Sequence record: OR924452
Direction: 5' to 3' (one strand)
Source of the DNA: Escherichia phage 241
Length of the DNA stretch: 64,000 bases
Both the position numbers and the translations under genes were made by a program. Below the pieces are notes generated by a model that saw only the letters and a list, made by a program, of their open reading frames with translations, had not been told where the DNA came from and ran no database searches. Below are positions 1 to 64,000 of this stretch, in pieces (the stretch's first letter is position 1; each line of letters opens with the position of its first letter).

Positions 1-285
1 TGTCTTGCGACTGCCGATGCCGACTTATTAAGTGCTAAGGGGGATATCTATATCCCCGATAACCAATACAGGAACAAACAAGTTTGTGACGGTATACAGA
101 AGATGATAGACAGCGGAGTCAAAGTCGTTCTGTTTCCACCGGAAATACCGTGGAAGGATATCAATGATATGGTTCGCCCCGACAAGGGAAATATCCCGAT
201 ACGTGATCTGCTTCAGATCATAGCCAAGAACGTATATCAGGGACTGTCGGCGTCCTTACGATTTTCTGACTTGAGGAAGATATGA
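1..285 (+). CDS. 3' end of a gene starting upstream of the window; C-terminal tail (VVLFPPEIPWKDINDM) loosely resembles the end of a TOPRIM-type primase
   Basis: Frame 1 is open from nt 1 to the stop at 283-285; motif resemblance only. Confidence 0.3.
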   Translation, partial: CLATADADLLSAKGDIYIPDNQYRNKQVCDGIQKMIDSGVKVVLFPPEIPWKDINDMVRPDKGNIPIRDLLQIIAKNVYQGLSASLRFSDLRKI

Positions 286-491
286 TGGATTTAAAAGAAC
301 TGAATAGTATGGACGATGAAGAGATTCTTCGCGGGTATATGCAAGCCCGTGAAGGATATGTCCTATCTGGTTTAGAATCTAAGAGTTTCATCCATGGTTG
401 GAGGAACGGAATGGTGGACTTCGGCGGTTGTCCTATCACTGAAGAACAAATGAATTTGGCTCGCCAGTATTTGAAAAAGAAGCCGACCTAA
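282..491 (+). CDS. hypothetical protein (69 aa)
   Basis: ORF with ATGA overlap to upstream gene; followed by a terminator hairpin. Confidence 0.45.
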   Translation: MMDLKELNSMDDEEILRGYMQAREGYVLSGLESKSFIHGWRNGMVDFGGCPITEEQMNLARQYLKKKPT

Positions 492-519
492 AACTTTTTA
501 ACTCAAAAACCTCCTCTCT

Positions 520-545
520 AGGCCTCATTCTACGAGGCCTTTTAA
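520..545 (+). terminator. rho-independent terminator
   Basis: Hairpin AGGCCTC-attctac-GAGGCCT followed by TTTT. Confidence 0.55.
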
Positions 546-690
546 AATACTTCAAAAATAATTTAAAAATTTATTGAAAAAGACTTTACTCTTCAATAAT
601 CATGCACTATTATAGTTCACATAGGGCGGTACACAACACCCCGCCGAATGAAAAGTGAAACGACCCAACTACATTATGAGGAATTACATC

Positions 691-1179
691 ATGGCTACTA
701 CCAAAACTCTGATCACCAACGGCACCATCTCTTTTGAACTGAACACCGAAGTTGCAAAAGTTGAAATGTTCCGCATCGCTCAGGCAGCTGGCTTCACTGG
801 TGGCAAAACTTCCTTCATGAATCTGCTGAACGGCAAAGTGAAAGCGACCAACGGCTTCACCCTGGTAGAGCAGGTTGTCGTAGACAAAGCCGTGGTTGCC
901 AAAACTGCTGACAAGGTTGGCATGCTGAAAGACCTGGGCCATGACATCCACGTTGTCGAAGCGAACACCGAAACTTACGGCACCATCGTAGTCGGAAAAG
1001 GGCGCATTCAGCTGAACCCGCTGAACAACGGAACCTTCTCCGTGATGGTATTCCCGAAAAAGGGTTATGACAACAGTGATATCGTGAAAGCCGCTGGCGG
1101 TGAAGCGAAATCCCAGTATGTCAAAATGGGTAAACTGAGCGCCGACGCAGTAGAAACTCTGGTGAGCAAACTGGCATAA
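691..1179 (+). CDS. abundant hypothetical protein (162 aa), strongly codon-optimised
   Basis: GAGGAA Shine-Dalgarno 8 nt before ATG at 691; codon usage dominated by CTG/GGC/ACC/AAC/CGC unlike neighbouring genes; terminator directly downstream. Confidence 0.6.
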   Translation: MATTKTLITNGTISFELNTEVAKVEMFRIAQAAGFTGGKTSFMNLLNGKVKATNGFTLVEQVVVDKAVVAKTADKVGMLKDLGHDIHVVEANTETYGTIVVGKGRIQLNPLNNGTFSVMVFPKKGYDNSDIVKAAGGEAKSQYVKMGKLSADAVETLVSKLA

Positions 1180-1184
1180 GACCC

Positions 1185-1212
1185 AAGGGGAGGCAACTCC
1201 CCTCCTTATTCA
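1185..1212 (+). terminator. rho-independent terminator
   Basis: Hairpin AAGGGGAGG-caac-TCCCCTCC then TTATT. Confidence 0.5.
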
Positions 1213-1233
1213 GATTTTTGGTAGGAGATTATC

Positions 1234-1422
1234 ATGGGACGTCCGATTATCCACGCTTCAGAAGGTGCTATCTGGGTTATGACCCGCATTCCTAACGTTC
1301 ATTTCCCTCAGTTTCAAGAAGAAATCGAGCAAGCAACGCTAACGATCCTGGAAAAATACGGGTACGACACTGAAGTCCGTGAATCCTTCAACGAAATTAT
1401 GCCTGTGGTGGTTGCGCGATGA
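1234..1422 (+). CDS. hypothetical protein (62 aa)
   Basis: ORF preceded by GGTAGGAGA RBS. Confidence 0.45.
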   Translation: MGRPIIHASEGAIWVMTRIPNVHFPQFQEEIEQATLTILEKYGYDTEVRESFNEIMPVVVAR

Positions 1423-1724
1423 AACTGTCCCTCGAACAAATCGGCGAAGCAACATGCCAACTCCTGAAGGAAAAGACAGGCAAGCAGTGGAAGCATCAGT
1501 TGTTCAAAGATCACCCTGATGGCGTAGGGGCGATCATGATTGATAGCGAAGAGTCAACAGCCGTCCTCTTCTACTGGCAAGATACTGGCCGCTGGTCGGC
1601 TCAGACTTATGGTGGGAATAAGCAATCTAACTTCGTGCCTTCACCAGTGGAGGCATATGAAAGTCTGAAGAGAGGCATTCAAATGCAGATCGTTAGTCTG
1701 AACACTCTTTTGTCAACTATCTAA
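1419..1724 (+). CDS. hypothetical protein (101 aa)
   Basis: ORF with ATGA overlap to upstream gene. Confidence 0.45.
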   Translation: MKLSLEQIGEATCQLLKEKTGKQWKHQLFKDHPDGVGAIMIDSEESTAVLFYWQDTGRWSAQTYGGNKQSNFVPSPVEAYESLKRGIQMQIVSLNTLLSTI

Positions 1725-1794
1725 CATAACAGTTCCTCAAGTCAGTTCACTTTCACTTTAAATACCTCTGCAATCACTGCGGAGGTATTTTCTT

Positions 1795-2589
1795 ATGGCC
1801 ATTCTAAAACTTGGCAACCGAGGTTCTGAAGTCAAATCACTTCAGCAAAGCCTCAATAAAATCGGGTTCTCTCTTGTAGCTGATGGCATATTTGGCAAAG
1901 CGACTGAGAATGCCGTCAAATCCGTTCAGGCAGGTGCCGGACTGGTGATTGATGGTATTGCAGGTCCAAAAACCTTCTATGCTATCCGTAATGCCGGAGA
2001 CGCTCATCAGGAACATCTTACCGAAGCCGACTTAGTTGACGCAGCGCGTGAACTTGGTATCGAACTGGCCAGCATGAAAGCTGTTAACCAGGTCGAATCT
2101 CGGGGAACGGGTTTCACCAAAACAGGTAAGATCAAAACTCTGTTCGAGCGCCACATCATGTATAAGAAAGTGGCGGCTAAATTCGGACAAGCAAGAGCCA
2201 ATGCTCTGTACCAACTCTACCCAACATTGGTTAACCCCAATTCTGGTGGCTATATCGGCGGAGACGCGGAGTTGGAACGCCTTCAGGGTGCAATCGCCCT
2301 TGATGAGGACTGCGCGTACGAGAGTGCGTCCTACGGCTTATTCCAGATCATGGGGTTCAATTGCCAGATATGTGGTTATCCGAACGCCAAAGAAATGTTC
2401 ACAGATTTTCTGACTGGTGAACGTGCACATCTTCTGGCATTTGTGAAATTCATCAAAGCTGACGCCAATATGTGGAAAGCATTGAAGAACAAAAATTGGG
2501 CCGAGTTCGCCCGTCGGTACAATGGTCCAGCATATGCCAAGAACCAGTATGACACCAAACTAGCGGCGGCATACAAGAGTTTCTGTTAA
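1795..2589 (+). CDS. endolysin: N-terminal peptidoglycan-binding domain plus C-terminal N-acetylmuramidase-type domain
   Basis: N-terminus GSEVKSLQQSLNKIGF...DGIFGKATENAV...DGIAGPKT is a PG_binding_1-type repeat; C-terminus contains YGLFQIMGFN typical of the phage muramidase family; GGAGG RBS. Confidence 0.8.
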   Translation: MAILKLGNRGSEVKSLQQSLNKIGFSLVADGIFGKATENAVKSVQAGAGLVIDGIAGPKTFYAIRNAGDAHQEHLTEADLVDAARELGIELASMKAVNQVESRGTGFTKTGKIKTLFERHIMYKKVAAKFGQARANALYQLYPTLVNPNSGGYIGGDAELERLQGAIALDEDCAYESASYGLFQIMGFNCQICGYPNAKEMFTDFLTGERAHLLAFVKFIKADANMWKALKNKNWAEFARRYNGPAYAKNQYDTKLAAAYKSFC

Positions 2590-2590
2590 C

Positions 2591-2617
2591 AAAAGGCCGG
2601 AAACGGCCTTTTTCTTT
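2591..2617 (+). terminator. rho-independent terminator
   Basis: AAAAGGCCGG-aaa-CGGCCTTTTTC. Confidence 0.6.
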
Positions 2618-2694
2618 ATCTAACATACAGGTATGCTGGGCGCGTCGCTTAATTAAAGGTGTCGACAACCCCTGTAGATATAGGAAGGTTCAAC

Positions 2695-3534
2695 ATGCAA
2701 TCTGCGTCTAAAGTTGTATCCATGAAGCCAGCGAAGACAAAATCTGCTCGTAAGAAAGACACCATCCAGAAGGAAGAAGACTGGATGAAGTTTTCCAAAG
2801 GCGATTTCAAAATTGCTCCGTTCAATGGCCTCTCAGAAAATCAGAACCTCGCATATCAATCCGCACTCAATGAACATCTCACCATCGCTATCGGTCCGGC
2901 AGGTACAGGCAAATCCTATTGTGGTGCGTCCGCTGCTGCCAAGCATCTGATTGACAAAACCATCAACAAGATTATCATCACGCGTTCTCCTTTACCGACT
3001 GGAACCACAGCGGGGTTCCGGCCTGGTGACACATATGAAAAGCTGATGCCTTATTTGATGCCGCTCATACAGACATTCAAAAAGGTTCTCAAAACAGATA
3101 CGGGTTCCGACGGTTTCTTCAACTATCTGTGGGAGAAACGCATCATAGAAATTCAAGACCTTGAAACTGTGAAGGGGATGACTTTCGATGATTGTTTCCT
3201 GATTATCGAAGAGGCGCAGGAATGCGATATGGAGCAACTGAAAAACTTATTGACTCGTGCTTCAGATTCTTCGTACATCTTCGTAAATGGAGATATCAAA
3301 CAGTCTAACAAGCGACTGCGTGATAGTGCGTTACAGACGTATGTGGATTCCTTTAAAGACTTCAACAACAAGCTGGAAACAGGTTCTTTGCAAATTGACG
3401 GTGTAGAAATCGGAGATGAATATCCTGAGTGGGTTCAGCCATTCAGCATCATCGAATTCGATAAGTCTGATCGTAATGGTCGCGGTAACTTCACCCGCCT
3501 GATGTTAGAAATTAACGACCTGTACAACATTTAA
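2695..3534 (+). CDS. phoH: PhoH-like ATPase
   Basis: Walker A AIGPAGTGKSY and overall PhoH-like architecture; start moved to ATG at 2695 with AGGAAGG RBS (the track start at 2659 is GTG). Confidence 0.8.
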   Translation: MQSASKVVSMKPAKTKSARKKDTIQKEEDWMKFSKGDFKIAPFNGLSENQNLAYQSALNEHLTIAIGPAGTGKSYCGASAAAKHLIDKTINKIIITRSPLPTGTTAGFRPGDTYEKLMPYLMPLIQTFKKVLKTDTGSDGFFNYLWEKRIIEIQDLETVKGMTFDDCFLIIEEAQECDMEQLKNLLTRASDSSYIFVNGDIKQSNKRLRDSALQTYVDSFKDFNNKLETGSLQIDGVEIGDEYPEWVQPFSIIEFDKSDRNGRGNFTRLMLEINDLYNI

Positions 3535-3618
3535 ATACCACACGAACTTCCCCGTCGCCTTCAATCCATGGAGGCGACGTATAATAACAGCCTGCATTAA
3601 CACAAACCGAGGATCGCT

Positions 3619-5901
3619 ATGATTAACATCATAAAGCGGGACGGATCTTCTGTCCCCTTTGACATTGAAAAACTCCACACTGTTCTTGAACGTGCCTGTG
3701 AAGGATTAGAAGGAGTTTCGGTGTCTGAGGTGGAAGCAGCATCGAAGATTCAGTTCACAGACAATATGAAAACCGAACGCATTCAGGATATTATCATCCA
3801 AGCGGCGGCTACATTGATTTCTGTAGAAAAACCCAACTACCAATATGTTGCTGCCCGCCTGAAATCGTATGACCTGCGCAAAGTCGTCTATGGGCGATAC
3901 AAGCCACCTCACTTGCTTGATATATTCGCTAAAAACATCAAGCAGGGCGTTTATGATCGTGAATTCCTCGAACTCTATACGAAAGAAGAATTTGAAGAAC
4001 TGAACACGGTCATCAATCACAAACGCGACAAGAATTTTACTTGGGCGGCTATGGGCCAGCTCACGCAAAAATATCTTTTGCGCGATCGCTCAGCAGACAG
4101 CAAAGTATATTACGAAACGCCTCAAGTCATGTATATGGCGATCGCGATGGCTCTGTTCTCTGCATGGGGCAAAGAAACTCGCCTGACGATGGTGAAGAAA
4201 TTTTATGAATACGCCAGCACAGGTAAATTCAGTCTTCCAACGCCCATCATGTCCGGCGTTCGTACCCCAACCCGCCAATTCAGTTCTTGTGTTCTTATCA
4301 AAACTGGTGACACTTTGGACTCAATCAATGCTACAGCCAAAAGTATTGTTGATTATGTATCCAAACGCGCTGGGATCGGATTTGATGTCGGAGCAATTCG
4401 CGGCATCGGTAGCCCTATCCGAAAAGGCGAAATGGTGCACACAGGCCTGGTTCCTTTCATCAAATATCTGACTGGGGCATTAAAGTCTTGCTCTCAAGGC
4501 GGTATTCGTGGCGGATCAGCAACTTGCTATATCCCTATCTGGCATTATCAATTTGATGATGTTGTGGTCCTGAAGAATAACCGTGGTCTTGAAGAGAACC
4601 GTGAACGCCGTATCGACTACGGTATTCAGATCAACCGTGTCATGTTCGAACGTCTGGTGAACAAACAACCCCTGTATTTGTTCGATCCGAAAGACAACCG
4701 CGATATGTACGAAGCGTTTTTCGCAGATGTCGATAAGTTCCGTACCCTGTACGACAACATGGTCAAAGCTGCTGATGCTGGTTTGGTTCGTGCCAAGAAG
4801 ATGAATGCGGAAGAAGTATTCCAGATGTTGTTGGATCAGCGTTCAGATACAGGCCGCATCTACATCGCGTTTGTCGACCACATGAACCAGTACAGCCCAT
4901 TCAATCTAGACACAATCTATAGTTCTAATCTGTGTCTGGAGATTGCGCTTCCTACTCGTGAATTCCAACAGTACGACGATGAAGAAGGTCGGATCGCTCT
5001 GTGTACTTTGGCCTCTTTTAACCTGACGGCGTTTGAAGACCCGACAGAAATGGAAGACGTTGCATATGTCTTGGTTTCGGCTTTGGATATGCTGCTGGAA
5101 TACCAAGATTATCCAGCACGTCAAGCCCGTCTGGCTGTGGAAGAATATCGTCCTCTGGGTATCGGTGTCGTCAACGTTGCACATTTCTTCGCCAAGAACT
5201 TCACGGGGTATGGATCTCCTGTTGGGTTAGAACTCCTGGACAAGTGGATGGCGCACCTGCATTTCTATCTGGTAAAGGCTTCGAATCGTCTGGCCATGAA
5301 GTTTGGGGCATGTAAGAAGGAAACCATTCATCGTTCTGGTAAGATAACAGCCGACCTTCAACCGTTGCCGCTGGATATCCTCCCCAATGGTAAAAAGCCG
5401 GAAGGTATGGCATACGGCCTTGACTGGGACGGTTTGAAAGACTCTCTGCGTTACCATGGTATCCGCAATGCTACTCTCTTGGCGATAGCACCAACTGAAA
5501 GCTCCTCTCAGGTGCTGAACGCCACGAATGGTATAGAGCCACCCAAAGGCCTCATCAGTATCAAAGGCAGCAAGGATGGCGTTTACAAGCAGATCGTTCC
5601 GGACGTTGAAACCCTTGGTCCTCTATATGACCTGAAATGGAATCTGTCTTGTATCGACTATTTGAAAACAGCGGCGGTCGCCCAGCGTTGGGTAGACCAA
5701 TCCATCAGCGTTAATACACATTATGATCCAGAGAAATTCCCAGACGGGAAGATCCCGCGCTCTCTCATGATGCAGGATATTCTGTCTTTCTACATGTGGG
5801 GTGGTAAAACTCTGTATTACAACACCAACAAAGACTCTAAGGAAGATGAAGAGTTGAAACAAATTGAAGATCCGAATCACTGTGACACCTGTGTTGTCTG
5901 A
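3619..5901 (+). CDS. nrdA: ribonucleoside-diphosphate reductase large subunit (class Ia, N-terminal ATP-cone)
   Basis: 760 aa; N-terminal INIIKRDGSSVPFDIEKL ATP-cone; global resemblance to T4/E. coli NrdA including the YQYVAAR region. Confidence 0.9.
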   Translation: MINIIKRDGSSVPFDIEKLHTVLERACEGLEGVSVSEVEAASKIQFTDNMKTERIQDIIIQAAATLISVEKPNYQYVAARLKSYDLRKVVYGRYKPPHLLDIFAKNIKQGVYDREFLELYTKEEFEELNTVINHKRDKNFTWAAMGQLTQKYLLRDRSADSKVYYETPQVMYMAIAMALFSAWGKETRLTMVKKFYEYASTGKFSLPTPIMSGVRTPTRQFSSCVLIKTGDTLDSINATAKSIVDYVSKRAGIGFDVGAIRGIGSPIRKGEMVHTGLVPFIKYLTGALKSCSQGGIRGGSATCYIPIWHYQFDDVVVLKNNRGLEENRERRIDYGIQINRVMFERLVNKQPLYLFDPKDNRDMYEAFFADVDKFRTLYDNMVKAADAGLVRAKKMNAEEVFQMLLDQRSDTGRIYIAFVDHMNQYSPFNLDTIYSSNLCLEIALPTREFQQYDDEEGRIALCTLASFNLTAFEDPTEMEDVAYVLVSALDMLLEYQDYPARQARLAVEEYRPLGIGVVNVAHFFAKNFTGYGSPVGLELLDKWMAHLHFYLVKASNRLAMKFGACKKETIHRSGKITADLQPLPLDILPNGKKPEGMAYGLDWDGLKDSLRYHGIRNATLLAIAPTESSSQVLNATNGIEPPKGLISIKGSKDGVYKQIVPDVETLGPLYDLKWNLSCIDYLKTAAVAQRWVDQSISVNTHYDPEKFPDGKIPRSLMMQDILSFYMWGGKTLYYNTNKDSKEDEELKQIEDPNHCDTCVV

Positions 5902-5932
5902 TTAGGTCTATACCACACAATCGTTTAATATC

Positions 5933-5957
5933 AGGGGTGATTCGTCACCCCTTATTC
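5933..5957 (+). terminator. hairpin between nrdA and nrdB (possible attenuator)
   Basis: GGGGTGA-ttcg-TCACCCC followed by TTATTC; weak U-tract. Confidence 0.35.
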
Positions 5958-5971
5958 ATCAGGAAAGAAAC

Positions 5972-7075
5972 ATGAACGAACAAAAGCAATTCTCAGTATT
6001 CGATCCATCTTCAAATAATGCAGGACTGCCATTCTTTGGCGACCCTGTAAGTATCCAGCGTTATGACAAAGTGGCTTGGCCTTTTGTTCAAAAATGGTAT
6101 GAAAAAGGCCTCAGCCAATTCTGGCGTCCGGAAGAAGTGGATGTCACCAAAGACAAAGCGGACTTTGCCACTCTATCCGCTGCGGAACAACACATCTACT
6201 TCAGCAACCTGAAACGCCAAACCATGCTGGACTCTATTCAGGGCGCTGCTCCGTTCGAAGCGTTTGGCCCGTGGGCATCAACACCAGAAGCGCAATTTGC
6301 TATTCTGGAATGGACGCGCCAAGAAGCCATCCACTCACTATCTTACACGCATATCCTTCGTAACACAGTGAATGATCCTGGTATCGTTTTTGACCATGTT
6401 CTGGACGTTCAGGAGATCGTCGATTGCGCCGGACAGATCAGCGTATACTACGACGACATGGTGCGTTACAGCGGGATGCGTATGGCTGGACGCGCGTTCA
6501 CCCGTGAAGACATCATGAACGCCAAGCGTGCATTCTGGCGTGCTCTGTTTGCTGCTAACTCCCTCGAAGGCGTCCGTTTCTATGTTTCATTTGCGTGTTC
6601 TTGGGCATTCATGCAATTCCTCAACAAAATGGAAGGCAATGCCAAGATTATTCGCCAGATCGCTCGTGACGAGCAAGATCACCTCATTCTGACACAGACT
6701 TTCCTGAATCGTCTTCCGTTGTTAGACCCTGATTTTGGTATCATCCGTGAAGAACTGCGTGGCGAAATGACTCAGATGTATGTGGATGTGGTCAACCAAG
6801 AGAAAGAGTGGGCGAACTATCTGTTCAAAGACGGATCCATGCTGGGTCTGAACGCAAATATCTTACACCAAATGGTTGATTGGCTAGCAACACATCGTAT
6901 GGGCGCGATTGGCCACCCGTACCCTGGGCAAGCCCGTAAAGACAATCCGGTTCCATGGATAAATGAGTGGCTAGATAATAAAACAATGCAATACGCATTA
7001 CAGGAAGCGGAAGCCCCTGATTATCTGACTGGTGTCCTTACTGGATCAGTCTCCGACGGTCTGAAATTTGTTTAA
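5972..7075 (+). CDS. nrdB: ribonucleoside-diphosphate reductase small subunit
   Basis: 367 aa; FWRPEEV motif and di-iron ligand pattern typical of NrdB. Confidence 0.9.
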   Translation: MNEQKQFSVFDPSSNNAGLPFFGDPVSIQRYDKVAWPFVQKWYEKGLSQFWRPEEVDVTKDKADFATLSAAEQHIYFSNLKRQTMLDSIQGAAPFEAFGPWASTPEAQFAILEWTRQEAIHSLSYTHILRNTVNDPGIVFDHVLDVQEIVDCAGQISVYYDDMVRYSGMRMAGRAFTREDIMNAKRAFWRALFAANSLEGVRFYVSFACSWAFMQFLNKMEGNAKIIRQIARDEQDHLILTQTFLNRLPLLDPDFGIIREELRGEMTQMYVDVVNQEKEWANYLFKDGSMLGLNANILHQMVDWLATHRMGAIGHPYPGQARKDNPVPWINEWLDNKTMQYALQEAEAPDYLTGVLTGSVSDGLKFV

Positions 7076-7084
7076 AGGTGAGAA

Positions 7085-7309
7085 ATGATTACGATCTATT
7101 CCAAACAAGGTTGTGCGCAGTGTTTACAAGCCGAAAACATCTGCCGCATTCGCGGTATTGAACACAAGATTCTGAAACTTGATAAAGATTACAAGCTGGA
7201 AGAATTACAGAAAATCACTGGTAAACAGCGCATGTCTATGCCCGTGATTGTCCTGGCTGATCAAACCGTGACCGATGTTACTGGACTCGCCGCAAGTTTA
7301 AAACGTTGA
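7085..7309 (+). CDS. glutaredoxin-like redoxin (NrdH/NrdC-type electron donor for RNR)
   Basis: 74 aa, CAQC active-site motif near the N-terminus, immediately downstream of nrdAB. Confidence 0.7.
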   Translation: MITIYSKQGCAQCLQAENICRIRGIEHKILKLDKDYKLEELQKITGKQRMSMPVIVLADQTVTDVTGLAASLKR

Positions 7310-7315
7310 TATTTC

Positions 7316-7345
7316 AAAGCCCCTGATCTAGGGGCTTTACTTTTG
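7316..7345 (+). terminator. rho-independent terminator
   Basis: AAAGCCCCTGATCTAGGGGCTTT followed by a T-rich tract. Confidence 0.6.
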
Positions 7346-7415
7346 AAACCTTCCCGCCTATACTTCCCAGTAATTCATTGGCAAACGCCACAAATTGAAC
7401 AGCAGGTACTATATC

Positions 7416-7649
7416 ATGACCAATTCTGAAATATATCATGCTTCTATGCATTATCATGACCTACGCGCCCGTCCAGGACACGCCAAACAAAAAGCATTCT
7501 GGGTGGCAGAACTCAGATTACGCCGTGCCGTCGTTAACCACCAAATAATCATGAATCGGAAAAACGACAAATCACCGTTGTTGGCAGATTCTTATCTTGA
7601 ACTCCGCACGGCCTATGAACAAGCCAAACAGCACGTAATAGGAGCATAA
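7416..7649 (+). CDS. hypothetical protein (77 aa)
   Basis: ORF; track start at 7395 is TTG, first ATG is 7416; no strong RBS. Confidence 0.4.
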   Translation: MTNSEIYHASMHYHDLRARPGHAKQKAFWVAELRLRRAVVNHQIIMNRKNDKSPLLADSYLELRTAYEQAKQHVIGA

Positions 7650-7650
7650 T

Positions 7651-8112
7651 ATGTCCAACAAATTACTCACCAACCCCCGCCACAACTTTGGTTATATCCA
7701 ATTACCAGAAGTGATAGACACGTTGTTTGCTGAAGACAAGGAAGAAGTTTGTTGGGCACCAGCGACCCTTATTGAACGCGAAATTTTCAAATCTGAAGTA
7801 GACGTGATGTTCCGCATCGGTTCATCCGGAGACCTTCATTATTTGGGGAAAGTGACCGAGTTAAAGACCTGCCATGCTCAAAGATTTTTGCGCATTGACA
7901 CCACTCAATGTGAAGACATTTCATTCAGCATTCTGCGTGAATATGTTCAGGTCAACCGTCCTGTGTATCAACACCGTCCTTATTTGACGTCGATGCATAT
8001 AGACAATTATATTTCCGACATTCATTTACGTGCATCAACTATCCATGAAGAAGATTCTGGTATCGCGGTTGATACAGTACTCAATATGATCGTCATTACT
8101 TTGGTGCCGTGA
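7651..8112 (+). CDS. hypothetical protein (153 aa)
   Basis: ORF with GGAG RBS. Confidence 0.5.
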   Translation: MSNKLLTNPRHNFGYIQLPEVIDTLFAEDKEEVCWAPATLIEREIFKSEVDVMFRIGSSGDLHYLGKVTELKTCHAQRFLRIDTTQCEDISFSILREYVQVNRPVYQHRPYLTSMHIDNYISDIHLRASTIHEEDSGIAVDTVLNMIVITLVP

Positions 8113-8113
8113 T

Positions 8114-8452
8114 ATGTACAAATTCCCGATATTAGAAACAGTGTACTCTGTTCACAAAAAGGAAGGTCCATTATTTGAAAATTTGGATATTCTGTTAAAG
8201 GAAAATGTCCGTATCCCTCTGGTTCTAAAGGGAAAGCAAATAGGATATAGCCATGACTGCCAAATAATGCGTTCTGAAGGCACCGACGTCTTACGCATCC
8301 GTCTAACATTTGTGTTGACAGGTAATCTGGACGGTATGGTGGTTAATCTGAAACCAACCACCATAGTCCACAGAACGGGTGGGAAAATATTATATCGTTT
8401 ATTAACTCATTTTGAGTTGGTGACAAAATGCTCTGCCACGGACGTTCTTTAA
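8114..8452 (+). CDS. hypothetical protein (112 aa)
   Basis: ORF immediately after the upstream stop. Confidence 0.45.
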   Translation: MYKFPILETVYSVHKKEGPLFENLDILLKENVRIPLVLKGKQIGYSHDCQIMRSEGTDVLRIRLTFVLTGNLDGMVVNLKPTTIVHRTGGKILYRLLTHFELVTKCSATDVL

Positions 8453-8833
8453 TCAATTTGTCCGTTTCAACCATATGGTGTCTGTTATCGGCTCTGGGTT
8501 GTTGACCACATAAAACGTTATGGTTACACCCAGAGAATGATAATCTTCAGACAATGACACATCAACTGATTGTATCTCCGCTCTCGGTTCAAATAAAGCA
8601 ATCGCGTCTTCAACTTTGTTTTTAACATCAACCTGAATTGTGGGATTCGTATTTTCCCCCAGCATGGTATACAGCCCAGCCCCGATACTTGGGTATGTCG
8701 GCCAATCCCCAACTGTTGTCATCACGATATTTCGTACGGATTGCAACACGGCATAGACACCTGTTTTCTTTGTGACATCTTTGGTGACCGGATGCATGCC
8801 AAACTTCAGGTCAATGTCCTTGTACTCTTTCAT
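8453..8833 (-). CDS. 25: baseplate wedge protein, gp25/GPW family
   Basis: About 127 aa; pattern DIDL...IVMTTVGDWPTYPSIGAGLYTMLGEN parallels T4 gp25 (..IITTRKGSRPFDPEFGCDLSDQLFEN..); AAAGGGG RBS before ATG at 8833. Confidence 0.7.
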   Translation of the reverse strand: MKEYKDIDLKFGMHPVTKDVTKKTGVYAVLQSVRNIVMTTVGDWPTYPSIGAGLYTMLGENTNPTIQVDVKNKVEDAIALFEPRAEIQSVDVSLSEDYHSLGVTITFYVVNNPEPITDTIWLKRTN

Positions 8834-8897
8834 GTTAAACCCCTTTGGATATTGCCTCTCCGGCACGAGAGGGCATTATCTACCCTCGCCAGTGTAA

Positions 8898-10523
8898 TCA
8901 TGCGTCTTTACCACCAAAGTTGCCGCCATTATCCTCCAGTTCCGGTTTTATATCAATTGGACCAGGACCAGAAGTAGATACCGGAGTTGCCCCAGCGCGT
9001 GATGCAGCACGACCAGCACCTTCAGCATATTTGATGTTGCCTTCAATAGTCTGCGCCACCGACAACTTATCACAAACTATTTCACTAGCCAGTATTTTAG
9101 GCACTTTTAAAGTATTGGAAACTTCCAACATCTCACAGATGATACGCATCACGTTTTGCGCCTGAATTTCGGCCAGCTGTGAAAATTTCATCAACGCCGT
9201 GCCAGCAACCACATTGGAGTAGTTCGATGAATGTAGATGATAGACCTCACCTGTCTTGCGCTGAACTTCAGTCCCACCAATGGTCAGGTTGTGATCACGA
9301 CCAACATAGTAACGTTTGTCAAACATCGTCAGATCATAATGATCTTTGACTGATTTATTGACCACGTCCCCGTCAGGAAGCATCTGCTTATAAGACCCCG
9401 AGGAGTGCATCCAATGGAGACGTTCCCCGCCTGGTGTGTCATCAACCTCCATGATATGCCCTGACCGAGATGCCATGACATTGTTGTAAGGATAACGAGA
9501 CCCGCCAGCAGAAGGAACCGACACCTCTCCTGTGTTATCAATATCTTGAACACGCCCAGAAGGAGGCGGAGTTTCCTGAACTTTTGGTGTACGATCAGGG
9601 ATTGGCTCAGACCATTTACCATTTTGTTGTGTAGGAGCCGCCGATGCTGTCGTAGCAGGACCAGGCCAACGATAACCCAACACAGATGAGCGGCTGAAGC
9701 GACTCACCTTCACAGAATCTGATTGGTTGCCTCCAATACACCAAACATAATTGGCATCGAATTTCTGTACAAACGCAACGTGTCCAAATGTTGGGTTGTT
9801 GCCACGACGGAATACAACAACTGCGCCGTAACGGGGTTCTGACAAAGGGGAACCCCATTGCAAATATGAACGAGCCAAAGCCGAGCGCGTTGAAGTGTAT
9901 CCTGCTTGGATCAACACCCATCCCACAAATGAAGCGCACCAGCTGACTTCATCTTCCGAAGCGCCCAAAGATGTTGTCTTGTGATATTCCAAAATCCTTG
10001 GGTTATTATTGAATTTGCCAGAATATTCTTTGACACCTAATTCACCACGAGCCACTGTCATCCATTTCTCGGGATCATAACCGTCCACAGGCGGTTGAGG
10101 TTCTGGTTGTGGGTCGTCTTCAATCTTGACAGGAACATTTTCAACGGCGTTATATTTCTGTCTTTCTATAGATTGAACAACCTGGCCCAGCGCCAACGGG
10201 TTTGTGTCTGAACCATCCGTTGGTGTCGCCGCTGGCCAAACCCAGGCGATACGAATATTTTGGTATGCTTCATCCAAAGCAAATCCCATAACATCCGACC
10301 CGACTGTAATACCCGTTGGAGACCAGCCTAAACCTGCCGAGGAGGCGTTGGATGCTGGCATGAGCATTTTACCCCAAGGCAATAATTCGGTAGGTAAGAG
10401 AGTGGTATCTTCCGTGTGTACGCCATAGATGCGCACAGCGACGCGCCCGTTCTGGTCGGGATCATTCACGTCTTCAACGCGCCCGTAAAACCAACGCAAG
10501 TTGTCTAACATATTGAAACCCAT
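8898..10523 (-). CDS. 5: baseplate hub / tail-associated cell-wall hydrolase, gp5-like, with a CHAP/NlpC-P60-type domain in place of the T4 lysozyme domain
   Basis: N-terminus RWFYGRVEDVNDPDQNGRVAVRIYGVHTED resembles the gp5 N-terminal OB domain; central region has a Cys...His pattern (SWCASFVGW ... GHVAFV) typical of CHAP amidase/peptidase domains. Confidence 0.6.
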   Translation of the reverse strand: MGFNMLDNLRWFYGRVEDVNDPDQNGRVAVRIYGVHTEDTTLLPTELLPWGKMLMPASNASSAGLGWSPTGITVGSDVMGFALDEAYQNIRIAWVWPAATPTDGSDTNPLALGQVVQSIERQKYNAVENVPVKIEDDPQPEPQPPVDGYDPEKWMTVARGELGVKEYSGKFNNNPRILEYHKTTSLGASEDEVSWCASFVGWVLIQAGYTSTRSALARSYLQWGSPLSEPRYGAVVVFRRGNNPTFGHVAFVQKFDANYVWCIGGNQSDSVKVSRFSRSSVLGYRWPGPATTASAAPTQQNGKWSEPIPDRTPKVQETPPPSGRVQDIDNTGEVSVPSAGGSRYPYNNVMASRSGHIMEVDDTPGGERLHWMHSSGSYKQMLPDGDVVNKSVKDHYDLTMFDKRYYVGRDHNLTIGGTEVQRKTGEVYHLHSSNYSNVVAGTALMKFSQLAEIQAQNVMRIICEMLEVSNTLKVPKILASEIVCDKLSVAQTIEGNIKYAEGAGRAASRAGATPVSTSGPGPIDIKPELEDNGGNFGGKDA

Positions 10524-11030
10524 TAGTCAATTAGAATCATGGGTTATTTATGGCGGGGATTTGAAATCTGTCGAATAGTAATATTATAGGAAGCTCTGCT
10601 TCCGTTCAACTTTATTCTTTTCGTTTCTACTCGCTGAAGCTCGTAACACCGCCTTGACAGGCAGTCCCATTCCAATGCCATGGAGGCATAAAGGCGAGGA
10701 AAATACTGTACACCTCAGAACATGCGTAGAAAAGGATTATTTTTGCTTCAAAACAAATTCAAACCCCAATTTACACAACACTTACTTCAGCAACAACGGT
10801 GTTATAGCAATTTAAGGTTAAACGTTCCTGTCTTAACCTATAAAACAGGTAAGCAAAGAAAACCCCACATTACGTGGGGTTGGAAGATTTCTTGGACAAA
10901 CGTATCTTTAGTGTCTCTGTTAGCAAATCAAGATGCCAAGGCATCGACTCGCTTATTTCAAATATGCTATAGCCATGTGCCTTTAATTCGTCACACATCA
11001 CAAAGTAGGAGAGTAAATCAATTTCAAAAA

Positions 11031-11834
11031 TTAAATGAAAATTTCAGTGACACTGTTAAATTTGACTTCATGTTCTTTCCCACACGAAGGACATTTAATT
11101 TTCGTCGCGTAACGGATACGAGGAATCTTTTTAAAGAAATCGTCGGATATATCTTGAACAATCTCAGATTCAATATTTTCCCCCACCCATTTAACAAATT
11201 CATCTTTGACACGTTGACGTTCTTTAGCAACATCAGGTGCTATGCCAGGCTCTGCCGGATTCTCTACTTTCCAAACCTGACCATCATCGTCATACAAACA
11301 ATCAATAAATGTCGCGATCATTTGCTCCACAGATGATGCTTCGTTGAGCACTGAGGCGTCCGAGAAGGACGGTTGACGCATCTTGATGTGATAGCCACCA
11401 GGGAGGTCAAATGTTTCCCTGAAGCCTTCTGGGGACACGCATTTCACTTGGTTGAGGGGGATCGGTAAAACAAGTTCTTGACCACATTCTTTAAGGCCAG
11501 AAACTGGTTCTTCACCTTCATTTGTGTCGGATGGAACTTTGTTGTTACATTTGTATCGTATCTTCATGACCTCGCCGATAGATATACAGCGCATCTTTAA
11601 AAATACTTCTTCAGTAACACCGATTGGCAGTTTACTAAAGGGAACCCCAGCGTCAACACAACTATCAAACAGTTGCTCCAGCGTCGCTACACGTTCACTC
11701 ATAGGAGTGTTCGGATCAGCAACCTGAAGTAACATGGTCTGTTGCCCTGCTGTGAAAGCGCGGTATTTAATCACCGTCGGCCAGAAATCACTTTTGTGTG
11801 TTCTCTCAGTTTTGGGCAATGATGGTAAATTCAT
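11031..11834 (-). CDS. late structural protein, probably baseplate-associated; C-terminal CPSCGKEH zinc-ribbon-like motif
   Basis: GGAGA RBS before ATG at 11834; T4-type late promoter TATAAATA about 29 nt upstream; adjacent to gp5. Confidence 0.5.
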   Translation of the reverse strand: MNLPSLPKTERTHKSDFWPTVIKYRAFTAGQQTMLLQVADPNTPMSERVATLEQLFDSCVDAGVPFSKLPIGVTEEVFLKMRCISIGEVMKIRYKCNNKVPSDTNEGEEPVSGLKECGQELVLPIPLNQVKCVSPEGFRETFDLPGGYHIKMRQPSFSDASVLNEASSVEQMIATFIDCLYDDDGQVWKVENPAEPGIAPDVAKERQRVKDEFVKWVGENIESEIVQDISDDFFKKIPRIRYATKIKCPSCGKEHEVKFNSVTEIFI

Positions 11835-11862
11835 AATGTATCTCCACGGTATATTGTAACCA

Positions 11863-11870
11863 TATTTATA
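11863..11870 (-). promoter_or_regulatory. T4-type late promoter (TATAAATA)
   Basis: Exact TATAAATA on the minus strand about 29 nt upstream of the ATG at 11834. Confidence 0.5.
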
Positions 11871-11883
11871 ATGAGGACCGAAA

Positions 11884-12408
11884 ATGCACGCGTTCTGTTT
11901 CAGTAAAGTTGGAGAACAACTTACCATTAATTATCCGGATACAAATACGGATTTCTTTGTATTGCTAACGGATTTCGCAAATAAATTGGGGATCAAGAAT
12001 ATCGCCATGACTGTGGACGATATGAAATTTGGTCGTCTGGGTGTAAAAGATTTATTGAATTACGGATTCAACGTAATCATTGTCGATCAGACATACAGCC
12101 CAATTGACGAGGAAGATGTTATTCCAGTTTGGGTTCAACGAGACATAAACACTCTGGATAAGCATTATCCCGATTGTGTCATCATTGGCGAATTAATACC
12201 ATATTTTCATAAACGTCGTCGGCTTGAATCAATTAAAAGTTATTTTCAAGATAGCGATGACGGATATAAAATGGATGTCCTTACGAGCGGTTGGGTTGTG
12301 AAGAATACCACAGGCAATGCCGACCGAATTACTTCCCGTCTTTATGAATATGTTAAAGAACGGGATTATGAACTGGAGAACAATAATGCCAAACGTAGAA
12401 CGCGCTGA
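11884..12408 (+). CDS. hypothetical protein (174 aa)
   Basis: ORF diverging from the late gene; GAGGA RBS. Confidence 0.45.
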   Translation: MHAFCFSKVGEQLTINYPDTNTDFFVLLTDFANKLGIKNIAMTVDDMKFGRLGVKDLLNYGFNVIIVDQTYSPIDEEDVIPVWVQRDINTLDKHYPDCVIIGELIPYFHKRRRLESIKSYFQDSDDGYKMDVLTSGWVVKNTTGNADRITSRLYEYVKERDYELENNNAKRRTR

Positions 12409-12871
12409 TATTCAGCAGGTACAAGACGTCATCCTTCAACGCCTCCGCGCCGTGATCACAAATGAAAAGGGAGAAATTGCGCCAGGGTTTGAAGGCGCAT
12501 TCGACAGTTTCGTTGCCGATGACCAGGGGAACCCCGTTGTACAAACGATCGCTGGCATGATTATGCTGAATAGCGAATTTATGGCCGATGGTAAAATCCA
12601 TTATTCTCCCAATCTCAGTGTTGACGGAGAATCTTTGGCTTCCGAAGTGGTTGATTTAACGGTTGCCGTTGGTGAGTTGGGTTATGTTTTGATGGTTTGC
12701 ACCGCGCATTATGTGGACGCCAACGGCCATGTGTCATATGGTGATGAAGCGCGGGGAATCAAACGTCATGTGGATACTGCGGCAGTTCTGCAACAGATCC
12801 GCCAGATGCAAGACAATATGGATTCCAAACCCCGCCTGATTTTGCCAGATAGTAAAATCGTGACAAGATAA
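12386..12871 (+). CDS. hypothetical protein (161 aa)
   Basis: GGAGA RBS before internal ATG at 12386 (track ORF starts at 12317). Confidence 0.45.
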   Translation: MPNVERADIQQVQDVILQRLRAVITNEKGEIAPGFEGAFDSFVADDQGNPVVQTIAGMIMLNSEFMADGKIHYSPNLSVDGESLASEVVDLTVAVGELGYVLMVCTAHYVDANGHVSYGDEARGIKRHVDTAAVLQQIRQMQDNMDSKPRLILPDSKIVTR

Positions 12872-12908
12872 TCCGGTCTAAATACCCATAACACAATGAA
12901 ACTTCGTT

Positions 12909-13520
12909 ATGGGTATTTTTATGAAATTTTGCGGAATCGACTATTCTTATGGCTGTCCTGCCATGTGCTTCTGGGATGATAAAGATCCTTTGGATTTTGA
13001 CCATCTTCATTTCTATGCGCATCATACTGTAGAAAAACATTGTCGTCAGGTACGGCATAACATCCTCATTTTACGCCAGCCGAAATATGAATCCCCAGAA
13101 GAACGCTTCTACAATATCTCCAAATGGGCCGAAGCTGTTCTTCTAACCGAGAAGCCTGATTTCATCACCCTTGAGGGGTACGCAATGGGCAACTCGAAGA
13201 ATTCCAATAACATATGCCAGACTGCTGAAAATACATCTTTATTGAAGCAAGCAATGCGCCGGAATAATATGGAATTCCAGATCGTTACTCCTTCTTTCGT
13301 TAAAAAGCATTTCTGTGGTAAAGGAAACGCCGATAAATTGGTAATGATCGATCATTTCGAGAAGCTGTTCAACGTTAAGATGCGTGGTATAATGGACATG
13401 TTGGACGTGAAGGATCCAAAGCCTATCGATGATCTTGTAGACTCATTCGCAAACATGGTGTCTGGACCTTACTTCATAGAAAATTATCCCGATTTCAATA
13501 GAGGTGTAAGAAATGATTAA
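12909..13520 (+). CDS. possible RuvC-like Holliday-junction resolvase
   Basis: N-terminal MKFCGIDYSYG resembles the RuvC GID motif, with a later acidic TLEGYA and C-terminal IDDLVDSFA; weak; two in-frame ATGs (12909, 12921). Confidence 0.35.
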   Translation: MGIFMKFCGIDYSYGCPAMCFWDDKDPLDFDHLHFYAHHTVEKHCRQVRHNILILRQPKYESPEERFYNISKWAEAVLLTEKPDFITLEGYAMGNSKNSNNICQTAENTSLLKQAMRRNNMEFQIVTPSFVKKHFCGKGNADKLVMIDHFEKLFNVKMRGIMDMLDVKDPKPIDDLVDSFANMVSGPYFIENYPDFNRGVRND

Positions 13521-13809
13521 TTACTGGCTGTTGGCAGATATACTGCTTTTCGCCTTGCTGTTGATAACGGCATTTATTTGGGTTAAGGGATTTCTGACAT
13601 TCCTACACTCGTTGAGCGCCATGATATCTTTCTATGCTGTGTCCCCCCATAGTGACGTCAATGTACGAGCGGCAAATCAATCTGACATGTTGGCTGAATA
13701 CGTCATGATGCGTGATAAAGCAACCAGGATCGTCCTGTTTTCTACACTGGCGGGGGCGGTTATTATATTCATACAACACGTCTTGGAGGCAACTCATGCC
13801 GTTTTATGA
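13513..13809 (+). CDS. small membrane protein (98 aa, hydrophobic)
   Basis: ORF with GAGGTG RBS; predicted TM helices. Confidence 0.4.
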   Translation: MINYWLLADILLFALLLITAFIWVKGFLTFLHSLSAMISFYAVSPHSDVNVRAANQSDMLAEYVMMRDKATRIVLFSTLAGAVIIFIQHVLEATHAVL

Positions 13810-14041
13810 TTATGCCTGTACAGGTTGTGGTAATTCTTTCAGTACCAGAAGGTCTTGTGCTGAACGCCATACGCCTGAATTAGATCCATGCGCTGAATGT
13901 GGCGGTGAAATCAAAATGGTCATTGGAGCACCAAAGATCGTATCTGGTGTCCGTGGCCCACAATCCGCACCTGATGGCTTCAAAGACGTATTGCGTCATA
14001 TTAAGAAGCAGTCTGGGAAGGGGAATACAATCGATGTCTGA
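13796..14041 (+). CDS. zinc-ribbon protein (FmdB-like CxxC...CxxC)
   Basis: MPFYDYACTGCG...CAECGG; GGAGG RBS before ATG at 13796. Confidence 0.5.
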   Translation: MPFYDYACTGCGNSFSTRRSCAERHTPELDPCAECGGEIKMVIGAPKIVSGVRGPQSAPDGFKDVLRHIKKQSGKGNTIDV

Positions 14042-14276
14042 CCAACAAATAGCACAAGTCCTTACACCTGATTCATTCTCAGAATTGGTGTTGATGCGAG
14101 CGAGCCAACGCAAGGAGTCTATTCTTGAAACGATGGCCAGTGTTTGTGAAGAGTACGACATCGAAGAGGCGAAAGTTAAGAAACTGATTACACCACCTCT
14201 CCTGTCAAGGCTAACAGCTGAATGTTCTGATGCTCGGTTGTTGAAGGGTGAATTGAAATCTAAAAAACTCATTTAA
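14034..14276 (+). CDS. hypothetical protein (80 aa)
   Basis: GAAGGGG RBS, ATG at 14034, overlaps upstream stop. Confidence 0.45.
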   Translation: MSDQQIAQVLTPDSFSELVLMRASQRKESILETMASVCEEYDIEEAKVKKLITPPLLSRLTAECSDARLLKGELKSKKLI

Positions 14277-14285
14277 GGTTGTAAC

Positions 14286-14525
14286 ATGAGCAAAGAGCAA
14301 ATTTATAAATTGTTGAAGGCGCAAGAGTATCTGCCAGGTTCTATTCGCTGGCGTCATGGTAGCCTCAACGAACATGCTGATGATATGGATCGCGTTCGTT
14401 TCACAACGCCGGAAGGTAAATCCTATGTCATCGAGTACCATACATTCTTGGAAGGTCATAAAACCTTCTCGGATGTGTACGATATTATTGAGATAGACCC
14501 AGCAAAACAAATGATTGCGGGTTAA
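14286..14525 (+). CDS. hypothetical protein (79 aa)
   Basis: ORF. Confidence 0.45.
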   Translation: MSKEQIYKLLKAQEYLPGSIRWRHGSLNEHADDMDRVRFTTPEGKSYVIEYHTFLEGHKTFSDVYDIIEIDPAKQMIAG

Positions 14526-14549
14526 CTCAATAGCAAAAGGCAGTATAAT
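14526..14549 (+). promoter_or_regulatory. putative promoter upstream of gp32 (TCAATAG box, 10 nt spacer, TATAAT)
   Basis: CTCAATAG-caaaaggcag-TATAAT, about 70 nt upstream of the gp32 ATG. Confidence 0.35.
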
Positions 14550-14621
14550 TACATCGTCGGAATAATAGACAAATACATTTACAGAATAGCCCGAAGGGGC
14601 GGATTATAGAGGAATAATAAA

Positions 14622-15659
14622 ATGGGTAATTTATTTGATCGTCTTAAACAATCTCGTGGCCAACAAGCCGAAGCCATGCAACAGCGTCTCGCTCAGCAAG
14701 GTCAGCGTGTTGGTGGCGGTCGTGACCCGCGCATCTGGAAGTGGACTTGGAATGAAAAAGGCACTTCCGAAAACATTATTCGTTTCCTGCCTATCCCTTT
14801 AGTGGACATGAAGGCTCAAGAAGAAGGCACCATCCCTGAAGATGCTGTGTTAACTCCATGCGCCATGATCATGAAACACGCTTTCCAGGGTGCTGGCGGC
14901 TGGTATATCGAAAACTCACCTCAGACTTTCGGTAACGATGATCCGGTTCGTGACCATGATCGTCCTCTGTGGGCACAACAGAAAGAAACGAACGATGAAA
15001 AACTGAAGACGGTCCTGAAAAAACGTCTGCCGGACACCAAATACTACGCCAACATTCTAGTGATCAAAGATGGCAATAATCCGGAAAATAACGGCAAGGT
15101 CTTCTTGCTGGAATTCGGTAATGCCGTCAAGAAAATCCTGGATTCGGCTCAGAATCCTAAGTTCTCAACCGACCCGAAATTCGACCCGTTCGATATGTGG
15201 GAAGGTGCGAATCTGATTCTTAACCTGTTCGGCGAAGAGAAAGAGTTCGGAAACTGGAAAGGCCTGGTTGCCAACTTCACCAACGTGAAGTGGGATAGTC
15301 CGGCACCGCTGGGAACCGACGAATACATTGAAGAGATCTGGGAAAAAGAGCACAGCTTGTTTGAGTTCTTTAATCCGGCCAACTTCAAATCGTACGAAGA
15401 TCTGGAAAAACGTTTGCGCAAAGTTCTGGCCATCCCTGATAATCAGCCTCTGGTTGAAGGCGGTGCTTCTACTATGGCACATGCGCCTACCCAGTCTCAG
15501 GAACCCCAGCGCCCTACAGCGCAGGAAAGTCTGAACCAACAACAATCTCAGCCTTCTAATGCACAGCAATCTGTTCCAGCCAATAATGGTGGTGCGGGTG
15601 CCGATGCGAAACAGACGGCTTCCATTGATGAGTTCGAGCAGTTCCTGAAGCAAGACTAA
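14622..15659 (+). CDS. 32: single-stranded DNA-binding protein, gp32 family
   Basis: Shares IRFLP, WYIE, ANILV.KD...PEN.GKVF and WEGAN blocks with T4 gp32; acidic C-terminal tail; codon-optimised. Confidence 0.85.
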   Translation: MGNLFDRLKQSRGQQAEAMQQRLAQQGQRVGGGRDPRIWKWTWNEKGTSENIIRFLPIPLVDMKAQEEGTIPEDAVLTPCAMIMKHAFQGAGGWYIENSPQTFGNDDPVRDHDRPLWAQQKETNDEKLKTVLKKRLPDTKYYANILVIKDGNNPENNGKVFLLEFGNAVKKILDSAQNPKFSTDPKFDPFDMWEGANLILNLFGEEKEFGNWKGLVANFTNVKWDSPAPLGTDEYIEEIWEKEHSLFEFFNPANFKSYEDLEKRLRKVLAIPDNQPLVEGGASTMAHAPTQSQEPQRPTAQESLNQQQSQPSNAQQSVPANNGGAGADAKQTASIDEFEQFLKQD

Positions 15660-15667
15660 TTTCACTA

Positions 15668-15687
15668 AAGCCCCTTCGGGGGCTTTT
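15668..15687. terminator. bidirectional rho-independent terminator between convergent genes
   Basis: AAAGCCCCTTCGGGGGCTTTTT. Confidence 0.65.
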
Positions 15688-16631
15688 TAGTTTTTAACGA
15701 CGTCTTGTAACAAACCGAGTAAACTACTCTTCTCAGACGCCGTCAGGTTATCATTGCCTAATATATCCCTCTGGATGCCGATAGAGATCCTTTCGAAGTC
15801 TGCCAGGCTGATACCCGCCAAATTATTTACAAGCTGATCGAGTTGCTTGTAGGCCAGTAGGGCTTCACCTGTAAAGTTCCCTTCCTTAATCTTTTTATAC
15901 AGCTGTCCGGCTTTTGACGCTGCGGTTTCCCAATCTCCGGAAGCAAGAGCATCAGCAATGCCCAAAGGAAGAAAGTCGCTGGCGAGGCTGCGCGTTTCAT
16001 ATTCAGTCTCCGATAATACTTTATTGTAAGAGAACGATATATTGTACTGGTTAAATTGGTCGGCGGCACTTTTGTCGAGGTCGATGGAACTGAAGTTAAT
16101 AGGATGAGCCTCCGTCACATAAACACGGTGCACCACCTGGTCTTCTGTATCCATTTGCTCTATACAAATATCAGTCACGAAATCTTCGTAATAACCCATC
16201 TTGGTCGTATATGGGTCGAATATCAAATTCTTCCATTTATCCATGACCGACTTTTCATAATAGTCGTTGGCAAGGAGAAACGATAACTCCAGATCAACGT
16301 TTGTTTTGTTGTTCGGCATCTTAATGTGGTTGCCGTTATTTGTCATTGGCGTTGTATCAATCCCAGTACCAGGCAAAGAAGCAACCATACACATCATTTG
16401 TAAGGAACGAGACGTCTGGTTTGTCCCTCCAAAGAAAGCGTTTACAATACGGGCGCTTTGTTTGAACAGATCCCCAAATGATGAAGATGAAGGATATGCG
16501 TTGCCGTCATTGGATAGAGTCGCATTAGAATCGAAAATACCAGGCGGCAACGGGATTGTAACACGAAATCTGTTCTTGCGGGAAATCCCCCGCTGAAGCA
16601 GTTGCGTTAGAAAATTGCGATAGTCTTCCAC
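15687..16631 (-). CDS. late structural protein, possibly baseplate or tail-tube associated
   Basis: Long ORF; start set at in-frame GTG 16631 (GGAG 10 nt upstream) because the track start at 16826 would overlap the divergent gene and its RBS; TATAAATA late promoter upstream. Confidence 0.4.
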   Translation of the reverse strand: MEDYRNFLTQLLQRGISRKNRFRVTIPLPPGIFDSNATLSNDGNAYPSSSSFGDLFKQSARIVNAFFGGTNQTSRSLQMMCMVASLPGTGIDTTPMTNNGNHIKMPNNKTNVDLELSFLLANDYYEKSVMDKWKNLIFDPYTTKMGYYEDFVTDICIEQMDTEDQVVHRVYVTEAHPINFSSIDLDKSAADQFNQYNISFSYNKVLSETEYETRSLASDFLPLGIADALASGDWETAASKAGQLYKKIKEGNFTGEALLAYKQLDQLVNNLAGISLADFERISIGIQRDILGNDNLTASEKSSLLGLLQDVVKN

Positions 16632-16665
16632 GATGAGGACTCCATTTAAATAATATATCTGCTGA

Positions 16666-16673
16666 TATTTATA
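16666..16673 (-). promoter_or_regulatory. T4-type late promoter (TATAAATA)
   Basis: Exact TATAAATA on the minus strand about 35 nt upstream of the proposed start at 16631. Confidence 0.5.
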
Positions 16674-16685
16674 AGGAGTTGACAA

Positions 16686-17390
16686 ATGGCCAAGAACGCT
16701 ATGGGTGAAGAAGACCCGTTGTTGCTTCCTGCCGAGATGGACGCCCCAGAATTGGTCAAGCGTTACATCCGCAAATATCGTCAACATTTTGGACCAGAAG
16801 CGAAACGTAATATCCGTCGGTCTCACGTGTGGTTTATGGAACGCGTATCGAAAGATGCCAATTTATCCCCCAACCACATGATGAAGGCGTTTGCTGAAAA
16901 TAAACGTCCTGTTCAGGGTGTGCGCTATATTGTTGGTCGCATGTACTATTTCAAATATGATGCGCTGACCAAAGATGAACTCCCGTATTGGGATATGTAT
17001 CCTCTTGTATTCTTCTTCAATTTTGTGAAGGGTGACGGGGTAAAATTTGGGGAACGTGGTGTGACCTATCTTTATGGTCTCAACCTTCATTATTTGCCAC
17101 CAAAGCTCAGATTATTAGTGTTTGAAGATCTTATCAAGTTGAGGAACGAAAGAGCGTATCGTTCTAAAACTCGTTTGAGACTTACTTGGGATGCCCTGAA
17201 ACGGTTCGCCAATCACCCTCTATACAACCATTGTGTGAAACTGTACCGCGCTGATCAATTTCGTTCACAGCTTTATGAGATTGAGCCTCAATACTGGGAA
17301 GTTGTTTTGTTTATGCGCACTGCTCGATTCCAGAAACAGAGCCAGATGTCTGTTTGGAAAGACGCTCGTCGTAAACACAAAAATGGTTAG
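16686..17390 (+). CDS. hypothetical protein (234 aa), basic C-terminus
   Basis: AAGGAG RBS 7 nt before ATG; terminator downstream. Confidence 0.5.
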   Translation: MAKNAMGEEDPLLLPAEMDAPELVKRYIRKYRQHFGPEAKRNIRRSHVWFMERVSKDANLSPNHMMKAFAENKRPVQGVRYIVGRMYYFKYDALTKDELPYWDMYPLVFFFNFVKGDGVKFGERGVTYLYGLNLHYLPPKLRLLVFEDLIKLRNERAYRSKTRLRLTWDALKRFANHPLYNHCVKLYRADQFRSQLYEIEPQYWEVVLFMRTARFQKQSQMSVWKDARRKHKNG

Positions 17391-17396
17391 TTCTAA

Positions 17397-17430
17397 AAGC
17401 CGTTCTATGGGATAATTCGCGAACGGCTTT
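17397..17430 (+). terminator. rho-independent terminator
   Basis: AAAGCCGTTC...GAACGGCTTT hairpin with T-rich tail. Confidence 0.5.
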
Positions 17431-17452
17431 CTATAAACATGAGGTTCCATAT

Positions 17453-18184
17453 ATGTCATATCTACACAGAATTTTTGGTATTGAATTCAGTTCCAACAGC
17501 GTTCGTTATGACCGCACTCACAAAGACTCCGGCGGCAAGACTGGTTACGAACTTGGATCTCGTTTGGGGTATACTGAAGAGCGCCGCCTGAGCGAAAATT
17601 CTCTTCTCACAGCTATGGGTATTGAATTTGAATCCGAGGCTGCTTTAGATCTGGGGGATGAGGTTCGTTTTGGTAAGCCTGAAGTCTTAGAATTTGTTGA
17701 AGACTTCGTGACAGGTTATACCCATGCCGCTAACAATCGTCGCGCCGCCAATGATGCTGTTGGTAAATTTCATTTTGCTGTGAAATACCTTGCCGACAAG
17801 CGTATTCAAATGGAAGCCGAATTCAGTGAAGAAAACTTGAAAGCAGTTTTCGGAGAGACTGGCGATTTCCTGTTGACAGAAGAATCCGGCACTTCTTCCG
17901 CTCGTCATTTCTTTAGTCAACCGTTTATCGTGAAGGGATGTAAAATTCTGATTGATGAAGAACATGTTTTTGGTATTCATCCGGATGTTGTATACGATGA
18001 AGAGACGTGTCTGATCATTTCCAGATTGTTTAACAGCCTGGCGTACACTTCATATTCATTGATCGAACGCTGTATGGAAGAAGAGCATCGCCAAGTTGTT
18101 GTCAACAAAATTCGCTTACATGTTGAGCAGAATTTTAATGGATTCCATTGCGCGTCTGGTGAGATTCCAAACTTCTACATGTAA
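17453..18184 (+). CDS. hypothetical protein (243 aa)
   Basis: ORF with GAGG RBS. Confidence 0.45.
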   Translation: MSYLHRIFGIEFSSNSVRYDRTHKDSGGKTGYELGSRLGYTEERRLSENSLLTAMGIEFESEAALDLGDEVRFGKPEVLEFVEDFVTGYTHAANNRRAANDAVGKFHFAVKYLADKRIQMEAEFSEENLKAVFGETGDFLLTEESGTSSARHFFSQPFIVKGCKILIDEEHVFGIHPDVVYDEETCLIISRLFNSLAYTSYSLIERCMEEEHRQVVVNKIRLHVEQNFNGFHCASGEIPNFYM

Positions 18185-18201
18185 AGATATCAGGGGGCTG
18201 T

Positions 18202-18489
18202 ATGAAGAAATATGTTCGTCTGAACACTGTACTTGAATCAGTTATAGAATATTTCATAATGCAGCACCTCAGAGCAGAAAATGAACACGTGAGCGACGCT
18301 CTGACTTATGATCACCGGATAGTGGTTCATTCCGTCGAAATAGTGGATGACGAATTGTTGATTGCCAATGTTGAGCATGCTCTCTGGGATGAAGTGTTAG
18401 ATCAGTACGTTCAACCGAAGTTCACACAGATCGAGTTATCTGCCATGTGGCCACCTGAAACAGTTTTCAATATTGATATACAAAGTTAA
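18202..18489 (+). CDS. hypothetical protein (95 aa)
   Basis: ORF with GGGGG RBS. Confidence 0.45.
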   Translation: MKKYVRLNTVLESVIEYFIMQHLRAENEHVSDALTYDHRIVVHSVEIVDDELLIANVEHALWDEVLDQYVQPKFTQIELSAMWPPETVFNIDIQS

Positions 18490-18662
18490 TATTCACGTCA
18501 GTCCGCGCTATTCCAGCGTTCCGTTGTCTAACACAGAAGTGTTAACCAACTTTTCAATAAAAAGTGGTTTACATCTTCTAAAAAGGCAGTATATTAATGT
18601 TCCAGACGCACAGTTGAACATTAAACTGCCAAAGAAGGTTACTACACAAAAGGGTTTTTATT

Positions 18663-19622
18663 ATGTCCTATATTCTTCATATCGAGTCCGGCCTGAAATT
18701 TGAAATTGATGGTAAAACCGCTGCTGATCTTCAAGCAGAAATCAAAGGTGCAGACCTTATCATCGGCAACGTCACGTTACGCCGTATGATGGAAGGCGTC
18801 CTCCAGTCAGCCAACGGCTTTGAACTCATTGAAGGTCTGAGCCAGGAAGAGAAAGAAGAGACTCTCGAAGCTCTTGACCGCGCTGAAGCCGAAAAAGTTA
18901 AACCGACCGAAGATGCGGGGGTTAAACAGGGCGACGGTGAATCAAATCCGGTGATTGACGCCGAAGAAACGGTTGGGCAACCTGTCGGTGATCAAAATTC
19001 CCAGACCGTCGAAGACGGTTCTCTTGAAGTCAACAAAGACGGCTCCATTTCCCTGGTAGTTGAAGGCGAAGAAGTTCTTGACGAAGAAGCGCAAGTCCGT
19101 GCTGAAGAAGTTCGCCGTCGTATGCTGGGCACAACCGTTGCTGAAGCAATCGCCGACGTTGAAAATCCGAAGGATGATCAGGCTTTAGCGAACGCGAAGG
19201 CGGTTCTGGCCAAGAAATCTTCTGAAATGCGTCCTGCGTCTTCTACTGAAGAACGCAAGCGTCGTCATAACAAACGTGAAGAAATGGTTGAAGCCGCTCG
19301 TGCTTCTAACTATGGTCCAATCCTGGCGGCGGTTGAAGCAGGGGTTACTCCTGAAGTATATTTGAGTTATGTGAACCCTGATATGCGCTGGTTCCAGTTC
19401 CCTGTCACTGAATTGGCAGACGAAGCCAATCCGCATGCCCGCACTAACACCTATGTTGATCTGGCACCTATCGTTTCCGGCGGCTGGGGTTTCAGTCTGT
19501 ATGTGAATGGTAAGTCATTCACCAAGCGTCAGAAAATCAAAGAAACTGACGCTGAATCTCTGGTAAAGGCTATCAACGAATGGCTACCTCAGGCGTTGGC
19601 CGAAGCGAAAGCTGCTGCGTAA
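18663..19622 (+). CDS. acidic hypothetical protein (319 aa), codon-optimised
   Basis: ORF; E/D-rich middle region; high-expression codon usage. Confidence 0.5.
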   Translation: MSYILHIESGLKFEIDGKTAADLQAEIKGADLIIGNVTLRRMMEGVLQSANGFELIEGLSQEEKEETLEALDRAEAEKVKPTEDAGVKQGDGESNPVIDAEETVGQPVGDQNSQTVEDGSLEVNKDGSISLVVEGEEVLDEEAQVRAEEVRRRMLGTTVAEAIADVENPKDDQALANAKAVLAKKSSEMRPASSTEERKRRHNKREEMVEAARASNYGPILAAVEAGVTPEVYLSYVNPDMRWFQFPVTELADEANPHARTNTYVDLAPIVSGGWGFSLYVNGKSFTKRQKIKETDAESLVKAINEWLPQALAEAKAAA

Positions 19623-19694
19623 TTTAACTCAGAAGCATTCAATAGATGAAGGGGCTGCTATAATAGCAGCTCCTTTTGTTTATTGGAGCACACC

Positions 19695-20357
19695 ATGTCG
19701 TATTCGCTCAAAGGGTTGTTGAAGCGCCCCGTACATCTGTTTGTAAAACCACCTGCTGTCGAAGGGGAATATCCGGCACGAGGAGAGTTGTATTACGTTA
19801 AAGGCTCCAACGGTAGCGGCAAGTCCACTGTCCCTTCCTATCTGGCGGAGAATGATCCTCAGGCGTATGTCGTGACCTACAATGGCAAGATCATGCTCAC
19901 AGTTTGCCCTTCCTATAACATTATCTGTATTGGTAAATATGACAAGTCTAAGTCTAAAGGTGTTGATTCCCTGAAAGATACCGAGCAGATGTTGTTCGCC
20001 TTGTCCATTGCTGATCAGCCGGAATATCTGAAATATGACGTGTTGTTTGAAGGAATCATCCCTTCAACTTTGCTCAGCTCATGGATTCCCCGCCTGACGC
20101 GCCCACCGCGCGAATTAGTCGTGCTCTTCATGGACACCCCGCTTGAAACCTGTGTTTCCCGTGTGAAATCACGCAACGGCGGCGCAGACTTCAATGAAAG
20201 CCTGGTTGTCGAAAAGTGGGAGAGAGTTCATGACCACCGCCAACGGCATAAAGGCTTGTTCCCTACCGTTCCCGCAGGTATGATGAAGTCCAATGGCCTG
20301 ACTATAGAGCAGGCTGTTTTTGCGTTTCTCAATCGCGATTTTGGGAGTATTGATTGA
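19695..20357 (+). CDS. P-loop kinase-fold protein (candidate nucleotide or DNA-base kinase)
   Basis: Walker A GSNGSGKST; about 220 aa; TTGGAG RBS; directly upstream of the pyrimidine hydroxymethylase. Confidence 0.55.
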   Translation: MSYSLKGLLKRPVHLFVKPPAVEGEYPARGELYYVKGSNGSGKSTVPSYLAENDPQAYVVTYNGKIMLTVCPSYNIICIGKYDKSKSKGVDSLKDTEQMLFALSIADQPEYLKYDVLFEGIIPSTLLSSWIPRLTRPPRELVVLFMDTPLETCVSRVKSRNGGADFNESLVVEKWERVHDHRQRHKGLFPTVPAGMMKSNGLTIEQAVFAFLNRDFGSID

Positions 20358-21397
20358 TGGAAATTTTTGCTTTAAACAATAATGATATGCTGAAGAAGGC
20401 TGTGTTGGCCATCCGTGAACACGGCATTGAGTCAGATCCTGGCAACGCAGAGATTAACACGGACGGCACTCGTTTCATTGATGGTGTAACAATTACAGTA
20501 TCAGATCCACGTGATCGTTGGCTTTCCGTTGAAGGCCGTAACTCGTCGGCAATTGCTGCCATCGGTGAGACATTCTGGGTGTTGTCCGGACGTAATGATA
20601 TCCGTTTCCTTTCGAAAGTCTTACCCCGCGCCGCCAACTTCTCTGATGACGGTGTAACCTGGCGAGGCGCGTATGGCCCACGTCTGTACAATAATGGCCA
20701 GTTGGATAGTGTCATCAGCCGTCTGCGTAATAATCCCAACACCCGTCAGGCGTATCTCACCATCTATGATCCGGCGCTGGACTCAGATGAAGGTTTGGCC
20801 GCCCATAGTGAAACTGGAGAAGCCAAGACCAAGGACATGATCTGTAATCTTGCTCTATTGTTCAGTATAACAGAAGGGCGATTGAATATCACTGTCATTA
20901 ACCGCAGCCAAGATGTCTTGTGGGGTATGAGTTCAATCAATTTCATTGAATTCTCTATCCTGCAAGAAGTTCTGGCGAAAGTGCTGAATGTCGAAGTTGG
21001 GTATTACAAACTGTTTTCTAACAATCTTCATTATTACAACAATGAAGTTAGTCGGAAACAACTCGGGGGTATCACTAAGAAGACCAAAACTTCTTCTGGG
21101 ATGTATAATTCTTTGCTGGAATTCTCTTCAGAAAAAGTGAAGTCGCAAAAAGATATTTGTAATCTATTCCTCGGCGTGTTACATCACTGTGACATCGGCA
21201 GTGATTTTGGTAAAATCAGAGAACATCTGAAAGGATATCAAGCAGACACGGGATTGATGATGGATATGTCATATTGCCTGTGGTGTCGACTCAATGATAC
21301 CAAAATTGACAAACGCCGTATCGCTGATGACGGTCTTCGTACTGCATTACTGCATTCCTCTGTTGATCAGAAATTTATGTGGGGGTATGGCGAATGA
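20354..21397 (+). CDS. deoxypyrimidine-nucleotide hydroxymethylase (thymidylate-synthase superfamily, gp42-like) with C-terminal extension
   Basis: RQAYLTIYDP and DMICNLALLFSI...VINRSQDVLWG parallel T4 gp42 RRGIMIYTRP and DFMCTNTVQYLI...VNMRSNDVVFG, including the catalytic Cys; 347 aa vs 246 aa in T4. Confidence 0.7.
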   Translation: MMEIFALNNNDMLKKAVLAIREHGIESDPGNAEINTDGTRFIDGVTITVSDPRDRWLSVEGRNSSAIAAIGETFWVLSGRNDIRFLSKVLPRAANFSDDGVTWRGAYGPRLYNNGQLDSVISRLRNNPNTRQAYLTIYDPALDSDEGLAAHSETGEAKTKDMICNLALLFSITEGRLNITVINRSQDVLWGMSSINFIEFSILQEVLAKVLNVEVGYYKLFSNNLHYYNNEVSRKQLGGITKKTKTSSGMYNSLLEFSSEKVKSQKDICNLFLGVLHHCDIGSDFGKIREHLKGYQADTGLMMDMSYCLWCRLNDTKIDKRRIADDGLRTALLHSSVDQKFMWGYGE

Positions 21398-21963
21398 TGT
21401 ACCAGAACCTTGAATTCTTCACGGGGCGCAAGCGCTCCGGCAAGGACTTCTGTTTGGAGTCCCTGATCAGTTTTCATCATATTCAGGGTGATAAGGATAT
21501 TCGTCGTCTGTCTTTCTCAGATGAACTGCGACGTGTCGCCAATTTCATCTATCCATGGCTACCAGCGGAGGTGGAGGATGCTGTGAAGGACGTTCCATTC
21601 GTACACCCTGATAACCCCAAGGGCTTAACCCCACGGCAGATCTGGCTTCATCTGGGCAGCGATACGGGCTTGCGTTATGTACAACCAGACCTGTTCCTGT
21701 CATTCTTTAAACGATATCAACTTCCTTTGGTGGAGCAGAACCCACACGTTCATTATATCGTGAGTGATTTGCGTACCCCTCAGGAATATGAATGGGCGCT
21801 GAGCACTAAATGTCCCATCACCCGCATTTCAAAGGCGGATCGCGGTGGTATCATAGAGGATGACATTGAGGCTTTCATTGATAAGATGGAAGTTGATTAT
21901 GAATTTGTCAATCCGTTTGAAGGTTGGCAACCGTTCGTCAAATTTTATAGGGATCGGAAATGA
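21394..21963 (+). CDS. 1: deoxynucleoside monophosphate kinase (T4 gp1-like)
   Basis: P-loop FFTGRKRSGKDF matches T4 gp1 LSGVKRSGKDT; ATGA overlap with the hydroxymethylase. Confidence 0.7.
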   Translation: MMYQNLEFFTGRKRSGKDFCLESLISFHHIQGDKDIRRLSFSDELRRVANFIYPWLPAEVEDAVKDVPFVHPDNPKGLTPRQIWLHLGSDTGLRYVQPDLFLSFFKRYQLPLVEQNPHVHYIVSDLRTPQEYEWALSTKCPITRISKADRGGIIEDDIEAFIDKMEVDYEFVNPFEGWQPFVKFYRDRK

Positions 21964-22517
21964 TCACAGCAGAGCATATTAAAAGTCTGCTCGAACTTCA
22001 AAAGGCCACCAACGTGGCCTATTTTGGGGAAGAGTGGAAGAATGTATGGAGTCAGAACGCCGTCGTCAACTCCATATATCGTGAGTGGGCAGAGTTTCTT
22101 GACGAAACGACCGCCGACTGGAAGGTCTATGGTAACGATATCGGCTTCGACCGCACGAAGGCGGTCTATGAACTGGTGGACGTGGTTCACTTCATGCTGT
22201 GTTTCATCCTCGTCGATCGCACCAAAGGAGAGATCGAGGAAGAATTAGAGGAAATGTCTAAGGATAGTTATGCCATGTCTATCGTTAACGGCATAGTTGC
22301 CCACGGCGGGGTGACCTACCGCTTTGGACAGTTCATGGGCGATCCTTGCGTTCGTTCCCTGATGTATTTCCTGAGCGCGTCTTGCTCTTACGTGGGGCTG
22401 GGCGCCGAAACTTACATGCTGGCACACAAACGCAAAAATGATCGCAATCGGCTGCGTGCTGCTGGCGGTGCGAACTACGATAAGTCCGCAGAAACCCCTC
22501 TGACCCTGGAGTTCTAA
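21960..22517 (+). CDS. 56: dimeric dUTPase/dCTPase-family NTP pyrophosphatase (T4 gp56-like)
   Basis: ELVDVVHFMLCFIL aligns with T4 gp56 ELVDIFHFVLNMFV; N-terminal EW...W...E motifs; substrate cannot be assigned from sequence. Confidence 0.6.
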   Translation: MITAEHIKSLLELQKATNVAYFGEEWKNVWSQNAVVNSIYREWAEFLDETTADWKVYGNDIGFDRTKAVYELVDVVHFMLCFILVDRTKGEIEEELEEMSKDSYAMSIVNGIVAHGGVTYRFGQFMGDPCVRSLMYFLSASCSYVGLGAETYMLAHKRKNDRNRLRAAGGANYDKSAETPLTLEF

Positions 22518-23047
22518 TGTTTACAGTTGTCGTATCATATTATGCGGAACATGCCCCGCGCATGGCAGAGAACTTCGCTGAGTTTATTAAACCAGGCGGT
22601 CATGTCGTTATTGCGACCAATTTCAAGAAAGAGCCAGATGGTGCGGCTACTGTAACACAACATATTACAACCAAAGAGCCGGAAACACTTTTTAAACGCA
22701 TTGAAGATTTTGCTTTTGGCGGGGAAGAAATTCCAGAGTCATTACAGCATATCTATTTTGAAGATGCGATATATTATGTTCATGCTATACCAAAAGATGT
22801 TACAACCGAACAACTAATGTATGTTTTGAATATTGCGTTAAATTTGTCATGTGTCAACAGGGCACAGCATAATCGTTTGCGCAATATGTATTTAACAGAA
22901 CGCGGGGGTTCCGGAATCAGTGATGAAAAACTCCCGTCGGTAATGGCAATTCAAGAAGCAATTAACATATTGTCCAAGAAAGTCTTGGGCACCGATTTAT
23001 TAATCACGATCAACAAGCAAGAGGAAACGAAATGGCCGATTCATTGA
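22517..23047 (+). CDS. hypothetical protein (176 aa)
   Basis: ORF between the gp56-like gene and uvsX. Confidence 0.45.
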   Translation: MFTVVVSYYAEHAPRMAENFAEFIKPGGHVVIATNFKKEPDGAATVTQHITTKEPETLFKRIEDFAFGGEEIPESLQHIYFEDAIYYVHAIPKDVTTEQLMYVLNIALNLSCVNRAQHNRLRNMYLTERGGSGISDEKLPSVMAIQEAINILSKKVLGTDLLITINKQEETKWPIH

Positions 23048-24117
23048 TGGCTCGCATGCTCAAGACAGCAAAGAAATTGGATCCGAATGCCGAAGTGCTG
23101 TCTAAAACCGATGCGCTGAAGCCTGATATTATTTGTAGCACGGGTATTCCTATCCTGAATTTGGCCTGGTCTGGTCGTATTGATGGTGGGCTGATATCTG
23201 GTATTAAGCAGTTGGTGGGTGATTCTCGTACATTCAAAACCATGTTTGGTCTGGTAGATGTCAAGGCTTACATGGACAAGTTTCCCGACGCAATTTGTAT
23301 CTTCGCGGATTCGGAAGGCGGCGCGAATGAAAACTATTGGACGTCCATGGGTATCGACATGGATCGTGTTTTATATCTGCCGATCGAAAACGTTGAAAAG
23401 ACGAAGATCAAGCTGACTCAACTTCTGAATGATGCCCAAAAAGGCGATAAAATCATCGTCTTTATTGACTCAATCAGCCAGTTGCCGTCTACCAAAGAAG
23501 TGGATGACGCCATCGCGGGTAAAGATACACAAGATATGACCCGCGCTCGTGCTCTCAATAGTTTTTGGCGTGTCATCACTCCGTTGGTCACTGAAAAGAA
23601 ATTCGTTTTGGTGTGGATCAACTCTTATTATGATGAAATCGGGAACCAGTATGCCGAACCAAATATCAAAGGCGGTAAGCAAGGTTTCCTATCATCTAAC
23701 CAATTGTGGTTCATCACCCGTTCTCAAGTTAAGGAAGACAAAGATCTTCTGGGTTGGCAATTCACTGTTAACATCATGAAAGGCCGCTTTGTTCGTGAAA
23801 AAGCCAAGTTCCCTGTGACGGTATTGTATGAAGGCGGTATTGACCGTTGGTCTGGCATGTTGGAAATTGCACGCATGCTGGGATATGTTGATCTGGTGAG
23901 CGGTTCCTGGTATCAGCGTACAGCCAAAGGCGGGTTTGATCCAGAGAAAGAGAAGAAATATCGCAAGTCAGAGCTGGGGGATGACTTCTGGTATCCACTG
24001 CTGGAAAACCCAGATTTTGTTGACGATGTAAACAATATGTTCGGTATCTCTCAGAGTTCGGTTATGCCTGCAGATATGCTGGAGCGTCTCGATCATGTCA
24101 TCAAAACAACCGAGTAA
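23032..24117 (+). CDS. uvsX: RecA-like recombinase UvsX
   Basis: Extensive colinearity with T4 UvsX (PILNLAWSGRIDGG, VFIDSISQL, DMTRA, GYQFTVNIMKGRFVREK). Confidence 0.9.
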   Translation: MADSLMARMLKTAKKLDPNAEVLSKTDALKPDIICSTGIPILNLAWSGRIDGGLISGIKQLVGDSRTFKTMFGLVDVKAYMDKFPDAICIFADSEGGANENYWTSMGIDMDRVLYLPIENVEKTKIKLTQLLNDAQKGDKIIVFIDSISQLPSTKEVDDAIAGKDTQDMTRARALNSFWRVITPLVTEKKFVLVWINSYYDEIGNQYAEPNIKGGKQGFLSSNQLWFITRSQVKEDKDLLGWQFTVNIMKGRFVREKAKFPVTVLYEGGIDRWSGMLEIARMLGYVDLVSGSWYQRTAKGGFDPEKEKKYRKSELGDDFWYPLLENPDFVDDVNNMFGISQSSVMPADMLERLDHVIKTTE

Positions 24118-24424
24118 TATTGCAGGGGGAGGAGACTCCCCCGTTAATTACAAAATCATCGACCCTGGTTCTGATCAGTTAGCTATTATCGAAATAACGG
24201 AAGGCAAGTTCCGCGGTGTTCAATTTCGTGTAGGAAAAGTGGGTGTCCATGTAGACAATGGAGAACCTCGGTTATCCTTTACGACGGATATATTGAAGAA
24301 GCCATGGCGTTTGTTATTTGTTAATTTGAAAGAAAATGACTTGTTCACTGTGGTGTCTGGGGATATCTTAGTTGATCTGATACAGCAAAATGCTCAGGAT
24401 TACAACAAAATTTTGGTGGGGTAG
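24095..24424 (+). CDS. hypothetical protein (109 aa), in the position T4 gene 40 occupies between uvsX and 41
   Basis: ORF; positional analogy only. Confidence 0.4.
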   Translation: MSSKQPSNIAGGGDSPVNYKIIDPGSDQLAIIEITEGKFRGVQFRVGKVGVHVDNGEPRLSFTTDILKKPWRLLFVNLKENDLFTVVSGDILVDLIQQNAQDYNKILVG

Positions 24425-24430
24425 TTGCCA

Positions 24431-25855
24431 ATGTTACTCGAATCTGTCGTGCTTTCCCAATTAATCTACAATGAAGAATATCAAAGAAAGATCCAGCCGT
24501 ATTTGAAAGCCGATTATTTCGATAACGAAGGCGAGAAGATTATATTTGGTCTTATAGACCATTACACTTGCGAATATAATGCTCGTCCTTCGGTTGAAGC
24601 GCTGTCTATTATGCTGGAAAAGACTTCGCTCAACGAACACGTATTTGATCAGGCCATTTCTGCTCTTGAAAATATTAATGACAATACTTTTCATCAGGAC
24701 TGGTTAGTAAAAGAAACAGAAAGTTGGGCGCGCCAGAAAGCTGTTCATAACGCAATTAGACAAGCCGTTAACATATACGGCGATGAGAAACGCAAAGATG
24801 AGATGAACAACATCCCTACTTTGCTGCAAGAAGCCCTGGCGATTCAGTTTGATTCATATCTCGGTCACATCTATTGGGAAATGGCTGAGCAACAATACGA
24901 CCACATGAACTCTAATGAAGCGAAGATCCCTTTCGCCGTAGAGATATTCAACAAAGCAACTCGTGGTGGTGTTGGCAAGAAGACATTGAACATCGTTACA
25001 GGCGCAATCAACGCAGGTAAGACAACAACTCTGATTGATTTGGCTGCTGGTTATGCCGAGCAGGGGTTGAATGTGTTCGTATTCACCCTCGAAGTGGCCG
25101 AGAACGTCTGGCGCCACCGCCTTGATGCCCGTATGATGCGCAGGGACTTCGAGTCCTTAGAGAAGCTCTCACGGCACGAGTATATTGCCACCATACAAAA
25201 ACTGAGAACCCGTCAAGACGGTTCCATGAAGGGTGATATTGTTATCAAGGAATATCCTTCGGGCGCGGGGCATACAGGTTTGTATCGTCGCGATATTCTT
25301 GATTATGCGACTGCAACAGGAATTACGCCTGATGTTATCATCATTGACTACCTGGGGGAATCTGCGTCTTCTCGCCTTCCCGCTCACTTGATGCAAAACA
25401 CCAACGTGTATTATACATCCGTGGCGCGGGAATTCCGTGCTCTTGGGTTTGAGTTTGATTGCCCTGTTTGGACAGGCATGCAGTTTAACCGTGAAAAGCA
25501 ATCAGCAACTGATGGTGATATCAGTGACTTGGCAGACGCTATCGGTATCCCGAAGGTCGCTGACTTTATCATGGCATTTTATGCCCCAGACGAACTGGCG
25601 GCTGTTAAGAAAGCCAGAGCATCAATCTTGAAAAATCGTTATGCCAACAAGCAGAAACTCAAATCTTTCTTGTTCGGTATGGACCAAGATAAACAGATAT
25701 TGTTCGACTTGGACTGGAATGAAGTCAAACGAGACCTGACTGATGAAGAAGCCCGTTATGTTGAAAACGTGCATATCAAGCATGACTTGAATAAAACGGG
25801 GGACTCAAATGATGTTAAAAAAGCCGAGACCGTCAATAGTTGGAATTTCGGTTAA
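24431..25855 (+). CDS. 41: replicative DNA helicase (DnaB-like, gp41)
   Basis: Walker A GAINAGKTT and DnaB-like helicase blocks; ATG at 24431 (track start 24425 is TTG). Confidence 0.85.
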   Translation: MLLESVVLSQLIYNEEYQRKIQPYLKADYFDNEGEKIIFGLIDHYTCEYNARPSVEALSIMLEKTSLNEHVFDQAISALENINDNTFHQDWLVKETESWARQKAVHNAIRQAVNIYGDEKRKDEMNNIPTLLQEALAIQFDSYLGHIYWEMAEQQYDHMNSNEAKIPFAVEIFNKATRGGVGKKTLNIVTGAINAGKTTTLIDLAAGYAEQGLNVFVFTLEVAENVWRHRLDARMMRRDFESLEKLSRHEYIATIQKLRTRQDGSMKGDIVIKEYPSGAGHTGLYRRDILDYATATGITPDVIIIDYLGESASSRLPAHLMQNTNVYYTSVAREFRALGFEFDCPVWTGMQFNREKQSATDGDISDLADAIGIPKVADFIMAFYAPDELAAVKKARASILKNRYANKQKLKSFLFGMDQDKQILFDLDWNEVKRDLTDEEARYVENVHIKHDLNKTGDSNDVKKAETVNSWNFG

Positions 25856-25918
25856 CTTCAATAATGGTGGTCATAGGGTATAATCTCTATGATCTGAATA
25901 TTAACCCAGGAGCACATC

Positions 25919-26251
25919 ATGTCGGATGTTGCATTTATAGCTGACCTGATTCAGGCGGCACAACAGGTGTGCCAGTCTGGACAAACCAGTCTCAGTCTGT
26001 CTACAGAGCAGACATTGGAATTTTACAAGAATCGACGGCATTGGGGTAAGGCTGTTAAGATACATTGCGAACCAGGAGAATTGGTTCAGCTCGATCTTCC
26101 ATCTTTCCCGTTGCCAGTGCAGACCAATACTCAGGAATATTATAAAGTTGAAGGTGTCGACATTATTCCTAAGTTTGGTTTCCACAGTATCGTTTATTTC
26201 TTCCTGCGCCGTTTGGGGACCAGTATTGGCCCACTCGGTTCTCGTCATTAA
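25919..26251 (+). CDS. hypothetical protein (110 aa)
   Basis: ORF with CAGGAG RBS. Confidence 0.45.
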   Translation: MSDVAFIADLIQAAQQVCQSGQTSLSLSTEQTLEFYKNRRHWGKAVKIHCEPGELVQLDLPSFPLPVQTNTQEYYKVEGVDIIPKFGFHSIVYFFLRRLGTSIGPLGSRH

Positions 26252-26263
26252 TGAGGATATGTT

Positions 26264-26575
26264 ATGTCAGTTGAACAAATCGGGTTTTACCAACTTCCTT
26301 CTGATCCCAAGCTGCGTCAAAAGATGATGCAGACATTGGAAAATTGCCGCGCCGCCCAGATCCGTATCAAGTCTGAACAGACATTTGTTACCGAAGCTCT
26401 GGCCGAATTGGCAAAAGAAACAGGCATCAAAGCCGTTGATCTGCGCAAAGTCGTTACTGACCGCGCTGGCGGAACATACACCAAGACCATCGAGACCAGC
26501 GCCAAATACCAAGATCTCTATGAGTCTCTGTATCCTAATGCAGCGCCTGATCGCGCAGCCGATCCTCAGCCATAA
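26264..26575 (+). CDS. hypothetical protein (103 aa)
   Basis: ORF with GAGGA RBS. Confidence 0.45.
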   Translation: MSVEQIGFYQLPSDPKLRQKMMQTLENCRAAQIRIKSEQTFVTEALAELAKETGIKAVDLRKVVTDRAGGTYTKTIETSAKYQDLYESLYPNAAPDRAADPQP

Positions 26576-26586
26576 ATCCCCCAGAA

Positions 26587-26612
26587 AGCCCAACAAATTG
26601 TTGGGCTTTTTA
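26587..26612 (+). terminator. rho-independent terminator
   Basis: AGCCCAACAAATTGTTGGGCT followed by TTTTTATTT. Confidence 0.55.
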
Positions 26613-26693
26613 TTTGAAACCTTTACTTCAATAAAACATACGGCTATCATTTAACCTACTTTGAAAAGTTTCACTATATCATGAGAGGCAAAT

Positions 26694-27887
26694 ATGAAAG
26701 CCAAGACCTTCAGTATTCCTATCGACAACATTGGTCGTGTCAAGGAACGTCTGGCCAAACTTGAAAGAACGGCCAAGCGCCTGAATCTCGAGTTCCCTCT
26801 TGTCGAATACAGCGAATCATACAAAACCCAGCATCGCGATTCTATCACTGGTGAAAAATTCTATCGGTGGTGGCAGGATTGTACACTCACTGGTGAAGGC
26901 ATCGACCGCCCTGTTTCCTACGGCGGGTGGAGCATTATTGGACAATTCAATCACCAATATCCAAAAGTCATCTTGAATAAATTAGCAGATGACATCCACC
27001 CTAATTTCATTCAAAGATTCGAAGCCGAAAACGTGTCTTGGTGTGAGCATTGTAATAAATCTGTGCGTCGTCATAACACATATGTTGTTCGTAACGAACA
27101 ATCCGGCGCTCAAATGTTGGTCGGCAGTAGCTGTATGCACCATTACGTTCCTCATCAGAAATCGCTTGATGCCGTGATGTCTTATTATATGTCGATACAT
27201 GAAATGTTCTCACCTGATGAAGATGACCCTGAAGGCATCTATCGAGTGAACGAACCTGATTACGTTGACACTGAAGGTTATTTGCGGAATTGCTTTCAGG
27301 TTCTGCTATCTGGTATGAGTATGAAGAGCGATGATTTTGGTCGAGTTCTTGGTCATATTTCTAGCGGGACTCGTCCGGAGAAAGGTTCTGACATTGAGAT
27401 ATTCTATAACAAGGCAGTTAAAGCCCGTGAAGATGCTCAATCAGAGATGTACCATATGATGCTTTTCATCGCCGCGTTGTCTGAGAACAATGATTTCAAC
27501 GTTCGTCTGAAACGTATGTGTGAACCTGGATATCACCTCGTTAAGGACTCCACGACAGTTCGTTGGGGAGCAGCAAAGTATTATGATTATATCCACACCC
27601 CCCGCCAAATGCGTTCTGTATCAAATTGGGTGGGGGAAGTCGGTGAAATGTTAGAAGTGCAAGTCAAATTCGAAGCAAGGATTTTCCTGTATTCATCTGA
27701 TTATGGTGACACGTATCTGTATACTTTCAAAACCAAAGAAGGCAATACCATTACATGGAAGACTTCTTATATGGAAACCGAATTCCTGGAAGGTGATATG
27801 ATCATTCGTGGTCGCGTCAAAGAATTGACCGAATTCAAAGATGTTAAACAAACTCAGGTAACAAGGGCAAAACTGAGGAAATTATGA
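26694..27887 (+). CDS. hypothetical protein (397 aa) with internal Cys/His cluster
   Basis: ORF; WCEHCNKSVRRH...SSCMHHY suggests metal binding. Confidence 0.5.
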   Translation: MKAKTFSIPIDNIGRVKERLAKLERTAKRLNLEFPLVEYSESYKTQHRDSITGEKFYRWWQDCTLTGEGIDRPVSYGGWSIIGQFNHQYPKVILNKLADDIHPNFIQRFEAENVSWCEHCNKSVRRHNTYVVRNEQSGAQMLVGSSCMHHYVPHQKSLDAVMSYYMSIHEMFSPDEDDPEGIYRVNEPDYVDTEGYLRNCFQVLLSGMSMKSDDFGRVLGHISSGTRPEKGSDIEIFYNKAVKAREDAQSEMYHMMLFIAALSENNDFNVRLKRMCEPGYHLVKDSTTVRWGAAKYYDYIHTPRQMRSVSNWVGEVGEMLEVQVKFEARIFLYSSDYGDTYLYTFKTKEGNTITWKTSYMETEFLEGDMIIRGRVKELTEFKDVKQTQVTRAKLRKL

Positions 27888-28000
27888 TTCTTTTACAATT
27901 TGTTTTGAAAGCATTTGCATTCGGTCTTATCGCATGCGGAGTGATCACAGCTATGCTGTTAATCATAGCCCTGATCATCCCCTTTAAGAGGAAGAAATGA
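27884..28000 (+). CDS. small hydrophobic peptide (38 aa), below the ORF-track length cutoff
   Basis: ATGA overlap with upstream stop, GAGGAAA RBS, single TM-like segment, ends one nt before the next ATG. Confidence 0.35.
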   Translation: MILLQFVLKAFAFGLIACGVITAMLLIIALIIPFKRKK

Positions 28001-28201
28001 ATGAAGCGCGAAATTAAGGATGTGTATGATCCTGGATCTTGTTGCCCAGGACACGACAAATATCCTTCAGAAAAATATAAAAATCGTCGTTCTGTAGCTA
28101 AACGTTCCGAGGGGATAAAGAAAGAACATCGTCACGCTCGCCGTGTTAAGCGCCTTGCGTTGAAAATCGATATATTCTATTCACCTCAGGAGGATTTTTA
28201 A
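28001..28201 (+). CDS. small basic protein (66 aa)
   Basis: ORF with GAGGAAGAAA RBS. Confidence 0.35.
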   Translation: MKREIKDVYDPGSCCPGHDKYPSEKYKNRRSVAKRSEGIKKEHRHARRVKRLALKIDIFYSPQEDF

Positions 28202-28413
28202 TGGAATGTTCATGCGGAGGGCAAGGCACAAGTGCATACTTGCCATTTAACACCGTCAAGGAAGCCGAAGACGCCGGATATGCCGTTGACAAGGCTCCCT
28301 GTGTAATTGCCATTAAGGATTGTCCGTGCTGTAAGAGGCACTCTCAGGACTTGCATTACTCACCTGACGCTCGTTCAGACAAAGTTAACCTTCTTTCACT
28401 GATGAGGAAGTAA
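28201..28413 (+). CDS. small Cys-rich protein (70 aa)
   Basis: CSCGG...CPCCKRH motifs. Confidence 0.4.
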   Translation: MECSCGGQGTSAYLPFNTVKEAEDAGYAVDKAPCVIAIKDCPCCKRHSQDLHYSPDARSDKVNLLSLMRK

Positions 28414-28414
28414 A

Positions 28415-28762
28415 ATGCGCAAGTATTTGAATTGGCTATTGGGTAAGCCCCTGAGCCACGAGGTTCGTTGTTTGATAGACGCAATCGACTCGGATGAAGT
28501 GAAATGGAACGGGGTGCAGTTTATCGGGATCGATGTGATCGTTTATAACGGCGTCAGAGTGGCTGCTTATACGGTCAACAGCTGTTCAGGATACACCGTT
28601 GATATTGGGTTCTGCTCTAACTGTTTACCCCACCATGAGGCCAAAGCTGTGTACAAAGCTCTCGTGCGCCACAACAAGAGACGCCGCAAGCGGGTTGAGG
28701 CTCAGGTTGAGGTACACAACCGCGAGGAAGTTCACAAGGCTCTTGGCTTCCATAACAAATAA
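28415..28762 (+). CDS. hypothetical protein (115 aa)
   Basis: ORF. Confidence 0.4.
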   Translation: MRKYLNWLLGKPLSHEVRCLIDAIDSDEVKWNGVQFIGIDVIVYNGVRVAAYTVNSCSGYTVDIGFCSNCLPHHEAKAVYKALVRHNKRRRKRVEAQVEVHNREEVHKALGFHNK

Positions 28763-28817
28763 TTCAATAACTGTTTCACCCATATAATACATGGGAATTT
28801 ACAGAAGGAACACAACT

Positions 28818-29159
28818 ATGACCACACTCGTAGAAACATTATTCCCAGGATGCACCCTTGGGCGCGGCGGTAGCGAAGCCAACGGGCTGGCAATTGACGC
28901 CGAACCACAGAACTGCGTTGTTATCGACAAATTCCATGACAATCACTATCCTCTGAGCCATCGCCGTGATCATTATCTGGTTTCTGTGGGTGAAACATTG
29001 GTCTCTCTTCGTATTTGTGAAGCAATGCCTGGTTATGGTTATGACGCATTTGCATATATCCATAGCGTTTCCAATGGGGAAATGGGGAAAGAAACCCTGA
29101 CTGAACAATTCAAAGGATGGAAAGAATCTTTTACGTCCGTCAAACCGCCGAAGAAATAA
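28818..29159 (+). CDS. hypothetical protein (113 aa)
   Basis: AGAAGGAAC RBS before internal ATG at 28818. Confidence 0.45.
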   Translation: MTTLVETLFPGCTLGRGGSEANGLAIDAEPQNCVVIDKFHDNHYPLSHRRDHYLVSVGETLVSLRICEAMPGYGYDAFAYIHSVSNGEMGKETLTEQFKGWKESFTSVKPPKK

Positions 29160-29174
29160 TTGAGGATTATATTA

Positions 29175-29783
29175 ATGTCACTGAAAAATTTACTGAAACG
29201 CATCTTCACTACCGTTGAAGCGAACGTCACTGCAGGTTTAGATAAACTGACTGATACTGAAAAGCGTCTGAATTTGGCTGCACGGAAACTATCTGATCAC
29301 ATCCGACGTTTAGAAGAAACTCGTGTAACTAATGTCCGTCAAGGCGTTAAGATGAAGAAAACAGCTGATGAAAATCTAGCAGAAGCCATTAAGCGGGAAA
29401 CAATTTTGAAAGACGCTATTGCCCGTGGTGTAACGCCTACTCGTGCCGATGCGTTAATCATTCTTCATCGCCGTCGTATGGGCGAAGCCTTATTGGACAA
29501 AGTCAAAGAGATTGAATCTGGTAGCGTAAAATTAAATTCGGCAATTGTTCAACTGGGCGACAAATTGGATGTGGTTAAGTCTAATCTAGAATTAGTTCGC
29601 ATTCAGAAAGAATCCAATGATCTCGGATTAACTCTACCAGAAGATATCGATTATGCTGCTGATATGGTCAGCATTGACGTTGATTCTATTCTGCGTGAAG
29701 CCGAAATTGCCGACTCCAATTATTCATCCAATAATCCGTCAACGATTGAAGCGGACAACTATCTGGCAAGTTTATCAAAATAA
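29175..29783 (+). CDS. coiled-coil protein (PspA/IM30-like?)
   Basis: TGAGGA RBS before ATG at 29175; heptad-rich sequence. Confidence 0.4.
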   Translation: MSLKNLLKRIFTTVEANVTAGLDKLTDTEKRLNLAARKLSDHIRRLEETRVTNVRQGVKMKKTADENLAEAIKRETILKDAIARGVTPTRADALIILHRRRMGEALLDKVKEIESGSVKLNSAIVQLGDKLDVVKSNLELVRIQKESNDLGLTLPEDIDYAADMVSIDVDSILREAEIADSNYSSNNPSTIEADNYLASLSK

Positions 29784-29819
29784 TTTGGGAGGGGCTTTGC
29801 CCCTTCATTCGGGGGATTT

Positions 29820-30407
29820 ATGGTAATTATCGACTCAACAGATATTTTGATTGCGGGTTTTAGTATTATTGGTGTCTTCACCCTCGTGCGTAGTATCAAA
29901 AAATCAATTCGAAAAAGGGTTGTTGATGTTGTTGCCCCAGATTTACAATTAGAAGATACCAAAGAAAATTCTAAAGATATAAAACAAATTCTGGCCAGCC
30001 GTGTATCCAAACGATTGTCACAGAAAATAGAAGATTTCAGTTTGGAGCAAAAAGACCTTAATACTACTCCTGAAGAATATTTCCAATATTTCATGGAAGG
30101 TTTGGGTTGGCCATCCATAGAATATTGTATCTTAAGAACGGATTATTTCTATGTGACCATAGTATGTAAAAGTGATCAACAGGTTGCCGAGCCTAATCAA
30201 AGGGTATGGTTTTATAATTATTCAGATTTAGATAATCACTTTTTAGTGTCTCTTCATAGATTGTTTAAGGAGTATATGGACAACGGAAGCACACAAACCC
30301 CCACTGTGGAAACAGTAGAATCTATTGTGGAACGTGCCCGCGCCCGTAATGAATCGAAATCGGATTACCTTTCGAAGTATGGATTTATTTGGAAGGAAGA
30401 CATATGA
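29820..30407 (+). CDS. membrane-anchored hypothetical protein (195 aa)
   Basis: GGGGGA RBS; N-terminal TM helix. Confidence 0.45.
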   Translation: MVIIDSTDILIAGFSIIGVFTLVRSIKKSIRKRVVDVVAPDLQLEDTKENSKDIKQILASRVSKRLSQKIEDFSLEQKDLNTTPEEYFQYFMEGLGWPSIEYCILRTDYFYVTIVCKSDQQVAEPNQRVWFYNYSDLDNHFLVSLHRLFKEYMDNGSTQTPTVETVESIVERARARNESKSDYLSKYGFIWKEDI

Positions 30408-30580
30408 AAGACATCTTATTTTATATTTGGTCTACAATATCTACAATATTAATCCTTGGGATCTTGATTATTCTTTTTCAACCATTTTGGGCCGAATGGA
30501 TCAATAATAGAAGAATGCGCAAATATGGGGTAGATGTTTTACAGATTGTTGACAAGGCCAGAGAAAGACACGGAAAATAA
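30404..30580 (+). CDS. small membrane protein (58 aa)
   Basis: GGAAGGAAG RBS; overlapping start/stop; hydrophobic. Confidence 0.4.
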   Translation: MKDILFYIWSTISTILILGILIILFQPFWAEWINNRRMRKYGVDVLQIVDKARERHGK

Positions 30581-30582
30581 AT

Positions 30583-30607
30583 CTATTGAAGTCTCTGGGG
30601 TTATAAT
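30583..30607 (+). promoter_or_regulatory. putative promoter (CTATTGAAG box, 10 nt spacer, TATAAT) upstream of DNA ligase
   Basis: CTATTGAAG-tctctggggt-TATAAT, 27 nt before the ligase ATG. Confidence 0.45.
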
Positions 30608-30633
30608 AACAGGACGAATAACCCTGGAGACAC

Positions 30634-32061
30634 ATGATGCTTCCTCTCTTAGAAATAATCCAAAATCTTCGTGATACCAAAGGCACTAATGCTAAGAAAG
30701 CCGTGTTGACCGAAGCGTTCAGAACCAATCCGGAACTTGTTGATTTCCTTCAATACGTTTATGATCCAATGCGTTCTTATTATCGCACCCAATTCAATCT
30801 GAATGCATTCCCTCGCATGCTTTCGCGCGGCGTTGTCGGTAGCTGGGATCAGGTTTATGACGTTCTTGATATGATGTCAGAACGTCGTATTGGCGGGATG
30901 AAGGCCGACCAAGAACTGGCAAAAGCGGCAACAAATATTCATCCTGATTACCACACCCTCATTCAGATCATTCTCGACCGAGACATTAAAGCGGGGATTG
31001 CGGAGAAAGGTATCAACGCAGCATTCAACGCAGCCGGAGGCACAGGTCGCCTGATTAACATCCTCCCATATCATCGTTATGACAACATGACGATTGATTT
31101 GTTGAAGACGATGGACTTCAAGCGCGGCGTATTCAGTCAGCTGAAGTCTGACGGGATGTTCGCCAACATCATTTGTCGCTATGGAAAAGATCCAGAGATT
31201 CGTTCTCGCTCTGGTTCTTTGATTGCGGGTGGTTCCGTTGATAACCTATCATTGGTTTTCAAAGATATCATCTATGACGCTGGGATTGGGGAAAGCGTTT
31301 TTCATGGTGAACTCCTTGTTATCGATCTGAAGACGAATACAGTCCTTCCCAGAGCTATCGGTAACGGTAAACTTAACAGCGTCATCCAGACTGGTGAACC
31401 TCTGGAAGATCGTTATCGAGTGATTTATCGTGTATGGGATGTTGTTCCATACGACAAATGGTTCAACGCAGAGCGGGTTGACACCCCGTATGAACGACGC
31501 TTCGATATCATCCAGCAGTTGTTCGATGAAGACGACGGGTTGGTTCAGGTTCAAGAGACCCGTGTCGTTCATTCGTTTGAAGAGGCGGTTGATCATTTCA
31601 AGGACGCACTGGCCCGTGGTGAAGAAGGAACGATCTGCAAAGCGGCTGATATGCCATGGGAAGACGGCACGTCCTCTGAAGGTCTGAAGCTGAAGATGGA
31701 AGTGGAATGCGACCTTGAAATTGTGGGATTTAACGAAGGGGATAAGAAAGGCAAACATGCCAGGACTTTTGGCTCTCTGTTATGTAAGACTTCCGACGGC
31801 CTATTAGTTGTTGGTGTCTCTGGGATCTCAGATGAGCTGAGACTCCGGATGTGGGAAAACCAGGGCGACTACATTGGCATGATAGCTGCGGTGCTCTCTA
31901 ATGGCGTACAGGATAAAACAGATGACGCCATGAAGTCCTTGTTCCTCCCGCGACTTGTCGAAGTGCGCACAGACAAGAAAGTTGCCAACACGCTGGCTGA
32001 AGTCTATGCTATCCAGAAAGCGTACATTGAAAACATTCTGGTGTTGTTAGAGGCAGCATAA
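30634..32061 (+). CDS. 30: ATP-dependent DNA ligase
   Basis: Adenylation motif LKSDGMF (KxDG); size and architecture as T4 gp30. Confidence 0.85.
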   Translation: MMLPLLEIIQNLRDTKGTNAKKAVLTEAFRTNPELVDFLQYVYDPMRSYYRTQFNLNAFPRMLSRGVVGSWDQVYDVLDMMSERRIGGMKADQELAKAATNIHPDYHTLIQIILDRDIKAGIAEKGINAAFNAAGGTGRLINILPYHRYDNMTIDLLKTMDFKRGVFSQLKSDGMFANIICRYGKDPEIRSRSGSLIAGGSVDNLSLVFKDIIYDAGIGESVFHGELLVIDLKTNTVLPRAIGNGKLNSVIQTGEPLEDRYRVIYRVWDVVPYDKWFNAERVDTPYERRFDIIQQLFDEDDGLVQVQETRVVHSFEEAVDHFKDALARGEEGTICKAADMPWEDGTSSEGLKLKMEVECDLEIVGFNEGDKKGKHARTFGSLLCKTSDGLLVVGVSGISDELRLRMWENQGDYIGMIAAVLSNGVQDKTDDAMKSLFLPRLVEVRTDKKVANTLAEVYAIQKAYIENILVLLEAA

Positions 32062-32074
32062 TCTCGATTGAATT

Positions 32075-32096
32075 AAGGGGGTGTAACCCCCTTTCA
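32075..32096 (+). terminator. rho-independent terminator
   Basis: AAGGGGGTGTAACCCCCTTT. Confidence 0.6.
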
Positions 32097-32117
32097 ATAA
32101 ATCTATGGCAGTATAAT
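32094..32117 (+). promoter_or_regulatory. putative promoter (TCAATAAA box, 10 nt spacer, TATAAT)
   Basis: TCAATAAA-tctatggcag-TATAAT, 29 nt upstream of ATG 32146. Confidence 0.35.
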
Positions 32118-32145
32118 TCCAACAAATCATCACAACGGTATTGTT

Positions 32146-32409
32146 ATGAAACTTGTTGACAAACAACCAAGAAAGAATAATGACTCATTACATCTCTTAA
32201 CCATTATGCGGGAGTTGGGAGTTTCTGAATTGCAAATGATGAAGTTGATGAATTGTTCTGACGTTGTCTATAATTGGACAAACGGTTATCGTCTTATCCC
32301 AAAATCATTCCGTCGTTTTATTTTGGCATTGGTGTTTATTCATCGCCAAGGAAAAACAGAAGAGTTTCAACGTTTCGTTAAATCAGAGGAGAGATCACGT
32401 GGTTGGTAA
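32146..32409 (+). CDS. hypothetical small protein (87 aa), possibly DNA-binding
   Basis: ORF. Confidence 0.45.
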   Translation: MKLVDKQPRKNNDSLHLLTIMRELGVSELQMMKLMNCSDVVYNWTNGYRLIPKSFRRFILALVFIHRQGKTEEFQRFVKSEERSRGW

Positions 32410-32563
32410 AAATCCGCCGTCATATGTCAAAATCGGGATCGCTTTCCGGAACGCCATGCTTTTCATTAAAGAGAAAGGCTTGATGTCGGAGTTCAATCAG
32501 TTCTGTTCTGAACGCCACAGATTACAGAAACAGAAAAGCAGGGAGAAACGCCATGATAACTGA
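32399..32563 (+). CDS. possible small basic protein (54 aa) starting at GTG
   Basis: GAGGAGAG RBS 6 nt before GTG 32399; stop overlaps the gp59 start; tentative. Confidence 0.25.
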   Translation: MVGKNPPSYVKIGIAFRNAMLFIKEKGLMSEFNQFCSERHRLQKQKSREKRHDN

Positions 32564-33215
32564 GTGGGAGAAAATGCAATATGAACGTGCATTTAACGTT
32601 TATTGCATATATATGGCGATCAAGTTGCATTTCACCACCAAAGATTTTGATTATGGTCTATATGGGCCGATGAACAATTACAAGTTTGAAACATTCTATT
32701 CTAAACAGGGCGTGGCCAAACAATTTGCTAAACTTGCTCGTCGGTTTGAATCTTCCCAGGGTGAAGTGGTGGAAAATTATATCATCGCCAACTTTGTTAA
32801 ATCACCAAAAACATGGGTGACAACATTACTCACCCGTCAGGCTCAAGAAAATTATAATGAATATCGCCGCCTGTACGATAACTTTTCATATAATTTTCTT
32901 GACCATTTTGAACGTTATATGATTCCGGAAATAAAAGAAAGAGGTGTGAACTTTATCCAGTACATCAAAGGAAATGGGAATGGTCACCCACCGTTGCTGA
33001 CAGACATTATCATCAAACGTTATCCGATTTGGTTTTTGGTTGGATTGAATAAAGTGGTGGGATTTATTCATTTATATGATACAATACTCAAGGAAGATAT
33101 TTATTGGAATTCTGAGTCGTTCTTATTGAAAAAGACTAATTCTGTGGTTCCGGATGAAAATACAGAATACACGAAAGGAAAACTCCGTGAGCTAATCCTT
33201 GCCCACGGAATTTGA
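32553..33215 (+). CDS. 59: helicase-loading protein, gp59-like
   Basis: 220 aa; N-terminal AFNVYCIYMAIKLHF and ENYIIANFVKSPKTWV resemble T4 gp59 (SVYKLYLMIKQHM, ALIFISNLVANQDAWIG). Confidence 0.5.
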   Translation: MITEWEKMQYERAFNVYCIYMAIKLHFTTKDFDYGLYGPMNNYKFETFYSKQGVAKQFAKLARRFESSQGEVVENYIIANFVKSPKTWVTTLLTRQAQENYNEYRRLYDNFSYNFLDHFERYMIPEIKERGVNFIQYIKGNGNGHPPLLTDIIIKRYPIWFLVGLNKVVGFIHLYDTILKEDIYWNSESFLLKKTNSVVPDENTEYTKGKLRELILAHGI

Positions 33216-35156
33216 TTACCAATCCCAAAGAATACGACCTGCGTCAGTACGGTTGGACGGCTCCAGTTGTGAACTGTTGAAGTTGTTTGTCGTACTGACT
33301 TTCTTCGAGTTATCAACATTTTGTTGTACAGGCATTACCACACTGGCTGGTGGGTTGGCGTAGGAAGATTTAACTTCTTCAATGTTGTTAGCCGCTCTCC
33401 CCTGAACCGGATATGCCCCACCCAGAGTACCTCCCCCGATCCCAGCATATGCATCTTTCAATTGAGAAGTGCGATCTGTTACGTTCACAGCATCCGAAGA
33501 AACCCCAGAAGGCATTGGAGTCAGCGTGCTGATATCTGCATTAGGTTGTGCTGGCGATTGACTGTTCGGTGGTACAGAGGCATTCTCAGGAGCCTTATCG
33601 TCTTGGCTTATCAGCATAGACTGTCTTGCTTCCGCCATCTTATTCCTGGCCGCTTCACCACCCAACGCATCGGGGATAATGCTGACAAACTTATCCACGA
33701 TATCAAACATCGCATTGGTGATAGCATTCAACATGTTGAAGAAAGGTTTCTTCACGTTTTCTGCAAATCCTTTCTTCATGTCTTCAACGACTTTGTTTGC
33801 AGCCGCCATGCCGTCATCTATCAGGCCAGTTATTCCACCCGTTACCCAATCAACCAATTTTATCAATTGGCCTTGCAAGTTATCTGCAAGTTTACCAGGT
33901 ATTTCGGTCAGTGATGTACTCTTCCCAATACCCGCAAACAAATCGTTGGTGACCCAATCAACAATCGAGTTCAACCAACGCACGGGCGCTTCGGTCATTT
34001 TCAGCACTTGTTCACGGAACGCCTTTCCAAACCCAGCATTGTTCCATCCGAATATTTCAGCAACCCAATCAGCGAGATCCCCGAAACTACCGACCAGCTC
34101 TGTTATCCCTGCCTGAACCCGATCAACGATCGATACTTGCGCTTTACCAAGGATTTCTTTAGCATTAAAGAACCCTTTACCGAATTCAAATACAGATGTT
34201 ATTAATGCCAGAGGTCCAACTCGAAGCATCTTGGTTGCTGCTTTCAGGGGCGCAAGCAACCCGCCGATCCCAGCACCAAACCCCATGAATAATTTAATGA
34301 AGCCACCAACAAGTTTTAATGGGGACATCAGGAGTTTTAACGCGCCCAGTCCAAGGAGTGCCCCCAGCGCCGCGCCTAACCCAGAAGATTGACCATCTTG
34401 TTTAGGCTCAGACGGAGGGATAGAACCAGCCTCTGGATTGTTCTTGTTTTCTTTACCTTCTTCACCACGACGGAATTTCTCTTCTTCTCTATATTTTTGA
34501 TCACTTTCATAGATACGTGTCAGAGTATCATTAAGATCTTCGTTCATGTATCCCAATTTGTCATCAATGCTGTCGAGGCGGGTAACAGTTTCGTTACTGG
34601 CATCTTTATTGAAATCCAGCGTGTCCTTATGCGTTTGAAGCATTATGTCAGTCAGGTTTACGATCTCCCCTCCGACCAACGCCAGCTTATCCTTTAATCC
34701 ATCAAGGCGTTCAAGACTATCTTCGTTGGCCGCGCCCAATTGATCTGATATCATGTCAAGATATTCAACTGACATGTCGTCAACCGGACCATTCGCTGCT
34801 TCACCAAATTTTTCGATCTTGGTGGCGATACGCATCAGTTCTTCATTGCCGTCCTTTGTTAGACTGACGGTGTCTTTCATCCAAGTGCTGTAATCCCTTG
34901 TGAAAATGGGACTGACACGGACGAACCCACCAACAATATCATTCACCGATGGGAATTTAATTGGCGGTACTTTCTGCTCCTGATTAGACGCCTGTCGTGT
35001 CTTCAGAGATTGCAGTTGTTTGTTGACATCGGCGAGCTGTTTATTCGTCTCGGATTGGGCGCGCAATTGCTTGCGCTCCATCATTTCTTTTTTGATTTTA
35101 TCCAAAACCTTGACGATGTCTTGCTGCCCTGGTGTCGGTTGATTGTTATCTGCCAT
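33216..35156 (-). CDS. tail/baseplate protein with coiled-coil N-terminus and Gly-rich hydrophobic core (tape-measure or hub-like)
   Basis: 646 aa; LGAALGALLGLGALKLL...GFGAGIGGLLAPL segment; in a structural block. Confidence 0.4.
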   Translation of the reverse strand: MADNNQPTPGQQDIVKVLDKIKKEMMERKQLRAQSETNKQLADVNKQLQSLKTRQASNQEQKVPPIKFPSVNDIVGGFVRVSPIFTRDYSTWMKDTVSLTKDGNEELMRIATKIEKFGEAANGPVDDMSVEYLDMISDQLGAANEDSLERLDGLKDKLALVGGEIVNLTDIMLQTHKDTLDFNKDASNETVTRLDSIDDKLGYMNEDLNDTLTRIYESDQKYREEEKFRRGEEGKENKNNPEAGSIPPSEPKQDGQSSGLGAALGALLGLGALKLLMSPLKLVGGFIKLFMGFGAGIGGLLAPLKAATKMLRVGPLALITSVFEFGKGFFNAKEILGKAQVSIVDRVQAGITELVGSFGDLADWVAEIFGWNNAGFGKAFREQVLKMTEAPVRWLNSIVDWVTNDLFAGIGKSTSLTEIPGKLADNLQGQLIKLVDWVTGGITGLIDDGMAAANKVVEDMKKGFAENVKKPFFNMLNAITNAMFDIVDKFVSIIPDALGGEAARNKMAEARQSMLISQDDKAPENASVPPNSQSPAQPNADISTLTPMPSGVSSDAVNVTDRTSQLKDAYAGIGGGTLGGAYPVQGRAANNIEEVKSSYANPPASVVMPVQQNVDNSKKVSTTNNFNSSQLEPSNRTDAGRILWDW

Positions 35157-35166
35157 TTGTCACCTC

Positions 35167-36555
35167 TCAGACCTTCTGGGCTTGTCCTTTCTCTATTGGC
35201 GTCGGGGTTGGTGTAGAAGCCACAGTTTGACCAGTCTGAGGTGGTAAGACCTTCTGGATCATACTATCTTTGGCAATCTCAGCGACGCATTGATAATCAT
35301 TTGTCAGGCGTGAAATCTTGTGGCGTATCTTTGTGACGATATAATGGCCTGTTGATAACTTACTTAACTCGGCAATGTTTTCATTAGATTTCGGGCGGTT
35401 CGACAAATCTTCAATATAATAAACCTGCCCAACATTTAGACGGTTATCCCCCACGACCAGCAAACGCATAACCGTTGATGCGAGGCTGAATTCTATAACG
35501 CGTCGTGCGTAATCTATTTGTTCGGCACCATCCGGTTGCGCTTCAATGTACCTAACGTTCTCGCGGTCGAATTGATCAGAGAACAAAGGGAACGGATCAA
35601 GGTGAGCAGTGCTGTCAAACCATTCTGAATAAATGCGTTGGGTCGCTGTCGTGGATTTTGTACTAAAGTCATACACGCGCTCGTTCACTGCCAAGATATC
35701 CCGATAATTCGCCATGTACTGATCACGCGCCAGTTTCTTTTCAGCCTTGATGATCGTCCGCATAAAACGTTCGGAGTTGAAGTTGTTGTCTTGCATCAAC
35801 GGGGCATCTTGAGGATCACGGAAGAATTTCTTTTCCGCGCTTGCCTCTTGTTTCTCTTCAGCAGTCATGGACTGATTGCCCTGGTTGAACAATGTCGTCA
35901 TGCTCTTGAAGTGATAGCCTGTGAAGTCTTCATAGAAAACAAATGGCATAAACAATTCGTCGTATGCGCGGCTGGCCATATAATCGATGGAACGGAGTAC
36001 AGGCCAAAGAGGAGTTGCGAATCGTTCTTGCACACCATACGACGGATCTATGTCTTCAAATTTGGTTCGAGAATTTAACTGCTCAAAAATCTTGGCCGCC
36101 ATTTCTGAATAAGAACCGCTCAGACCGATAGACTTACGCAGCATGCTGTCACGGTACGCATCTGTTGTCACCAAGTGCAGCCAAAATGCTTTTTTAGATG
36201 ATGAATTGGATTCATCCGCAACTCTGCCCACCCGACTCACGCGCAATGAGAGAGTAGTGTAATCAGAAGCCGCTGGTGATTTGAATGACACCACTACTTC
36301 TTCACCGCCAAGTATCGGCATTGTGTCCAATATATCCCAACCTTCTTTTATCAAGATATTGGCTGTCAGTGAAGGAGAAGCATTACCTTCCAAACCAAGA
36401 TCTTGGTAGACGTTGAATTCTTGAAATAAAGAAGACAGGTCATATGGTCTTGGCGTACCACCTTCTGGAGTATGTGGTAGGATCGCCATATACTTCAAAT
36501 CAAATGTGGTGGACGGTGTTAAAATACCGTCTTGAGATTCTTTATTTTCGATCAT
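35167..36555 (-). CDS. baseplate/tail structural protein (462 aa)
   Basis: Large ORF co-directional with neighbouring structural genes. Confidence 0.35.
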   Translation of the reverse strand: MIENKESQDGILTPSTTFDLKYMAILPHTPEGGTPRPYDLSSLFQEFNVYQDLGLEGNASPSLTANILIKEGWDILDTMPILGGEEVVVSFKSPAASDYTTLSLRVSRVGRVADESNSSSKKAFWLHLVTTDAYRDSMLRKSIGLSGSYSEMAAKIFEQLNSRTKFEDIDPSYGVQERFATPLWPVLRSIDYMASRAYDELFMPFVFYEDFTGYHFKSMTTLFNQGNQSMTAEEKQEASAEKKFFRDPQDAPLMQDNNFNSERFMRTIIKAEKKLARDQYMANYRDILAVNERVYDFSTKSTTATQRIYSEWFDSTAHLDPFPLFSDQFDRENVRYIEAQPDGAEQIDYARRVIEFSLASTVMRLLVVGDNRLNVGQVYYIEDLSNRPKSNENIAELSKLSTGHYIVTKIRHKISRLTNDYQCVAEIAKDSMIQKVLPPQTGQTVASTPTPTPIEKGQAQKV

Positions 36556-37109
36556 TTGGTCAGCTCCTGTTCCAGCTGATTAACAAAGGAAGAAACATAA
36601 TCTGGATCGAGCACTTGGATGTTACGTTTGGCTTCGTTTTTGTTTATTGCATCATCGTGATATGTAATGCCAGTCAGCCCGTAATTCGCGATGATTGTCG
36701 CGTCGTCCATAGCGCCAAGGCCATATGCCAAACGGATAGCGCGGGGATCTGTTTCATTCCCAAATTCGTCAACGTAGTATTTTACGTCCCACATCCCATC
36801 GAGACCATAACGAGCAGTTAGCTCTTCAATGATTCTGCGTTCTGGTTTTGGCCAGTCTTCTGTGATATCCATGATACCATTGATAAGACATGGTATCCAG
36901 AACAACTCGAAGGAACCATAGACCCGTTCCGCAAAAGACCTTGGGGTTTCCCCATCGAAAACAGTATAAGGCAGGAGAAGCCCTTCTATGTCCCGAATTT
37001 TCTTAACAACCATAACCCGTCGTGTCAAGTTTTGCAACAGGACTTGGTCATTTTCTTTGACACCAATTAGTTGATGCCATACGAGTGGAAATTTCTCAAA
37101 ATATTTCAT
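36552..37109 (-). CDS. baseplate/tail structural protein (185 aa)
   Basis: ORF with ATGA overlap to the downstream gene. Confidence 0.35.
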   Translation of the reverse strand: MKYFEKFPLVWHQLIGVKENDQVLLQNLTRRVMVVKKIRDIEGLLLPYTVFDGETPRSFAERVYGSFELFWIPCLINGIMDITEDWPKPERRIIEELTARYGLDGMWDVKYYVDEFGNETDPRAIRLAYGLGAMDDATIIANYGLTGITYHDDAINKNEAKRNIQVLDPDYVSSFVNQLEQELTK

Positions 37110-37121
37110 GGCATCTTCCCC

Positions 37122-38090
37122 TTAGAAGCTGTCGCCTTCGGTATCAAAGCGGCCTTTGTGCAACGGTTCCAGTTCAATAAATGTCATGTCAATCTGGGTT
37201 GACACGATGCTATCATCTTTGTGGACAGCATATGAAGAATCCGGCGTCTCGTTGACAAACATGTTTGACAAAACACAAGTCGATATTCGATGTAACCATT
37301 TATTGCGTTCCCCCTGCACCATGAACGTGATGTCAAATGTGGAAGGGTGTAGGTAGAATGCACTGGAATTCTTGTTGTATTTGTATTCGGGGTACATATG
37401 CATCTTGAACAGACGAATGATTTCCCTCACCATTTTCGCCTCTTTTTGAGATCGAGGAGTGAATTTAAAGGTGAATGGAATTTCGCGATTGCGCACCCCT
37501 TGGAATATCATTTCTACATATGGGTTTGTCATTGTGCCCGTGAACAACTCTAATGTATCGTGAGCATTAATTGTTGGTAAGAATGGAATTGCTTCCGAAG
37601 CAGATTGAATCGCCTTTGTGGCAGCAAATCGCCCCATTTCTTTTCCCACGTTTAATGCATCGCCAAGTTTGAATTGGCTCATATCTTGGGCAGCGCGGGA
37701 TAAGAATTGGGCACCCATACCAGCTAATCCTAGCTCAGAGCCGTTCCAACCAACGCCATAGTTGGTTGTAATAGATTCAGGCATGCATAACACTATGGAC
37801 TCGTTAGAGCGGACATGACGCGCCCAAGCATATTTGCTGATAGAACCTGATTTAGAACCATAAACCACAGGAGTTTTTCCCAGTGGGTTTTGAATAGGGT
37901 TCTCAACGGTTTGAGTCGTTGTGTCGCCGTATGACGATCCTGATATGCGGTTAATATTGAATAAAACATAATGACCGAGGGTTTTACCCCCCGTTATATC
38001 CAACGGATAGACCAATTGCTTCTGAGACTTGGCCAAGCCTTTTGTGTTCAGAACTTTGATCTTATCGATGGTCGACTTGAAATTCGCCAT
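37122..38090 (-). CDS. baseplate tail-tube junction protein (gp48/gp54-like)
   Basis: 322 aa; AAGGG RBS; PYVEMIFQGV...PFTFKFTPRS reminiscent of T4 tube-initiator proteins (from memory, not aligned). Confidence 0.4.
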   Translation of the reverse strand: MANFKSTIDKIKVLNTKGLAKSQKQLVYPLDITGGKTLGHYVLFNINRISGSSYGDTTTQTVENPIQNPLGKTPVVYGSKSGSISKYAWARHVRSNESIVLCMPESITTNYGVGWNGSELGLAGMGAQFLSRAAQDMSQFKLGDALNVGKEMGRFAATKAIQSASEAIPFLPTINAHDTLELFTGTMTNPYVEMIFQGVRNREIPFTFKFTPRSQKEAKMVREIIRLFKMHMYPEYKYNKNSSAFYLHPSTFDITFMVQGERNKWLHRISTCVLSNMFVNETPDSSYAVHKDDSIVSTQIDMTFIELEPLHKGRFDTEGDSF

Positions 38091-38142
38091 GGTCTGAAGC
38101 CCTTAATTAGAATAGAGTAATGACACTATTTAGGACTAGAAT

Positions 38143-38763
38143 ATGGCTATGTATTTGCAGGGGAAGTATGTTCCCGTAAATCCCAAGAAATATAAAGGCG
38201 ATGTGAACAAAATAGTTTTTCGTTCATCACTAGAACTTGTCGCCTTCAAATTCTGTGATATGAATCCTGCTATTGTTTATTGGTCATCCGAAGAAACCGT
38301 AATCCCATATATCTCTCCAGTTGATGGTCGCGCCCACCGCTATTTTATGGATTTGAAAGTATGGACTCGTCGACAAGACTCTGAAGAGTTACAGATAACC
38401 CTTATTGAAATAAAACCCAAAGACCAAATTAAAGAACCCCGAAAAACAAAAACAATGAAGGAATCAACGTTCAATAATTCGATGCGTACATGGCTGGTGA
38501 ACCAAGCGAAGTGGACCGCCACCAAAGAGCATTGTGCTAAAGTTGGTTGGAAATTCATTATTTGGACGGAAGAGCATTTGGTACCAGGAGAAGATCCTGA
38601 AGTTAAAAAACAATTTGCGCTACGTTCTAAGAAAAAGCGCGAGGTCGAAATGGAAGATCGACGCCGCGCTCAAAGAATTAATGCGTTGAAAGAGCAGATG
38701 AAAAAGGAAACTTCCAACAAACAAACGACAAACCCTGAAGATGACGGTTTGTTGTTACCCTGA
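38143..38763 (+). CDS. PD-(D/E)xK nuclease-fold protein, possibly head-completion (gp4-like)
   Basis: D...E.K arrangement (MDLKVW...ITLIEIKPK); basic C-terminal tail. Confidence 0.35.
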   Translation: MAMYLQGKYVPVNPKKYKGDVNKIVFRSSLELVAFKFCDMNPAIVYWSSEETVIPYISPVDGRAHRYFMDLKVWTRRQDSEELQITLIEIKPKDQIKEPRKTKTMKESTFNNSMRTWLVNQAKWTATKEHCAKVGWKFIIWTEEHLVPGEDPEVKKQFALRSKKKREVEMEDRRRAQRINALKEQMKKETSNKQTTNPEDDGLLLP

Positions 38764-38973
38764 TTTCCTTGGATGTCCAGGGGCAAAACAAGTTTGTTTG
38801 TCCCTGCATATCACCCATCCTTCCGAACGGGCTTGTCTAGCACAATCAGCCCAAGTTTCACCAGCATAAGACTTCATACCGCATCTTGGGTGGTGCTCTT
38901 GCCAAGCCCAATCACAAGATTTGCATTCCACGCATTCACAATACAAATCTAATGTGTATCCTGCGGTAATCAT
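38755..38973 (-). CDS. small Cys-rich protein (72 aa)
   Basis: CECVECKSCDW...C...C pattern. Confidence 0.4.
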   Translation of the reverse strand: MITAGYTLDLYCECVECKSCDWAWQEHHPRCGMKSYAGETWADCARQARSEGWVICRDKQTCFAPGHPRKSG

Positions 38974-39381
38974 TTAATCCACCAGGCGTTCGTAAATTTT
39001 TTGACGGAACTCATTCCCTTTTGCACAACCTGTGGCCAGCAAACGAGTACCGCCTGTCCCGATGACACTGATCGTTGAAAATCTTAAAATACGGCCTGTG
39101 ATGGACTGATCCACTTTGATGGTCTCAACTTTACCCAGGCGAAGTTCATCAGCATCACGGTGGATAAACCCTCGTTTTACGATAACCCGTTTGTTGGTGA
39201 CTGCGAATTCTGTGGTCATCACATTCAAGATAGTTGGGATCAGGAATAACAAACTGAAACCAAATGTTGGAATAATCGTTAAAGCGACGAGAACATAAAT
39301 CCAGAATCCACTCCACCAAGTCGGACGAGTGAATGCAACCACATATTCATTTTCGCTCAGCATACGGTCGACGTAACGCAT
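38974..39381 (-). CDS. membrane protein with bacterial PH-like (YdbS/YdbT-type) domain
   Basis: Two N-terminal TM helices then a segment resembling the bPH_2 family. Confidence 0.35.
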   Translation of the reverse strand: MRYVDRMLSENEYVVAFTRPTWWSGFWIYVLVALTIIPTFGFSLLFLIPTILNVMTTEFAVTNKRVIVKRGFIHRDADELRLGKVETIKVDQSITGRILRFSTISVIGTGGTRLLATGCAKGNEFRQKIYERLVD

Positions 39382-39382
39382 T

Positions 39383-39904
39383 TTAATTCCTTACTTTGTC
39401 AGGATTAGATAAGATTTGTTCGTATCCGACTTCTCCTTGATAGTCGAAAACATGCTGAAGAATCGCCATATCGTCTACCATCCGATAAACTTCAATTCCA
39501 GCGTTCATCAATTTTTTGATTCCATCCATAATACGATATGGCTCACGATAATATACTTTATCGATTTTACCGCTATCTATTATCTTTTGAGTGCAATTAG
39601 GGCAAGGACTATGTGTCACAAACATAACCAACCCTGTGAAATCATCTACATTTTCGGGGATACGCATTAGAGCATTTTCCTCCGCATGAACGACACACGG
39701 GTTTGTAACAATTTGCCCGTGTTGTTCCATCTCACAAACATTCGGCATGCCAGGAGGCGTTCCGTTCCATCCTATAGCCACAGGCTGATCAGTTTCAGGG
39801 TTTACAATAACACAACCGACTTGCAGACGCCGAGCATAACTGGTTACACCATATGCTGCAGCTGATCGCATATGAGCAAACATCATACGTGGTTTGATAG
39901 CCAT
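39383..39904 (-). CDS. cd: dCMP deaminase
   Basis: Zinc-binding motifs HAEENAL and PCPNC. Confidence 0.85.
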   Translation of the reverse strand: MAIKPRMMFAHMRSAAAYGVTSYARRLQVGCVIVNPETDQPVAIGWNGTPPGMPNVCEMEQHGQIVTNPCVVHAEENALMRIPENVDDFTGLVMFVTHSPCPNCTQKIIDSGKIDKVYYREPYRIMDGIKKLMNAGIEVYRMVDDMAILQHVFDYQGEVGYEQILSNPDKVRN

Positions 39905-40308
39905 TATTCACCTCTCAGAAGACGAGCGAAGCGTTCAACAATGCGATTGCGCGGCTTCTCGGGAACGATGTCTTCTACCGTAATGGTCAGTGTGTAGTTT
40001 GTAGAAAAATCGCAATCGGACTTTGTGATGATTTTCCGTTCACCAGGCAGCGGATACATCGTTAAAGCCCTATCGACGGAATCTAGAGAAGAACCGACCA
40101 AGTCCACCACCCTTTGGTGCCCGAACGATAATGGACCCACGACATCCTTTTCAAAAATTTCAATCACGTCGGTGACTAACACACCCAATGCAAGTCTTAG
40201 TCCAAGGTTCTGATTTTTATCCCCTAGTGTGTACACAAACTGCCGACGCCACAACTCTTTCCGGTCTTCAGAACGGACGAGAGAATAATTCAAATGGTAT
40301 TGTTTCAT
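39904..40308 (-). CDS. hypothetical protein (134 aa)
   Basis: ORF. Confidence 0.45.
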   Translation of the reverse strand: MKQYHLNYSLVRSEDRKELWRRQFVYTLGDKNQNLGLRLALGVLVTDVIEIFEKDVVGPLSFGHQRVVDLVGSSLDSVDRALTMYPLPGERKIITKSDCDFSTNYTLTITVEDIVPEKPRNRIVERFARLLRGE

Positions 40309-40622
40309 TTCACCAACACCTTTTCCAGGAAGAAGATCATGTCATCCTGGTCGGCACGGCCAAAGATCTGACCGAGGGACACCATGGAATGAACCTCTTT
40401 GACAATCAGGTCTTTGCCTGTTGCACCGCTGTTGTCCAATTCGAGAATTGTAGACATGCGCTCAACCATATGAGGTGGATGATTGATATAACGTTGAAGA
40501 TACTTTTCACGCAACGCAATTTTTTCGATAAGATCTGACATTTCTGCATTCTCTTCTGAATACAGACGTTCTTTAGATTTCAGTTCTTCGAGGCGTTCGT
40601 ACATTTCTTTTAATGAAATCAT
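40305..40622 (-). CDS. hypothetical protein (105 aa)
   Basis: GGGAGAG RBS before ATG at 40622 (track start 40637 is TTG). Confidence 0.45.
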   Translation of the reverse strand: MISLKEMYERLEELKSKERLYSEENAEMSDLIEKIALREKYLQRYINHPPHMVERMSTILELDNSGATGKDLIVKEVHSMVSLGQIFGRADQDDMIFFLEKVLVK

Positions 40623-40650
40623 GTTTGTCTCTCCCAATAAATTAAGGGGA

Positions 40651-40675
40651 AGTATACCTTCCCCTTCTTCAATAA
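40651..40675 (-). promoter_or_regulatory. putative promoter (TTATTGAAG box, 10 nt spacer, TATACT) embedded in a terminator hairpin
   Basis: Minus strand TTATTGAAG-aaggggaagg-TATACT, 28 nt upstream of ATG 40622; hairpin GGGGAAGG-tatac-CTTCCCC. Confidence 0.45.
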
Positions 40676-40684
40676 AATAAATTA

Positions 40685-41035
40685 TTATTCAGTACAAGCT
40701 CGACCAAGTTCAGTCAGGCGGTAGAATGTTACTTCTGATTTCGGCCAATGCTTATACTCTTCAGAGTCATCATGAACCATAGTGAACGCAGGTTCGATCA
40801 GACCTTTAGATAATAATGATTGCCCTGAACGTGTATCCCACGGATCACCTTTTACAGAACGAAACCCACCAGCAATCGGAGGGGCATGGAATGTCCATAC
40901 TGTCTTGCCCTTTTCATTCGTCCAAGACTTCGGATTGAAATACCAATGACAAAGGCGTCGATCATCATGGGTTTCAAAATTCAGCATTCCCAGAAGGACA
41001 CAGAGTTGATGTCCTGTGATTCTTGGCTTTTTCAT
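40685..41035 (-). CDS. hypothetical protein (116 aa)
   Basis: ORF. Confidence 0.45.
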   Translation of the reverse strand: MKKPRITGHQLCVLLGMLNFETHDDRRLCHWYFNPKSWTNEKGKTVWTFHAPPIAGGFRSVKGDPWDTRSGQSLLSKGLIEPAFTMVHDDSEEYKHWPKSEVTFYRLTELGRACTE

Positions 41036-41364
41036 AAGATCCCCAAGTCAGTAAGGTAACGATAAGACAGGACTACAGATAGAAATCCAATTAACATCCA
41101 AGACGACAGGATAGGCTTGCAATTTAGCGTAGTCTTTCCATTGGGTATGTTGGGACTTCCAGTAATAACAACCGAATCCGTTTTAGCTCTCAACGTCATG
41201 ACAGAACCCATGAGAATGATTGGGCGCACATAATGTCCGTCGCGATTGCGCTTTACAATACATGGTGAAGAAAATCGCAGGAACGGATCACCGCTTTTAT
41301 AACCGAACAACTCGACCTTTTCTATTTCTTCGGGAACCTTTTGTCCAGGAAAGAATATTCTCAT
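41032..41364 (-). CDS. hypothetical protein (110 aa)
   Basis: ORF. Confidence 0.4.
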
Positions 41365-41921
41365 AATATGATTCCTAAATTTGTGTATAACAATTCAGCT
41401 AGAGTAACAGGTCGTTTGAATTGTTCCCAGCTGCAGTTCAGATATTCACGTTCTTCGCGGATCTTTTCGTGAAGATGTCCATGGATATTATACGCCCAAC
41501 GATCTAATTGATACGGAACGTGTGTAGTCAGAATCCGACCGACAGAAGTATCCCGCTCATACATGGCACCAAAGGATGTAATCCAGCCCTCCAGATACAA
41601 CCGCATTAACATTTTGAAACTGTCGTGGTTGCCCTGTGCCACCCTGATGATAAAGTTCGGACGCCATTCATCGGGAACGGGGCGGCGCTTGAACTCATCA
41701 ATGTTCCGCTTGGCTCCTTCGCGCATCAGGCGTATGAACCCCTCAGCGCCGATAAAGCAGATGTCCCCCGCCAGTTCAAGGACATCCCGAGATTTCAGCC
41801 CTTGGAATATGCTGTCTATAACCGCAGCATCATGGGATTCTTGAGTATCGAATCCACGAGGTTTAAAGACTTTTTTATGCCCGAGGTGAGTGTCACCAAG
41901 GTACTTGACAATTCCTGCCAT
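41361..41921 (-). CDS. calcineurin-like metallophosphoesterase
   Basis: GDTHLGH ... GNHD ... HGHLHE motifs. Confidence 0.6.
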
Positions 41922-42388
41922 CAGATTCTTTCCTTCTCGGAGATACGGTCATGTGCGTTCTTTAACATTGCGTCCGACCAGTTAGACCAATCGAATACAT
42001 TAATAGAACTCACACCGTTATACAAATCCAATATAGTGGGAGAGAGCTGAATATTTAGAGCGCAAGGATCATCACTTTCAACGACCTTCAACCAAAATAA
42101 TTTTTTGTCTAGTAATTCGCGGGAGATACGTCTATACTTGGTAGCAGCTTCTTCACACCACCTTTCTAAGATCATCATCAATTCCCTTTCGATCCCAAAC
42201 CGAAACTCTGGTGTATTGGGTAAGCCGTGATAAGCAGACTTGAATCGATATTCCGTGACTTCATTTAATCGTGATATTAAGGGAACGACGAAACACGTTT
42301 GGAACTCATATTTCCAAGCTCTTTCGAGAACACTAATAATCTCATCACGTTCACATTGACTTAATTTCATTATGGCCTCCTCATCCAT
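41921..42388 (-). CDS. hypothetical protein (155 aa)
   Basis: ORF. Confidence 0.45.
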
Positions 42389-42711
42389 TCTAATATTGGG
42401 ATGCTTACAAACCCTTTATGCCAGCGGTGAGGTTTATGGCCTCTGTTGTGCTCCAACAAACAAGTATCTGGAGGAACACTGAAATGGATACCATCGATAT
42501 CGTAATAATTCCCGTCGATAAGAGTGTACACATGCCCTTCAATCTGGCTGTAATGAATCTCCGCTTGCGGATAAACGTGTTTGAGAACCAGGGCGACTTG
42601 ATAGCACTTCCCGTTCTTTCCCACATACTCAACATCCACCTGTTGTGGGAAAATGTCCTTGATCAGATTTATCAATATGGTGATATCATTCACCACGACA
42701 GATGGTTTCAT
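42370..42711 (-). CDS. hypothetical protein (113 aa)
   Basis: ORF. Confidence 0.45.
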   Translation of the reverse strand: MKPSVVVNDITILINLIKDIFPQQVDVEYVGKNGKCYQVALVLKHVYPQAEIHYSQIEGHVYTLIDGNYYDIDGIHFSVPPDTCLLEHNRGHKPHRWHKGFVSIPILEWMRRP

Positions 42712-42724
42712 CTTCTCATCTCAC

Positions 42725-43387
42725 CTATGATAACTCATAGCGATGGCGGGTACATGCAGGGCAATTACAGTCTTTTCTCAAAATTGGCATTTCACACCAC
42801 GTCATCAAACCATGTATTGGAGACATGTGGTGATAAAACCATGATTTTTTGAGACTAATCAAAGGATATAAAATTTCAATTGGCCTTTCCCCGTCTCTTG
42901 TCATCATATTGTATCCTTCGATGACCTTATTGAAAGCTGGGATCCAGTGGATCGCGTCGTCCCCGTTGACATATGCCAATATGTATGTGGGAGGCAAACT
43001 CCGGCCTTTAAATTGTGTGTTTAATAACCATATCGGGGCTTGTGCTAAACACGCACGAAACCCGCCGTCCGGCACGTGAATGCTACTAATCGGTTCTTGG
43101 TGATGAGTCCAACGATGCATAAGAAGCGGAGCATTCTTGTTGATCCAATTATAAATTTTATTTCGCGCCCAATTCTCACGTTTGGATTTGAAATTATTAT
43201 TTTCAAGATGGCAATACACAGTATGAACCGAATAACCTTTCGATAATAACCAAACCAACATGTATGTGCTATCCACGCCGCCTGACCAAAACAATGTCAC
43301 TTCTTGATTATTTTCCGGCAAAGGTGCATCCCCTTGAAGGACACGGTACACAAATTCACAATCAGATACAGAGACAACGATTTCCAT
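42725..43387 (-). CDS. PP-loop ATP pyrophosphatase, QueC-like
   Basis: SGGVDST PP-loop near the N-terminus; C-terminal Cys cluster WCEMPILRKDCNCPACTRHR resembling the QueC zinc site; about 220 aa. Confidence 0.5.
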   Translation of the reverse strand: MEIVVSVSDCEFVYRVLQGDAPLPENNQEVTLFWSGGVDSTYMLVWLLSKGYSVHTVYCHLENNNFKSKRENWARNKIYNWINKNAPLLMHRWTHHQEPISSIHVPDGGFRACLAQAPIWLLNTQFKGRSLPPTYILAYVNGDDAIHWIPAFNKVIEGYNMMTRDGERPIEILYPLISLKKSWFYHHMSPIHGLMTWCEMPILRKDCNCPACTRHRYELS

Positions 43388-43710
43388 TAAATTATTCCCC
43401 TCAAAGAGTCATTGATTCTACGCAATTCGTTTTCCACCTTTATCTTCATATTTTTGTCGTCGTTCACGAAAATCATTTTATCTAAATCTTCGCCATTAAT
43501 CTTTGTATAAAAATAAATGTCATGCTCAAAGAAAATCGTTTTTCCAACAGAACGCATGGCAAAGAATGTCGCAATAGTTCTCGATAATGGCTTGAACTTA
43601 ATAGCATTAAAACGCAAAGCCTGATATAGGGGTTTTAATGTTCCCAGTCTGATACAGTGCTGAATGATTTCTTGTTCTTTCATCCCATTGTCCGAGTGAC
43701 GGGGTTTCAT
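43387..43710 (-). CDS. hypothetical protein (107 aa)
   Basis: ORF. Confidence 0.4.
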   Translation of the reverse strand: MKPRHSDNGMKEQEIIQHCIRLGTLKPLYQALRFNAIKFKPLSRTIATFFAMRSVGKTIFFEHDIYFYTKINGEDLDKMIFVNDDKNMKIKVENELRRINDSLRGII

Positions 43711-43781
43711 CGGAAACCCCCTATGTTTGTTGGTTAAACAATGATACTTTAGTCAAGATATAGAAAAGCCCCTTTCGGGGC

Positions 43782-44072
43782 TTATTCTTCATCAGATTTG
43801 AAAAGGTTCCATCGGCCTATTCCATACCATTCTCCAATATTGTTGGAGTAGCGGGTTGTCCTAACTCCACCGATTTCGTACCCCCATTTGAAGAAACTCC
43901 ATCTTTCCTTTAGGGTGGGTGGTTTATTTCCGGTTGCCAAGGAGCAAGCTGTAAGCCAACGTGCGATACTAATGGCTTGAAAAATTGGATGAATAAACGA
44001 ATAATACACAACACTCAGAGTTATAATGACGAAGACGCATGTTGTAATCACCCCGACAATTTCAAAGAACAT
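43782..44072 (-). CDS. small membrane protein (96 aa)
   Basis: GGGGG RBS; hydrophobic helices. Confidence 0.4.
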   Translation of the reverse strand: MFFEIVGVITTCVFVIITLSVVYYSFIHPIFQAISIARWLTACSLATGNKPPTLKERWSFFKWGYEIGGVRTTRYSNNIGEWYGIGRWNLFKSDEE

Positions 44073-44146
44073 TTATAACCCCCAATATTGAACACACACT
44101 ATGATGAACGTTGTGATCGTGAATACCCAGGAGAAGATAGAAAGTT

Positions 44147-44779
44147 TCATTCTTCTACCTTTAGCCCCATCAGGTCTTCCATGGTCTTCTGAATACGAAG
44201 CCAATCAAGAGCAGCGTCATAACGAGGATCATGATAGACCATGCCTTCCAGTTCCCAAGCCTTGATACCAGCATAACGATCCTGTTGCCCAACGCCTTTC
44301 AGCCAGCTCACGATGTCGAAGGTGTGATGGTAATCCCAAGGCTCGTTGGAGTCCTGCTTACATGTCACCTCAATGATATGTTGGGCCTTGCGGAGATCAA
44401 ACAAGTTTCGGTCACACCAGTCAACCGAGCGCGGGTCTATCCCAAGACGATGACAACCCTTGCGGATTTCATCGGCCAGCTGGAAGATAGAGGTGTCCTG
44501 ATCGGTCGGGTACAGGCTGACAGCGCGAGCAGCATCACACGGGTTTCGCTTACCCGTACCCAACCACCATTCAACAGTCCCCTGATCCTTGACGCGGCCA
44601 AGTTTAGTCTGCTCTTTGACATCCAACTTTATGAACGTCGTTCGCTCTTCAACGAGTTGCTGAAGAGTGTAGCGTTTGGTCAGGTCGGCGATAGTATGCG
44701 CCCAGGATAACATAATAGCATCGTCCCAGCGCCCCAGAGTCTCGCTATCGGCGACAGCCAAGAAATTAGATTTATACAT
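44147..44779 (-). CDS. dexA: DEDD-type 3'-5' exonuclease, DexA-like
   Basis: AVADSETLG, TVEWWLG and YHDPRYDA parallel T4 DexA FDFETMG, TIEWWKN and AHDSIHDCA. Confidence 0.65.
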   Translation of the reverse strand: MYKSNFLAVADSETLGRWDDAIMLSWAHTIADLTKRYTLQQLVEERTTFIKLDVKEQTKLGRVKDQGTVEWWLGTGKRNPCDAARAVSLYPTDQDTSIFQLADEIRKGCHRLGIDPRSVDWCDRNLFDLRKAQHIIEVTCKQDSNEPWDYHHTFDIVSWLKGVGQQDRYAGIKAWELEGMVYHDPRYDAALDWLRIQKTMEDLMGLKVEE

Positions 44780-45116
44780 CGGTTTCCCCCGCTTTCTCTA
44801 AAAGAAGTTTCAAAGGATATGTCCCACAAGCGGTGGCATATTCAACTCTGAAATATGAATTATCGTTCATGGCGAAATTGCGATGAGGAAAATATTCACC
44901 ATCATCAAAACCACCCATCCCTCCACCGACGCGATATTGTTTCAATTCTACTTCGCCACCGTAACGCAGTTGGGCGTAGAGACCGATAGGAGCGCGAACA
45001 TAATGCTCCAGCCACACCCAATTACCGTCATGTAGACGAGTGGGCAAAAATGCAAACCGTACCTTGGGATGAAGAACGGCTTTAGCCAACATTTCTTCCG
45101 TCACTTCAGATTTCAT
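44772..45116 (-). CDS. hypothetical protein (114 aa)
   Basis: ORF. Confidence 0.4.
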   Translation of the reverse strand: MKSEVTEEMLAKAVLHPKVRFAFLPTRLHDGNWVWLEHYVRAPIGLYAQLRYGGEVELKQYRVGGGMGGFDDGEYFPHRNFAMNDNSYFRVEYATACGTYPLKLLLEKAGETDV

Positions 45117-45718
45117 CCGATGCTTTCCTCTTCGATGACGTCTTCTTCATTAGGAACAACAGAGATCCCAAAGTCGATCATTTGAGAGAGTTCTTGTAAA
45201 TCCTTTTCGAATCCATCCCCTTCCCGAATATAGAATACTGGGACCACGCGGCGGCGAGTATCTTCAAAGATGGTTTCGGCGATTTTGTTAATCTGGCCTA
45301 CCACATGTGTGAGATTCAAGCCACCAATACCACAACCGATGGCGGGCAAACCGACATAGACAGTTTCATCAGCTTTGGCTTCAACGATATCATGAATTTG
45401 TTCAAACATGATCTGGACTGAGCTAATGATAGATGGCATGCGAGCATTGGGACCTGGGTAAAATTGAGTATACAAATTGAATCCCCAGACACCAGTGTCA
45501 TGATCAAACGCATAGGACATGTTCCCCAAGCGCTGTTCCGGACCACGTTCATCTAATTGGTCGGCGCGGTAAATCTCTGGGAAATTCAATCGAACGTGAT
45601 TGGCGATACCCGCGCCCATTACAGACCAACAATTTGCGCCGTGAGCAAAGGCATTGATAAGATTGAAACTCGTGGCGGCTTTTAATAAATCGCCATTTGT
45701 GATAATATAAGTGGTCAT
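45113..45718 (-). CDS. macro-domain protein (ADP-ribose binding/processing)
   Basis: ITNGDLL...INAFAHGANCWSVMGAGIANH typical of macro domains; start set at ATG 45718 (ATGA coupling). Confidence 0.6.
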   Translation of the reverse strand: MTTYIITNGDLLKAATSFNLINAFAHGANCWSVMGAGIANHVRLNFPEIYRADQLDERGPEQRLGNMSYAFDHDTGVWGFNLYTQFYPGPNARMPSIISSVQIMFEQIHDIVEAKADETVYVGLPAIGCGIGGLNLTHVVGQINKIAETIFEDTRRRVVPVFYIREGDGFEKDLQELSQMIDFGISVVPNEEDVIEEESIG

Positions 45719-45951
45719 GCGTAACGTCTCCATTGTATAATTTCGTTGTCGACACAACTGACCTGAATGATACACATATTCTGGCGATGGTCGGTGAGTG
45801 TAATAATAAAACTGTCTGGTTGTGACATGACACGATTAACAGATATCCCGCGCGACATCAAACGAAAGCAAATTTCTTGATACAAACGTTGCATATATCC
45901 TGAAACAGAAGCCGATTCATATGCGCGTTCAAATTCGTATAATTCGTTCAT
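45715..45951 (-). CDS. hypothetical protein (78 aa)
   Basis: ORF. Confidence 0.4.
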   Translation of the reverse strand: MNELYEFERAYESASVSGYMQRLYQEICFRLMSRGISVNRVMSQPDSFIITLTDHRQNMCIIQVSCVDNEIIQWRRYA

Positions 45952-46172
45952 TTATTCAGACCATTAATAGCATTTTCAGAGATGTATTCGACGAATTGAT
46001 TGTCAGCCGCCATTTTTAAAAGTTCAAACAATTCAGTTCCAACTGTACTCCCAAACATTCCTTCCAATACTCCTTGGACATCTTCATCTATTTCTTCGAT
46101 GATGAGTCCATAAGATTTCAGGCGTCGCGAAATAGCACGGAACTGGGCAATATCTCCAATTTCATTTGCCAT
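45948..46172 (-). CDS. hypothetical protein (74 aa)
   Basis: ORF downstream of a promoter-in-hairpin element. Confidence 0.4.
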   Translation of the reverse strand: MANEIGDIAQFRAISRRLKSYGLIIEEIDEDVQGVLEGMFGSTVGTELFELLKMAADNQFVEYISENAINGLNK

Positions 46173-46202
46173 GGTATTATCTCAATATGGGGTTAGGCGG
46201 CA

Positions 46203-46227
46203 ATTATACCGCCATTTTCTTCAATAG
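46203..46227 (-). promoter_or_regulatory. putative promoter (CTATTGAAG box, 10 nt spacer, TATAAT) with the -10 in a hairpin loop
   Basis: Minus strand CTATTGAAG-aaaatggcgg-TATAAT; hairpin GGCGG-tataattg-CCGCC; about 30 nt upstream of ATG 46172. Confidence 0.45.
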
Positions 46228-46634
46228 AGGTCTTCGGAAAAGAGTTCACGGAAAGGAGTGTTCTTCAAACGAACTTGATTGGTTTGTCCAGCTTCACGGG
46301 CTACAATAGCCGCCTCTTCCCTAGACATCCATTGCCCATAGTTATCGATAAACCCTTGTTCACGCGTGCGGGTGTTTTCGATAACACCTGCTTCCTTCAA
46401 TCGTTTCAGTTGCGCATTCATTAATTTGTCGTGGTGACGGGCGCTTACAACGATGACATCACCATATCTGTTGGCAGCGGCCACTACGCGGCGGTCAAAT
46501 TTAGTTGGGTCTGGTATATCCCGAGCATATAGGGCGATATGGGTGTCGTCAACATCCCCTTTGACTTCAGAATATAACTGGCCACCATTAGGAGATCCAG
46601 TGGGTAAAGAACGAAAATAACCGAGTAATTTCAT
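46221..46634 (-). CDS. hypothetical protein (137 aa)
   Basis: ORF. Confidence 0.45.
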   Translation of the reverse strand: MKLLGYFRSLPTGSPNGGQLYSEVKGDVDDTHIALYARDIPDPTKFDRRVVAAANRYGDVIVVSARHHDKLMNAQLKRLKEAGVIENTRTREQGFIDNYGQWMSREEAAIVAREAGQTNQVRLKNTPFRELFSEDLY

Positions 46635-46689
46635 AATCTAGTCTATCCATATTTCAGGTTCGGGGATATCAACCATCTCCATTGACATA

Positions 46690-47001
46690 TTACGCCTCCA
46701 CTTCTTCATCAGGAAAATAAGGGCGTAAATCCCCAATTAATTTAGGGAAGAGGGCAAACCCGAACAGATTAAAAGAACGCATGGTCCCAACCATACCAAC
46801 ATCATCCAATTCGGTAACGTCAGAAAGGGCACACAACGGTATCCACACGTCTTCTTGTCCTTCGTAATTTACGAAGGCAACTTCCTCTTTGATGAATCGA
46901 GGACAAAGAATATCAAACAGCCAATAGGCGTATGCCAGTAATGAGAGACTGCGGAAATATACAAACATGGTGAACCCCTCACAGGTTTGGAGGGAATTCA
47001 C
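46690..47001 (-). CDS. hypothetical protein (103 aa)
   Basis: ORF. Confidence 0.4.
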   Translation of the reverse strand: MNSLQTCEGFTMFVYFRSLSLLAYAYWLFDILCPRFIKEEVAFVNYEGQEDVWIPLCALSDVTELDDVGMVGTMRSFNLFGFALFPKLIGDLRPYFPDEEVEA

Positions 47002-47010
47002 CCTCCAGAT

Positions 47011-48342
47011 TTATAGGCTTAATGCCTTTTCAAGATCATCTAAATCATCATTGTAGAGATCAATGTCTTGTTTGTTATTTAATTCTTCTCTTTGTTCTTC
47101 CAGATTCTTTATCTGATTCAACAATCGTTCACGTGCGTCTAACGTGATTGATGATAAAGACATCTTGAATAATTCATCAAGATCACCATCAAAATCTGGA
47201 TAATCCGTTTGAAACAACGCTTTCAGTTCTGTAATGCTGCGACGCATATCCGTAACCACGGCCCAACTGATGAATAATGCACGGTTGTTCAGGCGATGAA
47301 TTTTATCAGTCATCTCCTTTAACAGGTATTGACGACGGTCTTCATAACGGATCAAACGATAGTTGAAGAAGGAAAGCAGCATCTCCTTCCACCCAGAATA
47401 ACGTCGGATGACACCATCTTCATCCCATGCCGTCCAGACGGGTTTGTTCGCAGAGTACAGTTTGAACATCTGCTCGATTTGTGCATCATCCAGCTTAGAC
47501 AATTCACCACGTTTGAACACGACAGTAATGTCCCAGCCGTCTTCGGTCGTGTCATTGGCGTATTCAGTGAGCAAACCCGCCTTATACAACGGCAACAGAA
47601 CTTTGGTCTCATACGATTTAGCGAACCAACCAATTGGGACCTCGGTGATGTGAAGGGTTGTAGCATTGATGCGTTTGAAGATGCCGCGACTGTATGCTCT
47701 TCCTTCCTCAGTATAGCCTGTCTCTCCTTTATATCCATTCCAGTACGGTTTTAAGTCCGTAGGGTCTTCGCCACGGAGAAGTGCTCTCAGAGCGCCGAGG
47801 ACTGATTTAACGCAATGGCATGGGGTGTCCGTTGAGTACCCAGATCCGATACCATTAATTCCGTTCACCAAGAACATGGGAATAACAGGCAAAAAGAACT
47901 TTGGTTCCAATTGTTCTTCACCCAAGTAGTTGTAATCCAAAATCCCCTCATCTTCCTTACGGAATATTTTACGGATAACATCGGATACAGAAACAGAGAT
48001 GTAACGAGCAGACGATGCGTCACGTCCCATGATAGAACCAAATTGACCATCACGGTCAAAGTATGGAATATTGTTCGTACCAGGAAACGCCTGAGCCATG
48101 TTCACAATCGTATTGCCCATGTTCTCACCACCGGACTTGTAGTTGGTACGAGCGGCGGCGAACATACCCAGGCGATCAACAATCTCTTCCTTGCCATATT
48201 CCAATGCAGTGAAAAGAATTTTGCGCTGACTTGGTTTCAAACTGTCAATCAACTGAGGTATTTGACGGATGCTGTTGAACACAGAAAATGCCTTGTGATC
48301 ATTATTGACATAATCCGTGACATTGATACTTTGAGCGACCAT
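47011..48342 (-). CDS. 52: DNA topoisomerase II medium subunit (gp52, GyrA-like)
   Basis: PSQRKILF and NNIPYFDRDGQFGS...ARYIS parallel T4 gp52 PVQRFVIA and NNFPLLDGQGNFGS...SRYIF; start set at 48342 so it does not overlap gp39. Confidence 0.8.
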   Translation of the reverse strand: MVAQSINVTDYVNNDHKAFSVFNSIRQIPQLIDSLKPSQRKILFTALEYGKEEIVDRLGMFAAARTNYKSGGENMGNTIVNMAQAFPGTNNIPYFDRDGQFGSIMGRDASSARYISVSVSDVIRKIFRKEDEGILDYNYLGEEQLEPKFFLPVIPMFLVNGINGIGSGYSTDTPCHCVKSVLGALRALLRGEDPTDLKPYWNGYKGETGYTEEGRAYSRGIFKRINATTLHITEVPIGWFAKSYETKVLLPLYKAGLLTEYANDTTEDGWDITVVFKRGELSKLDDAQIEQMFKLYSANKPVWTAWDEDGVIRRYSGWKEMLLSFFNYRLIRYEDRRQYLLKEMTDKIHRLNNRALFISWAVVTDMRRSITELKALFQTDYPDFDGDLDELFKMSLSSITLDARERLLNQIKNLEEQREELNNKQDIDLYNDDLDDLEKALSL

Positions 48343-48343
48343 C

Positions 48344-50254
48344 TTATTCTCCCTCTGTTTCAAACAAACAAACATCACTAAACCAGGTTTTGCGGTAATC
48401 GGCGGTCTCATCACCGAAGCCGTTCTTCAGTGATTCTTTGTAGTTGTCATCCAACGTGACCGTCGTAGTATACGCATCCAGATTGTTTAGAATACGTTTG
48501 AAGTCTTCAGTGCTGTTACCACCAAGACCTTTCAGATATTTCTTCTTCGTAATCTTCTTGGCGTCAGGGGTTTTTAAAAATTCTTCATATTCCGTATTGC
48601 TCATAAACTCATACATCGTTTTACCACACCAAATACGCATGTATGGTGTGCGCAGGAGTTTCAGCCTACCCTGACGGACGTACTCCGGCCAATATGTGCA
48701 ATACAGAGTAATCAACAAACCACGGATGTGAATGCCATCATCGTCCGCATCGGTGGCTACAACAGTCTGTGGGTAGCGGGTGATATCAATCGGCTGACCT
48801 GGGACTGCGCCTCCATGAATCGTGCAAAGATTCTTGAACTCCTCATTATTCATTACCTTTGATCGCGGATTGTTTAAACAATTGATGAATTTACCACGCA
48901 AAGGGAATAATCCGATCTTTTTAGTATCACGGGCGTTCAGGATAGGATTGGACGCGCTGTCACCTTCAGTCAATAACAGAGAGCACCCACTGCGATCACC
49001 ACGGGCGGTCGCCGGATAATACTTCTCTATCTCACGATAATCCCGTTTGCTAATATCCTTCTTGGCCTTTTCAAATTCAGCATCATCTTGGTCGTTACGC
49101 AAGGCGGCCAATTCTTTGCTCAGGCCAGCTGTGACAAACTCCAGAGCCTTCCGGATTAGTTTATCGCTGGGCTTATAGGTCGTACCAAACTGGCTAACAG
49201 GAGTCGTCATACGCTCCTTGGTTTGGCTATCAAAACGAGGGTTGTTGATATCAGCCGAGATGAAAAGCATCATATGGTTTTTAATCATAGAAGGCTTCAG
49301 ATCAGTCTTAAACTTTTTCACCAATTGTGGGCGAATCGCATTCACGATCTGGTCAGCAACGTAATCCACATGAGGACCACCGATATGGGTGGCAATGCTG
49401 TTCACATATGATGCATGAATAAACGTCCCTTGTGAAGGAGCAACAGCAACAGACCACTCCTCTGTTTCATCAACAGAAGAACCTTGGCAAAAGTAATCCA
49501 CAAAATGGCCAAATCGGTCGATACGGATTTGTTTCCCGTTCAGAATGACTTTCAGGCGCGGGTTACAAGCAGCCACTTCAAATGCTCGGCGATAGATCAT
49601 CAACAAGTTATTTTGATCAAGACCTTTGACACCCAGACGCGCATAATCAGGTATCCATGCGATAGACGTCCCAGGGGCATTCAAATTACTGATCACCGGA
49701 TTAGAACGTTTGCTCAAATTGTCTTCAAATGTTTGAGTGTAAGACTTCTTCCCGTCATTTGTCGTGACACGGAACCATTTTGAAAATACGTTGACCAGTG
49801 AAGCCCCTTCACCGTTCTGCCCACCTGATTTTTTGTTATTGTATTCTTCATCGTCGTCGTTGAAGTTGCTACCCGCATAGAGGGAGCCAAATAACATCTC
49901 AGGGAGCCATTCCTTTGTCTCCCCGTGTTTAACAACCGGAATACCCCCATTGTCAGCCACGATGATCTGACCATTCATAGGAGAAACGGTAATGGTGATT
50001 TCTGTGAGGCTTTTACCTTCTGGCGTTTTGCTATGATCTACAGAGTTGGTGATAATTTCATCAAACTGTTTAATCAATGCAGGAGAATATTCAAAATTAT
50101 CCTTGAATATAACTTGATCTTTTATTGGATCATATATCCAAGTCGTTCCAACGGCTGAACGGATACTGCCCAGATGACGCTCTGGGCGAAGAAGGATATG
50201 CTCTATGTGAGTGAGCTTTTTGTATTTTCGTTCAATATCAATCATATTAGACAT
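48344..50254 (-). CDS. 39: DNA topoisomerase II large subunit (gp39, GyrB-like ATPase plus Toprim; appears to include the gp60-equivalent region)
   Basis: 636 aa; GHKL ATPase and Toprim pattern; longer than T4 gp39. Confidence 0.85.
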   Translation of the reverse strand: MSNMIDIERKYKKLTHIEHILLRPERHLGSIRSAVGTTWIYDPIKDQVIFKDNFEYSPALIKQFDEIITNSVDHSKTPEGKSLTEITITVSPMNGQIIVADNGGIPVVKHGETKEWLPEMLFGSLYAGSNFNDDDEEYNNKKSGGQNGEGASLVNVFSKWFRVTTNDGKKSYTQTFEDNLSKRSNPVISNLNAPGTSIAWIPDYARLGVKGLDQNNLLMIYRRAFEVAACNPRLKVILNGKQIRIDRFGHFVDYFCQGSSVDETEEWSVAVAPSQGTFIHASYVNSIATHIGGPHVDYVADQIVNAIRPQLVKKFKTDLKPSMIKNHMMLFISADINNPRFDSQTKERMTTPVSQFGTTYKPSDKLIRKALEFVTAGLSKELAALRNDQDDAEFEKAKKDISKRDYREIEKYYPATARGDRSGCSLLLTEGDSASNPILNARDTKKIGLFPLRGKFINCLNNPRSKVMNNEEFKNLCTIHGGAVPGQPIDITRYPQTVVATDADDDGIHIRGLLITLYCTYWPEYVRQGRLKLLRTPYMRIWCGKTMYEFMSNTEYEEFLKTPDAKKITKKKYLKGLGGNSTEDFKRILNNLDAYTTTVTLDDNYKESLKNGFGDETADYRKTWFSDVCLFETEGE

Positions 50255-50301
50255 CGGCCTATCCCGTCAATGGTAAACACAAGATTATGTATGGGGTCGG
50301 C

Positions 50302-50880
50302 TTATAGACCAAATTTACCGCGCCATTTCTGTACTTTGTGTTCAATGGCATGCTCAACTTTGACTATGGTGCTTTTTAGGTTATGGTTGTGATCACAAGC
50401 CAGTTTGGCAGTGTGTCGGATGACACCATTTACCAAATCGGCCAGATTATCATCTGTTCTTTGTGGTTGGTTGAGTAATCTGGTAATGCGACCTTTGTAG
50501 TGGTTGATCATCGCTAGTTGCTCGTCCAAACTATCAACCCCACCACAGAACCAATAATCTTCTAATGTGTGTTGTGTGAGGTCACTTGTACCGTTGGCCC
50601 GAGACAGAGAGAACACGATCGAATCAAATATCTCGTCTTTGTTCATAGAGCCATATTGTTGAATATGCTGATATTCACAAACATACAACAAGTCCAGTGC
50701 TGAAATAATAACGTCTGCCACTTCACCATTCAGAGGTTCTGAAGCAGAAATTTCATATAACACGTCAGACAATTCGCAAGTTTCTTCAACAAGTTTACAG
50801 AACACAAATACAGATGGGCGATTCGGTTCTTTCTGGCTGAGTTCATAAGATGTTTCTAAGATGCGACGAATAAATTTCAT
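50302..50880 (-). CDS. MazG-like nucleotide pyrophosphohydrolase (tentative)
   Basis: LVEETCELSDV...GEVADVIISALDLL fits the MazG EExxE...E/D pattern. Confidence 0.4.
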   Translation of the reverse strand: MKFIRRILETSYELSQKEPNRPSVFVFCKLVEETCELSDVLYEISASEPLNGEVADVIISALDLLYVCEYQHIQQYGSMNKDEIFDSIVFSLSRANGTSDLTQHTLEDYWFCGGVDSLDEQLAMINHYKGRITRLLNQPQRTDDNLADLVNGVIRHTAKLACDHNHNLKSTIVKVEHAIEHKVQKWRGKFGL

Positions 50881-51377
50881 TTCAAATATCCTTCTAAGCG
50901 AAAGCGGTTGATATGTTGTATGATAAAGTCCATAGAGTTTTGAAAACTATATTTCCCCTGATGCTCATATGCATGAATAAGGGGAAGTCGGCTGTGAGCC
51001 AATTGGAATCGCAGTCTTGGTGGCATAGACAACAACTTGGCTGATGTCGCCGCGATAATACGAGAACGCAATATGGGGGAATCTGAATCAACGAGAGGGA
51101 TTTGCGTTTTACCCAAATCCAATCCATACATCTTGGCTTCATAACCACTCAGATGCCGAAGAGCATCATCGCGATATTTTATCCAGTACCAATAACCCTC
51201 GATAGAATCGAAGTGTCCGTCCAGGGTTTCAATCGGATGATGGGTAAAATGCGATAGGAATTTTCCCAGATCAGTCCGGCTTTGGCTGTATATGTTATAA
51301 TGATTGACACCCTCAGTTATAGGCGTCATCGCTTTCTTTGAAACATTCAGTAATATAAGCATGATATAGAGTCTCAA
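50877..51377 (-). CDS. hypothetical protein (possible NADAR-like domain)
   Basis: FTHHPIETLDGHFDSIEGYWYWIKY weakly resembles the NADAR signature; speculative. Confidence 0.35.
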   Translation of the reverse strand: MRLYIMLILLNVSKKAMTPITEGVNHYNIYSQSRTDLGKFLSHFTHHPIETLDGHFDSIEGYWYWIKYRDDALRHLSGYEAKMYGLDLGKTQIPLVDSDSPILRSRIIAATSAKLLSMPPRLRFQLAHSRLPLIHAYEHQGKYSFQNSMDFIIQHINRFRLEGYLK

Positions 51378-51402
51378 ATCAAAATTGCTGTGTGTAATCA
51401 GG

Positions 51403-51594
51403 TCAAATCTTTTTATATGCTTTCAGGGTACAGATAATAGAGACGCCGCCAAATAGAACGAGCAATATGAATCGTTCCATCCTAAAATCAGGAAGGGAAA
51501 GCAGTCCCACAAGGCTGTCTAAAGCAATCATGAACGTTACTCCAGTCAGCATGCCCAACTTAAAGGAGTTGGAACCTCTTTTGCAACGTAGCAT
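51403..51594 (-). CDS. small membrane protein (63 aa)
   Basis: ORF, hydrophobic. Confidence 0.35.
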   Translation of the reverse strand: MLRCKRGSNSFKLGMLTGVTFMIALDSLVGLLSLPDFRMERFILLVLFGGVSIICTLKAYKKI

Positions 51595-51641
51595 AAATCA
51601 CCTCCGATTCAAATGGGGAGTTTCCTCCCCATACAAATTAT

Positions 51642-52145
51642 CTAGCCCAGAAACACTACTAAAGTCAAATTTGTAAAGCAGCTGCGATTATCTTTTAACA
51701 TTTGATGGGCAGCGGAAAGGCGCTTAGCATCATGCAGAGTATCTGAAAACACGATGATATTGGCCTTGTCGATTTTGGTTCCCATAAAATTGGCCATGGT
51801 CGACGTTTTCTCTTTTCGATCAAATTTTTCATACTGCTCCCCTGTGGTTACATTTTTCGATTGAGTGAAAAACGTATCACGTTCACGAGCAGTGTGAAAT
51901 ACACCGAATACGTCGATTTCATTTTCAATTTGGAATTTTTCAGAAAGGAGTTTCTTTAACGCCGCAGTGTGACCAGTCTGGCGAAGCATTCGATAGTAGA
52001 GCATGCTCCCACTGTCTGCGGGATCAAGGTCGTGACGAATCCGGCGATCTTTTTGAATTTCATACGCATCTAGAACCAATTGTTGGATCATTTCAATATG
52101 CGCATTAAGAGATACTTCTACTTTTCGTTTAACTAGAGATTTCAT
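51642..52145 (-). CDS. hypothetical protein (167 aa)
   Basis: ORF. Confidence 0.45.
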   Translation of the reverse strand: MKSLVKRKVEVSLNAHIEMIQQLVLDAYEIQKDRRIRHDLDPADSGSMLYYRMLRQTGHTAALKKLLSEKFQIENEIDVFGVFHTARERDTFFTQSKNVTTGEQYEKFDRKEKTSTMANFMGTKIDKANIIVFSDTLHDAKRLSAAHQMLKDNRSCFTNLTLVVFLG

Positions 52146-52233
52146 TGTTGGAGCCTCGAATTTACGTTCCGCTCATGGGGAACATAAAAATTATACCCTT
52201 AGACACAACAATGAAAAAGAGGCCGAAGCCTCT

Positions 52234-52455
52234 TTAATCGTCATATTTGCCTGTCCTGAAATTCCATTTCCTGGCCTTGGATAGGTCAAGATCTTTGAAT
52301 ATATTACCGAAGATCTTTTTAAACCCTGACTCTTCTTCAAGATCTTTCGGTCTCTTGACAGGTTCTTGAACCATACCGCCTTCGGGTTTCCCCACATCAG
52401 CGGTAGTGGTGGCCGGAGCCGAAGAGTCTTCTAGGTAATCCTGGAAGCTCTTCAT
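52234..52455 (-). CDS. hypothetical protein (73 aa)
   Basis: ORF. Confidence 0.35.
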   Translation of the reverse strand: MKSFQDYLEDSSAPATTTADVGKPEGGMVQEPVKRPKDLEEESGFKKIFGNIFKDLDLSKARKWNFRTGKYDD

Positions 52456-52458
52456 AGA

Positions 52459-53268
52459 TTACACCACAGCCAGTTCACAACGGGCGGAAGTTACAGAATG
52501 GCCGTCCGCGTCTTCTACAACACACCAGTACTCACCCTCAGAAGCAGCGGTGACAGCGTGGTTGACCAGAGACGCAGTCGCTGCTGTTGGGTTAACACCA
52601 GCATCAATCACCACACCTTCGCCGCCAGGGGTGTCAGAGTAATACCACACATAAGAGTACGGCGCGGTGCCGCCAGCAGCAACGATAGTGAATGTCGCAT
52701 CAGCGCCGTCGGCCACGTCCTGAGAAGCAGCCAGATCGGTTGTCAACGACAACAACCCTGCGACGGTAATGACGGTGGAATCGGTGTGATTTCCTTCTAC
52801 AGTAACACCATAAACTGTAACAGAACCAGACTGAAGCAGTTTGAATTTACCACCGCCGATATGAATCGCCTTCGTCAGGTCGCCAGAATACCAGTTAACC
52901 CCTTGATATGTTGCGTTCGCAGGGGCAACAGTGGCCAGCAATTCAACGATTTGGCCTATTTCCCCGCTGGCAGTAGCCGGAGTAATGGCCAGACCCGTGG
53001 TCAGAACAGCAGTCGGATCATGGATTTCATAAGAAACCTGGAAACCTACTGGCTTGGTCGGATCAACTTTGGTGACACCGTCCGCTTGCAGATTGCTTTT
53101 GGTCAGCAATGCATCAAGACCTTTACATTCGGTCAAGATTTCATCAGGATCTTGATTTAGGCTGGTTTTTTGCCAACCCTTTGCAACACCCGTCACGACA
53201 TGATTGCGTTCGGTTTCCGGTTTGTTGCGGACAACTTCCGGCGCGACTAATACTGTGATTGTTGGCAT
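52459..53268 (-). CDS. Ig-like domain protein, possibly capsid decoration (Hoc-like)
   Basis: Repeated beta-sandwich modules; C-terminal EGEYWCVVEDADGHSVTSARCELAV is a classic Ig-like signature. Confidence 0.5.
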   Translation of the reverse strand: MPTITVLVAPEVVRNKPETERNHVVTGVAKGWQKTSLNQDPDEILTECKGLDALLTKSNLQADGVTKVDPTKPVGFQVSYEIHDPTAVLTTGLAITPATASGEIGQIVELLATVAPANATYQGVNWYSGDLTKAIHIGGGKFKLLQSGSVTVYGVTVEGNHTDSTVITVAGLLSLTTDLAASQDVADGADATFTIVAAGGTAPYSYVWYYSDTPGGEGVVIDAGVNPTAATASLVNHAVTAASEGEYWCVVEDADGHSVTSARCELAVV

Positions 53269-53639
53269 GGTTTCCTCCACTCATCCAAATCGTTGTTCAG
53301 AGCCATCATCAGCTCGTTATCTGGTTCGTATGAACCGGAACATAAATCATCTCTCCAAACTCCTAACGTCAACAGCGCTGCCTTTAGACGAGGATGTTGG
53401 TTCTTATCCGTTTTCAACACCAGCATTCGACACACAGCTTCAGTTTCGAAAGTATTGAAAAGAATAATCAATTGATTGATAAGCACACGAGGACTTTTCC
53501 CTGGCACAAATCTCTTCAATGATTGATTAATTAGCGAAATTCGCTGAATGTCTACCATCAAATCATCCCGTGAGACACCAGCAGTGATATAGTGTCTCAG
53601 GGCATATTCCATCAAATTGCTTTCGTCAACGATAGCCAT
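53247..53639 (-). CDS. hypothetical protein (130 aa)
   Basis: ORF. Confidence 0.4.
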   Translation of the reverse strand: MAIVDESNLMEYALRHYITAGVSRDDLMVDIQRISLINQSLKRFVPGKSPRVLINQLIILFNTFETEAVCRMLVLKTDKNQHPRLKAALLTLGVWRDDLCSGSYEPDNELMMALNNDLDEWRKPCQQSQY

Positions 53640-53671
53640 ATTGAATTATAATCAGCAGTTATACACTGGGA

Positions 53672-54085
53672 TTATTTAATCTGGAGTTTTTCAGTCAATT
53701 GAGCAATAATTTCATTCCGGTCGGTAGAAACAATTCCCAAAGGTTCGGCCAATGTTTTAAGATCATTGATGTCAAGCAAGAGAAGGACTTCAACCGTAAT
53801 ATCGGTGGATACCACAGTGCCTGGTTTCATAGGCTTACCGAACTTGTCTAGCCCATATCGACGTAAAGTACCCGCCAGCCCCGTAAGTTCCGCGAGAAGC
53901 TCCTTCGTGCCGTCTTTGTATTCACAGACCCAACCGTAGTCACCAGCATAAACGACGCCACCGTCGCCCCCCTGAGGGATGTTATCCACCACACGCTGGA
54001 GATAACTTGGGAGTTTGTTTTCTTCCTGGGCGGTGATTTCCTGGGAAGTTTGGGTATTTTCAATTTTCTTTGGTGTCTTCGCCAT
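53672..54085 (-). CDS. hypothetical protein (137 aa)
   Basis: AGGAGA RBS before internal ATG at 54085. Confidence 0.4.
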   Translation of the reverse strand: MAKTPKKIENTQTSQEITAQEENKLPSYLQRVVDNIPQGGDGGVVYAGDYGWVCEYKDGTKELLAELTGLAGTLRRYGLDKFGKPMKPGTVVSTDITVEVLLLLDINDLKTLAEPLGIVSTDRNEIIAQLTEKLQIK

Positions 54086-54359
54086 GATCAGTTCTCCTAT
54101 AGACTGTAATGTATTTACCACAGCAATTGCAGCAATAAACGTGCATGGAATATCCGTCGTCATTGAAATCACACCCACCACAACGACAGAACAATTTCAC
54201 AAACTGGTCACCACTGACTTCTCTTGGAGGAAAATTCTTAAACGAGTATTCTCTGAGTTCACCCTCAAATTGGAATGAATCAACAAGGAACTTTGTTTTT
54301 CGGCGCAGTGATCCAAATGCCTGTTGCTCATACACGAAGTAAACATCTCTGGTTTCCAT
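54060..54359 (-). CDS. small Cys-rich protein (99 aa)
   Basis: CRCGGCDF...CCNCCGKY. Confidence 0.4.
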   Translation of the reverse strand: METRDVYFVYEQQAFGSLRRKTKFLVDSFQFEGELREYSFKNFPPREVSGDQFVKLFCRCGGCDFNDDGYSMHVYCCNCCGKYITVYRRTDHGEDTKEN

Positions 54360-54412
54360 ATCAACCTCAAAGAAAAGGAGGCCGAAGCCCCCTCTTTTAT
54401 GTCAGTTCGCGG

Positions 54413-55996
54413 TTACTTGTACAGACCGTCAACGTCAATAGATTTATGTTGGCGGTTGTATTCCGTGGTGTAGTCATCCAACACGAGGTATTCACAGCAG
54501 CGGATTTTACTAGAACCGTAATCATCAGTGATAGACACGATGTCTTTCGGGTTCAGCTTACAACGCACAACCCGCTGGCCCAGGCTACCGAAACATTGTT
54601 TCAGATACGCCAGAGAACAAACGTGAAGACCATAGGAGCACAGGTCTTTGTTGTTATCGTTCACGAATGAGCGAGCCATCCGGACGATAGTGCCAGGTGC
54701 GTTGCTGACTTTACCTGTGCGCTTATCCATATAATTTCCGCGAACGGATTTGTATAGAATAATGTCGCCGTCTTCATGAATCTCAATGTCTGAGTATGCC
54801 ATGAATTCATAGATCCGACCAGACTGAACCAGCGCGGCGCTCGGGTTTTGGAACATCTTGTCAAGGAAACGGCCCAAGCGTTCCAAGTTCGGATAATCGC
54901 CTTTTAATGCCAAAGCCAAAATGCGTTTGGCAACGGAAGTTCCGGTGATATCATAGCCACCCCAGCGAACACGGTTGTCTGAAAGATCAACCATGCCTGT
55001 AGTGAATTGTTTGATGGCTTCACGCGGTTTCATCAGAGTGTAAGCTGTTTTGACGTCACGATTTTTAATCGCTTCAACAATACGGTCATACGCCTGGTGG
55101 CTCGTTGTGATCGTTTCCGGTTTACCATCGACCACAATCACGATACTTTCCGGCAAAATCATGATCTGGTGTTCGTTCAGGAACACAGACAGTTCTTTTT
55201 CATTAAATGAATTCTGAGTTTGCTTGTCGCCTGTTTCTTCAACAACTGCAACCGTCTTGACCACGAATAATACGGATGACAATGCCAGACGAAGTGTACG
55301 GCCTAAAATTGCATCAAAGTAACCCACGCGCCGACGGGCATCAAGGGAACCGCGCATCGGATATGTTTCACCGTCATGCTGTACGCTGATTTTCACACCA
55401 TCATTGACTTTAACCACGCCATCAACCAATGCAGTAGCCAGTTCTGCTAACGGCGAAATATTTTCTTCATTGAAGCGGCTTGACCGAGTTTCTAACGGTT
55501 TCAGTTCTTCGCTTCTGAAAAGTTTGGCCTGAATAGCAGCAGAGCTATCATAACGCATACAGATAAACACTGTTTGGTTTTCCAGGAAACGGCCAACATA
55601 CCATTCTTCGCCTTCAGAATCGACAGACACCGAACCTTCCAGAACTTCATAGGTGTCGGGGATTTTGCCTTCTTCAGTCAATTCTTTAATTGGCGAAATC
55701 ACGACCACGTTATTAGATTCTTTGATGATACGAACCATCAGGGCGCGGGCAATTGTTTTGGCACTGACACCATAAACTGATGCCAGAGAAGAATTGCTTT
55801 CACCTTTGCTGCTCTTGGTTTGTATTTCTTGAATCTGTTCGGTGGTCAGAGACTTAATCGAAGCCGGATCCACTCCCAGTTCTTTATCCGACACGCGTTG
55901 TATCATTGAGCGCGGTACGCCCAATTCACTGGCTATTGAACTTTGACTTCTGTTCTCATTCAACAGCTTGAGAATACGTTTTTCTATAGCATTCAT
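54413..55996 (-). CDS. rIIB: rIIB-like protein with extended N-terminal region
   Basis: C-terminus CSYGLHVCSLAYLKQCFGSLGQRVVRCKLNPKDIVSI parallels T4 rIIB CSRGLHVCSKSYIRHFGSSTDRVVKVKVHPRDVVSI; N-terminal HTH-like segment; 527 aa vs 312 in T4. Confidence 0.8.
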   Translation of the reverse strand: MNAIEKRILKLLNENRSQSSIASELGVPRSMIQRVSDKELGVDPASIKSLTTEQIQEIQTKSSKGESNSSLASVYGVSAKTIARALMVRIIKESNNVVVISPIKELTEEGKIPDTYEVLEGSVSVDSEGEEWYVGRFLENQTVFICMRYDSSAAIQAKLFRSEELKPLETRSSRFNEENISPLAELATALVDGVVKVNDGVKISVQHDGETYPMRGSLDARRRVGYFDAILGRTLRLALSSVLFVVKTVAVVEETGDKQTQNSFNEKELSVFLNEHQIMILPESIVIVVDGKPETITTSHQAYDRIVEAIKNRDVKTAYTLMKPREAIKQFTTGMVDLSDNRVRWGGYDITGTSVAKRILALALKGDYPNLERLGRFLDKMFQNPSAALVQSGRIYEFMAYSDIEIHEDGDIILYKSVRGNYMDKRTGKVSNAPGTIVRMARSFVNDNNKDLCSYGLHVCSLAYLKQCFGSLGQRVVRCKLNPKDIVSITDDYGSSKIRCCEYLVLDDYTTEYNRQHKSIDVDGLYK

Positions 55997-56028
55997 CTTG
56001 TAGTTCTCACTGTGGGGTAATGGGGCTA

Positions 56029-58770
56029 TTATGCCCCGAGAATACGTTTTGAAATAGCCTTCACAAATCTAGTGGCATCTTCAATCGCATTATGCGCCGT
56101 TGGCTGATATTTTGACATCATGAATTTCACCAAACGATGACATTCAACTCGGTATCGGTTTTTGGCCTTTTGCTTTTGAGATATAGTGCTAGTGACCTTT
56201 ATCTCATCAAATCCTTCAGCAGTTAATTTTTCATTCAATAAATCAACAACTTGAGTTAACTGGTTACAGGCGCGGAAAAATCTCGTAGTTGAGAAAGGCA
56301 TTTCTATACGATAATGTAATTCCTCAACAGCCTTGCGGAAATAACCATACCCCGATCCAGACGGGTTTCGTTTGGCCAGCATACGAACAACCTTCCATTC
56401 TTCTTCAGTGATTTGTTGTTTCGCATAACCGATGATTGCTTTTGCCCTGTGTTGATGATGAGCATAGCCATCCGTAACTTCTCCATGGGAATCAATCAAC
56501 AGCTTGGCACCATAATCAATGCGATGAGACATGATGTTTATGCCCTTGCGAAGTTTCAGGAGTTTCTTAGATTCAAGCGCCTGAAATTCATCTTTATAAT
56601 GCTCAAGCAACATATCAAACACTGCGTCAATGGGGATGAATACTTCTGGGAATTTCTTCATCATCGGAACAGATTTACGACGCGCAAGAACGATTGTTGG
56701 ATGCGCTCCCAGCAAATCAAACATGTTTTCGTTTCCATTCTCGCCGAACTTCGTTCTTTCCATCGCTTCACGCAAATGTCCAGCCGTGGATTGTCGTAAG
56801 GTATTACCATGAATTTTATGGATACCTTCTCGGCCAGATACTTCGATATATACGATCTTTTTGCCTGAATCAATAATATCTGAAACGGTTTTTCCATCTA
56901 ATTCATAAACGCTGTCGAAGTTAAATGAATTGTAATAGAAACTAAACATCCCAGGATCTTTTTCAACGGTCGGACGAACATATTCCATTTCGTGCATGAA
57001 ATAGACTTCATCCGGATTGAATAAATCGCCAAAAACCTCGATCAGTTTATCGGCAAAGACCAGGTAGTCCGGCGTTGTTTCTTGTACACCGATCCATGAT
57101 TCAAAATAAGACTTCAATTCCTCATGGTTGGTAAATGATTCTTTATGTGCCGCCAGCTGATTCCGATTACTGAAATAATTTTCATTTGGTTTGACGACGA
57201 TAACGACATTGAAGTTATTGCGTGCTGTTTGTATCTTCAGGTTTCGAGCACGATTCGAGTTATCAATAATAACAGCAATTTTTGATTTAGATTTCAACCA
57301 ATTTCCGACAGAGTTCACATAAATGCTGTCGTGTACTACACCGTCGTCGTGTACTTCAATTTCGTAAGGACTACCAATAGACCGGAAAGGTGCATCCACA
57401 GAGTAATCGCGCACGACGTCCGGCGCTCCGATATAACGGAACGTGCCTTTGTAGAAACGGTTATCTGCAGGAAATTCTCGCTCCACTAATTTACGGAAAC
57501 CACTACCGAACATATCGGTCAATTGAGCCTTCTTCATATAAAGCATAAGAGGACCCATAGATTCGGCCTGGCGAAGTTCATACATCTTCGCCTGCATAAT
57601 ATTGTCAGCCACATATTTGAACACTCGGTTCAGGCTTTCACGGGTGAACTCGTCATATGACAAGTCTTCACGCGATGGAGGAACATTCAATTCTCCAAGT
57701 TCAAAGAATGTATAAGAACTCGGGAATTTCTCCAGCACCGAACGTATTTCAGAATCCAATTGCTCAAGATCTATCGGATAAGAAACCCCGCCCATAACAG
57801 CATAGTGGGTATTATCAGAATCAGACTTCGGCTGAATATACGTGTTGCCCACACGGTTTTCAAAATTGATGTCCTGCCAGCGGAAAGAATAACTGGCATT
57901 TTCAACCTTCGGGCGCATTGATGGGCGCATAACTCGACCCAGACGGACCAGTTCTTGTTCAAATGCGGTAAATCGCTGATTCTTTACAGGCACTTTAACA
58001 GTCAGACCATTGAACTCATCAGTGTCTTCTGGTTTCGGATCACGGGTATCCAAATCCTTGGTGATCAGGTCCACAGTAGGAATCCTGTCCGCATTCAGAT
58101 ACATAAGAAAGCGATACAGTTTACCTTCATAACGACTTTCTACAGTAAATGAGTCCGACACTGCAAACGGGGATTTGGAACCCAGACCAAACGCGCCGAT
58201 CTGTCCGTCGTCGTCCTCTTTGGTGCTATGGAAGAGTGTGGTGTACAAACCAGGTCCACGGATGATCTCGCCATCCTCAGCGCGGAATACCAACACCCCA
58301 TTGTAATAACCAGGCGTCCCAATAACAGCAGTGCTGTCAGGGATTTCATCTTCCTTCACAACAATGTTGCCTTCGACAAGCACTTCATCTTCCCGCGCTG
58401 CGATAGGTTCCCCGATAATCATTTCTAACGGAAGGCCAATCCCATAATCCTTGATTTCCAACCATGGTTCCATAACATCAGGTAAATGGACCACAACGGG
58501 CGTCCCTTTGGGAGCAAGATGCTTGCTGTATCTTTGGGGCATAGGGGTAAGAGGGGCATAATGGGACGGCAACCAACGCTGTTGGCGATCACGCATATTA
58601 TGCGAGTCTATACCGTTACATAACGTCTCACGCAAAGATGCGGCCTCTTTATATTTGTAGAGACTTGAGAACAATGTTTCAAATAATTTATCCGTCATCT
58701 TGACATTAAATGTCTGTCCGACGATAGTGGAAGAAGAGCGCACGAAATGCTCGGACTTGCGCATTTTCAT
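56029..58770 (-). CDS. rIIA: rIIA-like protein (GHKL-type ATPase N-terminus)
   Basis: [29 protein letters not shown] and [26 protein letters not shown] parallel T4 rIIA [29 protein letters not shown] and [26 protein letters not shown]; 913 aa vs 725 in T4. Confidence 0.85.
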   Translation of the reverse strand: [913 protein letters not shown]

Positions 58771-58823
58771 AGTATAGAATTCCTATTCAGTTTCAAAGGG
58801 AAACACATTATTGGGTAATGGGT

Positions 58824-58848
58824 ATGATACTGGTGGGAGACTCAATAG
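58824..58848 (-). promoter_or_regulatory. putative promoter (CTATTGAG box, 11 nt spacer, TATCAT) upstream of rIIA
   Basis: Minus strand CTATTGAG-tctcccaccag-TATCAT immediately after a terminator hairpin. Confidence 0.4.
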
Positions 58849-58852
58849 AAAA

Positions 58853-58870
58853 AGCCTCCAAAAGGAGGCT
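58853..58870. terminator. rho-independent terminator
   Basis: AGCCTCCAAAAGGAGGCT hairpin flanked by A/T tracts. Confidence 0.55.
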
Positions 58871-58880
58871 TTAATCAGGT

Positions 58881-59234
58881 TTAATTCTGGATGACATTTA
58901 CAACAGCGGCGTTAAAGTTGAATATCGGATGTGTAGCGCCTGGTTCTAACGTTTCTTCCAGATAACCCGCGATATTCCGCACCACAGTTTTAGGCTCAGA
59001 ACGTGAAGGCTTCGTTGCGCCAAGTTCAATGATACTGGAAGTAACCTGTTCGACTTGGGTGTGAGTCACAACAAAATGGTAACGGCTACCAAATGCCGCA
59101 ACTTCAACTTCTGTAATTTCCAAATCACTCAATTCAGAGCTGTTCAACTGCTTCACATTCAATTGTGAACGAAGGTGTTCCACAATGTTGCTATAAACAT
59201 ATTGTGGTGTGATCAGCTGTTCAATAGAACTCAT
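58881..59234 (-). CDS. hypothetical protein (117 aa)
   Basis: ORF. Confidence 0.45.
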   Translation of the reverse strand: MSSIEQLITPQYVYSNIVEHLRSQLNVKQLNSSELSDLEITEVEVAAFGSRYHFVVTHTQVEQVTSSIIELGATKPSRSEPKTVVRNIAGYLEETLEPGATHPIFNFNAAVVNVIQN

Positions 59235-59521
59235 GACATATCCTCATTTCTTTGGGGGTTATTGTTACTTAACCGGACGACCTCTGCTCGAAGGAAAATG
59301 ATTTCATCGGCCATTATCTTTCCCTCTTCAAACATCACATGGCAACGTGATAATCTGGGTTCGCCTTCAGATAATGCGTGAAGACGATATTCAGGGATGA
59401 CATCATTTACGGCGTTTCTTTTTGTTCTTTCCATGCGTCTTGGCCTTTTTAGGACGGCTAACGGAAGGACGGGCATGCCCAGGCTCCCCAGGGGTACAAC
59501 CTTGGGCGTAACGTTGGTCAT
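59231..59521 (-). CDS. hypothetical ORF, uncertain (overlaps 59403..59609 in another frame)
   Basis: ATGA coupling at its 3' end, but the 5' part overlaps a better-supported gene; true start probably internal. Confidence 0.25.
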   Translation of the reverse strand: MTNVTPKVVPLGSLGMPVLPLAVLKRPRRMERTKRNAVNDVIPEYRLHALSEGEPRLSRCHVMFEEGKIMADEIIFLRAEVVRLSNNNPQRNEDMS

Positions 59522-59609
59522 CCCAGAGGCGTCCTTTGTGAGACATATCTTCAGCCATCGCGGACAAGGCGAGGGTTGCTACAGCTGCAGCAGATAATGG
59601 TTTAGACAT
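59403..59609 (-). CDS. small secreted/lipoprotein-like basic protein (68 aa)
   Basis: AAGGAG RBS 7 nt before ATG; N-terminal signal-like MSKPLSAAAVATLALSAMA; Lys/Arg-rich C-terminus. Confidence 0.4.
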   Translation of the reverse strand: MSKPLSAAAVATLALSAMAEDMSHKGRLWDDQRYAQGCTPGEPGHARPSVSRPKKAKTHGKNKKKRRK

Positions 59610-60048
59610 CTGTTTCTCCTTTTGCTGCATATGCCAGTGCTTTTACGATCATCACGGCCAGTCCGATTGGATCGTACATGTTATCGAATTCTTGTTCTAC
59701 AATCTGACGTATTTCATCAGAAGATTGTACTTCGGAGCAGTTCTTGCTCTGTCTACGTTGTTCTTGCTCAACGAGGTCTTTGAACAGAAGGTCTTTGAAA
59801 GAATACTCATCGAAGTTTTCCAGATACTGCTGGATACTTGGTTGTTTCGCATCCATCGTTCTACGCAGATTGCTGATAGTTGAACTCGCCTGTTCGCGGT
59901 GTTTGTTCATAACGGAAAAGTTCACGGGTTGTCCCCAAGCGTTCGTCACTGTGTTGGAACACACTTGTCCGAAGAGATCTTGGAAGGCGTCATCCAGATG
60001 AATCAGCGCGGCGGCCAGTTCATCATAAGTTGGTTTTTGAGCAGTCAT
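59602..60048 (-). CDS. hypothetical protein (148 aa)
   Basis: ORF. Confidence 0.45.
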   Translation of the reverse strand: MTAQKPTYDELAAALIHLDDAFQDLFGQVCSNTVTNAWGQPVNFSVMNKHREQASSTISNLRRTMDAKQPSIQQYLENFDEYSFKDLLFKDLVEQEQRRQSKNCSEVQSSDEIRQIVEQEFDNMYDPIGLAVMIVKALAYAAKGETDV

Positions 60049-60428
60049 TTTCGTTTATTCCTATTTTTAGATTTCTTGGCTTGACGTTTATGCTGGGCGG
60101 CTCCATACAAGCGCGGAGGCTTTTGATAACGCTGTGAGGCAATTATATCCCTGTAGTCGGCTTCGGCTTCACAGCAAGAAACATCCGTTCTTCGTAATTG
60201 TGCGACCGCTTGTGACACCAGCATTTTACGTTCGCTTTCTACCAGGTCATCACAAATTATCATGCGCTCGCCTGGTTCACAACGACGTTTGGGAATGTCG
60301 TCAACACTGATGCATTCCACCTCAACGCCTTTCAATTTTTCTTGAAGGATGATGGCCATAGTACGAGCGCCCACCCCTCCTCCAATAATTGCAATCTTTC
60401 TTGGCTTGTCAGACATAATACATTCCAT
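60045..60428 (-). CDS. hypothetical protein with Gly-rich dinucleotide-binding-like N-terminus
   Basis: KIAIIGGGVGA motif; basic C-terminal tail. Confidence 0.45.
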   Translation of the reverse strand: MECIMSDKPRKIAIIGGGVGARTMAIILQEKLKGVEVECISVDDIPKRRCEPGERMIICDDLVESERKMLVSQAVAQLRRTDVSCCEAEADYRDIIASQRYQKPPRLYGAAQHKRQAKKSKNRNKRK

Positions 60429-60434
60429 AAAAAA

Positions 60435-60468
60435 GAGGATAGAGCAATAATACCCTATCCCCCTTTAT
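60435..60468 (-). terminator. terminator hairpin with AATAAT loop; one of two near-identical intergenic elements
   Basis: GAGGATAG-agcaataatacc-CTATCC with flanking T-tract on the minus strand; followed by the shared TTTATTGAAGAACG. Confidence 0.5.
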
Positions 60469-60478
60469 TGAAGAACGA

Positions 60479-60904
60479 TTAGTCTTTGGATTCTACTTTA
60501 TCACCGCGCAGATCCTGGACGGGTTTGCCATCCGGCGACATGATGTATATGGTGTTAATTGTCTCAAACCAAGACAATTCATCAACTCCTTCAGTGTATG
60601 GAGTTACCGGAACTGAAGTTTTGATATGATCACCATCGTTATTTGGGGCACCATCAGACTTCAGCACTGGCTCCAGGAAGGCGAAACGGCCATTTGGATA
60701 AATCACCCCGCCTTTGAACATGCGAATCTTCTTACGAGGATTATTCGCCTCGCCAAGGCACACCACCAGATGATGGATCATCTCAGGACGGGTAAGCAAC
60801 GTGTCGTCACGGATGATCCCCTGTTTGATAGCAGAGATCACCACTTCATCCAACAAAGCCTGTTGCTGTTCCAGAGTCAAAGATTCAGTAAGTTTCACGC
60901 TCAT
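60479..60904 (-). CDS. hypothetical protein (141 aa)
   Basis: ORF. Confidence 0.45.
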   Translation of the reverse strand: MSVKLTESLTLEQQQALLDEVVISAIKQGIIRDDTLLTRPEMIHHLVVCLGEANNPRKKIRMFKGGVIYPNGRFAFLEPVLKSDGAPNNDGDHIKTSVPVTPYTEGVDELSWFETINTIYIMSPDGKPVQDLRGDKVESKD

Positions 60905-60907
60905 GGT

Positions 60908-61477
60908 CTAACCTTTGAAATTAATTGGGTTCTGAACCCCAGAGTCAAACGCGGCCTGGGTACGGGTATCGCTCACCACCTGACAGGTCTTGTCAAGATC
61001 GATGCGAGGGTATCCAAAGATGCCAGCAATGACAGATCCAGGGAACTGGCCGAGTTTGGTTTCATAGATAGCACACGCGTCCAATTTCTTTGTCTGGCTG
61101 ATACGGAATTCATCACGTCCTGAACTGATGACCACCTGAATTTCTTTGTACAGGCTTGAATCAAACTGGATGTTCTGTTCCTGGATCCATTGCATAACCG
61201 CCTTTGAACCATCAGCACCATAACGACCCTGGAAAGTATCTTTGATCACTTCTTTCAGACCGTCTTTGTACAGGCCAGGTATCTGAGCCGTCTCTTGTAC
61301 TTTGTTTGTATAGTTGCTCAGATGGTTTTCAGAATCTTTATTGAACTTTTTGACTTGCTGTTCAATACGATTGAAATCATTGAAATAACTGACGAAACTA
61401 CCAACACCGATTACAACAAAAGCCAGAATCGCCAAACCGATGATCCAACCAATTGAAATACCTTTACGCTGCGACAT
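60908..61477 (-). CDS. lemA: LemA-family membrane protein
   Basis: N-terminal TM helix followed by a region resembling LemA; C-terminal FPGSVIAGIFGYP motif. Confidence 0.5.
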   Translation of the reverse strand: MSQRKGISIGWIIGLAILAFVVIGVGSFVSYFNDFNRIEQQVKKFNKDSENHLSNYTNKVQETAQIPGLYKDGLKEVIKDTFQGRYGADGSKAVMQWIQEQNIQFDSSLYKEIQVVISSGRDEFRISQTKKLDACAIYETKLGQFPGSVIAGIFGYPRIDLDKTCQVVSDTRTQAAFDSGVQNPINFKG

Positions 61478-61492
61478 CTTTACTTCCTCTTG

Positions 61493-62602
61493 TTAAAACA
61501 AACGTTTGTAAGTGCGACCATTGTACTGCATATGGCCTAATATGAAAATTGCGGTAAACGGAACACAACCTAATAAAACGACGATAATCACTTCCCATGT
61601 CTTGAGGTCACGCCATTTCAGATACTCCATTTCCTTCATTTCAACGCGGTTATATCCTTTGCTGATATTGACTGCAACTTCTTGGAATACTGATATCCCC
61701 ATGGGTTTGCCAGTCAATGAAAGACCGTTTCGGGAATGAAGTTCCATGTTATTCATCCCATCAGCAAATGACGTGGATTTACCCCAATTGATTTTCATAT
61801 CCTTCGATATGTCAGTAACCACAATGACATCGTTCTTTTTACCACCAGACCATGCATATAGCAGCCCCTGAAAATATTCCACAGGCTGGCCAGAAGTCAC
61901 TACCCACACGATATTGACCTGACGTGATGCCCCCAATGTTTTCAAAGTGTTGTTCAGATAATCATTCCAATAATCAACGGGAATATCCATCCCTGACATA
62001 TTCAGAACACGAGTCACCCGATAATAATCATACACCCTTGGATATGACGGGATATGGTCTTTGAACTTCTCAGCGAATTGTTGGTCAGATTTGGAGAATA
62101 ATGAATCTCTGTTCCCTAGCACATAGTTCATATATGCATGTTCGCGCGCTGCAGGTTCTCCGATTTTAACTTGTGTCCAACGTGGAGGCTCTGCAGTACC
62201 CTGGCGATTAATACGGTCAATGCTCAGATCACCGACGGTTGTTAATACGTCCCAATCAACGTCATAAGAGTGCTCATAGCACGTGCTGCAATGACGCGTT
62301 TGTGTACAAGATCGGTTATTTCCTGAACCAGAGCAAGAAGTTGTGTAATAGCACATACATTCATAAGAATGACTACAGCTTACCTTGTTTCGTTGCTTGT
62401 CAGTAACGTATCCATTCAAAATTTCAACATCTCCCGAACTACCCAGGGAAAATGCAGCGTATGCTCCCGCCTGGATAAGACAGGATAATACAACCACTAT
62501 CGCAGTAGCAATTAGCGTTTCTTTTGGTTCATGGGTTTTGCGATGGTAAACCACGAACAATATGGCTAAAATAATAGGGACCACAAACAGAAGGTAAATC
62601 AT
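61493..62602 (-). CDS. membrane protein with Cys-rich extracytoplasmic region (possible LemA partner)
   Basis: N- and C-terminal TM segments; Cys cluster SCSHSYECMCYYTTSCSGSGNNRSCTQTRHCSTCYEH. Confidence 0.45.
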   Translation of the reverse strand: MIYLLFVVPIILAILFVVYHRKTHEPKETLIATAIVVVLSCLIQAGAYAAFSLGSSGDVEILNGYVTDKQRNKVSCSHSYECMCYYTTSCSGSGNNRSCTQTRHCSTCYEHSYDVDWDVLTTVGDLSIDRINRQGTAEPPRWTQVKIGEPAAREHAYMNYVLGNRDSLFSKSDQQFAEKFKDHIPSYPRVYDYYRVTRVLNMSGMDIPVDYWNDYLNNTLKTLGASRQVNIVWVVTSGQPVEYFQGLLYAWSGGKKNDVIVVTDISKDMKINWGKSTSFADGMNNMELHSRNGLSLTGKPMGISVFQEVAVNISKGYNRVEMKEMEYLKWRDLKTWEVIIVVLLGCVPFTAIFILGHMQYNGRTYKRLF

Positions 62603-62985
62603 AACACACCATCCACGAGTTGTTCCTTCGTCATACCAAGAAGTTGATTTTTATGACCTGATTCAGCTCCATTTTTCAACAACAGATCCCAACGTTCTTC
62701 ATGATACCGTGGAGTCATTGCATCGTCAAAAGAAACATGGTGGCGATGCATAATTGTTGCAACGGTATGAAGAACGATTGCTGTCGCTCTTTTTAAAGCA
62801 CGTGTATCAGTGATATGGTCTTCATATTCGATACCCATCAAATCGAGTTCTTTCCGAATATATGCAATAGACAAATCACCTTCAGAATGCAATTTAACAA
62901 TAGTCGCTTTCTTAGGATGTAACACGCCGTCTGTTTCTTTCATGAACAGATCGTACAAATATTGTTTGTATTCGGGGCGCATCAT
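62599..62985 (-). CDS. hypothetical protein (128 aa)
   Basis: ORF with ATGA coupling. Confidence 0.45.
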   Translation of the reverse strand: MMRPEYKQYLYDLFMKETDGVLHPKKATIVKLHSEGDLSIAYIRKELDLMGIEYEDHITDTRALKRATAIVLHTVATIMHRHHVSFDDAMTPRYHEERWDLLLKNGAESGHKNQLLGMTKEQLVDGVL

Positions 62986-63221
62986 CTCGTAATCCCTCCG
63001 GCACAGATAATATTCAGTTCACCGCGACGGAAACCGCCTTGCCCATCGTCCAACTTAGTCAGAAGTGTATGTGCATCTCGAACTTTCTGAGCGAACTCTT
63101 CCGACACCACCAGATGACCCATCAGAGGAGTCTTTTCTTGTTTTGGGGTGGATTCAAAATAGTCACCAAACGTCGCTTCCATATCCAGCACAGACATATC
63201 TTCAATTCGTTGCATTGCCAT
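62982..63221 (-). CDS. hypothetical protein (79 aa)
   Basis: AAGGAAA RBS. Confidence 0.4.
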   Translation of the reverse strand: MAMQRIEDMSVLDMEATFGDYFESTPKQEKTPLMGHLVVSEEFAQKVRDAHTLLTKLDDGQGGFRRGELNIICAGGITR

Positions 63222-63244
63222 GATGTATTTCCTTGTAAAAGAAA

Positions 63245-63274
63245 GGGGAACGGGCTAATAATAACCCATTCCCC
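63245..63274 (-). terminator. terminator hairpin with TAATAATAA loop; second copy of the repeated intergenic element
   Basis: GGGGAACGGG-ctaataataa-CCCATTCCCC, T-rich flank on the minus strand. Confidence 0.5.
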
Positions 63275-63302
63275 TTTATTGAAGAACGCAATCGCAGTCA
63301 GA

Positions 63303-63470
63303 TTACTTTTTCTTCAGCTCTTCCAGCTTGGCTTCAATTTGGTCCAGGATTTCTTTACCTTTCTGGACGATGGCTTCACCGTCTTGCGCGTGTTTACGAA
63401 AAACCAGAGCGCCAGCAATGAAACCAACAACCACGCCTGGGAGCGCATACACCAACAGATCTTGTAACAT
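63303..63470 (-). CDS. small membrane-anchored protein (55 aa), below the ORF-track cutoff
   Basis: GAGGA RBS; translation MLQDLLVYALPGVVVGFIAGALVFRKHAQDGEAIVQKGKEILDQIEAKLEELKKK. Confidence 0.3.
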   Translation of the reverse strand: MLQDLLVYALPGVVVGFIAGALVFRKHAQDGEAIVQKGKEILDQIEAKLEELKKK

Positions 63471-63508
63471 GATTTATATCCTCACTTTTATAAGCAAGGA
63501 TATTTATA

Positions 63509-64000
63509 TCATCGTTTCAACAAAGACATGAGGTTTACACTGGTCGACTTCGGATTGTCCTCTATCTTCCGGACGGGCATTTTCAGATTAGTGTAAACCT
63601 CAGATGGTTCCCAACGCGTACCCTGCTGCAGGTGCCATATATGTAGAGGAACACCCGTCTCAAAGAACACAGGCATCTTCCACTTCTGGACGCCAGGAAC
63701 GTGCCCTGCAGGAGCTTTTTCGCATAACAGGGTATCTGGTAGCCAGAGGGAACGGGCTTCCCATAATGCCTTACAGGAGTACTCAGGCCAGATGCGTTCC
63801 ATGTAGTCGATCTCATCCCAAGTACGCTCGGCATCCCACCCGATGTAACGAGTGTTTTTCAGACGGAAGAATTTCTTAAGCCAACAAGCGCCGGAAGTCT
63901 CAAAGTTCAAACGATTGATGAACGTGATGTGACCAAACTCGGCGACACAATCTTTGAATGCCTGTTCAAGATCAGCCTCAAGGATGTCGCATTCTTCATC
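63509..64000 (-). CDS. 3' portion of a gene whose start lies beyond the window end
   Basis: Minus-strand frame open from nt 64000 down to the stop at 63509; function unknown. Confidence 0.45.
   Translation of the reverse strand, partial: DEECDILEADLEQAFKDCVAEFGHITFINRLNFETSGACWLKKFFRLKNTRYIGWDAERTWDEIDYMERIWPEYSCKALWEARSLWLPDTLLCEKAPAGHVPGVQKWKMPVFFETGVPLHIWHLQQGTRWEPSEVYTNLKMPVRKIEDNPKSTSVNLMSLLKR

Follow-up and report, generated by a model that had tools for sequence, protein, structure and literature searches.

The predicted dUMP hydroxymethylase of Escherichia phage 241 carries, beyond its TS-like catalytic core, a tail that probably corresponds to the helical domain found at the C-terminus of long-form (MilA-like) pyrimidine hydroxymethylases, an accessory domain with a structural role as its most likely function. 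A further result was unexpected and is new here: this tail is a divergent cassette that is exchanged at its borders, yet it is under purifying selection within each type. The analysis itself provides the fold prediction, the match to MilA, the distribution, the unconserved Cys/His residues, the selection pattern and the mosaicism, and the proposed structural role draws on truncation data for MilA. All positions refer to the window, a stretch of 64,000 nucleotides from sequence record OR924452.

The hydroxymethylase gene, its neighbours and its catalytic core

The open reading frame extends from a TTG at 20354, with the probable start at the ATG at 20357, to a TGA at 21395-21397, giving 346 residues when counted from the ATG. 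The part singled out by the initial annotation (21092-21397) corresponds to residues 246-346 plus the stop codon, and the Cys/His strings quoted there (... GVLHHCDIGSDFGKIREHLKGYQADTGLMMDMSYCLWCRLNDTK ...) are present in the translation. The Pfam match to PF00303 was confined to residues 66-233 (54.4 bits, gathering cutoff 24.3). The phrog_3676 profile covered residues 1-345, and the tail alone aligned with profile positions 248-346 at E = 5e-31. The gene was 100% identical in Salmonella phages PS5 and Mutine and 99.3% identical in Vi01, identities that point to a Kuttervirus genome (ViI-like Ackermannviridae) for the window. ViI-type phages derive their hypermodified thymidines from 5-hmdU, and the enzyme that supplies it is a dUMP hydroxymethylase of the TS family (PMC8989533). 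The ViI-type enzyme is the entry enzyme of a thymidine hypermodification that shields these phages from restriction.

The gene lies within a packed run with overlapping stops and starts, encoding in order a 5-hmdU DNA kinase, the hydroxymethylase, a dNMP kinase, a MazG-like/dUTPase_2 protein and an ACT-like protein. Its ATG overlaps the TGA of the upstream kinase gene by one base, and TGATG or ATGA overlaps join all five consecutive nucleotide-metabolism genes (20355-20359, 21394-21397, 21960-21963 and 22515-22519), an arrangement that suggests translational coupling. The adjoining 5-hmdU DNA kinase matched PF18748 with 387 bits (E = 1.7e-116). This gene (19683-20357, + strand) also matches phrog_800, 'terminase small subunit', and is labelled as such in the Maynard and Marshall records; on a 5-hmdU DNA kinase gene the label looks like a propagated misannotation.

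Table 1. Features of the hydroxymethylase gene (window coordinates)
Feature	Position	Strand	Basis and remarks
dUMP hydroxymethylase gene (TS superfamily, long form)	20357..21397	+	346 aa + stop; ORF, PF00303, phrog_3676
Catalytic TS-fold core, residues 1-232	20357..21052	+	Invariant columns; MilA/ThyA alignments end at 231-237; strand 213-227
Helix 230-237, first of five C-terminal helices (predicted)	21044..21067	+	AlphaFold2; Q235 kept in 68/83 homologues
Linker, residues 238-263 (predicted)	21068..21145	+	AlphaFold2; pLDDT ~87-91 in full-length model, 54-60 in isolated-domain model
Four helices, 264-279, 284-292, 299-312 and 325-333 (predicted)	21146..21355	+	AlphaFold2, pLDDT 90-98
C-terminal tail with S334-x-x-D337-x-K339	21356..21394	+	Domain's most conserved motif; S334 in 64/83 homologues
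Recombining hypervariable cassette (~codons 232-346)	21050..21394	+	Sliding identity, border alignments, 22-genome identity dip
ATGA overlap of hydroxymethylase stop and dNMP kinase start (dNMP kinase gene 21394-21963)	21394..21397	+	Sequence; same layout annotated in five related phages

Across 83 homologues C163 (20843-20845), R61, R130, R183, S184, D186, H225 and Y227 were invariant and aligned with the motifs of MilA and ThyA, H225/Y227 (21029-21037) being the last invariant catalytic residues of the core. The ribose-specificity positions of MilA, K133 and A176 (roles from PMC5175136), correspond to R130 and S184 in the sequence alignment, the residues also seen in enzymes acting on deoxy substrates. 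N195 was nearly invariant and lies one residue off the aligned base-recognising Asp of MilA, a placement that would fit uracil rather than cytosine; R130, S184 and N195 are features consistent with a predicted dUMP enzyme. An orthologue of MilA in substrate (CMP, a ribonucleotide) was rejected on account of R130/S184 in place of Lys133/Ala176, and a short dCMP hydroxymethylase of the T4 gp42 type was rejected on account of the 346-residue chain with its helical domain and Asn195 instead of Asp.

Predicted fold and relatives of the C-terminal domain

A full-length AlphaFold2 model built with the 83-sequence alignment formed a single compact unit (pLDDT 94.6, pTM 0.94). After the strand at 213-227 it contained helices at 230-237, 264-279, 284-292, 299-312 and 325-333, such that the 119 residues following Y227 comprise five predicted helices, and the tail helices were modelled at pLDDT 87-98 overall. 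When the last 111 residues were modelled alone the four-helix part was kept (pLDDT 90-96) and the linker at 238-263 became uncertain; this fall in confidence suggests that the linker is ordered only against the core. Residues ~233-346 are thereby predicted to be a discrete folded helical domain added to the TS-like core. The best-conserved positions of the tail were Q235, F271, L300, D324 and S334, together with a clade-specific S-x-x-D-x-K near the C-terminus.

The extension of about 100 residues past the catalytic core that the initial annotation described is therefore real, with PF00303 ending at 233, H225/Y227 as the last catalytic element and about 110 residues after it, and structure prediction resolved it into a linker and helices. 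Its proposed start near residue 246 did not hold: the tail begins at about residue 233-238, and 246 is the length of gp42. Constructs for biochemistry should not be truncated at residue ~246.

The predicted TS fold matched 396 PDB chains at E of 0.001 or better (Foldseek), and among the 50 matches listed all were thymidylate synthases, MilA or, in one case, a designed protein on a TS scaffold. The top-ranking chain was MilA (5JNH), aligned over 350 columns at TMq 0.75 and TMt 0.81; thymidylate synthases of 264 aa gave a TM of ~0.55 over ~266 columns. Superposition of the core only could reach at most ~0.68 under either normalisation. [quoted passage not shown]

MilA, the CMP 5-hydroxymethylase of Streptomyces rimofaciens (PDB 5JNH, 5B6D; PMC5175136), was also the best PDB sequence match (E = 1e-17; 1e-47 with a profile). 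Like the phage enzyme it has a TS-fold core followed by ~107-119 residues in five helices, and no ThyA-type C-terminal tail. Its extra domain (alpha9-alpha13) is far larger than the C-terminal segment of ThyA, is located at a distance from the active site and is missing from T4 gp42, and MilA truncated at residue 235 or 249 is insoluble (PMC5175136). Unlike the phage enzyme, MilA belongs to a bacterial antibiotic pathway and not to phage DNA modification. The two C-terminal domains are without direct sequence similarity, PDB sequence alignments with MilA and with thymidylate synthases stop at residues 229-237, and the isolated C-terminal domain, used as a structure query, did not recover MilA. 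For an actinobacterial-type homologue (P0050) the alignment with MilA runs up to MilA residue 281 and includes the domain's first long helix. Comparison by hhalign of the C-terminal profile of this clade with that of the remaining homologues gave 87 colinear columns (P = 0.003; reversed controls P = 0.2-0.36), and phrog_3676 aligned through the C-termini of homologues only 37-38% identical overall. The tail and the extra domain of MilA are thus probably one and the same architectural element, their homology being probable and unproven.

E. coli ThyA and T4 gp42 differ at this end of the chain. By chain lengths and His/Tyr numbering, the stretch after the HxY motif measures 28 residues in gp42 and 55 in ThyA, compared with 107 in MilA. 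The ThyA segment occupies the same chain position, after the H207/Y209 strand, where its 27 extra C-terminal residues form two short strands, a 3-10 helix and the folate-closing tail; the phage enzyme has ~110 residues of linker and helices in its place. T4 gp42 (dCMP hydroxymethylase, PDB 1B5E; PMC6400193) shares the superfamily and the hydroxymethylation chemistry and is also without the ThyA C-terminal tail, but its 246 residues end shortly (~28 residues) past His216/Tyr218 with no helical domain, and it has Asp179 for cytosine. The listing of the 60 best PDB sequence matches did not include it, and the core, initially described as gp42-like, is closer to MilA, the top PDB match.

A dUMP hydroxymethylase of the Bacillus phages SP-10 and SBSphiC (phrog_5131) has the same predicted reaction and the same long-form architecture, and it is reported to be structurally very close to MilA (EVADES preprint). 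Its core is 31% identical to that of the phage 241 enzyme over residues 15-259, and the phrog_5131 profile likewise includes a C-terminal region of 130 or more residues. This region is a different sequence family: the phage 241 enzyme matches phrog_5131 over residues 1-236 only, and the SBSphiC enzyme matches phrog_3676 over residues 16-247 only.

The same core-plus-tail architecture recurs widely. Over the whole identity range from 99% to 42%, protein homologues have chains of 342-371 aa, nearly all of ~200 homologues have a tail of similar length, and in 32/32 homologues measured 112-152 residues follow the HxY motif. With MilA, the SP-10/SBSphiC-type enzyme and these ~200 homologues sharing the layout, the suggestion of a domain specific to this pathway is not borne out. 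Helical C-terminal domains have been seen in this enzyme class before, and grouping the tail with the MilA-type domain guards against over-interpreting it as a new module that binds metal or is specific to the pathway. Homologues of 490-590 aa have a third domain after the helical one. In P0048 (549 aa) and P0082 (534 aa) this third domain contains an AYGDSWKRRGE motif and gives weak PHROG matches (phrog_22490, phrog_1485), with no Pfam match and no clear similarity to the MazG-like protein of the window.

Nor does the domain appear to exist as a separate gene elsewhere, as had been envisaged. An exhaustive search of 1.84 billion representative proteins with a profile HMM of the C-terminal domain yielded two full-length hydroxymethylases, one 69-aa fragment and nothing else. 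In the phage collection tblastn matched 268 records; those listed were Ackermannviridae-size genomes of ~120-166 kb and one partial 122-kb record, with one match each, located inside a TS-like gene wherever the record was annotated. Neither search found the domain as a separate gene or in another protein, and short 'stand-alone' matches were rejected as fragments or as pieces of one gene annotated in parts. The hydroxymethylase gene of Enterobacter phage EspM4VN (LC373201, 2306-3016) is split in its annotation into three ORFs labelled 'part of thymidylate synthase', which are probably the product of frameshift errors; this split annotation explains a 53-aa 'stand-alone' match in BFVD.

We favour a model in which a linker packed against the TS-fold core would lead into a small helical bundle, the helical domain replacing the two short strands and folate-closing tail of ThyA and having no counterpart in gp42. 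The domain would complete and stabilise the fold away from the active site, contributing neither chemistry nor a metal. Such a structural role is suggested by the MilA truncations, a requirement for a stable fold having been demonstrated for MilA only and extended here by analogy. Because only the hydrophobic pattern and a few positions would be constrained, the domain would diverge much faster than the core, and divergent versions could pass as a cassette between Ackermannviridae lineages by homologous recombination in the flanking sequences, which are conserved (the final part of the core and the beginning of the next gene).

Exchange of the C-terminal region among Ackermannviridae

Alignment of homologues showed that the tail is conserved in length but highly divergent in sequence, mean identity among Ackermannviridae-type enzymes being 42% in the tail and 78% in the core. 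The divergent region has sharp borders. The 5' breakpoint of the cassette falls at 21034-21052, directly after the stretch encoding the invariant NLHYYNNEV, and the 3' breakpoint is the stop/ATGA overlap. In a 22-genome alignment mean pairwise identity was 0.60-0.64 at 21040-21350, compared with ~0.8 on either side.

The clearest comparison is between the Taipeiviruses K5lambda5 and 0507-KN2-1. Nucleotide differences amounted to 2.8% in the upstream kinase gene, 2.4% in hydroxymethylase codons 1-232, 47.1% from codon 233 to the end (core versus tail, Fisher p = 3e-72) and 1.4% in the dNMP kinase gene. The core dS of this pair is 0.10 and the tail dS 1.7, so that the difference is explained by exchange with a distant lineage and not by faster local evolution. 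Sliding identity between the window and Marshall, both Kuttervirus, gave the same core/tail pattern. DNA identity in this pair was 95-100% in the flanking genes, ~78% in the core (20357-21052) and ~55% in the tail; between these two Kutterviruses the whole hydroxymethylase gene, and not the tail alone, is a mosaic unit.

Cassette types cross genus and host borders, with one type shared by the window and K5lambda5 and another by Marshall and LIMEstone1. Divergence between types is ancient, with dS saturated. Within types dN/dS was 0.08-0.13 in the tail and 0.02-0.03 in the core, indicating purifying selection on the tail among members of one type; together with the confidently predicted helices (pLDDT 87-98), these values contradict a low-complexity, unconserved tail. 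The notion of a fused domain is upheld, as the region is discrete and folded in the AlphaFold2 model, is absent from T4 gp42 and has borders that act as those of a recombination module. We found no description of this recombining-cassette behaviour in the literature. A divergent cassette swapped between near-identical genomes provides natural chimeras, with which the function of this class of domain can be tested.

Other parts of the neighbourhood are also variable. A gene at 17453-18184 (+ strand; 243 aa, phrog_4253 of unassigned function, no Pfam match) is hypervariable, with a mean pairwise nucleotide identity of 0.56-0.60 and flanks at ~0.8 across 22 Ackermannviridae genomes. A sharply bounded hypervariable patch (22200-22360, identity ~0.58) lies in the middle of the MazG-like/dUTPase_2 gene (21960-22517); its 11 types in the 22 genomes show no covariation with the C-terminal type of the hydroxymethylase. 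The ACT-like gene (22517-23047, + strand; PF24021) is moderately variable throughout (identity 0.63-0.70), and its type follows those of the genes upstream of it, the 5-hmdU DNA kinase among them (r ~0.9).

Alternative readings of the domain

One alternative is that the tail is a docking surface for partners in 5-hmdUTP supply or in the replisome, such as the dNMP kinase, the MazG-like pyrophosphatase, the 5-hmdU DNA kinase or the polymerase. T4 gp42 belongs to a multi-enzyme dNTP-synthesising complex, as the title of a work cited in PMC6400193 also states, and the analogy is in keeping with docking, as are the tightly packed run of genes with overlapping stop and start codons, the position of the helical domain between the hydroxymethylase core and another module in the 490-590 aa homologues, and the swapping of the domain at its own borders, which suggests functional separability. 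However, across 22 genomes the C-terminal type tracked the type of its own core (r = 0.81) and was only weakly related to the dNMP kinase, the MazG-like patch, the ACT-like gene and the kinase (r = 0.24-0.52), with values of 0.24-0.47 for nearby variable blocks and 0.52 at most for any other gene. No co-evolving partner was found within 9 kb around the gene in these genomes. Moreover, the net charge of the tail varies among homologues from +2 to -11, a spread that speaks against a conserved electrostatic role. We consider docking unlikely.

A broader proposal is that the domain is the part of the enzyme 'seen' by other proteins, either host immune sensors (e.g. NLR-like Avs) or a phage partner enzyme, and that Ackermannviridae keep and exchange at least eight ancient, divergent cassette types to alter this recognition with catalysis untouched; we regard this as quite unlikely. 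Its narrower form, in which the tail is an exposed surface recognised by host immune sensors and the cassettes are kept and exchanged for escape, seems slightly less likely again. The low identity of the domain relative to the core, its cassette-like replacement between otherwise 98-100% identical genomes and the occurrence of the same types in several genera and hosts are all compatible with escape. [quoted passage not shown] Table S2), and the EVADES preprint lists the enzyme as a putative type I Avs trigger. The link is weak, because this escaper bears two or more further mutations and its siblings have theirs in the terminase or a sigma factor instead, and the C-terminal part of the SBSphiC enzyme belongs to the separate family phrog_5131. 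Purifying selection within types (dN/dS ~0.1) with no gene-wide sign of positive selection, between-type divergence that is ancient and not recent, and equal variability in other blocks of the neighbourhood, which shows that the pattern is not domain-specific, also stand against immune evasion.

The Cys/His residues noticed initially are present, but they do not form a conserved motif. The 109 residues of the tail contain 4 Cys and 4 His, and two of the Cys are spaced i/i+3 along a single helix. Were H276, H277, C278, C307 and C310 to constitute a zinc or other metal site, the tail would be a small metal-binding module. Among 26 close relatives, however, C278 was kept in 13, C307 in 14, C310 in 21, H276 in seven and H277 in five, the replacements being I/V/L/A or E/L/R, as expected for a buried helix and not for ligands. 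In the 83-sequence set the commonest residues in the three Cys columns (C278, C307 and C310) were L, V and A, and no Cys/His column was conserved beyond close relatives. Metal-binding families were also absent from the Pfam and PDB sequence matches. These residues appear to be buried helix positions, and since they are unconserved and replaced by hydrophobic residues a metal site is highly improbable.

Finally, an artefactual extension, arising from an earlier true stop obscured by sequencing error or from a frameshift fusing a downstream ORF, has a negligible probability: at least 80% of the gene is covered in 132 phage records, among which 37 reach 99% identity or more, an ORF of unchanged length recurs in these 132 or more records and in homologues as distant as 42% identity, the gene borders are the same in five independently annotated genomes, purifying selection and the confident fold prediction concur, conservation of the full-length ORF in hundreds of phage records makes the stop codon real, and the sole genome with a split gene is EspM4VN, in which the pieces are labelled as parts of a thymidylate synthase.

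Follow-up and report, generated by a model that had tools for sequence, protein, structure and literature searches.

The DNA ligase gene of Escherichia phage 241 is preceded by a short box that stands ten nucleotides ahead of a TATAAT hexamer, at positions 30583 to 30607 of the stretch of DNA analysed here (one strand of sequence record OR924452, 64,000 nucleotides in length, referred to below as the window). What kind of signal is this arrangement, and could the box take the place of the -35 element of a promoter? An earlier note had listed the same arrangement upstream of at least four genes on both strands and had proposed that it may represent a phage-specific class of middle promoters. 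Direct reading of the sequence recovers the four sites exactly as that note described them; they are given here together with a possible degenerate member.

Putative promoters with the box in reverse orientation
30583..30607, + strand: putative promoter of DNA ligase, CTATTGAAG-N10-TATAAT, 29 nt before the ligase ATG
40651..40675, - strand: putative promoter of ORF 40305-40622, TTATTGAAG-N10-TATACT, whose -10 falls within a terminator-like hairpin (loop and 3' arm)
46203..46227, - strand: putative promoter of ORF 45948-46172, CTATTGAAG-N10-TATAAT, with the -10 in a hairpin loop
58824..58848, - strand: putative promoter of rIIA, CTATTGAG-N11-TATCAT, directly after a terminator
7340..7364, + strand: possible degenerate member before ORF 7416-7649, CTTTTGAAA-N10-TATACT, with a low position-weight score

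The 4-kb segment around the ligase site shares 99% identity with Salmonella phage Matapan and 95-99% with many other Kuttervirus genomes, and we assign the window DNA to a ViI-like Kuttervirus of the family Ackermannviridae. Which sites count as intergenic is decided by a gene map of the window that we curated by hand from the Matapan annotation. On this map 93.1% of the window is coding, and 4,393 bases (6.9%) are intergenic. The window carries ORFs 1419-1724 and 39904-40308 in addition to those of Matapan, and has no counterpart (at ~24430) of the HNH endonuclease that precedes the helicase gene in Matapan. The 210 nt at 38764-38973 are without annotation in Matapan, yet a possibly coding 72-aa ORF (38755-38973, - strand) is present there.

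The box and -10 element as a composite

One fixed register, TATTGA-N12-TAT(A/C)(A/C)T, fits all four reverse-box sites. The pattern TATTGA-N12-TATMMT has 4 matches on both strands of the 64 kb, against 0.10 expected from 100 dinucleotide-preserving shuffles, none of which yielded more than one match. All four sites are intergenic and share the strand of the gene that follows, and 28-53 nt separate the end of the -10 from the start codon; at 46203..46227 the TGA within the box is the stop codon of ORF 46221-46634. Specificity is found only in the composite of box and -10, not in the bare hexamer TATTGA, of which the window holds 73 copies, mostly in coding sequence. Since the four composite matches are all intergenic against a chance expectation of 0.10, the motif is not as frequent in coding sequence as it is upstream of genes, an outcome that the earlier note had named as one that would speak against a promoter class. 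Its description of a recurrent, gene-proximal and promoter-like module holds: the module is non-random, intergenic and conserved in related genomes.

The distance between box and -10 is, as had been noted, too short for a sigma-70 -35/-10 pair, the TTGAAG of the box lying just 10 nt upstream of the -10. At 16-18 bp from the -10 the sites have no -35-like hexamer (scan of 24-44 kb, covering the ligase and 40651 sites), and all four are absent from a whole-window scan for -35/-10 pairs that match at 10 or more of 12 positions. In 20 kb, 38 canonical -35/-10 pairs were counted where 41.6 were expected, which is no enrichment, and canonical sigma-70 promoters were reported at eight per genome (PMC3184105). 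A T4-type late element like TATAAATA occurs at none of the four sites. Late motifs of the form (C/T)TAAATA stand without the box upstream of the baseplate, tail and lysis genes of the window, TAAATA being 25-fold enriched in intergenic sequence, and the structural module of Matapan (26-63 kb) contains no exact-box site. We also compared the arrangement with the host consensus sequences for sigma-32 (-35 CTTGAA), sigma-28, IHF and FNR; none fits both the sequence and the spacing.

The box in both orientations

Printing every upstream region in the direction of its gene revealed a larger group of sites with the box turned round. The conserved core of the reverse box, TATTGAA, is the exact reverse complement of the core of this forward box, TTCAATA. 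The forward box is placed 10-14 nt (mode 12) before a TATAAT-like hexamer at 8-10 further intergenic sites in the window and at ~10 elsewhere in the genome.

Putative promoters with the box in forward orientation
592..616, + strand: putative promoter of ORF 691-1179, TTCAATAA-N11-TATAGT
3560..3585, + strand: putative promoter of nrdA with a degenerate box, TTCAATCC-N12-TATAAT
14526..14549, + strand: putative promoter of the ssDNA-binding protein gene (ssb), CTCAATAG-N10-TATAAT
19638..19664, + strand: putative promoter of ORF 19695-20357, TTCAATAG-N13-TATAAT, with the -10 in a terminator hairpin loop
25857..25884, + strand: putative promoter of ORF 25919-26251, TTCAATAA-N14-TATAAT, with the -10 in a hairpin loop whose stem covaries in LIMEstone1
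26627..26650, + strand: putative promoter of ORF 26694-27887, TTCAATAA-N10-TATCAT, with a -35-like TTTACT overlapping the box
28763..28788, + strand: putative promoter of ORF 28818-29159, TTCAATAA-N12-TATAAT
32093..32117, + strand: putative promoter of ORF 32146-32409 (87 aa, weakly HTH-like), TTCAATAA-N11-TATAAT
60447..60472, - strand: putative promoter of ORF 60045-60428, TTCAATAA-N12-TATTAT, with the -10 in a terminator-like hairpin loop; kept in 14/14 loci
63258..63283, - strand: putative promoter of ORF 62982-63221, TTCAATAA-N12-TATTAT, with the -10 in a terminator-like hairpin loop
52190..52215, - strand: possible degenerate member before ORF 51642-52145, TTCATTGT-N12-TATAAT

The pattern TTCAATAR-N9-15-TATNNT has 10 matches in the window against 0.23 expected; in Matapan it has 6 at 1-50 kb (0.12 expected) and 1 at 50-100 kb (0.11 expected); boxes with one mismatch add ~10 intergenic sites. 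In an unbiased k-mer comparison TTCAATAA was the most intergenic-enriched 8-mer of the window (~17-fold), with 10 of its 22 copies in the 6.9% that is non-coding; the other top k-mers were TATAAT, the late motif TAAATA and terminator stems. A position-weight scan of the window, as proposed in the earlier note, placed all of its 14 best composite matches in intergenic sequence and on the sense strand, a ranking that is illustrative and not independent because the matrix was trained on the sites it ranks. The reverse-box sites are the inverted minority of a larger set of probable promoters in Ackermannviridae, in which TTCAATA(A/G) stands ~12 bases before a TATAAT element. The arrangement that had been noted is indeed recurrent and conserved; since the window alone contains 8-10 more sites in forward orientation, it makes up only about a quarter of the full set, and its box is the inverted form of the commoner TTCAATA(A/G).

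Throughout the catalogue the -10 ends 18-74 nt before the start codon, and the box frequently lies directly after a stop codon. The genes behind the box sites are ligase, rIIA, ssb, nrdA, denV, neighbours of the helicase and polymerase genes and many small ORFs, a set to be expected of prereplicative transcription, be it early or middle. At Matapan 25808, where a leftward cluster of small, early-looking genes and tRNAs begins, a forward box was the sole promoter-like site to be found.

The two orientations share their position relative to the -10. Read on the opposite strand, the ssb box CTCAATAG gives the rIIA box CTATTGAG exactly, and the box TTCAATAG at 19638 likewise gives the ligase box CTATTGAA. 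The spacing of the reverse class is 10 nt counted from the 9-mer, or a fixed 11 nt counted from the 8-mer; that of the forward class is 10-14 nt, with mode 12. With the -10 set at -12 to -7, the 8-mer spans -32 to -25 at modal forward sites and -31 to -24 at reverse sites. The box keeps its position and is turned round. It is uncommon for an activator that has to contact the polymerase to use an asymmetric box both ways, and the spacer range of 10-14 nt in the forward class is wide; both points count against an explanation by a promoter class.

Two other geometries were considered and rejected. The reverse boxes are not forward promoters of the opposite strand, because no -10 follows them there at 9-15 nt. 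The box could also be half of a fixed dimer palindrome, and second copies do exist, at 571-599, at the ligase locus of non-Kuttervirus genera (CAATA-ATC-TATTG) and at rIIA (TTCAATTGAA), but their spacing differs from site to site, so that no single dimer geometry fits.

The second copy at 571-599 belongs to an inverted repeat of two boxes, TTATTGAA-N13-TTCAATAA (571-578 with 592-599), located before ORF 691-1179. Its upstream member at 571-578 could drive an antisense transcript (TTCAATAA-N10-TATTTT, minus strand 578-555). At three other places (window 18552-18597 and 26622-26650, and Matapan 96282) a T4-early-like -35 (TTTACA or TTTACT) at canonical spacing accompanies the TTCAATAA box, with non-standard distances of 29, 10 or 6 nt between box and -10. 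These sites may form a separate early class, or the box may also be an operator.

Conservation and hairpins around the -10 element

Footprints of the sites were compared in related loci, which were pulled from IMG/VR using the ligase, DexA and rIIA proteins. In 9-19 loci, which come from several genera and include phages of Dickeya (LIMEstone1), Klebsiella and Serratia, each putative promoter has retained its own box with its orientation, spacer and -10, while flanks and upstream genes change. At ligase, box and -10 are intact in 18 of 19 Ackermannviridae loci. The alignment is near-invariant from a few bases before the box through the box, the 10-nt spacer and TATAAT; the upstream flank is wholly divergent between genera, and the upstream gene changes. 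An 81-nt segment with the ligase promoter candidate matches 196 phage records by BLAST, with homology mostly beginning 7 nt upstream of the box. The site at 40651..40675 keeps its box, -10 and a covarying stem in 18 loci, the site at 46203..46227 is kept in 13 loci, and the site at 25857..25884 is present in 18 loci, in forward orientation with a spacer of 13-14 nt. Box and -10 of rIIA are kept in 14 of 14 loci. There the box is CTATTGA(G/A) in Kuttervirus and the palindrome TTCAATTGAA, which contains both orientations, in other genera; in evolution this palindrome could plausibly have linked the two orientations. More distant members of the family, two of which we take to be a Klebsiella phage (Menlow) and the Serratia phage MAM1, still carry both types.

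Many of the conserved -10 elements are located within hairpins. Among the 25 catalogued -10 hexamers, which were chosen in part by our own search criteria, 11 lie inside a hairpin of -8 kcal/mol or below (38-nt frame), compared to 11.5% of 964 other TATAAT-like hexamers of the genome (Mann-Whitney p = 0.006). Covariation between genera is seen in the stems, and the loop stays TATAAT-like.

Hairpins with the -10 in the loop, and the ligase leader hairpin
Window: 25865-25900, 19645-19680, 40644-40666, 46196-46215, 60436-60470 and 63245-63281
Matapan: 11800-11835, 71710-71745, 80380-80410 and 83615-83650
30591..30631, + strand: conserved 14-bp ligase leader hairpin (RNAalifold, 8 loci, -21 kcal/mol), with one pair covarying as GC/AU/GU

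Several of the -10 hairpins are followed by T runs and were called terminator-like. Among these is the hairpin at 40666-40644; several forward-box sites also fit a GC-rich hairpin with a T run. The ligase, 46203..46227 and rIIA sites do not fit an intrinsic terminator over the -10, and at rIIA, ssb and 32093 the -10 is not covered by any hairpin. Terminator and promoter function can coexist at one site, and the arrangement suggests compact terminator-promoter modules or structure-assisted promoter opening; in principle, the -10 loops of terminator-like hairpins could be conserved for another reason. In such a module, read-through RNA from upstream would be terminated at the -10 hairpin, and new transcripts would start inside the hairpin because the -10 lies in its loop.

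The leader hairpin of ligase has the first 3 nt of the -10 in its 5' arm and the ligase Shine-Dalgarno sequence GGAG in its 3' arm, and it would pair the Shine-Dalgarno only in RNA that began upstream of the putative promoter. In read-through RNA the ribosome-binding site would be paired and poorly translated, and in RNA started at the promoter it would be free. A hairpin of this kind makes sense only if transcripts also start inside it, which lends indirect support to initiation there. In phage T4, the ribosome-binding site of gene e (lysozyme), soc and gene 49 is hidden in read-through RNA and is set free by a promoter within the hairpin; this hairpin control of translation was reportedly described by McPheeters et al. 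in 1986. As in gene e, the ligase hairpin pairs the Shine-Dalgarno with a segment upstream of the predicted start site; unlike in T4, where the internal promoter is a late one, the internal promoter here would be of the box type.

A probable promoter class, its rivals and candidate factors

All four reverse-box sites share a box near -28 in either orientation, a TATAAT-like -10, an intergenic location on the sense strand and conservation across genera. A phage-specific promoter class with a geometry like that of T4 middle promoters is well supported at the level of sequence by these patterns. From them we infer, and consider rather probable, that the four sites are promoters of a prereplicative (early or middle) class spread through the Ackermannviridae, active with a sigma-70 -10 and with a factor-bound box in place of the -35. 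Host RNA polymerase with sigma-70 would read the TATAAT-like -10, and the 8-9 bp box (C)TTCAATA(A/G), centred near -28, would stand in for the -35 element. The box would be functional either way, forward in the majority of sites and inverted in the minority described above. By analogy with the T4 MotA box, a phage-encoded or virion-delivered factor would bind it and recruit or re-target the polymerase, with transcription starting ~7 nt after the -10 and leaders of 12-68 nt.

The likeness to T4 middle promoters that had been pointed out earlier is one of geometry. The MotA box is a 9-mer, (a/t)(a/t)(a/t)TGCTTtA, which lies 12±1 bp away from the -10 and which MotA binds as a monomer, and AsiA reshapes sigma-70's region 4 (PMC2988021). 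The distance here has mode 12 in the forward class and is 10-11 in the reverse class, and the analogy holds because the geometry is equal. Further likenesses are the sigma-70-type -10 (TATAAT, TATACT, TATAAT and TATCAT at the four sites) without a -35 and with a box near -30, the position in front of genes that serve replication, recombination and the metabolism of nucleotides (ligase, rIIA, ssb, nrdA), and a T4-related genome with late control of the gp55/gp33 type. Unlike in T4, the box is YTATTGA(A)G or TTCAATA(A/G), without the TGCTT core, as had been recognised; it occurs in both orientations, its spacer range of 10-14 is wider, and no motA or asiA homologue accompanies it. MotA boxes of T4 are not known to work both ways. 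Middle transcription in T4 begins ~1 min after infection and depends on the activator. The box class is, as judged from these differences, not a MotA system.

The promoters might instead be used by unmodified host RNA polymerase alone, with the box touched by sigma-70 region 4 or the alpha subunit, as an early class that has no phage activator; hypermodified thymidines, which we take this phage DNA to carry, would perhaps change what makes a good upstream element. The scarcity of canonical sigma-70 promoters and our failure to find an activator gene are in keeping with this, as are the lone forward box at Matapan 25808 and the TTGAA(G/A) within the reverse box, which matches TTGACA at 4-5 of 6 positions. 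However, only 10 nt separate that TTGAA(G/A) from the -10, well short of the 16-18 nt tolerated by sigma-70, the forward box is unlike TTGACA at the -35 position, and the -10 hexamers are without the TGn extension with which a -10 can function by itself, so we regard host polymerase alone as unlikely. Use of the box in both orientations, and as the inverted pair of 571-578 with 592-599, would suit an operator, at which a phage DNA-binding protein shuts off or tunes promoters that consist of a -10 only. Such a protein could be the encoded HU-family protein, in analogy to TF1 of Bacillus phage SPO1, or the 87-aa protein with weak XRE-like fold matches. Box copies also occur at unusual distances: at window 18568 one precedes a canonical TTTACA-16-TATATT pair by 29 nt, at Matapan 96282 one precedes a -10 by 6 nt, and in the loci L009, L020 and LIMEstone1 one lies downstream of a -10. 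Against this, in almost all intergenic sites that carry a -10 outside the late regions, the box stands in one and the same position and a -35 is lacking, which gives the box the look of a core element, and the preferred distance (mode 12), kept promoter by promoter, indicates a fixed geometry with the polymerase; an operator seems to us quite improbable.

The sites might, finally, not be promoters at all, and represent terminator or RNA-processing modules with AT-rich, TATAAT-like loops next to a motif of other function, or mere coincidence. The 11 of 25 hexamers in strong hairpins, several of them followed by T runs, and the frequent placement of the box straight after a stop codon would agree with this. 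Chance is excluded by the counts, 4 against 0.10 and 10 against 0.23; the rIIA, ssb and 32093 sites lack a hairpin over the -10, an RNA motif would not occur in both orientations, and the loops stay TATAAT-like while the stems covary and Rfam finds no family match within the window. We give this explanation very little credence.

If the sites are promoters with a factor-bound box, as we prefer, a protein that recognises the box may be encoded by the phage. The earlier note had suggested looking for MotA/AsiA-like factors. Pfam (MotA_activ, MotCF and AsiA; E <= 0.01) finds none among 131 small uncharacterised proteins, nor does any of these have a sigma-70 or HTH domain in Pfam; the set covers the window and Matapan 8-100 kb with ORFs of at least 45 aa, that is all but 1.7 kb of the genome. 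BLAST had likewise given no MotA or AsiA (Kutter 2011, PMC3184105). Among the matches that the Pfam scan did give are an HU-family protein (gene at Matapan 86319-86597), a zinc-ribbon protein (window 13796-14041) adjoining the gp33 homologue, a zinc-finger protein of the DUF3268 type and a domain of ADP-ribosyltransferases.

An 87-aa basic protein (32146-32409), encoded just downstream of ligase behind its own putative forward-box promoter, has 4 clusters of homologues, found in this phage group only, and no Pfam or PDB sequence match. Its AlphaFold model has five helices and is poor (pLDDT 61), and the top Foldseek matches are all HTH folds of the XRE or lambda-repressor type, none of them significant (E > 0.4). 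We regard it as a lead only to a candidate factor. The RefSeq record of phage Se-J has a 'transcriptional regulator' within this 4-kb stretch, which may be the 87-aa ORF. A 167-aa basic protein (51642-52145) belongs to PHROG 4164, 'histone family DNA-binding'; Pfam gives no hit for it and the PDB only a sequence match without significance (E 0.52), and the degenerate forward box TTCATTGT-N12-TATAAT lies upstream. A protein set from window 46.7-63.9 kb and Matapan 8.9-45.7 kb includes a small protein with a Pfam match to ART-PolyVal (ADP-ribosyltransferase, E 8e-11) and another with a match to DUF3990. The former is, to judge by its sequence pattern, probably a ~150-aa ORF near Matapan 17.4-18.3 kb and could be a candidate polymerase-modifying enzyme; the CBA120 paper reports no Alt/ModA-type enzymes.

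Small activators offer a further comparison. The C proteins of restriction-modification systems and other small XRE-type activators act at a short box over the -35 region, as the box here would, and the genome encodes a small protein with weak XRE-like fold matches, which at E > 0.4 and pLDDT 61 are not significant; unlike C-boxes, which are palindromes bound by dimers, the present box has no symmetry and stands singly at most sites. In Bacillus phage SPO1, the HU-family protein TF1 binds hydroxymethyluracil DNA at early promoters and represses them. The present phage would resemble SPO1 in its presumably hypermodified-thymidine DNA and in encoding an HU-family protein; the differences are that TF1 represses and that the HU-like protein shows no link to the box. 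A more far-reaching proposal, which we think possible though doubtful, is that in Ackermannviridae phages host RNA polymerase is redirected by a factor without sequence relation to MotA/AsiA, which reads the asymmetric 8-bp box at -28 either way, with the -10 elements placed deliberately in hairpin loops to unite promoter recognition, termination and translational timing. If true, the replacement of the -35 contact would have been solved a second time and independently.

Neither the CBA120 nor the AG3 paper (Kutter 2011, PMC3184105; Anany 2011, PMC3121705) could identify early or middle promoters, and in the LIMEstone paper promoters were assigned by similarity to T4 consensus sequences. The LIMEstone1 GenBank record labels the site orthologous to 26627..26650 a 'putative middle promoter' and has no promoter mark at the ligase site or at the site downstream of the helicase. 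The ligase site has no promoter feature in LIMEstone1, CBA120, ViI or 60 sampled GenBank records. The forward motif may already be in print: the abstract of Adriaenssens et al. 2012 (Arch Virol 157:2035) is said to mention 'conserved regulatory sequences'. A 2024 review of the Ackermannviridae does not mention promoter, transcription, sigma, RNA-seq or transcriptome, and the literature searched contained no study of transcript 5' ends, timing, in vitro transcription, transcriptome or start sites in this family.

ViI-like phages are widely used in biocontrol, diagnostics and engineering. A defined consensus with ~25 mapped candidate sites per genome makes the promoter question directly testable, and the box sites are candidate native promoters for reporter or payload genes. 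By analogy with T4, the box class may point to a polymerase-redirecting factor beyond MotA/AsiA.

Apart from the box sites, large non-coding gaps with common repeats were observed at window 10512-11030, Matapan 25746-26108 (L003) and Matapan 67818-68152. The repeats have no match in Rfam. The sequence GGAATGGGACTGCCTGTCAAGGCGGTGTTACGAGC is common to the window gap 10512-11030 and Matapan 25.9 kb, and a CGAGTTGTGAG...AACGAG repeat is found at Matapan 25.9 and 67.9 kb; these repeats may mark a candidate origin or a small RNA.

Follow-up and report, generated by a model that had tools for sequence, protein, structure and literature searches.

The interval 39904–43710 of the window (the whole 64,000-nucleotide stretch of Escherichia phage 241 DNA analysed here) is, with a probability of about 0.6, a section of the long leftward early/DNA-metabolism array of a Kuttervirus and not one functional cassette. 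Such a section would combine enzymes shared by much of the Ackermannviridae—a dCMP deaminase, a metallophosphoesterase (MPE) and a QueC-like PP-loop ATPase—with small genes inserted at gene boundaries. The analysis drew on gene content, motif conservation, fold class, phyletic pattern and genomic context, from which we infer all substrates and all biological roles. A sequence-only reading had proposed an accessory anti-defence or host-takeover cassette, transcribed as one unit, with the T4 superfamily as the frame of comparison. Its gene run, MPE, QueC-like enzyme and deaminase were confirmed, as was accessory status for some of the genes, while its gene count, account of motifs, phage family, single unit and anti-defence cassette were revised or found no support.

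Layout of the block in a Kuttervirus genome

The window belongs to a Kuttervirus (Vi01-like, Ackermannviridae) of the Salmonella/E. coli phage group, and the genes of the block correspond one by one to Vi01_022 to Vi01_030. Assignment to T4 relatives or the T4 superfamily is rejected: T4 belongs to a different family, and the only T4 orthologues with known roles are the generic dCMP deaminase and the nearby dexA; the ORFs are not, as a set, core genes of that superfamily. Large virulent phages such as T4 have plastic early-gene regions, and the block resembles T4-type early regions in its co-directional, overlapping small ORFs, its presence/absence polymorphism and its interspersed nucleotide-metabolism enzymes.

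Nine tightly packed minus-strand genes fill the interval: seven small ORFs (orfA–orfG), the MPE and the QueC-like gene. Where eight small ORFs had been counted, from the deaminase to the QueC-like gene, there are six plus the MPE. The small genes sit at gene boundaries, with start/stop overlaps of 1–4 nt. Every ORF has a PHROG match, the small ORFs matching PHROGs of unknown function; the earlier statement that they carry no recognisable motifs fails for orfD (Pfam DUF7618) and orfF (Pfam Phage_YunG-like, with an invariant Cys-His-Asp triad). Because differences from orthologues concentrate at codon position 3 (positions 1/2/3: orfG, 15/0/101; orfF, 48/33/462; orfC, 69/30/277), the block ORFs are real genes and, judged from sequence, purifying selection is acting on them. 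In orfG, 98 codon changes are synonymous and 7 non-synonymous, indicating strong purifying selection. Three starts probably lie later than in mechanical ORF calls: orfB at ATG 40622 (105 aa), with GGGAGAG upstream, orfE at 42370 (149 aa) and orfG at 43683 (98 aa).

Two conserved hairpins delimit and divide the block. At its upstream edge, the GC-rich hairpin AAGCCCCGAAAGGGGCTT, followed by a T-run (43766–43783, minus strand), is terminator-like on both strands; 10 Kuttervirus loci share an identical core in the same place, with or without orfG downstream, and the hairpin is a candidate terminator. The second, AAGGGGAAG-N5-CTTCCCCTT (40644–40666, minus strand), is a match from the scan for terminator-like sequences in the orfC/orfB intergenic region; its stem is exact at the same position in 10 Kuttervirus loci, making it a candidate terminator, attenuator or RNA-stability element. 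A third hairpin (43701–43720) contains the first ATG of orfG. The same-strand gene array extends from ~38755 to ~63900, past both block edges, and this continuation, together with the two conserved hairpins, leaves the single transcription unit proposed earlier unsupported.

Conserved enzymes and their genomic context

The dCMP deaminase flanking the block (39383–39904, minus strand; 173 aa) is solidly assigned by Pfam PF00383 (E=2e-17) and phrog_174 (E=4.5e-64), and would probably provide dUMP for the phage 5-hmdU/5-NeOmdU pathway. Its gene adjoins or is close to the QueC-like gene in five Ackermannviridae genera (Kuttervirus, L011, Taipeivirus, Miltonvirus and Nezavisimistyvirus, all of which also have dexA) and at the unrelated loci L058 and L025. 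The MPE is present in the first four of these genera; in Miltonvirus L042, the MPE, QueC-like gene, one small ORF and deaminase follow one another in contiguous order with 4-nt overlaps. The repeated linkage of deaminase and QueC-like gene is consistent with a dedicated nucleotide-modification or pool-editing pathway, in which the deaminase, the QueC-like ATPase and a phosphatase (the MPE, or HAD/NT5C enzymes elsewhere) would act sequentially on a pyrimidine deoxynucleotide, making or removing a non-canonical nucleotide, for example through ATP-dependent base amidation or thiolation, or removing dTMP/dTTP in favour of 5-hmdUTP. Classical hmU phages encode enzymes that remove dTMP/dTTP; moreover, the QueC-like gene is linked to three phosphatase folds (MPE; HAD c45 in L022 and some kutterviruses; NT5C in L024/L063), and L058 has a nucleoside deoxyribosyltransferase-like gene. 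We nevertheless regard such a pathway as unlikely. Nucleoside analyses of ViI and the Taipeivirus phiHS2 report 5-NeOmdU as the only modification, and the block is not part of the 5-NeOmdU pathway, because its reconstitution needed only gp67, gp160, gp226, gp243 and gp247. Many phages also carry the MPE or the QueC-like gene independently (the QueC-like gene has no MPE nearby in phiEa2809 or in a Vibrio phage of the Ackermannviridae, and T5-like phages have an MPE but no QueC-like gene), and the neighbours at most loci are replication proteins, not pool enzymes.

The QueC-like gene (42725–43387, minus strand) encodes a 220-aa protein for which the label holds: it matches phrog_1550 (E=5e-78), its family profile aligns full-length with B. 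subtilis QueC (3BL5; E=8e-4), and its best fold matches are Cap9 and QueC. The match to Pfam QueC (E=3.4e-5) covers the PP-loop only. For the predicted structure (pLDDT 84), the best solved match is Cap9 of type IV CBASS (9NTO_B, E=3.4e-5, TM 0.60/0.71), likewise compact and of similar size but with 16% sequence identity; QueC 3BL5 gives TM 0.52/0.56, and TtuA, NcsA, ThiI and TilS are further matches. The SGGVDS loop and C198/C207/C209/C212 are invariant in 50 diverse members of the family, which comprises at least 636 clusters (50% identity; E<1e-10), turned up in none of 185,579 cellular genomes and was found only in viruses, so that the protein apparently belongs to a large virus-only family. 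It is already in the literature as a singleton of a separate subfamily (PMC6884629).

Fold, size, the SGGxDS PP-loop and the C-terminal four-cysteine site are shared with QueC (7-cyano-7-deazaguanine synthase; Pfam PF06508 cluster 1), whereas the cysteine spacing differs (C-x8-C-x-C-x2-C) and, on alignment with the motifs in PMC13329287, the three canonical substrate motifs were not found: YxQxHxxE, VPxRN and YPDC are replaced by NNxxKxxRE, LAQAP and NGDDA..WIP. None of the preQ0-pathway partners FolE, QueD, QueE and DpdA accompanies the gene, and a preQ0 synthase is rejected on both grounds. Cap9 and QatC (of QatABCD) are defence enzymes of the QueC family that deazaguanylate proteins. Since Cap9 is reported to keep the canonical motifs that the phage protein lacks, 7-carboxy-7-deazaguanine is unlikely as a substrate. 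Unlike the Cap9 and QatC systems, the gene is phage-encoded, has no CD-NTase, Cap10 or QatA/B/D nearby, and belongs to a family with a replication/nucleotide-metabolism context. Its product would activate a carboxyl or carbonyl group of some other nucleobase, nucleotide or nucleic acid by ATP-dependent adenylation, the adenylated group then going to a nucleophile.

The MPE (41361–41921, minus strand; 186 aa), a small T5p033-related protein, matches phrog_547 ('phosphoesterase', E=1.4e-42) and has five metallophosphoesterase motifs (GD10xH12, GD53, GN98H99D, H134 and GH149xH151) that are invariant in 13 homologues down to 52% identity, which upholds the calcineurin-like call; it is predicted to be active and would hydrolyse a phosphate ester on a nucleotide or nucleic-acid end. 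Full-length homologues at 25–29% identity make up 697 records, from T5 and from many further virulent phages; T5p033 itself, also located in an early region, aligns over its full length at 25.7% identity, and Aquifex aq_1665 (1XM7) is a weak match. These proteins, all uncharacterised, have ~155–195 aa and the complete motif set, and the Ackermannviridae MPE clade is set apart from them by an insert (residues ~55–95) and a conserved C-terminal NSSWEQ motif. The note for T5p033 in the T5 record cites COG4186. PPP-type Ser/Thr phosphatase, a name used in many annotations of the MPE, is rejected.

Outside the Ackermannviridae, the context of the QueC-like family was sampled in 45 dereplicated lineages. 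SNF2 helicase accounts for 34 ORFs within 3 kb of the gene (split genes possibly being counted twice), and PolB lies directly downstream in 24 of the 45 lineages, with the SNF2 helicase adjoining; other neighbours are RecA, a 5'-3' exonuclease, NUDIX, NT5C, Nuc_deoxyri_tr2, dCMP deaminase and HAD phosphatase. The family is usually found within DNA-replication/nucleotide-metabolism modules and not among fast-turnover genes, although for uncultured phages this is an argument by association, and a single large lineage may account for many of the loci. By context, the conserved block enzymes look like nucleotide/DNA-metabolism enzymes. Possibly, the QueC-like protein could work at the replisome and target DNA or RNA, much as the PP-loop enzymes TilS, ThiI and TtuA modify tRNA, with the MPE trimming nucleic-acid ends as PdeM or Mre11-type nucleases do; the PolB neighbourhood, the fold matches and the best NCBIfam match of the MPE, the DNA-damage endonuclease PdeM (E=2e-4), point this way. 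We hold such a role to be most improbable, given that the QueC-like protein consists of no more than a 220-aa catalytic domain, in which no nucleic-acid-binding module is recognisable, that the window has no tRNA genes, and that the PdeM similarity is far under the family cut-off (20.8 vs 150 bits).

Small-gene turnover and a possible anti-defence role

Read as a section of an early array, the block consists, across relatives, of conserved enzymes and variable small ORFs, a mosaic rather than one cassette. Among ~200 relatives, orfA (59 records), orfE (36) and orfG (100) are present or absent even between near-identical phages, with divergent alleles in one slot; no record among these relatives has orfA and orfE together, and the best region coverage is 91%. 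OrfA (39904–40308, minus strand; 134 aa; phrog_13393) is missing from Vi01, has alleles at 100%, ~42% and ~37% identity, and is weakly similar to an ORF adjoining the QueC-like gene in the phiMAM1-like L016 (hhalign probability 68%) and in phiEa2809 (HMM E=8e-4). OrfE (41921–42388, minus strand; 149–155 aa; phrog_17979, residues 7–155) has alleles at ~100%, 61% and 38% identity in a constant slot, with the MPE on one side and orfF or the QueC-like gene on the other. OrfG (43387–43710, minus strand; 98–107 aa; phrog_9302, residues 10–107) is found only in Kuttervirus, in about half of the genus.

The remaining small genes are lineage-restricted. OrfB (40305–40622, minus strand; 105 aa; phrog_4059), predicted to be helical, corresponds to Vi01_029 and is kept in Kuttervirus, L011, Taipeivirus and Limestonevirus (46–96% identity). 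OrfC (40685–41035, minus strand; 116 aa; phrog_4677) has 46 invariant columns over three genera, with a Limestonevirus copy at 71% identity. OrfD (41032–41364, minus strand; 110 aa; Pfam PF24594, E=5e-55; phrog_6872) ends in a hydrophobic segment, a probable membrane anchor, and its 188 phage records are limited to Kuttervirus and Agtrevirus-like phages. PDB searches with orfA to orfE and orfG gave no match. OrfF (42370–42711, minus strand; 113 aa), common to unrelated rV5-like and Vibrio phages, has a weak transglutaminase/papain-like fold match and is a candidate minimal Cys-His-Asp enzyme of this type. Its closest known systems are transglutaminase-like and papain-like cysteine enzymes (LapG 4FGO, OspI, protein-glutaminase, NlpC/P60), and it would be a small enzyme with cysteine-dependent peptidase, deamidase or acyltransferase activity.

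In Limestonevirus, the QueC-like-to-MPE stretch is deleted and both enzymes are gone; thus, at least one lineage can do without the two genes, and an accessory or counter-defence role accounts for this loss no less well than pool tuning does. This deletion, the presence/absence and allele turnover of orfA, orfE and orfG, and the movement of orfF between unrelated phage families establish accessory status for some genes. They would also suit an anti-defence or host-takeover cassette, with the MPE breaking down the nucleotide signals of immunity, the small ORFs acting as inhibitors of host defence or of host proteins, and the QueC-like protein interfering with type IV CBASS Cap9, QatC or their deazaguanine substrate; the resemblance of orfF to the bacterial effector deamidases/proteases OspI, SseI and TecA and the nearest solved fold of the QueC-like protein, a defence protein, are in keeping with this. 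We consider such a cassette conceivable but doubtful. Profile and structure searches recognised the MPE, the QueC-like protein, DUF7618 and Phage_YunG-like, but no ORF of the block matched a known defence or anti-defence family (small ORFs against PADLOC, Pfam, NCBIfam and PDB), the PADLOC hit to the QueC-like protein being a 25-bit match to the PP-loop only, and no support for such a role of the block was found in the literature. The known signal-degrading enzymes of phages have, to our knowledge, 2H or metallo-beta-lactamase folds, unlike the MPE. Also at odds with a cassette are the substrate motifs and family context of the QueC-like protein described above, the metabolism-like character of the conserved enzymes and the mosaic structure of the block. 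For the variable ORFs taken by themselves, an anti-defence role is possible. In some other strains, a HAD phosphatase is an additional present/absent gene.

Layout, coding character and relatives of the block

The region 39904-43710 is filled by nine minus-strand ORFs, most of whose junctions are start/stop overlaps of 1-4 nt. Beginning at the dCMP deaminase gene (39383-39904), these are orfA (134 aa, 39904-40308; phrog_13393), orfB (105 aa, 40305-40622; phrog_4059), orfC (116 aa, 40685-41035; phrog_4677), orfD (110 aa, 41032-41364; Pfam DUF7618), a small metallophosphoesterase (MPE; 186 aa, 41361-41921; phrog_547), orfE (149-155 aa, 41921-42388; phrog_17979), orfF (113 aa, 42370-42711; Pfam Phage_YunG-like), a QueC-like PP-loop ATPase (220 aa, 42725-43387; phrog_1550) and orfG (98-107 aa, 43387-43710; phrog_9302). 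The sequence-only reading had placed eight co-directional small ORFs and a phosphoesterase between the deaminase and the QueC-like gene; the common strand and the phosphoesterase are confirmed, while the small ORFs number six. Judged by their substitution patterns, the ORFs of the block are real genes, because differences from orthologues concentrate at third codon positions and synonymous changes exceed non-synonymous ones in every ORF with several comparisons (orfG, 98:7; orfF, 410:84; orfC, 258:67; QueC-like, 649:155).

A megablast search with 39383-43710 matched 192 phage records, nearly all from Vi01-like phages of Salmonella and Escherichia, with best matches at 99.3-99.7% identity. The block corresponds to Vi01_022 to Vi01_030 (YP_004327393 to YP_004327401) of the reference phage Vi01, where it lies between a dexA exonuclease/topoisomerase II region and the baseplate genes. 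Since the RefSeq record assigns Vi01 to Ackermannviridae, Cvivirinae, Kuttervirus, the earlier framing of these genes within the T4 superfamily is wrong; likewise, no ORF of the block matched a T4 core family in Pfam, PHROG and NCBIfam scans, contrary to what a set of conserved T4 core genes would give. As reported, the block is routine, being already sequenced and widely annotated. In about 200 Vi01-like phages with sequenced genomes the same genes are carried and annotated as hypothetical, and many of these phages have been put forward for use in biocontrol or therapy.

The block had also been taken for one transcription unit. GC-rich terminator-like hairpins occupy two gaps, one directly upstream of the block (43766-43783) and one within it (40644-40666), and the stem of each recurs without change, at the same place, in 10 Kuttervirus loci. 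Sigma-70-like sites were not enriched (19, versus 18.9 in shuffled sequence), nor was the T4 late promoter motif TATAAATA, and the same-strand gene array runs on from ~38755 to ~63900. Together, these observations mean that a single, discrete transcription unit is not demonstrated; a literature search found no transcriptome paper on Kuttervirus. A further hairpin, GGGGTTTC-CGAT-GAAACCCC (43701-43720, minus strand), encloses the first ATG of orfG (43710) and follows closely on a strong AGGGGG Shine-Dalgarno-like sequence. As orfG homologues are conserved only over residues 10-107, M10 (43683) may be the actual start; alternatively, the hairpin may regulate translation.

Gene turnover and conserved enzymes within Ackermannviridae

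The reading we favour, with a probability of roughly 0.6, is that the block is part of a mosaic early region, where small genes of fast turnover are interspersed among conserved enzymes of nucleotide or nucleic-acid metabolism. Among 50,697 phage genomes, no record carries the full gene set of 39383-43710, and the best coverage is 91%, because relatives with this form of orfE lack this orfA and vice versa, the two being mutually exclusive. Comparative genomics separates two components: orfA, orfE and orfG vary among relatives, and the deaminase, the QueC-like gene and dexA recur together across five genera, namely Kuttervirus, the genus represented by locus L011, Taipeivirus (L013-15), Miltonvirus (L016, L042) and Nezavisimistyvirus (phiEa2809). 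Homologues of orfF were found in 228 phage records, of orfD in 188, of orfG in 100, of orfA in 59 and of orfE in 36, the last two each as three alleles. The proposal of an accessory anti-defence or host-takeover cassette thus survives in part: several genes are indeed accessory, by presence/absence and by allele, but no evidence ties the block to anti-defence, and a literature search found no anti-defence paper on Kuttervirus.

MPE is present in Kuttervirus, the L011 genus, Taipeivirus and Miltonvirus, and directly adjoins the QueC-like gene in the latter two, in opposite order. In phiEa2809 and a Vibrio-infecting member of Ackermannviridae, the QueC-like gene is present with no MPE nearby. 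An obligate pairing of MPE with the QueC-like gene was rejected, as each also occurs independently.

Limestonevirus, represented by Dickeya phage RC-2014, has a deletion of the stretch that runs from the QueC-like gene to MPE. The deaminase, orfB, orfC and a bPH gene are still there, and dexA, the QueC-like gene, orfF and orfD are missing; no Dickeya phage is found among the 201 records with a QueC-like gene. RC-2014 retains a 22-residue remnant of the 3' end of MPE at 100% identity (L081:6001-6826), and its HAD phosphatase gene is 97.6% identical to a Kuttervirus copy, whereas the flanking genes reach only 65-71%; this disparity suggests recent exchange between the two genera. The HAD-type phosphatase (123 aa, DFDGT motif; phrog_1238, labelled "phosphoheptose isomerase") is found where orfD meets orfC in some kutterviruses and in Taipeivirus (L007:8893-9264, L013:8683-9054); in a contig from an unrelated phage (L022:6629-7000) it comes immediately upstream of the QueC-like gene. 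It is absent from the window. Two neighbouring genes were also recorded. Immediately downstream of the deaminase, 38974-39381 (minus) encodes a membrane-flanked protein with a bacterial PH domain (bPH_2), kept in every Ackermannviridae genus examined, Limestonevirus included. The gene at 45113-45775 (minus, 220 aa) is conserved with dexA across Ackermannviridae genera; its product has been called putatively ADP-ribose-binding in the literature, but a Pfam-supported macro domain was rejected, with no Macro match at E<=0.01 and a match to phrog_335, "phosphatase", at E=1e-73.

The metallophosphoesterase and the small ORFs

The motifs DxH (D10/H12), GD (G52-D53), GNH[DE] (G97-N98-H99-D100), H (H134) and GHxH (H149/H151) are invariant in 13 MPE homologues, down to 52% identity, and place the protein in the calcineurin-like metallophosphoesterase superfamily, consistent with its match to phrog_547 (E=1.4e-42). 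Pfam Metallophos did not report MPE even at E<=1; a weak match was obtained to NCBIfam PdeM (E=2e-4), and the uncharacterised Aquifex protein aq_1665 was likewise matched weakly. In 697 phage records there are homologues that align over the whole length at 25-29% identity, one of them the early gene T5p033 of T5, with a reference to COG4186 in the note of its record. Enzymes of the PPP type, such as the lambda phosphatase, carry the signature GDxHG, GDxVDRG and GNHE. MPE reads GDTHLGH, GDICF and GNHD and has no DRG element, so its assignment as a Ser/Thr protein phosphatase of this type was rejected, and the widespread label "serine/threonine phosphatase" is unsupported and misleading. In T5 (L082:3132-4516), T5p033 lies in the early region directly after T5p034, a gene for a lambda-type Ser/Thr phosphatase; the two types of phosphoesterase are thus separate and occur side by side. 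The known phage enzymes that degrade immune signals are Acb1, a 2H-fold protein with two HxT/S motifs, and Apyc1, of the metallo-beta-lactamase fold with HxHxDH; MPE has neither of these catalytic motifs, bearing its own set instead.

Profile searches, and for orfF a structure search, assigned the small ORFs to no known defence or anti-defence family. None matched a Pfam family of known function, NCBIfam or PADLOC; orfA, orfB, orfC, orfE and orfG matched only PHROGs without an assigned function, and profile and sequence searches of the PDB with orfA to orfG gave nothing below E=0.4. A C-terminal hydrophobic segment can be read directly from the sequence of orfD. orfF, which extends to rV5-like phages (66-74% identity) and to Vibrio and Pseudomonas phages, has a Cys-His-Asp triad (C36, H60, D71) invariant in 11 homologues. 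In its predicted model (helix 34-46; strands 51-55, 60-65, 68-71 and 74-76), the cysteine would stand at the N-terminus of the helix, packed on a beta-sheet carrying the histidine and aspartate, as in transglutaminase/papain-like proteins; Foldseek returned no significant match for this model in the PDB. In phiMAM1-like genomes and in phiEa2809, the QueC-like gene is flanked by ORFs to which orfA is weakly similar. When small ORF families flanking QueC-like genes in other phages were compared all against all with hhalign, the sole signal was a weak similarity of orfA to the phiMAM1-like ORF c145 (68% probability), and in phiEa2809 an unannotated, weakly orfA-like ORF of ~160 aa (L083:5085-5573; HMM E=8e-4) lies between the QueC-like gene and the next annotated gene. 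The present/absent orfA, orfE and orfG, and orfF, the Cys-His-Asp protein found in unrelated phage families, are reasonable candidates for host-takeover or counter-defence screens.

The QueC-like protein and its viral family

The PP-loop WSGGVDST, conforming to SGGxDS, is kept unchanged in all of 21 close and 50 distant QueC-like homologues. Close homologues are few, all on Ackermannviridae-like contigs, and keep WSGGxDST, NN..K..RE, R111, Q116, YVNGDDA, KK, E199 and four cysteines, spaced C-x8-C-x-C-x2-C in kutterviruses and, in the wider family, with a variable gap after the first cysteine (consensus TWCE...CGxCxxC). A recent study of the QueC family characterises the canonical enzyme by SGGxDS, YxQxHxxE, VPxRN, YPDC and the zinc motif C(x)8CxxCxxC (PMC13329287). 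An alignment of the family profile with B. subtilis QueC (3BL5) spans the whole length (E=8e-4); of the defining motifs, however, only SGGxDS is retained, the cysteine motif is a variant, and YxQxHxxE, VPxRN and YPDC are replaced by L-x-N-N-x-x-K-x-x-R-E, L-A-Q-A-P and W-I-P-A. FolE, QueD, QueE and a DpdA/TGT transglycosylase were found neither in the block and its flanking genes nor in 79 related loci. With substrate motifs and partner genes missing, the preQ0/7-deazaguanine pathway was rejected. Because the three substrate motifs are replaced, the protein is, on sequence grounds, not a preQ0 synthase, and the widespread PHROG label "queuosine biosynthesis" therefore misleads. An identical protein from phage ECML-4 was given as a singleton of another subfamily by Hutinet et al. 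2019 (PMC6884629).

The predicted structure (pLDDT 84) is closest to Cap9 of type IV CBASS (TM 0.60/0.71), with QueC (TM 0.52/0.56) and other PP-loop enzymes next. In contrast to Cap9 and QatC defence loci, the QueC-like gene is accompanied by neither a CD-NTase with Cap10 nor QatA, QatB and QatD, its neighbours being phage early genes; PADLOC reported only its generic QueC model (25 bits, residues 26-81).

An exhaustive profile search returned 1421 representatives of clusters defined at 50% identity, 636 of them at E<1e-10, a family of at least 636 such clusters whose members are ~200 aa and matched at full length. All of 50 sampled members belong to phrog_1550 and share, without exception, the PP-loop, the DDA motif and the four cysteines. 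No relatives turned up when 185,579 genomes, each representing a bacterial or archaeal species, were scanned twice with short motif patterns. Gene context was examined in 79 IMG/VR loci by tblastn, clustering and iterated HMM searches; 63 of them lie outside Ackermannviridae and fall into 45 groups when clustered at 70% identity. These 63 loci contain 34 SNF2 helicase ORFs no more than 3 kb from the QueC-like gene (split genes possibly counted twice); a family B DNA polymerase is nearby in 24 of the 45 groups, typically immediately downstream, and a conserved ORF of ~120 aa lies directly upstream in 19. Pfam confirmed the enzyme identities of the neighbours. The usual order is SNF2 helicase, ~120-aa ORF, QueC-like, polymerase (e.g., L068:6642-11650 and L026:757-7430), and the polymerase has no close cultured relative, its best match being in Salinibacter phages at 28% identity. 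Other neighbours include RecA, a 5'-3' exonuclease, NUDIX, Macro and ParB_N proteins, a DNA methylase, an NT5C deoxynucleotidase (L024/L063), a nucleoside deoxyribosyltransferase-like protein together with a dCMP deaminase (L058) and a HAD phosphatase (L022).

Neighbours of this kind, from replication and nucleotide metabolism, favour a function in nucleotide or DNA metabolism for the QueC-like protein. A bolder proposal, which we consider improbable as it stands, is that the proteins form a large virus-only QueC/PP-loop branch catalysing a new ATP-dependent reaction on a nucleobase or nucleotide, linked to the replication of phage DNA; if true, phages would possess new nucleotide-pool or DNA-modification chemistry, with MPE as a helper in Ackermannviridae. 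The most interesting by-product of the analysis is this family itself; its size, its apparent restriction to viruses and its place in replication and nucleotide modules make it a tractable candidate for such chemistry.

The thymidine hypermodification 5-NeOmdU of phage ViI has been reconstituted in vitro with five proteins (gp67, gp160, gp226, gp243 and gp247), from the classes of kinases, dUMP hydroxymethylase, PLP decarboxylase and aGPT-Pplase, and is the only modification reported in nucleoside analyses of ViI and a Taipeivirus. Membership of the block in this cluster was rejected, since none of its proteins is a pathway protein; the accessions of four of the five are YP_004327432, YP_004327553, YP_004327565 and YP_004327568, gp160 not being among them. 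The dCMP deaminase would plausibly supply dUMP to the pathway. One peptide of the QueC-like protein has been detected by proteomics in a Vi01-like phage preparation.
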